Of a DNA stretch of 7,321 bases, positions 1 through 7,321 are shown one piece after another. Below the pieces are notes generated by a model, which saw nothing but the letters and a program-made list of their open reading frames with translations, was not told the origin of the DNA and made no database searches. Numbering within the stretch: the stretch's first letter is position 1; each line of letters opens with the position of its first letter. The stretch is taken from the NCBI GenBank assembly GCA_964373795.1, contig CAYJVY010000019.1, positions 1 through 7,321 of the forward strand, written 5' to 3'. The position numbers and the translations under genes were made by a program. The stretch is from an uncultured archaeon. Its GTDB lineage: Archaea > Iainarchaeota > Iainarchaeia > Iainarchaeales > DATDZZ01.

Positions 1-75
1 AGAAACTGGATTTTTGTGGATAACACTAAATCAGTTGCAGAAGTGCAAAAAGAAATTCTTCAAGTATTAAAATAG
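1..75 (+). CDS. 3' end of an upstream gene (partial). The C-terminal peptide is RNWIFVDNTKSVAEVQKEILQVLK*. The function is unknown, although the tail faintly resembles nucleoside-monophosphate kinase (thymidylate kinase-like) C-termini.
   Basis: Frame 1 is open from the window edge to TAG at 73..75. Only 24 codons are visible, so the functional guess rests on a weak by-eye pattern (W-x-x-V/I-D ... E-V-x-x-x-I). Confidence 0.35.
   Translation, partial: RNWIFVDNTKSVAEVQKEILQVLK
65..74 (+). promoter_or_regulatory. TATA-like box (TATTAAAATA) centred about 26 nt upstream of the ATG at 96. Candidate archaeal promoter for a leaderless or near-leaderless DUF192-yggS transcript.
   Basis: An A/T-only 10-mer overlaps the stop of the upstream gene. 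No purine-rich SD lies between it and the ATG. Comparable A/T-only boxes lie about 26 nt upstream of the starts at 2369(-), 4622(-) and 4766(+). Confidence 0.3.
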
Positions 76-95
76 TTTTCTAACTTATTTTTTCA

Positions 96-566
96 ATGGC
101 TTTCAAGTTTTTTGTTTTATTTGTATTTGTTTTATTGCTTCAAGGCTGTATTCAAGGCAATTCAATTAACTCTAAAACTGATTTGAATTCTTCTTTGAAT
201 GAATTTTGTTTTTCTAATCAGAAATGCATTCAAATTGAAACAGCTTTAACAGAGTCCGAGAGAATGAATGGATTAATGTTTCGTGAAACCTTGCCTGAAA
301 CTCAAGGAATGCTTTTTGTTTTTCCAGAATCAAAGGTTTATTCTTTTTGGATGAAAAATACTTTAATTCCTTTAGATTTGATTTGGATTAATGAATCAAA
401 AGAAATAATTGATTTAACTGAAAACTTTCAACCCTGCATTCAAGATCCTTGTCCTTCAAAATCTTCTTCCAAGCCAGTTAAATATGTTTTAGAAGTTAAT
501 GCAGGTTTTGTGGAAAACAATAAAATTAAAATAGGGGAAAAAGTGTTATTTGATTTAAGTGATTAA
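96..566 (+). CDS. DUF192 (COG1430-type) domain protein with an N-terminal signal peptide and a lipobox-like LLLQGC (Cys18, nt 147..149).
   Basis: The translation contains the DUF192 hallmark block GLMFRETLPETQGMLFVFPESKVYSFWMKNTLIPLDLIWINESKEIIDL ... KYVLEVNAGFVENNKIKIGEKV. The hydrophobic N-terminus MAFKFFVLFVFVLLLQGC is typical of an exported protein. Confidence 0.85.
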   Translation: MAFKFFVLFVFVLLLQGCIQGNSINSKTDLNSSLNEFCFSNQKCIQIETALTESERMNGLMFRETLPETQGMLFVFPESKVYSFWMKNTLIPLDLIWINESKEIIDLTENFQPCIQDPCPSKSSSKPVKYVLEVNAGFVENNKIKIGEKVLFDLSD

Positions 567-1260
567 TTTGCTTGACATAAAAGAAAACTTGCAAAACGTT
601 AAACAAAAAATTAAAACTGCTTGCAAAAAAGTGCATAAAAATTCTGACTTGATTAAATTAATTGCTGTAACTAAAAATTTTTCTGTTCAACAAATTAATG
701 AATTAATTTTTTTAGGGGAAAAAAATATTGGTGAAAACATTGTTCAAGAGGCATTAGAAAAATTTCCTTTACTTAAAGGTAAAACTTTAAAGCATTTTAT
801 TGGGCATTTGCAATCAAACAAGGTTTTAAAAGCCTGTCAATTGTTTGATTTCATTCAATCAATTGATTCATTAAAGATAGCAAAAAAGGTTTCAGATACA
901 TGCATTAAATTAAAGAAAAAAATGCCTGTATTAATTCAAGTCAATATTGGGCGAGAAGAACAAAAATTTGGTTTACTTGAAGAAGACTTGAATTCATTTC
1001 TTTTAAAAGCATGCAAACTTAAAGGAATTCAAATTCAAGGCTTAATGGCTGTGCATCCATTTCATGAAGAAAGAGAAAAATCCAGGATTTATTTTTGGAA
1101 AATGAATCAAATCTTTAAAGAAGTTTCTGCAAAAAAATTTCCAAATATTAAAATGAAGTTTCTTTCAATGGGCATGTCTCAAGACTTTGACATTGCAATT
1201 GAAGAAGGCACAAACATGGTTCGCATAGGAACTGCAATTTTTGGTGAAAGAAAAAATTAA
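559..1260 (+). CDS. yggS: YggS/PROSC-family pyridoxal-phosphate homeostasis protein (alanine racemase N-terminal fold).
   Basis: Family motifs are present: LIAVTKNFS (PLP-lysine context), GENIVQE, FIGHLQSNKV, IQSIDSLKIAKK, VLIQVNIGREEQKFG, IQGLMAV, LSMGMSQDFDIAIEEGTNMVRIGTAIFGER. The start must be non-ATG (GTG 559 or TTG 568), because the first in-frame ATG lies far downstream of the PLP lysine. With the GTG start it overlaps the DUF192 gene by 8 nt. Confidence 0.9.
   Translation: MINLLDIKENLQNVKQKIKTACKKVHKNSDLIKLIAVTKNFSVQQINELIFLGEKNIGENIVQEALEKFPLLKGKTLKHFIGHLQSNKVLKACQLFDFIQSIDSLKIAKKVSDTCIKLKKKMPVLIQVNIGREEQKFGLLEEDLNSFLLKACKLKGIQIQGLMAVHPFHEEREKSRIYFWKMNQIFKEVSAKKFPNIKMKFLSMGMSQDFDIAIEEGTNMVRIGTAIFGERKN
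1251..1256 (-). terminator. A6 on the + strand, which reads as T6 on the - strand, immediately downstream of the tgt stop. Candidate oligo-T terminator for tgt, embedded in the last yggS codons.
   Basis: The minus strand reads TTAATTTTTTCTTTCACC after the tgt stop. This mirrors the T7 tract on the other side of the shared TTAA. Confidence 0.2.
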
Positions 1261-2369
1261 TTTATTTTTTTCCCTAAATAATTTTCTTTGAATTCTTTTG
1301 CAAATTTTTGAAAAGAGTTTTCTTTCAAGCTTGTTCTAATTTCTTTCAATAAATTTGTTACAAAAGAGACATTATGATAGCTTAGAAATCTTTTAGCATT
1401 TGGTTCATCTGTTCTAAGTAAGTGATGCAAAAAAGCTTTTGAATAAGTTTTACATATTTTGCATTCACATTTTTCGTCTAAAGATTTTTCGTCTTCTGCA
1501 AAACTTTTCTTTCTCAAATCAATGTTTCCTTGAAAAGTAAAAATTAATCCATGGCGAGCTGATTTTGTCGGAAACCGTGAATCAAAGCAATCAATGCCTT
1601 GCGAAATTGATTCAAGCAATTCTAAAGGAGTTCCAACTCCCATTAAATAATGGGGTTTTTCTTTAGGCAAATGCTTTGCACAAAATTTTACAATTTTTTT
1701 TGTTTCATTTGATGGTTCGCCAATTGCTAGTCCGCCTAAAGCTATTCCGTCAAAACCTATTTCGGAAATTTTTTGAATTCCTTTTTCTCGTAAATCTAAA
1801 TTTAATCCGCCTTGAACAATGCCGAAAAGTAGTTGTCCTTGCATTGAATGAATTTTTTTTGAACGTTTTGCCCAAGAAATTGTTCTATTCAGTGAATCAA
1901 TTATTCTTTCCTTTGATTGATTTGGCAAGGGCATGTCATCTAAAACCATTACAACATCTGTCTTTAATGTTTCATTTATTTTTATTACGTCTTCTGGTTG
2001 AATTAAATGCTTTGACCCATCAAATGGACTTTTAAAAAACGCTCCTTTATCTGAAATTTTTTCCAAGAAACTTTCAGAGCCTGTTTGAAAGCCTCCTGAA
2101 TCAGTGAAAATTGTTTTAGGCCATTTAGAGAATTCGTGAATGCCTTTAAATTTTTCAATTACTTTTAATCCTGGTTTTAGATATAACACTAAAGAATTTG
2201 ATATAATGCATTGAACTTGCATTTCTTGTAGTTCTTGTGAATCCAAAAATTTTACTGCAGTTTTTGTTGCAACAGGCATGAAAAAAGGAGTTTCAATTTT
2301 TCCATGCAAAGTATGCAGCAAACCAGTTCTGGCAAAATTTTTACTATCTTCAGAAATTATTTCAAACAT
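1257..2369 (-). CDS. tgt: tRNA-guanine transglycosylase / queuine tRNA-ribosyltransferase, bacterial/eukaryal type (370 aa, no PUA or C-terminal archaeosine domains).
   Basis: The motifs match the bacterial type: TPFFMPVATK, TDSGGFQ (catalytic Asp), LFGIVQGG, GGLAIGE, HYLMGVGTPLELLESISQGIDCFDS (second catalytic Asp) and the Zn site CECKICKTYSKAFLHHL (CxCxxC...H). The archaeal ArcTGT equivalents as I recall them (VDSGSFQ, CSCPVC) are not matched. Confidence 0.9.
   Translation of the reverse strand: MFEIISEDSKNFARTGLLHTLHGKIETPFFMPVATKTAVKFLDSQELQEMQVQCIISNSLVLYLKPGLKVIEKFKGIHEFSKWPKTIFTDSGGFQTGSESFLEKISDKGAFFKSPFDGSKHLIQPEDVIKINETLKTDVVMVLDDMPLPNQSKERIIDSLNRTISWAKRSKKIHSMQGQLLFGIVQGGLNLDLREKGIQKISEIGFDGIALGGLAIGEPSNETKKIVKFCAKHLPKEKPHYLMGVGTPLELLESISQGIDCFDSRFPTKSARHGLIFTFQGNIDLRKKSFAEDEKSLDEKCECKICKTYSKAFLHHLLRTDEPNAKRFLSYHNVSFVTNLLKEIRTSLKENSFQKFAKEFKENYLGKKIN
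1265..1271 (+). terminator. T7 tract immediately after the yggS stop. Candidate oligo-T (archaeal-type) terminator, embedded in the last codons of the convergent tgt.
   Basis: The sequence is TAATTTATTTTTTTCCC. There is no room for a hairpin terminator because the two genes overlap. Confidence 0.25.
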
Positions 2370-2391
2370 TAAATTATTTTTTCTTTCAAAG

Positions 2392-2401
2392 CATTTAAAT
2401 G
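2392..2401. promoter_or_regulatory. Palindromic TATA-like element CATTTAAATG in the 63-bp divergent spacer. On the minus strand it is centred about 26-27 nt upstream of the tgt ATG. It may also serve the + strand MBL gene, or that gene may use TTTAAAAA at 2410..2417.
   Basis: It is a perfect 10-bp palindrome containing TTTAAAT in both orientations. The spacing to the tgt start matches the other candidate boxes. The assignment for the MBL gene is ambiguous, at 35 nt versus 20 nt. Confidence 0.3.
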
Positions 2402-2432
2402 AATTTAGCTTTAAAAATGTTTTAGTGATTTA

Positions 2433-3179
2433 ATGCAGTTAACTGTTTTAGGCAGTGGATCAATTCATTCAAATTTAAATAGAAATCCAAGTGGTTACTT
2501 GCTTAAAGCTGGAAAAAATCTTGTTTTAATGGATTGTGGTCCAGGCATTAGAATTCAATTGCTTAAATTAAAAATTGATTTAAGAAAAATTAACTTGATT
2601 TTGCTTTCCCATTTTCATGTAGATCATTTTAATGATTTAATTGCATTGCTTTTTTCTTTTCAAGTTCCTGCTTGGGAGAACCAAAAAGTTAGAAAACCTT
2701 TAACTATTATTGGGCCTAGTGGAACAAAAAAACAACTTGCTTTAATTAAAAAATTAATGCATTTGACAAAATTTGATTTTCCATTAAAAGTAAAAGAATT
2801 GCATAACTCTTCAATGAACTTCAATGGATTGAAAATTGTTGCAAAGCCAATGAAGCATTTAGGCAATGCAAATGGTTATAGGTTTTCATTTAAAAACAAG
2901 GTTTTAACTTATTCGGGAGACACAACTTATTGCAATGAAATTATTTCTCTTGCAAAAAATGCTGATTTATTAATTTTAGAATGCGCTTCAATTAAAGAAC
3001 ATAAACTTCATTTAAATCCAATTCAATGTGGAGAAATTGCATTCAAATCTTCTCCTAAGAAATTGCTTTTAACTCATTTTTATCCAGTGATTGAAAAATT
3101 TAATATAAAAAAATTAGTTGAAAAAATCTTTAAAGGAAAGACTTTTGTTGCAAAAGATTTAATGAAATTCAGGTTTTGA
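2433..3179 (+). CDS. MBL-fold metallo-hydrolase, Lactamase_B_2 / RNase Z (ElaC)-like short form (248 aa).
   Basis: An ordered metallo-beta-lactamase motif set is present: LMDCGPG, HFHVDH (HxHxDH), KHLG (His), YSGDT (Asp), LLLTHF (His). The N-terminus MQLTVLGSGS is typical of the RNase Z/PhnP-like group. The exact substrate cannot be assigned. Confidence 0.8.
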   Translation: MQLTVLGSGSIHSNLNRNPSGYLLKAGKNLVLMDCGPGIRIQLLKLKIDLRKINLILLSHFHVDHFNDLIALLFSFQVPAWENQKVRKPLTIIGPSGTKKQLALIKKLMHLTKFDFPLKVKELHNSSMNFNGLKIVAKPMKHLGNANGYRFSFKNKVLTYSGDTTYCNEIISLAKNADLLILECASIKEHKLHLNPIQCGEIAFKSSPKKLLLTHFYPVIEKFNIKKLVEKIFKGKTFVAKDLMKFRF

Positions 3180-4622
3180 TTTTTTCTTTTTAGGCGTTTG
3201 TTCTTTAACTTGTTCTTTTTTTTCGGTTTTTTCTACTTCTTTTTTTTCCTTTAATTCACTTGCTTCAATGCTTTGTTTTGGTTTTGTTGCATTAGATATT
3301 TTTGCTCCAAGCCATTTAATGAAATCAAATACTCCCATGTCGTGTTTTAGTATTTTAGCGTTTGTAGTTAAAACTACTCCTGCTACAAGAATTATTGCTG
3401 ATTGAATTAATACATTCATTAACATTGTTCTAGAAATTTCTTGGAAAACTATTACTAGTTTTCCTCCTAGAATGTCTTGAAATCCGAAAAATTGTTCAAG
3501 CATTGAAGGCATTAAAATTAATCCTAGAGCAGTTGGAATGAAAGTTGAAAATCCTGCTGAAACAAATGCTCCTCCCACCCATTGAAATATTGCTTTAATT
3601 GAATGCAAATTTAATAAAACCATTAACAAAATAACCATGACTAAAAAAAGCAATAAATATCTTGAAATAAAGAAATATAATTTAATTAATTTTCTTGCTT
3701 CTTCTAAAATACTTAAAGCTACTGGGTCAATGAATGTCTTTAAATTAATTTTTTCAGGAATAGCAAATTCTTCTGCAACATTAGGGAAACTTAATTCATT
3801 GTTTTTAGGTAACCTTTTTGTTTGAAAAAAAGCAATTCCTTGTGTTTTTTCTTGAAGATTTCCTTTACATTTTGGAAGAGAAATTCCGCCTACAAGTCCT
3901 TCTAAGTCTTTTTCACTTACTCCTTCTGAAATGCATGCTCCTTCTTCACTAATTCCTTGAATTAAGTTGTTTAAATCTGAAGGTATTTCAAAGTCTTGTG
4001 GAATGTCTTTTGCAATTTTTTGTACAACGTTTTCAATTAATTCTTGTGTTTCTTTTTCAGAGCATTCAGGTAAATTTTTTGGAATTTCCACTCCTTCAAA
4101 TTGTTTTTCAAATTCTTTTGCATCAATTCCTTGTGGAATGCATTTAACTTCGCTTTTAATTAAATCATTTAATTCCATTTTAACTACTTCTTTAAGCAGG
4201 TTTTCAGGTTTAAGTGTTTCTTTTGCTTTTGAAGGAATTGCTACAGTTAAATCAATTTCATTAAATTCTTTTTCTGATTTCAGGTAAGCAAAGCTTTCCT
4301 TTAATAATTTAATTATTTCTTTTTTCATCCATTCTTTTGAAAAGGTTTCCAATATAAGTGGTTTAACTCCTTTAAGTAAAGCATTATTGCTTCCAAATCT
4401 ATCCATTGTTGAATCAATGCTTGAATGAATTTCTCCATACAAGTCATGTTTTTCAAATGCATCTAAGTAAATGTTTTCATTCAACAAGTTTTGAGCGTTA
4501 TTGAAATTAATTATTAAAGGATAACCTAAAGAGAAAGTCGCGAAAAGAAGGATTAAAGCCATGTATCTAACAAATTCAAATAACTTGAATATAATTCTTT
4601 TAACTATTTCAATTAAAGCCAT
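3159..4622 (-). CDS. Orphan integral membrane protein (487 aa). It has an N-terminal TM (about aa 21-39), an acidic extracytoplasmic domain of about 270 aa with two Cys-bracketed loops, a cluster of three C-terminal TMs (about aa 313-420) and a Lys/Glu-rich cytoplasmic tail.
   Basis: It is a long uninterrupted ORF. The hydrophobic segments are MALILLFATFSLGYPLIINF, YFFISRYLLLFLVMVILLMVLLNL, IFQWVGGAFVSAGFSTFIPTALGLILMP and LMNVLIQSAIILVAGVVLTT. The tail is KEKKEVEKTEKKEQVKEQTPKKKKSKPEFH. The basic N-terminus and tail fit the positive-inside rule for a 4-TM, N-in/C-in topology. I recognise no family. Confidence 0.75.
   Translation of the reverse strand: MALIEIVKRIIFKLFEFVRYMALILLFATFSLGYPLIINFNNAQNLLNENIYLDAFEKHDLYGEIHSSIDSTMDRFGSNNALLKGVKPLILETFSKEWMKKEIIKLLKESFAYLKSEKEFNEIDLTVAIPSKAKETLKPENLLKEVVKMELNDLIKSEVKCIPQGIDAKEFEKQFEGVEIPKNLPECSEKETQELIENVVQKIAKDIPQDFEIPSDLNNLIQGISEEGACISEGVSEKDLEGLVGGISLPKCKGNLQEKTQGIAFFQTKRLPKNNELSFPNVAEEFAIPEKINLKTFIDPVALSILEEARKLIKLYFFISRYLLLFLVMVILLMVLLNLHSIKAIFQWVGGAFVSAGFSTFIPTALGLILMPSMLEQFFGFQDILGGKLVIVFQEISRTMLMNVLIQSAIILVAGVVLTTNAKILKHDMGVFDFIKWLGAKISNATKPKQSIEASELKEKKEVEKTEKKEQVKEQTPKKKKSKPEFH
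3180..3191 (+). terminator. T6-C-T5 tract directly after the MBL stop codon. Candidate oligo-T terminator, formed by the antisense of the Lys codons in the convergent gene's poly-Lys tail.
   Basis: The sequence is TGATTTTTTCTTTTTAGG. The MBL gene and the membrane-protein gene overlap by 21 nt, so any terminator must lie inside coding sequence. Confidence 0.25.
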
Positions 4623-4643
4623 TTAATCAACTGCATGCAATAC

Positions 4644-4652
4644 ATTAAATTA
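4644..4652 (-). promoter_or_regulatory. TATA-like box (minus strand TAATTTAAT) centred about 26 nt upstream of the membrane-protein ATG at 4622.
   Basis: The position matches the other candidate boxes, and no SD-like purine run lies upstream of the start. In AT-rich DNA this is weak evidence on its own. Confidence 0.25.
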
Positions 4653-4734
4653 TTCTAGTTTAAATCTTTTTGCTTTTCGTTTAAAAATCAACCTAATTTG
4701 TTAGTAGTTTCTAGATTTAATTCTTGTCAACATA

Positions 4735-4742
4735 TTTAAATA
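4735..4742 (+). promoter_or_regulatory. TTTAAATA, matching the archaeal TATA-box consensus (TTTAWATA). It is centred about 27 nt upstream of the ATG at 4766 and is the candidate promoter of a leaderless surface-protein transcript.
   Basis: It is an exact consensus-type octamer. Its distance to the start codon equals the typical TATA-to-TSS distance. There is no SD in the intervening TAAGTTTAGCATTATTTTTTACA. Confidence 0.45.
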
Positions 4743-4765
4743 TAAGTTTAGCATTATTTTTTACA

Positions 4766-4822
4766 ATGTTTAAAAAATTATTAATTGCTTTTCTAGTGTT
4801 AACAATTTTGTTAGCTGGTTGT
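4766..4822 (+). other. Signal peptide with a canonical lipobox L-A-G-C (Cys19).
   Basis: The sequence is MFKK (basic n-region), LLIAFLVLTILL (h-region) and AGC, which fits [LVI][ASTVI][GAS]C. Confidence 0.7.
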
Positions 4823-7321
4823 ACTTCTGGACAAATAAAAGTTTTGAAAGATTTAGGATTAAGTGATGAACAAATAAACACACTTAACTCATTGTCTTCA
4901 AGTGAAGATTCTGGAAGCGGAGTAATTGATCACACTAATGCTTCTACTGTTGTTCAATTTATTGAAAAAGCTTTTCCTAGTTTACCATTAGATAAAGAAA
5001 TTCAATTAATTGTAATTGATTTAACTGAAAATACCTTTCAAATATCAAATTATACTCCTGGTCAAGCAGTTCCAGAAGAAGAAATTTTTAGAAAAAAACC
5101 TGTAGCTGATGGATTTGTATTAAATCCTGGAGCAGATGTATTTGTTGCAGTTAAAGATCCTTCAAAGCCAAATACAACTGTTGATGTTTTAATTGGAGAA
5201 ACCAAAATTCCAGTTAAACTTAACAGAACAGGAGTAGGAGTTGTTTACGTTCCATATAGTACTGTTACTAGTCTTCCTAAAGATGAGCAAGTTAAACTTT
5301 CTTGGACTGCTCGAGATCCAGAAAACCCAAATAAACCTTTAAGTGGTTCTACTTTAGTTACTTTCACTTCTCCTCGAACTAATTCAAATGTTCCAGGTAA
5401 AGATATAGAAGTAAAAAATTTACAAACTACTTTAACTTTAGCTTATCCTAATGTGATTCCCAATACTGATAGATATCTTTTAACAAAATTTGTAGTTGCT
5501 AGTGATGATGAAAAAGAATCTGGTTGTGCTTTTCCACCTACTGACTTAAAACCAGGATACACCAAAACTTATGTAATTAAAGCAGATATTTTAACTAATC
5601 CAACTAATACAACAGCTTCACTAGGTTTCGATAGTAGTGGAAATACTGTTAATGTTGGAAGTGTAACTGTTAATTCTGCTAGTAAAGTTCTTAGTAATTT
5701 TAAATTAAAGGCAGGAGCAAATGATGATGTTCTTGTTAGATCATTTAAAGTTACTTATAAGGATTCTCCTACTTGTGAAATTTATTTTGGGCATGGCACT
5801 GAAGTTAAAGTTCCAGCCGGGACAACAAAAACATTTAGTCTTAAAGCAGATGTTGATGTAATTTATTCCTCAACTTATACTCGTCAACCAGAACCTGAAC
5901 CCACTTCCACTGTTTCAAGCAATACATTAACTATTACTAATCCAACAAGTGGTTTTGCTGTTGCAGATAATACTATGAATAAGTTTGCTAATATTCGTCT
6001 TTTATTGCCTGGTGGAACTGAAGTAGGTTGTGTAGGATATCCAGGGCAGTCAATGAATCCTAATTCAAGTTCTGTTATAGGTTTTGTTATTACTGGAAGT
6101 GATATAAAAAATGCTGTAAGAGTTGAAAGAAGTTTTGAAGATGTTTCTACTAAGACTAGTGGTGGTGAGAATGTTTCTCTTGCAAAATGGAATTTTACTG
6201 CTTTGAGTACTAATAATGATGTTAAAGTAACTAGTCTAAAAGTAAAGATTAATGGAGTGGACACTTGTTCCTCTGAGTTTCCCCCATTTAAAGTTGCTCC
6301 AGGCGAGTCTAAAATTATTACTTTAGTGGCAGACTTAAGTACAGTAAGTTGTGAAGCTGCTTGCATTGATTGGAGTGCTTGCTCTAACGGCATTCAAACC
6401 CGTACTTGTGGAGTGGTTCCAGTTTCTTGTCCTCAACCCGAAACATCTCGTTCATGCACTGATGCAGTTACTAGTGCTCCTGGACAAATAACTATAACTC
6501 CTGTGGGGCCAACTGGTAATACTCTTGCAAAGTTTGACGTTAAAGCAGGAGGATCTGATTTCACATTAACTTCAATAAAGATTAATGGAGTAGGCATTAA
6601 AGATAAAACTCCTTTTGATGTTTCAATGCAAAATGCATTAGTATCTTTATGGAATGGAAATGTGGAGGCAGCTGACTGTTCTTCAAGTGATTTATGTAGG
6701 ATTAACTTTACTGGAGACTTAGCTACTATTCCTAAAAACAGTTCAGTAACTCTTACAGTTAAAGGAGATTTTATTAAACCGCCTGTAACATCTGGTCCAT
6801 ATGTAGTATTTGATTCATCTACTCCTACTGATTCAACTTCTGCTTGTGTTCCTAATTGGGTTGCAGATCTTACAACTCTTAGTCCTTGGAGTGGGTGGAG
6901 TCCTGAATGGCCCGCTTGTGCTGGAGGAGATCAAACAAGCACTGCAACAGTTACAATGAAGGAAACTAAGTGCGGTAATCCTCCAAAAGTTGACACAGTT
7001 TCTAGGTCAAGGCATTGTAAAGATAAAAAAAGTGGTTCACAGAAATGGATTAGCTTAGGAGACAATGAAAAACAATCAACTACCTACGCTTCAGCAATTG
7101 ATACTGAGAGTGGAACTGTTGTTGCAGCCCCTCCATTGAATGGAATTCCAGTTTACACTATTAGTTTTTCTGATGTGTTTTTTGCTGCTACTGCTAAGGG
7201 TTCTAGTAGTACTCCTGATAAGAGGTTTTATCATGAAGTTGATTTGTCAACAATGCCTAGTGGAATATTTTTGTGGTGGATTAAGGATATTCCAATGCCT
7301 CCGGAGAAAAATATATCTATT
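4766..7321 (+). CDS. Large secreted or lipid-anchored cell-surface protein, 5' part only (852 codons, open to the window edge). It is Thr/Ser/Asn/Val/Gly-rich and built from repeated beta-modules plus TSR-like Cys/Trp modules.
   Basis: I translated it by hand and found no stop from ATG 4766 to 7321, which is exactly 852 codons. An in-frame TAA lies at 4718..4720 just upstream. The N-terminus MFKKLLIAFLVLTILLAGC is a classic signal peptide with a lipobox. Amino-acid usage is coherent along the whole length. The track omits it, presumably because no stop lies within the window. The antisense ORF 5884..6393 lies entirely inside it. Confidence 0.85.
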   Translation, partial: MFKKLLIAFLVLTILLAGCTSGQIKVLKDLGLSDEQINTLNSLSSSEDSGSGVIDHTNASTVVQFIEKAFPSLPLDKEIQLIVIDLTENTFQISNYTPGQAVPEEEIFRKKPVADGFVLNPGADVFVAVKDPSKPNTTVDVLIGETKIPVKLNRTGVGVVYVPYSTVTSLPKDEQVKLSWTARDPENPNKPLSGSTLVTFTSPRTNSNVPGKDIEVKNLQTTLTLAYPNVIPNTDRYLLTKFVVASDDEKESGCAFPPTDLKPGYTKTYVIKADILTNPTNTTASLGFDSSGNTVNVGSVTVNSASKVLSNFKLKAGANDDVLVRSFKVTYKDSPTCEIYFGHGTEVKVPAGTTKTFSLKADVDVIYSSTYTRQPEPEPTSTVSSNTLTITNPTSGFAVADNTMNKFANIRLLLPGGTEVGCVGYPGQSMNPNSSSVIGFVITGSDIKNAVRVERSFEDVSTKTSGGENVSLAKWNFTALSTNNDVKVTSLKVKINGVDTCSSEFPPFKVAPGESKIITLVADLSTVSCEAACIDWSACSNGIQTRTCGVVPVSCPQPETSRSCTDAVTSAPGQITITPVGPTGNTLAKFDVKAGGSDFTLTSIKINGVGIKDKTPFDVSMQNALVSLWNGNVEAADCSSSDLCRINFTGDLATIPKNSSVTLTVKGDFIKPPVTSGPYVVFDSSTPTDSTSACVPNWVADLTTLSPWSGWSPEWPACAGGDQTSTATVTMKETKCGNPPKVDTVSRSRHCKDKKSGSQKWISLGDNEKQSTTYASAIDTESGTVVAAPPLNGIPVYTISFSDVFFAATAKGSSSTPDKRFYHEVDLSTMPSGIFLWWIKDIPMPPEKNISI
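5678..5860 (+). repeat. Protein-level module R1: ASKVLSNFKLKAGANDDVLVRSFKVTYKDSPTCEIYFGHGTEVKVPAGTTKTFSLKADVDV.
   Basis: It shares with R2 and R3 the pattern L-x-K/N-F/W-x-h-x-A-x-x-x-D/N-h-x-h-x-S-h-K-h ... C ... P-(A/G)-G-x-x-K-x-h-x-L-x-A-D. A shorter, weaker copy (R0) lies at 5468..5593: DRYLLTKFVVASDDEKESGCAFPPTDLKPGYTKTYVIKADIL. Confidence 0.5.
6170..6346 (+). repeat. Protein-level module R2: NVSLAKWNFTALSTNNDVKVTSLKVKINGVDTCSSEFPPFKVAPGESKIITLVADLSTV.
   Basis: It follows the same pattern as R1. It also contains the 16-nt string TAAAGATTAATGGAGT (6243..6258), which recurs exactly and in the same frame in R3 (6576..6591). Confidence 0.55.
6350..6457 (+). other. Cys-rich module 1 (6 Cys, 36 aa): CEAACIDWSACSNGIQTRTCGVVPVSCPQPETSRSC. 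Thrombospondin type-1 repeat (TSR)-like.
   Basis: The core WSxCSxxGxQTRTC parallels the TSR consensus WSxCSxTCGxGxQxRxRxC. It has six cysteines and a trailing R-x-C. Confidence 0.5.
6515..6775 (+). repeat. Protein-level module R3: GNTLAKFDVKAGGSDFTLTSIKINGVGIKDKTPFDV...CSSSDLCRINFTGDLATIPKNSSVTLTVKGDFI. This is a longer variant with an insertion.
   Basis: LAKFDVKAGGSDFTLTSIKINGV aligns with LAKWNFTALSTNNDVKVTSLKVKINGV of R2. The ending ...SSVTLTVKGDF parallels ...KTFSLKADV and ...KIITLVADL. Confidence 0.5.
6845..7018 (+). other. Cys/Trp module 2 (4 Cys, 58 aa): CVPNWVADLTTLSPWSGWSPEWPACAGGDQTSTATVTMKETKCGNPPKVDTVSRSRHC. TSR-like tryptophan ladder.
   Basis: W-S-G-W-S-P-E-W (6887..6910), followed by C-x-G-G-x-Q-T and a distal S-R-S-R-x-C, mimics the WxxWxxW...C...GxGxQ...RxR layout of TSRs. 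Confidence 0.45.

Follow-up and report, generated by a model that had tools for sequence, protein, structure and literature searches.

What is encoded at the right-hand end of this contig, where a forward frame runs without a stop to the last base? The window analysed here is the entire contig, 7321 bases. As the sequence-only reading had claimed, translation of the interval from the ATG at 4766 to 7321 yields 852 sense codons and 0 stops, and from the base composition the probability of such a run by chance is ∼5e-29. The five other frames of the interval contain 21 to 125 stops, and with codon usage trained on the neighbouring genes, the codon log-likelihood of the whole region is 243 for the sense frame versus 113 for the best alternative, the antisense frame. 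Upstream, the frame is closed by a stop at 4718-4720, and the ATG at 4766 is the first to follow it; a start at the in-frame TTG at 4724 would lengthen the protein by 14 residues with no resemblance to a signal. The GC content at third positions (GC3) is 0.137 in this gene and 0.16-0.21 in its neighbours, which are thus equally or less AT-rich, and the raised GC of the large gene is due to its amino acid composition and not to foreign origin. The interval is a real, native gene, read with the standard code that the host uses. It is 5′-complete and runs off the 3′ edge, as had been proposed, where the contig end cuts it, so that we see its first 852 codons and 852 residues is a lower bound only for the protein. 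Giant surface proteins of CPR and DPANN episymbionts run to several thousand residues, and the 852 seen do not establish the earlier description of this one as giant. The frame's absence from the program-made list of ORFs, which the earlier reading had stressed, is correct as to fact, but its reason is a listing rule and not biology, since ORFs that continue past an end are excluded from the list by design. The features of the gene and its surroundings are as follows.

3159..4622, minus strand: divergent neighbouring gene for a 487-aa orphan membrane protein, no Pfam family, singleton cluster
4766..7321, plus strand: coding sequence of the large protein, a predicted lipoprotein precursor of at least 852 aa
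4766..4822, plus strand: signal peptide and lipobox MFKKLLIAFLVLTILLAGC, residues 1-19, by match to the lipobox pattern
4823..4930, plus strand: Ser/Asp/Gly-rich segment TSGQIKVLKDLGLSDEQINTLNSLSSSEDSGSGVID, residues 20-55, a putative tether linking the lipid anchor to the folded part
4931..5380, plus strand: N-terminal region, residues 56-205, no Pfam match at E ≤ 10
5399..5602, plus strand: β-rich repeat copy A, residues 212-279 (alignment A2); leave-one-out HMM score 7.4, shuffle maximum 6.6 (0/500 reach the score)
5651..5869, plus strand: β-rich repeat copy B, residues 296-368; leave-one-out HMM score 20.8, shuffle maximum 9.5 (0/500)
5884..6393, minus strand: 169-aa shadow ORF, not a gene; wobble-aligned antisense frame with 21 stops in the region
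5885..5911, plus strand: Pro/Thr linker QPEPEPTST, residues 374-382, where the linker quoted by the earlier reading was located
6137..6346, plus strand: β-rich repeat copy C, residues 458-527; leave-one-out HMM score 18.3, shuffle maximum 14.4 (0/500)
6350..6457, plus strand: Cys/Trp module 1, Cys529-Cys564, six Cys, CEAACIDWSACSNGIQTRTCGVVPVSCPQPETSRSC, thrombospondin-type-1/midkine-like
6485..6781, plus strand: β-rich repeat copy D, residues 574-672, with a ∼30-residue insertion; leave-one-out HMM score 8.3, which 2/500 shuffles reach
6845..7018, plus strand: Cys/Trp module 2, Cys694-Cys751, four Cys, containing W708-S-G-W711-S-P-E-W715-P-A-C718, thrombospondin-type-1-like
7028..7321, plus strand: last visible region, residues 755-852, no Pfam match at E ≤ 10, cut by the contig end

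The N-terminus is that of a lipoprotein precursor by the usual signal rules (PROSITE PS51257-type), which call for a positive n-region, an h-region of 7-22 residues and the motif [LVI][ASTVI][GAS]C within the first ∼35 residues. The large protein begins with the n-region M-F-K-K (positive through KK), continues with a 12-residue hydrophobic core, LLIAFLVLTILL, and ends its signal with the lipobox L-A-G-C19, matched by the regular expression; the mature protein is predicted to start at Cys19 (4820-4822) and to be lipidated there. This segment is the only hydrophobic window in all 852 residues, and the signal peptide and lipobox reported from the sequence alone are thus canonical. A second lipobox-like N-terminus, MAFKFFVLFVFVLLLQGC, occurs on the same contig in a DUF192 protein and gives indirect support to a genome that would encode Lgt and signal peptidase II.

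The composition of the large protein differs substantially from that of five neighbours, with more Thr (11.0 versus 3.9%), Ser (10.9 versus 6.6%), Val (9.6 versus 5.1%) and Pro (7.0 versus 3.6%) and less Lys (6.9 versus 12.0%); it is also poor in Glu and Ile relative to them. The 16 Cys that follow the lipobox Cys are clustered in modules. The Thr/Ser/Val-rich, Lys-poor composition of extracellular type described earlier is therefore borne out, but the enrichment of Asn is not (5.6 versus 5.5%). Similarly, the count of about 11 N-x-S/T sequons is exactly 11, but this is the chance level, since shuffles of the same protein contain 9.7 ± 2.75 (P = 0.38); with Asn not enriched, there is no glycosylation signal.

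The body of the protein contains four β-rich repeats of ∼70-100 residues that are private to it, with Pro/Thr/Ser linkers between them; copies B and C give a pairwise local alignment score of 64-67. Neither Pfam nor NCBIfam returned an Ig-like (Big_x), FN3, cadherin or other named repeat family for single repeats at E ≤ 10, and the repeat profile found nothing in the PDB beyond a marginal match to a phage tail protein (E 0.23). The full-length AF2 model, strand-rich as it is, has a pLDDT of 39.5, too low to establish the putative β-sandwich nature of the repeats, and the single-sequence AF2 model of residues 56-205 has one helix plus strands at a pLDDT of 50-60, likewise too low for use.

A Cys/Trp module follows a repeat at two places in the protein. 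When 1.84 billion representatives were searched exhaustively with HMMER, the large protein obtained one hit, P0001 (E 4.7e-5, 41% identity over residues 523-562, that is, module 1), and no relatives outside this 40-residue Cys/Trp module. The large protein is thus a near-orphan. P0001, a secreted protein of 749 aa, is encoded on a JGI metagenome contig of 6.4 kb, where it adjoins a histidine kinase. In it the module recurs nine times in tandem, accompanied by a Big_13 domain and a bacterial TSP3 repeat that stays sub-threshold (21.6 bits, cut-off 25); its signal is cleavable and of non-lipoprotein type, and its C-terminus carries a transmembrane anchor, an architecture of surface-protein type. 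The two proteins share the Cys/Trp module and a secreted, anchored, modular build, but P0001 has none of the β-rich repeats of the large protein. A profile built solely on the P0001 repeats gives 23.2 bits on module 1 and is weak on module 2 (0.8 bits).

Several signals, individually sub-threshold and obtained with short, Cys/Trp-biased sequences, suggest that the modules may be homologous to the thrombospondin type 1 repeat (TSR; PF00090, PF19028). Module 2 aligns with positions 3-49 of the 52 in Pfam TSP1_spondin (E 0.0086, 16.8 bits, cut-off 41); module 1 has no match in the Pfam TSP_1 clan. With hhalign, canonical TSRs give module 1 a score of 23.4 (probability 61.5%) and module 2 a score of 24.4 (probability 63%). 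Comparison of the modules with Pfam-validated TSR plus PTN/MK sequences gives 25.2 (probability 74.9%), a score reached by 0 of 200 column-shuffled profiles of this combined comparison (maximum 21.1); the scores of 23.4 and 24.4 likewise lie above all of these controls. In the PDB, the module profile finds pleiotrophin and midkine at E 0.065-0.074. The AF2 model of module 1 has a pLDDT of 88.7; in Foldseek its E-values are 2 or worse, not significant, with components of complement C8 and sMAC as the top chains, which contain TSRs, and Sema5A TSR3-4 at rank 11.

Like TSRs, both modules are short, at 40-60 residues, and presumably rich in disulfides and extracellular. The W-S-A-C-S-N-G-I-Q-T-R-T-C of module 1 is near the canonical WSxCSxxCGxGxQxRxRxC, and the W-S-G-W-S-P-E-W-P-A-C of module 2 is a TSR-like Trp motif. 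However, the modules fall below the Pfam thresholds, and the CSxxCG turn is shortened. The ladder expected of a TSR (WxxWxxW plus RxR(xR), in Cys-Trp-Arg layers) is incomplete in both: module 2 has W708-x-x-W711-x-x-x-W715 with no Arg on the following strand, and in module 1 the only Trp is W536 and the only Arg that of TRT, neither module showing RxR on the next strand. A TSR has six Cys in three disulfides within about 50-60 residues, compared with six Cys in 36 residues in module 1 and four in 58 residues in module 2. The heparin-binding half-domains of midkine and pleiotrophin have a TSR-like fold. The P0001 repeat, CxYxYSDWSACxSGIKTRT...C...C, aligns with a 21-residue stretch of pleiotrophin in which the four-Cys spacing also agrees (hhalign probability 83.6%), whereas the large protein's own modules match poorly when taken alone (hhalign scores 12.4 and 16.3). 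PF01091 (PTN_MK_C) itself has no match in the large protein and 16.8 bits in P0001 (cut-off 25.3). TSP1 has been treated as an animal and apicomplexan adhesion domain (PMC3417536); in contrast, these modules stand in a prokaryotic context.

In Pfam and NCBIfam, no part of the large protein reaches the curated threshold of a function-bearing family. The earlier statement that most of its length belongs to no characterised family is therefore upheld, although the four repeats and the two Cys modules with their thrombospondin-type-1 likeness are recognisable within it.

Our preferred reading is that the large protein is probably a lipid-anchored modular surface binding protein, a stalk-like adhesin or ligand-capture protein, of an AT-rich bacterium. 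The precursor would be exported by Sec, Lgt would attach diacylglycerol to Cys19, and signal peptidase II would cut before it, so that the mature protein would hang by its lipidated N-terminus from the outer face of the membrane. Beyond the Ser/Asp/Gly tether, extracellular modules stabilised by disulfides would form a chain (the 150-residue region, the four repeats and the two Cys/Trp knots), and the Cys/Trp modules, with whatever lies past the contig end, would be presented to a partner cell, glycan or matrix. The analysis establishes the gene, its signal with lipobox, the repeats and the near-orphan status; we infer lipidation, exposure at the surface, a β-sandwich fold of the repeats, homology to TSRs and binding. 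The design resembles that of bacterial modular surface lipoproteins and adhesins, such as Big-domain proteins and the lipid-anchored adhesins of monoderm bacteria and Mollicutes, in its lipobox anchor, tether, linker-joined tandem β-rich repeats, extracellular composition and rapid divergence. It differs from the Big/Ig-like adhesins in that its repeats are private, matching no named repeat family at any threshold tried.

The visible 852 residues might instead be non-catalytic and serve to anchor a surface-tethered enzyme, such as a glycoside hydrolase, protease or nuclease, and to bind its carbohydrate or other substrate, with the catalytic domain past the contig end. Secreted bacterial enzymes often have repeats, linkers and small binding modules ahead of their catalytic domain; moreover, the gene is cut short, the window being the whole contig, and the visible part shows no catalytic family. 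We nevertheless consider an enzyme unlikely, as there is no positive evidence of any catalytic domain and P0001, the only homologue of the module, is without an enzyme domain. A functional domain may lie in the missing C-terminus.

It is quite unlikely that the protein is a structural component of the envelope, an S-layer-like or cell-wall-spanning scaffold and not a ligand-binding adhesin. Surface-layer proteins typically have a Thr/Ser/Val-rich, Lys-poor composition, as this protein does, and a lipid anchor with repeated β-rich modules would suit such a role. However, there are no matches to SLH, S-layer or cell-wall-binding families, and the protein carries TSR/midkine-like modules, which to our knowledge are binding modules wherever they have been characterised. 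Furthermore, a lineage usually conserves its core envelope scaffolds, and this large gene is without conserved orthologues.

If the contig came from a DPANN archaeon, one of the possibilities raised by the sequence-only reading, the large protein would be an archaeal surface protein bearing N-glycans and an archaeal-type lipobox. Shine-Dalgarno motifs are missing from all genes of the contig, and A/T boxes (TTTAAATA, TTTAAAT, ATTAAAAT and TAATTTAA) stand at −31 to −23 from four start codons, the spacing expected of an archaeal TATA box with leaderless mRNAs; in spacer of 25% GC, however, such boxes are equally possible as bacterial −10 elements with a short leader. For the neighbouring MBL enzyme, the closest named relative comes from a Woesearchaeota MAG (39% identity), but a 40%-identical relative adjoins LepA, a bacterial gene. 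The Tgt encoded on the contig is of the bacterial queuine type, passing the bacterial NCBIfam equivalog cut-off (402.8 bits versus 306.75) and failing the archaeal TgtA model (156 versus 350). All 20 of its relatives retrieved from a set of bacterial and archaeal GTDB genomes are bacterial (20/20), the best sharing only 43% identity and coming from Proteobacteria, Patescibacteria, Clostridia and other groups. YggS passes its own cut-off. An archaeal N-glycosylated S-layer protein would be expected to combine an archaeal context with enriched sequons, and the large protein shows neither, its sequon count being that of its shuffles. With a bacterial-type Tgt, YggS and a bacterial-type lipobox, the host is best read as an uncultivated, very AT-rich (low-GC) bacterium, plausibly a member of the CPR, and DPANN origin appears very unlikely.

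The 487-aa neighbour has hydrophobic segments at about residues 10-40 and 311-420 and no relatives found in JGI metagenomes, and it shares with the large gene the 143-base AT-rich intergenic region 4623-4765. We found no orthologue or conserved neighbourhood that points to the function of the large gene.

A prophage-derived tail fibre or receptor-binding protein is highly improbable. Besides the marginal PDB match of the repeat profile, repeat B has matches to Phage_tube_C (E 0.008-0.034) and to a baseplate hub domain (E 0.14), but all phage matches are far below threshold, an N-terminal lipoprotein signal is unfit for a virion protein, the neighbours are housekeeping genes, 2.9 million viral contigs contain no match, and the match to PHROG 902 is limited to residues 3-49, the signal-peptide region. 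Least probable of all, and barely credible, is that the antisense ORF is a real gene and the long frame does not yield a single protein: within 5884..6393 the neighbour-trained codon score is slightly higher for antisense than for sense (43.0 versus 32.9), but the wobble positions of the two frames coincide (GC1/2/3 of 0.49/0.42/0.165 and 0.43/0.49/0.166), so that such scores are expected of a shadow and local codon statistics cannot tell the strands apart, while the antisense frame has 21 stops over the region versus 0, its 169-aa product has no Pfam family, and a signal peptide, internal repeats and a database match at module 1 that overlaps the antisense ORF all belong to the sense frame. 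The view that this ORF is a shadow thus stands, and the coding-potential statistics named earlier as a possible refutation favour the sense strand over the whole region.

The role in the interaction between an episymbiont and its host that the earlier reading suggested is conjectural for this protein. A gene for a surface binding protein is of an ordinary kind.

The large gene at the 3′ edge of the window (4766..7321, + strand), the largest on the contig, is real. Translation from ATG 4766 gives the open frame that the sequence-only reading had claimed, 852 codons with no stop; the other five frames contain 21 to 125 stops over the same region, and with the local base composition a run of 852 codons free of stops has a probability of ∼5e-29. 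ATG 4766 is the first ATG past the in-frame stop at 4718-4720, and an alternative in-frame start, TTG 4724, adds 14 residues that are unlike a signal. The frame is indeed missing from the ORF list, as had been noted, but this is a listing artefact, because the list rule leaves out ORFs that run off an end. The window takes in the whole contig, since the NCBI contig on which the neighbour proteins are recorded has exactly 7321 bases.

The 169-aa antisense ORF (5884..6393, - strand) had been explained as a shadow of the large gene, with codon-position composition suggested as a check. GC3 is indecisive because this ORF lies in the wobble-aligned frame, in which its third codon position coincides with the sense third position; over 5884..6393, GC1/2/3 is 0.49/0.42/0.165 for antisense and 0.43/0.49/0.166 for sense. 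The least likely of five alternatives to our reading, that the antisense ORF is the real gene, draws support from codon-usage scores trained on five neighbour genes, which are locally 43.0 for antisense versus 32.9 for sense, with third positions shared. Across the whole region, however, the sense frame scores 243 versus 113 for the antisense frame, and the latter has 21 stops compared to 0 in sense. The external homology described below (residues 523-562, nt 6332-6451) overlaps the antisense ORF and belongs to the sense product; the antisense product itself has no family match. We chose the sense strand because of stop counts, signal peptide, internal repeats and external homology, which, with the whole-region score, bear out the shadow explanation. 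The proper call is a partial CDS, and the antisense ORF should be dropped. An exact 43-mer of the contig end is absent from GTDB genomes, and scanning the window for Rfam families, tRNAs and tandem repeats returned nothing relevant.

The N-terminus of the large protein, MFKKLLIAFLVLTILLAGC, has a basic n-region and a hydrophobic core of 12 residues, followed by an L-A-G-C lipobox, so that the lipobox-bearing signal peptide read at ATG 4766 stands. This core is the sole hydrophobic segment within the 852 residues, with no other membrane segment. Compared to its neighbours, the protein is rich in Thr (11.0 versus 3.9%), Ser (10.9 versus 6.6%), Val (9.6 versus 5.1%) and Pro (7.0 versus 3.6%) and poor in Lys (6.9 versus 12.0%), in line with the composition noted earlier, except that the enrichment in Asn is not borne out (5.6 versus 5.5%). 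The overall composition is of extracellular type. Similarly, the 11 N-x-S/T sequons were counted correctly, but they are at chance level (9.7 ± 2.75 in shuffles of the same protein, P = 0.38). A glycosylation signal is absent, and that argument should not be carried forward.

GC climbs from 0.29 to 0.40 along the large gene. We attribute this rise to amino-acid composition because GC3 stays low (0.137, at or below the 0.16-0.21 of the neighbours), and the low GC3 argues that the gene is native, without recent import. By quarter, GC3 is 0.085, 0.089, 0.178 and 0.197, a two-fold step near codon 427, and across the gene GC2 goes up from 0.385 to 0.535 with GC1 flat; the GC3 step could mean that the two halves differ in ancestry, as in a mosaic, or in selection.

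Searches of the whole large protein against Pfam, NCBIfam and PDB sequences found nothing above noise, in agreement with the earlier statement that no characterised family covers most of its length. No homologue was found by word-indexed search of 5.8 billion proteins, either with the large protein or with an alignment of its Cys/Trp modules as query, and JGI metagenomes held no relative of the large protein. An exhaustive HMMER search of 1.84 billion representative proteins gave a single match (E 4.7e-5, residues 523-562 only), to a 749-aa secreted protein referred to here as P0001. Judged by these searches, the large protein is close to an orphan at the sequence level.

Within the large protein we find four copies of a repeat of ∼70-100 residues, with kinship tested by leave-one-out profiles against 500 shuffles. 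These copies and a linker are:

Residues 212-279 (+), repeat copy, held-out HMM score 7.4, reached by 0 of 500 shuffles
Residues 296-368 (+), repeat copy, held-out HMM score 20.8, reached by 0 of 500 shuffles
Residues 374-382, QPEPEPTST, an example of the Pro/Thr/Ser-rich linkers
Residues 458-527 (+), repeat copy, held-out HMM score 18.3, reached by 0 of 500 shuffles
Residues 574-672 (+), repeat copy, held-out HMM score 8.3, reached by 2 of 500 shuffles

The repeats have in common a strand ...L-[AS]-K-F-x-[VL]-x-A..., a strand D-V-x-V-x-S-[FL]-K-V, one conserved Cys and a closing motif P-x-G-x-[ST]-K-x-x-x-[LV]-x-A-D. Beta-sandwich repeats are a reasonable guess because the full-length single-sequence AF2 model, unusable in itself (pLDDT 39.5), is nearly all strand. 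Named Ig-like families gave no match to the repeats, and the four-repeat profile found nothing in PDB beyond a marginal match to a phage tail protein (E 0.23), which we dismissed as noise.

Past the lipobox Cys there are 16 Cys, and 10 of the 16 lie in two compact modules. Module 1 (Cys529-Cys564, six Cys) has the sequence CEAACIDWSACSNGIQTRTCGVVPVSCPQPETSRSC, and module 2 (Cys694-Cys751, four Cys) includes W-S-G-W-S-P-E-W-P-A-C. P0001 contains nine tandem copies of the module 1 unit (consensus CxYxYSDWSACxSGIQTRTxTxTPxGC...QTC), and a profile made of just these copies gives module 1 a score of 23.2 bits. Several comparisons point to thrombospondin type-1 repeats (TSR) and pleiotrophin/midkine (PTN/MK) domains. 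Module 2 alone matches Pfam TSP1_spondin over profile positions 3-49 of 52 (E 0.0086, 16.8 bits, cut-off 41); P0001 matches PTN_MK_C with an E of 0.0085 and the TSR of MIC2 in PDB with an E of 0.2; and in PDB the module profile matches pleiotrophin and midkine (E 0.065-0.074). When the module alignment was compared by hhalign to canonical TSR and PTN/MK sequences, which were confirmed by Pfam at 40-81 bits, the probability was 74.9% and the score 25.2. Among 200 column-shuffled controls the highest score was 21.1 and the median 8.2, and reversing the profile gave 11.8. Against canonical TSRs, module 1 by itself scores 23.4 and module 2 24.4.

The AF2 model of module 1 (41 residues, 11-sequence alignment) has a pLDDT of 88.7. 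With this model all Foldseek matches were non-significant, at an E of 2 or more; the top chains were complement C8 and sMAC components, which contain TSRs, and Sema5A TSR3-4 was at rank 11. Both modules fall below the threshold for Pfam TSP_1, and they differ from the canonical TSR in lacking the RxR strand and in having an incomplete Trp ladder. We think it rather probable that the modules represent a divergent TSR/midkine-like fold, short of demonstrated membership, and the occurrence of such modules in a prokaryote is a moderately interesting feature. A more tentative proposal, to which we give distinctly less credence, is that the modules and the P0001 array are true prokaryotic homologues of the TSR/midkine fold, carried on the lipid-anchored stalk of a possibly episymbiotic bacterium and binding glycans or proteins of a partner cell. 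Since domain databases already contain scattered bacterial TSP1 matches, we make no claim of a first bacterial TSP1; bacterial TSP3 repeats, which are known in the literature, are distinct from TSP1. In the literature searched, TSP1 is treated as an animal and apicomplexan adhesion domain (PMC3417536).

P0001 comes from a 6454-base contig of JGI sample 3300075153 and also has a Big_13 domain, a C-terminal membrane anchor and a sub-threshold bacterial TSP3 repeat. Its secreted, membrane-anchored, Big_13-bearing repeat architecture fits a surface-binding reading of the large protein. Some of its module copies have an additional Cys pair (CANQC...RTC), like module 1, and its gene immediately precedes, with an overlap, the gene for a histidine kinase (HisKA/HATPase).

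The neighbour genes encode a DUF192 protein, YggS, Tgt and an MBL hydrolase resembling RNase Z/BN. YggS reaches 196 bits with TIGR00044 (cut-off 106). For Tgt, the model of the bacterial queuine enzyme, TIGR00430, gives 402.8 bits (cut-off 306.75), but the archaeal TgtA model gives only 156 bits (cut-off 350). A genome set covering bacteria and archaea yielded 20 Tgt relatives, all of them bacterial; the best have only 43% identity and come from Proteobacteria, Patescibacteria, Clostridia and others. MBL relatives have at most 50% identity, and one at 40% adjoins LepA, a bacterial gene; their contigs, including that of the closest relative (50% identical), have no gene order in common with the window. 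An archaeal source finds support in one named MBL relative from a Woesearchaeota MAG (39% identity) and in A/T boxes whose spacing is compatible with TATA boxes and leaderless mRNAs. The Tgt results speak against the DPANN option of the sequence-only reading, and this argument should not be carried forward in annotation. We conclude from these comparisons that the organism appears to be a bacterium without a close sequenced relative; a CPR affiliation is plausible based on 28% GC.

No Shine-Dalgarno motif precedes any of the six contig genes. The A/T boxes (ATTAAAAT, TTTAAAT, TAATTTAA and TTTAAATA) lie at -31..-23 of four start codons:

96 (+), start codon with A/T box
2369 (-), start codon with A/T box
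4622 (-), start codon with A/T box
4766 (+), start codon with A/T box, for example the box at 4735-4742

These boxes fit either a bacterial -10 element followed by a leader of ∼15-20 nt or, if the mRNA is leaderless, an archaeal TATA box, and in spacers of ∼25% GC they may be chance.

The gene next to the large gene is:

3159-4622 (-), divergent neighbour encoding a 487-aa orphan membrane protein, with a 143-base intergenic region in common with the large gene

The 487-aa protein has no Pfam family and no relative in JGI metagenomes, and among the neighbours looked up it, the MBL hydrolase and YggS form singleton clusters. It has an N-terminal hydrophobic segment followed by a ∼270-residue Lys/Glu-rich region with paired Cys, then about three C-terminal hydrophobic segments and a Lys-rich tail. 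The DUF192 protein (96-566, +) has a lipoprotein-like N-terminus, MAFKFFVLFVFVLLLQGC, with an L-Q-G-C box that is permitted by the PROSITE lipobox rule, and a weak match to the NCBIfam lipoprotein model 'mostly_LP' at residues 4-44, so that a second lipoprotein may be encoded on the contig. Genes are very tightly packed: DUF192 and YggS, which starts with GTG, overlap by 8 bases (559-566), convergent YggS and Tgt by 4 bases (1257-1260), and the 3′ ends of the convergent MBL and 487-aa genes by 21 bases (3159-3179). At 2360-2416, Tandem Repeats Finder detects an imperfect direct repeat of 26 bases (2.3 copies, 78% matches) across the 63-base divergent Tgt/MBL promoter region. A palindromic core similar to GCATTTAAATGC lies within this repeat, which may serve both genes as an operator or promoter element.

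Exact neighbour proteins occur only on 1.8-2.4-kb Logan contigs of ERR3478686 and ERR4904391, none of which extends into the large gene, and the literature searched has no mention of either accession. The MBL protein is encoded exactly on two contigs of the former run (L001 and L002) and one of the latter (L003); its presence in these two independent runs means that at least two samples contain the organism. The full 487-aa protein is also on L001 and L002, and L003 cuts it at 443 residues. One ERR3478686 contig ends one base past the start codon of this gene, at the edge of the AT-rich spacer, a hint that variation or low complexity before the large gene may break the assembly there.

Overall, the gene-finding of the sequence-only reading was correct and its interpretation over-reaching: the large protein is best read as a modular surface lipoprotein, an ordinary kind of object with an unusually isolated sequence. 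We infer its function as follows. The precursor would be exported by Sec and processed by Lgt and LspA to leave a lipid anchor at Cys19, with residues 20-55 as a flexible tether; a chain of independently folded modules would then project off the membrane, and a glycan or protein ligand would be bound via the TSR-like modules or the unseen C-terminus. The likeliest alternative is a surface-tethered enzyme with its catalytic domain past the contig end, followed by a structural envelope protein and, third, an archaeal surface glycoprotein; a phage tail protein ranks fourth, with no match to the large protein among viral contigs.

The large protein is a clean case of an essentially relative-free sequence among 1.84 billion representatives, and lipid-anchored modular surface proteins of this kind are expected to encode attachment in uncultivated small-genome bacteria. 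If the TSR/midkine homology were confirmed, it would give an otherwise opaque protein a testable hypothesis, the binding of a glycan or heparin-like ligand, and a classic eukaryotic extracellular adhesion fold would extend into uncultivated bacteria. The modules would then define an undescribed bacterial TSR-like family, and this adhesion domain, a hallmark of eukaryotes, would have a bacterial source or have been transferred independently.

Follow-up and report, generated by a model that had tools for sequence, protein, structure and literature searches.

The gene and its features

The window, a stretch of 7321 nt, is an entire NCBI contig. A reading frame on the forward strand is open from an ATG at 4766 to the end of the window, with 852 codons and no stop. 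Since the window is the whole contig, the gene lacks its 3′ part. Its features are the following.

4766..7321, + strand: truncated gene for a secreted multi-domain surface protein of at least 852 residues, its open frame running off the contig end
4766..4822, + strand: signal peptide with a lipobox-like L-A-G-C motif (Cys19); the protein starts MFKKLLIAFLVLTILLAGC
5651..5863, + strand: beta-rich repeat a (residues 296-366), a putative Ig-like sandwich
6149..6343, + strand: beta-rich repeat b (residues 462-526), directly upstream of module 1, found by internal similarity
6350..6457, + strand: module 1 (residues 529-564), a six-Cys TSR-like repeat copy, from the family HMM, hhalign, AF2 and Foldseek
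6473..6781, + strand: beta-rich repeat c (residues 570-672), between modules 1 and 2, from a pattern common to repeats a and b
6845..7018, + strand: module 2 (residues 694-751), a four-Cys Trp-rich module, from canonical TSR profiles and Cys positions
6866..6901, + strand: putative 12-residue insertion in strand A of module 2 (residues 701-712, DLTTLSPWSGWS), from deletion in silico
7019..7321, + strand: C-terminal segment (residues 752-852), cut by the contig end

The whole protein matches no Pfam or NCBIfam model and no whole-length homologue was found in homology searches. The preliminary description had taken it for a surface protein and the signal peptide and lipobox in the sequence bear this out, the protein being secreted, multi-domain and lipid-anchored. 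The anchor, through Cys19, is predicted from the motif, and the Pfam LPAM_1 match to the signal peptide is faint (E = 2.5). Strands are predicted for repeat b in a single-sequence AF2 model of low confidence, and repeat c is tentatively grouped with repeats a and b by its pattern, with very weak similarity scores. The C-terminal segment matches no Pfam family and AF2 confidence there is low.

A prokaryotic family of Cys/Trp repeats

The motif strings originally quoted for the two modules are exact on translating 6350..7018. Module 1 (CEAACIDWSACSNGIQTRTCGVVPVSCPQPETSRSC) has six cysteines, at 529, 533, 539, 548, 555 and 564, in the framework C-x3-C-x2-W-x2-C-x2-G-x-Q-T-R-x-C-x6-C-x8-C. An exhaustive search gave a single hit, which fell on module 1 (E = 4.7e-5). 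It scores 34.2 bits (E = 1e-12) against an HMM of the resulting family that was built without the window, and hhalign aligns it to the family profile with a probability of 97% (P = 6e-11). Judged by its sequence, module 1 is no chance pattern but a genuine member of a family of Cys/Trp repeats of about 45 residues.

About 180 copies of this repeat were recovered from 22 proteins and seven loci. The repeat is common in Patescibacteria, and further copies lie on one archaeal contig and on metagenome contigs of no assigned taxon. L002 is a Minisyncoccales MAG, in which nine modules are followed by TSP3_bac, Big_13 and a transmembrane helix, while L003-L008 come from metagenomes; L008 adjoins a gene for ribosomal protein S6e, which makes its contig archaeal. 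The nearest match to the core of module 1 (WSACSNGIQTRTC) sits on an archaeal contig. P0002-P0022 have between 1 and 13 modules each, and one of them bears the label 'Patescibacteria group bacterium'. The repeat lies outside all Pfam and NCBIfam models, so the motif does not belong to an already described prokaryotic Cys-rich domain of those collections.

The signature of the repeat is [FYW]-x-[YC]-x-x-W-[SG]-x-C...G-x-Q-T-R, with aromatic residues at W-5, W-3 and W0 instead of the Trp ladder of the thrombospondin type 1 repeat (TSR). The cysteines at W+3 and at the C-terminus are invariant, and those at the N-terminus and in 'P-x-G-C' nearly so. Two further cysteines, at W-3 and R+2, covary perfectly: both are present in 31 modules, neither in 127 and one alone in none. 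This implies, as far as covariation can, a disulfide between strand A and strand B that loosely recalls group 2 TSRs. The four-Cys and six-Cys subtypes that result are spread over many architectures, in Patescibacteria and in at least one archaeon. All six framework cysteines, the co-varying pair included, are present in module 1, which differs from most of the family at W-5, where it has Ala while 151 of 158 modules have Phe, Tyr or Trp.

Arrangement and possible role of the modules

The window protein has two isolated copies among its beta-rich repeats, whereas its relatives carry tandem arrays, with up to about 15 head-to-tail copies in L004 and 13 in P0002. These arrays are joined to enzymes and binding domains (GH10, PG_binding_1, peptidase S8, CARDB and Big domains). 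In the window protein the modules would form rigid, disulfide-stabilised extracellular units between beta-sandwich domains, and may space the protein and present it away from the membrane. An aromatic and basic face formed by W536, Q543 and R545 may bind glycans or other envelope polymers of a partner cell, by analogy with TSRs and the pleiotrophin/midkine (PTN/MK) domains; ligand binding is established for both families.

The modules might instead be architectural only, rigid stalk or spacer units that bind no ligand, with host recognition residing in other domains. Small disulfide domains in tandem commonly serve as rigid stalks or spacers; the long arrays of the relatives, their fusion to enzymes and binding domains and the placing of single modules between beta-rich repeats in the window would all suit such a role, and the modules are without the Lys/Arg-rich clusters through which PTN/MK bind heparin. 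The sole argument on the other side is the analogy with TSR and PTN/MK ligand binding. We regard a purely architectural role as a serious possibility, somewhat short of an even chance, and any part of the modules in binding glycans or envelopes as something that may be the case.

Predicted fold and relationship to the TSR superfamily

The AF2 model of module 1, made with an alignment of 118 rows, has a pLDDT of 90.3 and three strands (6-9, 19-27 and 37-39). The repeat is predicted to fold as a small three-stranded sheet stapled by two invariant disulfides, and in the six-Cys subtype, module 1 included, the third, co-varying disulfide would join the end of strand B to strand A. Foldseek matches that cover the full length at low rmsd are C8alpha, the sMAC complex chain 7nyc_C, C7 and UNC5A, with TMq values of 0.44-0.53. 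C8alpha, C7 and UNC5A are confirmed as TSR-carrying, though each match is to the chain, its aligned part not being reported. The three strands and the TSR-bearing best full-length matches would be in keeping with the TSR proposal, but at E values of at least 0.11 the matches are not significant. The top viral match, in BFVD, is A0A6J5N7M8 (probability 0.96, TMq 0.56, 35% identity over 46 columns, E = 0.11), a protein of an uncultured Caudovirales phage that UniProt names 'Thrombospondin type-1 (TSP1) repeat (Fragment)'; a prokaryote-associated relative is thus already labelled TSP1 in a public database. Neither tblastn on GenBank phages, with type A and type B arrays, nor a scan of IMG/VR gave a match.

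The comparisons of sequence profiles point the same way. Three profile searches against all PDB sequences matched only pleiotrophin, midkine and the TSR of Toxoplasma MIC2 (E = 0.013-4), the matches weakening with a larger alignment (E = 0.3 to 4). When each of 118 modules was scanned by itself against 24,736 Pfam models, five families recurred: PTN_MK_C (in 24 modules), ELAPOR1_C (11), TSP_1 (8), TSP1_spondin (4) and TSP1_ADAMTS (4); TSP1_CCN and all other families were matched once each, and the far more numerous Cys-rich families EGF and TNFR never appeared in the scan. The best single-module E values were 8.9e-4 for PTN_MK_C, 0.0056 for TSP1_spondin and 0.0073 for TSP_1, and a nine-module protein matched PTN_MK_C with E = 0.0085. 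These fall below the Pfam cut-off: the PTN_MK_C gathering score of 25.3 bits is not reached, the best whole-protein scores being 15-16.8 bits, and module 1 has no match to this model. Neither module, nor the family, reaches the gathering score of any of the TSP_1-clan models checked (PF00090, PF19028, PF19030 and PF19035). With hhalign the family aligns to canonical TSRs with P = 8.6e-5, the W-S-x-C and G-x-Q-x-R elements being in register, and to the PTN/MK C-domain with P = 2e-5.

Module 1 had been described as very close to the TSR consensus, which proved too strong: taken alone it matches nothing in Pfam at E ≤ 10, and its 0.5 bits against a canonical TSR HMM are reached by 472 of 3000 shuffles. 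Compared with a canonical TSR it lacks the WxxWxxW ladder, with one Trp (W536) and one Arg (in Q-T-R-T-C), and the second Cys of CSxTCG is missing. Of the known families it is the TSR superfamily that the modules resemble most. The TSR proposal is partly supported, the repeat being a prokaryotic TSR-like variant and not a canonical TSR.

Taken together, we think it rather likely that 4766..7321 encodes a lipid-anchored surface protein of a probable member of the Patescibacteria in which module 1 is a bona fide repeat copy, and that the repeat, from its signature and predicted fold, is a remote relative or a close structural analogue of the TSR superfamily, the closest known version being the C-domain of pleiotrophin and midkine.

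Whether such a likeness reflects descent can be viewed in two ways. The repeat of Patescibacteria and DPANN-like archaea may be truly homologous to the TSR and PTN/MK superfamily of eukaryotes, and used by ultra-small episymbionts to attach to host envelopes, a reading that we hold tentatively and consider somewhat unlikely. If it were true, a large branch of an adhesion fold regarded as 'eukaryotic' would have gone unrecognised in prokaryotes, a branch ancestral to that fold or anciently exchanged between domains, and the lipoprotein of 4766..7321 would be one example of its use in host attachment by episymbionts.

Alternatively the repeat could be an independent prokaryotic invention that converged on the W-x-x-C...G-x-Q-x-R motif and on the shape, with no ancestry in common with TSR or PTN/MK. 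None of the TSR-related statistics, taken by itself, reaches conventional significance (Foldseek E of at least 0.11, PDB profile E of at least 0.013, hhalign probabilities of 60-83%), the Cys framework, with its extra N-terminal Cys and no CSxTC pair, is unlike both TSR groups, and the range of folds open to short Cys-rich three-stranded modules is narrow. Against this, the weak matches, ELAPOR1_C apart, concentrate in the TSR clan and leave out EGF and TNFR, the likeness to the midkine C-domain extends in register over C-x-Y-x-F-x-x-W-G-x-C and K-T-R-T, and the hhalign P values lie between 1e-4 and 1e-5. On this evidence we consider convergence unlikely, and continue with the repeat as a remote relative or close structural analogue of the TSR superfamily.

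Module 2

Module 2 has cysteines at 694, 718, 736 and 751 and tryptophans at 698, 708, 711 and 715, and its pattern exceeds chance to a modest degree. Against the seven-sequence canonical TSR HMM it scores 14.2 bits, which none of 3000 composition-matched shuffles reaches, and hhalign aligns it to the canonical TSR profile with a probability of 83% (P = 9.4e-6) over 49 ungapped columns in which WSxWSP is kept. Pfam TSP1_spondin matches it with E = 0.011 over positions 3-50 of the 52 in the profile, its 16.5 bits lying under the cut-off of 41. With the family HMM from which the window was left out, the score is only 0.5-1.0 bits, within the range of shuffled sequences (635 of 3000 reach 1.0), and the hhalign probability against the family profile is 5%.

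The four cysteines of module 2 match the positions of the four-Cys subtype if an insertion of 12 residues is allowed. Deleting residues 701-712 in silico raised the family-HMM score from 1.0 to 11.8 bits (reached by 2 of 3000 shuffles), which is weak evidence as both this deletion and the Cys matching are post hoc, the deletion having been designed after the data had been seen. It is this putative insertion that supplies the WSxWS look of the module. With its four core cysteines and neither of the co-varying pair, module 2 is consistent with the covariation in the family. It is probably, on these residue patterns, a divergent copy of the same repeat as module 1, and would most simply be seen as a degenerate copy in which the two co-varying cysteines and the Arg have been lost and a Trp-rich insertion has been added. 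The assignment of module 2 to the family draws on the Cys positions and on the post hoc deletion.

A stacked Trp-Arg ladder had also been proposed for module 2. The Trp-rich WSGWSPEW is indeed present, but the arginines are on the wrong strand: there is no RxR, the strand-B position of which reads Q-T-S-T-A, and the arginines of SRSRHC lie on the C-terminal strand. The Trp spacing, W-x-x-W-x-x-x-W, is one residue longer than in the TSR ladder.

It is quite unlikely that module 1 alone is real and that WSGWSPEW and the Cys pattern arose by chance in a linker or belong to an unrelated small domain. Such an origin would account for the family-HMM and family-profile results, for the lack of any homologue of the module 2 segment in the searches and for a single-sequence AF2 confidence below 50 there; the region was moreover picked by eye for its TSR look, which makes the P values optimistic. 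The canonical TSR HMM score, the hhalign P value and the near-complete TSP1_spondin match speak against it, as do the four cysteines, the CxPNW start, WxxC-x2-G-x-QT and the SRS-x-C end, which mirror the family and module 1.

Host and origin

The host had been left as an archaeon or a bacterium. The Tgt encoded in the window is of the bacterial queuine type, with 403 bits against the TIGR00430 cut-off of 307, and because it lies above that cut-off a bacterium is favoured and an archaeon less likely. The host would most likely be a low-GC bacterium, probably of the ultra-small Patescibacteria (CPR). This placement of the window draws on one marker gene and on the taxa of the relatives; the archaeal contig that carries the nearest core match is a point against it.

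Recent transfer from a eukaryote, raised in the preliminary description, appears unlikely, as the detectable relatives of module 1 are all prokaryotic and the repeat has diversified. That the modules are genuine eukaryotic-type TSRs recently acquired from a eukaryotic host is very improbable: the ungapped 49-column alignment of module 2 and the GC content of 0.38 in this part of the gene, compared with 0.25-0.29 elsewhere, would fit, but the raised GC can be explained by a composition rich in Thr, Ser, Gly, Pro and Ala, neither module reaches any TSR model threshold, relatives of module 1 were found only in prokaryotes (among 1.84 billion representatives and contig collections), the family has diversified into two Cys subtypes joined to many kinds of partner domain, and in module 2 strand B carries no Arg and just two cysteines align with those of TSRs.

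Comparison with known systems

Among the relatives, P0001 ('CANQCGDWSACVSGFKTRTCVQIPAGC...QQTC') has the same six-Cys framework as module 1, C-x3-C-x2-W-x2-C-x2-G-x-[QK]-T-R-x-C-x6-C-xn-C. The relatives are secreted or anchored, as is the window protein, though P0001, L002, L003 and L008 have a C-terminal transmembrane helix where the window protein has a lipobox.

The canonical TSR (PDB 1lsl; found also in properdin) is a three-stranded elongated module of similar size to that predicted for the repeat, with a different Cys framework. In group 1 TSRs the disulfides are C1-C5, C2-C6 and C3-C4. The C-S-x-T-C pair of TSRs is absent from both modules.

The C-domain of PTN/MK (PF01091; PDB 1mkc, 8voi and 2n6f), a cytokine domain of vertebrates and invertebrates with C1-C3 and C2-C4 disulfides in midkine, matches the family better and more often than any other domain. 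The two share in register C-x-[YF]-x-[FY]-x-x-W-[GS]-x-C followed by [KQ]-T-R-T, with four cysteines in the same order, and the four-Cys subtype fits the form of the motif with W-G-x-C. Module 1, reading C-E-A-A-C-I-D-W-S-A-C, has Cys and Ala in place of the two aromatic residues of PTN/MK, and an extra disulfide.

The window and its gene content

The window corresponds to the whole of a 7321-nt NCBI contig and is AT-rich, with a GC content of 0.25-0.33 across most of its length. It contains five complete genes and a sixth that is open at its end:

96..566, DUF192 protein
559..1260, YggS-like PLP-binding protein
1257..2369, minus strand, queuine tRNA-ribosyltransferase (Tgt), bacterial type (TIGR00430, 403 bits; cut-off 307)
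2433..3179, MBL-fold hydrolase
3159..4622, minus strand, predicted membrane protein of 487 aa, its C-terminal tail rich in Lys and Glu, without any family match
4766..7321, plus strand, surface-protein gene, from the ATG at 4766 stop-free to the last base (852 codons)

The genes are packed very tightly, as in reduced genomes. Overlaps of 4-21 nt are seen for DUF192/YggS (559-566), YggS/tgt (1257-1260, convergent) and MBL/487-aa (3159-3179, convergent). Scans for tRNAs and for Rfam RNAs in the window were both empty. An antisense ORF of 169 aa (5884-6393, minus strand) overlaps the surface-protein gene and covers the beginning of module 1; nothing supports it as a coding sequence, and it is most probably spurious. 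The gene for the 487-aa protein is divergent from the surface-protein gene. An identical copy of this protein is encoded on a 2370-nt Logan contig (run ERR3478686), where it also adjoins an MBL-fold gene; the surface-protein gene is absent from that contig.

The N-terminus of the surface protein, MFKKLLIAFLVLTILLAGC, is a signal peptide closing with a lipobox-like LAGC. Thr, Ser, Val and Pro are abundant in the protein, which contains three weakly related beta-rich repeats. As a whole it has no Pfam or NCBIfam match, a word-index search returned nothing at E<=1e-3, and an AlphaFold2 model of residues 479-852 from the single sequence was unusable (pLDDT 43). The preliminary description had quoted two Cys/Trp modules from this protein, and 6350..7018 translates exactly to the strings quoted. 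Module 1 (residues 529-564; 6350..6457) has six cysteines, while module 2 (residues 694-751; 6845..7018) has four, with tryptophans at 698, 708, 711 and 715. Both are located in the 3' half of the gene, where the GC content reaches 0.38-0.39 (6001-7000), as compared with 0.25-0.29 in the intergenic region and the 5' part of the gene. The rise may be an effect only of the Thr/Ser/Gly/Pro/Ala-rich composition; alternatively, it may reflect a mosaic origin of the gene.

Membership of module 1 in a prokaryotic repeat family

An exhaustive phmmer search with the surface protein against 1.84 billion representatives matched one protein, P0001 (E 4.7e-5, eight stretches), with the best stretch at query residues 523-562, i.e. 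module 1. P0001 carries nine tandem modules of ~47 residues with the pattern C-x-Y-x-Y-[SG]-D-W-[SG]-x-C-..-G-x-[KQ]-T-R-..-P-x-G-C-...-Q-T-C; after them come bacterial TSP3 repeats, then Big_13 and, at the C-terminus, a TM helix. Pattern scans gave a paralogue-like protein of 820 aa from a Minisyncoccales MAG (Patescibacteria; locus L002) and six metagenome loci with the repeat (L003-L008), of which L004 carries ~15 tandem six-Cys copies of the form C-x-P-N-W-x-C-x-x-W-[SG]-x-C-x-N-G-x-Q-T-R-T-C-x-D-x-N-x-C-G. A further 21 proteins (P0002-P0022) with 1-13 modules each, one labelled by NCBI as coming from a Patescibacteria group bacterium, were harvested with 38 modules joined into a query of 1757 residues; the E-values of this search are meaningless as homology statistics and its matches were re-verified with a local HMM. 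A word-index search with an 11-module alignment gave 20 candidates, none scoring, and the index seems ill-suited to short queries.

When module 1 was scored against a family HMM built from ~178 modules with the window left out, it reached 34.2 bits (E 1.1e-12 for one sequence), whereas 2000 shuffles of the surface protein gave at most 14.8 bits. Profile comparison with hhalign agreed (97%, P 6e-11). The six-Cys spacing of module 1 is exactly matched by two copies in P0001 (CANQCGDWSACVSGFKTRTCVQIPAGC...QQTC), and its core, WSACSNGIQTRTC, is identical to that of the module at L008. On these sequence comparisons module 1 is a member of a real, uncurated prokaryotic repeat family.

About 180 copies of the repeat were found in this small sample, in Patescibacteria and on an archaeal contig. 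The latter is L008, where the gene for a 372-aa module-bearing protein (2350-3468) lies 0.7 kb upstream of a gene for ribosomal protein S6e (4166-4606; PF01092, E 3.6e-25); because of this neighbour the contig is taken as archaeal, and the family therefore spans Bacteria and Archaea. The relatives' modules themselves have no Pfam or NCBIfam match, either precomputed or new. Among their partner domains are Big_7, Big_13, TSP3_bac, Kre9_KNH, a GH10 glycosidase, PG_binding_1, peptidase S8, CARDB, DUF11 and beta-helix. No viral source emerged from a scan of IMG/VR or from tblastn searches of GenBank phages with arrays of types A and B.

Several relatives have bacterial TSP3 repeats (type 3-like, calcium-binding), Big_13 and a C-terminal TM helix downstream of their TSR-like arrays. 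This layout is Pfam-confirmed for P0001, P0003 and P0009, and was assigned by eye from the sequence for L002:2452-4914 and the 1051-aa ORF of L005. 'Thrombospondin' repeats of the type-1-like and the type-3 kind are thus found together in proteins of prokaryotes. On a 434-kb contig, the gene for P0006, a protein of eight modules, has a DsbA/thioredoxin-like gene (L009:298-1044) ~5 kb upstream, which may be relevant to oxidative folding of the Cys-rich arrays; no gene of this kind is visible in the window. A 321-aa protein at L003 has one six-Cys module directly before its C-terminal TM helix. The name of that contig ('Hain-H51-01um') suggests, from the name only, a filter fraction of 0.1 micrometre, and this would be in keeping with ultra-small cells.

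Anatomy of the repeat

Residue counts were taken from 158 parseable modules. The central Trp is present in 153, and position W-5, five residues before it, is Phe, Tyr or Trp in 151; module 1 is a six-Cys copy in which the Ala at W-5 is unusual. Past the Cys at W+3 runs the motif G-x-Q-T-R-T, with the Gln in 129 modules, the first Thr in 112 and the second in 89. Position W-3 is Tyr in 125 modules and Cys in 31. A Cys at W-3 and a Cys two residues past the Arg occur together in 31 modules, are both missing in 127 and never occur singly, these counts being uncorrected for relatedness. Such covariation is the signature expected of a disulfide, which would tie strand 1 to the end of strand 2.

The family resembles TSRs and, more closely, pleiotrophin and midkine

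The preliminary description had likened module 1 to a thrombospondin type 1 repeat (TSR). As a single module this likeness did not hold up: module 1 has no Pfam match at E<=10 and scores 0.5 bits on a canonical TSR HMM, a value reached by 472 of 3000 shuffles. With single modules, phmmer against the PDB returned only noise (factor H, eIF2-gamma).

Three family-profile searches of all 177,635 distinct PDB sequences matched the C-domain of midkine, pleiotrophin and the TSR of Toxoplasma MIC2, and nothing else, with E-values of 0.013-0.9 for 11 modules and 0.3-4 for 50 or 118 modules. In the midkine and pleiotrophin alignments C-x-Y-x-F-x-x-W-G-x-C and K-T-R-T are in register with the family. Each of 118 modules (alignment A4: P0001-P0022 and the window) was scanned on its own for matches to 24,736 Pfam models, with E<=10 as the limit. 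PTN_MK_C was matched by 24 modules (best 8.9e-4), TSP_1 by 8, TSP1_spondin and TSP1_ADAMTS by 4 each and TSP1_CCN by one; multi-module proteins gave repeated, sub-threshold matches to PTN_MK_C. ELAPOR1_C (PF23089), a eukaryotic Cys-rich domain, was the second most recurrent weak match (11/118, best E 4.1e-4), and every remaining family was, like TSP1_CCN, a singleton. Assignment as a zinc ribbon or as a Cys domain of the EGF/TNFR type was rejected, as neither recurs among the weak matches of the 118 modules. By hhalign the family aligns with a canonical TSR profile (TSP-1 TSR1-3 and properdin TSR1-4, sequences verified) at 60%, P 8.6e-5, and with the PTN/MK C-domains at 77%, P 2e-5.

AlphaFold2 modelling of module 1 with the 118-row alignment gave a pLDDT of 90.3, with strand regions at residues 6-9, 19-27 and 37-39. 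Foldseek found no significant match to this model in the PDB, which is not surprising at 42 residues. Matches of full length and low rmsd were C8alpha (3ojy_A, 8b0f_E), a chain of an sMAC complex (7nyc_C), C7 (8b0g_C) and UNC5A (4v2a), with TMq 0.44-0.53; C8alpha, C7 and UNC5A were verified as TSR-containing, the aligned target residues not being reported. The remaining matches, PTPN18 and Aster domains, had rmsds of 6.7-9.3 A. The top match in BFVD was a phage protein named 'Thrombospondin type-1 (TSP1) repeat' by UniProt (E 0.11, prob 0.96, TMq 0.56, 35% identity). The family-level evidence is consistent, yet never formally significant. We regard the repeat as a module resembling the TSR superfamily, its nearest counterpart there being the PTN/MK version; homology is probable.

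Module 2 as a candidate degenerate copy

In sequence comparisons canonical TSRs are matched better by module 2 than by module 1. On the canonical TSR HMM module 2 scores 14.2 bits, a value reached by none of 3000 shuffles, and hhalign aligns it with canonical TSRs over 49 ungapped columns (83%, P 9.4e-6). Pfam TSP1_spondin is matched at profile positions 3-50 of 52 (E 0.011, 16.5 bits, cut-off 41). In the alignment with canonical TSRs Trp708 and Trp711 correspond to the second and third TSR tryptophans and Cys718 and Cys751 to C2 and C5. The positions of the strand-B arginines hold Ser and Ala and the arginines of SRSRHC are on the last strand, so the Trp-Arg ladder proposed for this module is unsupported in that form.

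Against the window-free HMM of the repeat family module 2 scores 0.5-1.0 bits, within the range of shuffles, and hhalign gives 5%; earlier scores of 22-49 bits were circular, module 2 being in the training alignment, and are superseded. Its four cysteines can be placed in the core positions of the family frame: Cys694 begins C-x-P-N-W, as in the six-Cys form; Cys718 is the W+3 Cys, Cys736 the mid Cys and Cys751 the terminal Cys, which follows SRS as it does in module 1. Both members of the co-varying pair are missing. Removal of residues 701-712 in silico, a post hoc test, raised the family score to 11.8 bits, reached by 2 of 3000 shuffles. Module 2 is fairly likely to be a degenerate member of the family that has gained a Trp-rich insertion, the main alternative being a chance resemblance. 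The window contributes one good and one degenerate copy of the repeat, in a truncated gene.

Discussion

The surface protein carries an export and lipid-anchor signal and the fold predicted for the module is compact and three-stranded. The modules would be rigid, disulfide-stapled extracellular units between beta-sandwich domains. By analogy with TSRs and PTN/MK they may offer an aromatic and basic face for binding glycans or the envelope, plausibly serving attachment to a partner cell. That they are purely architectural spacers is about equally likely, because in relatives long tandem arrays are attached to enzymes and other binding domains. To our knowledge the attachment mechanisms of ultra-small, host-dependent microbes are largely unknown. 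The repeat would give a name to a common, unannotated building block of their surface proteins and supply a testable hypothesis, and the alignments could seed a new family model, bringing domain annotation to hundreds of 'hypothetical proteins'. For the window alone the gain is modest: one more truncated member.

The lipobox, the presence of a bacterial-type Tgt and the occurrence of relatives in Patescibacteria suggest that the host of the window is a bacterium, probably of the CPR. Textbooks treat TSRs as adhesion modules of eukaryotes, known from thrombospondin, properdin, ADAMTS and the Plasmodium proteins TRAP and CSP. In the literature searched, no paper was found that describes TSR-like repeats from prokaryotes, whether CPR, DPANN or others, and the usual view is that TSP1 domains are animal domains passed to apicomplexans (PMC3417536). 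Nothing in the searches for relatives points to recent transfer from a eukaryote. Of the preliminary description, the observation of the modules is confirmed and its interpretation survives in part, as a TSR-like variant. The modules represent an uncurated prokaryotic variant within a known class of fold, neither canonical TSRs nor a recent eukaryotic import, and a diversified prokaryotic repeat sharing the motif logic and predicted fold of the TSR would alter the view of where that fold originated.
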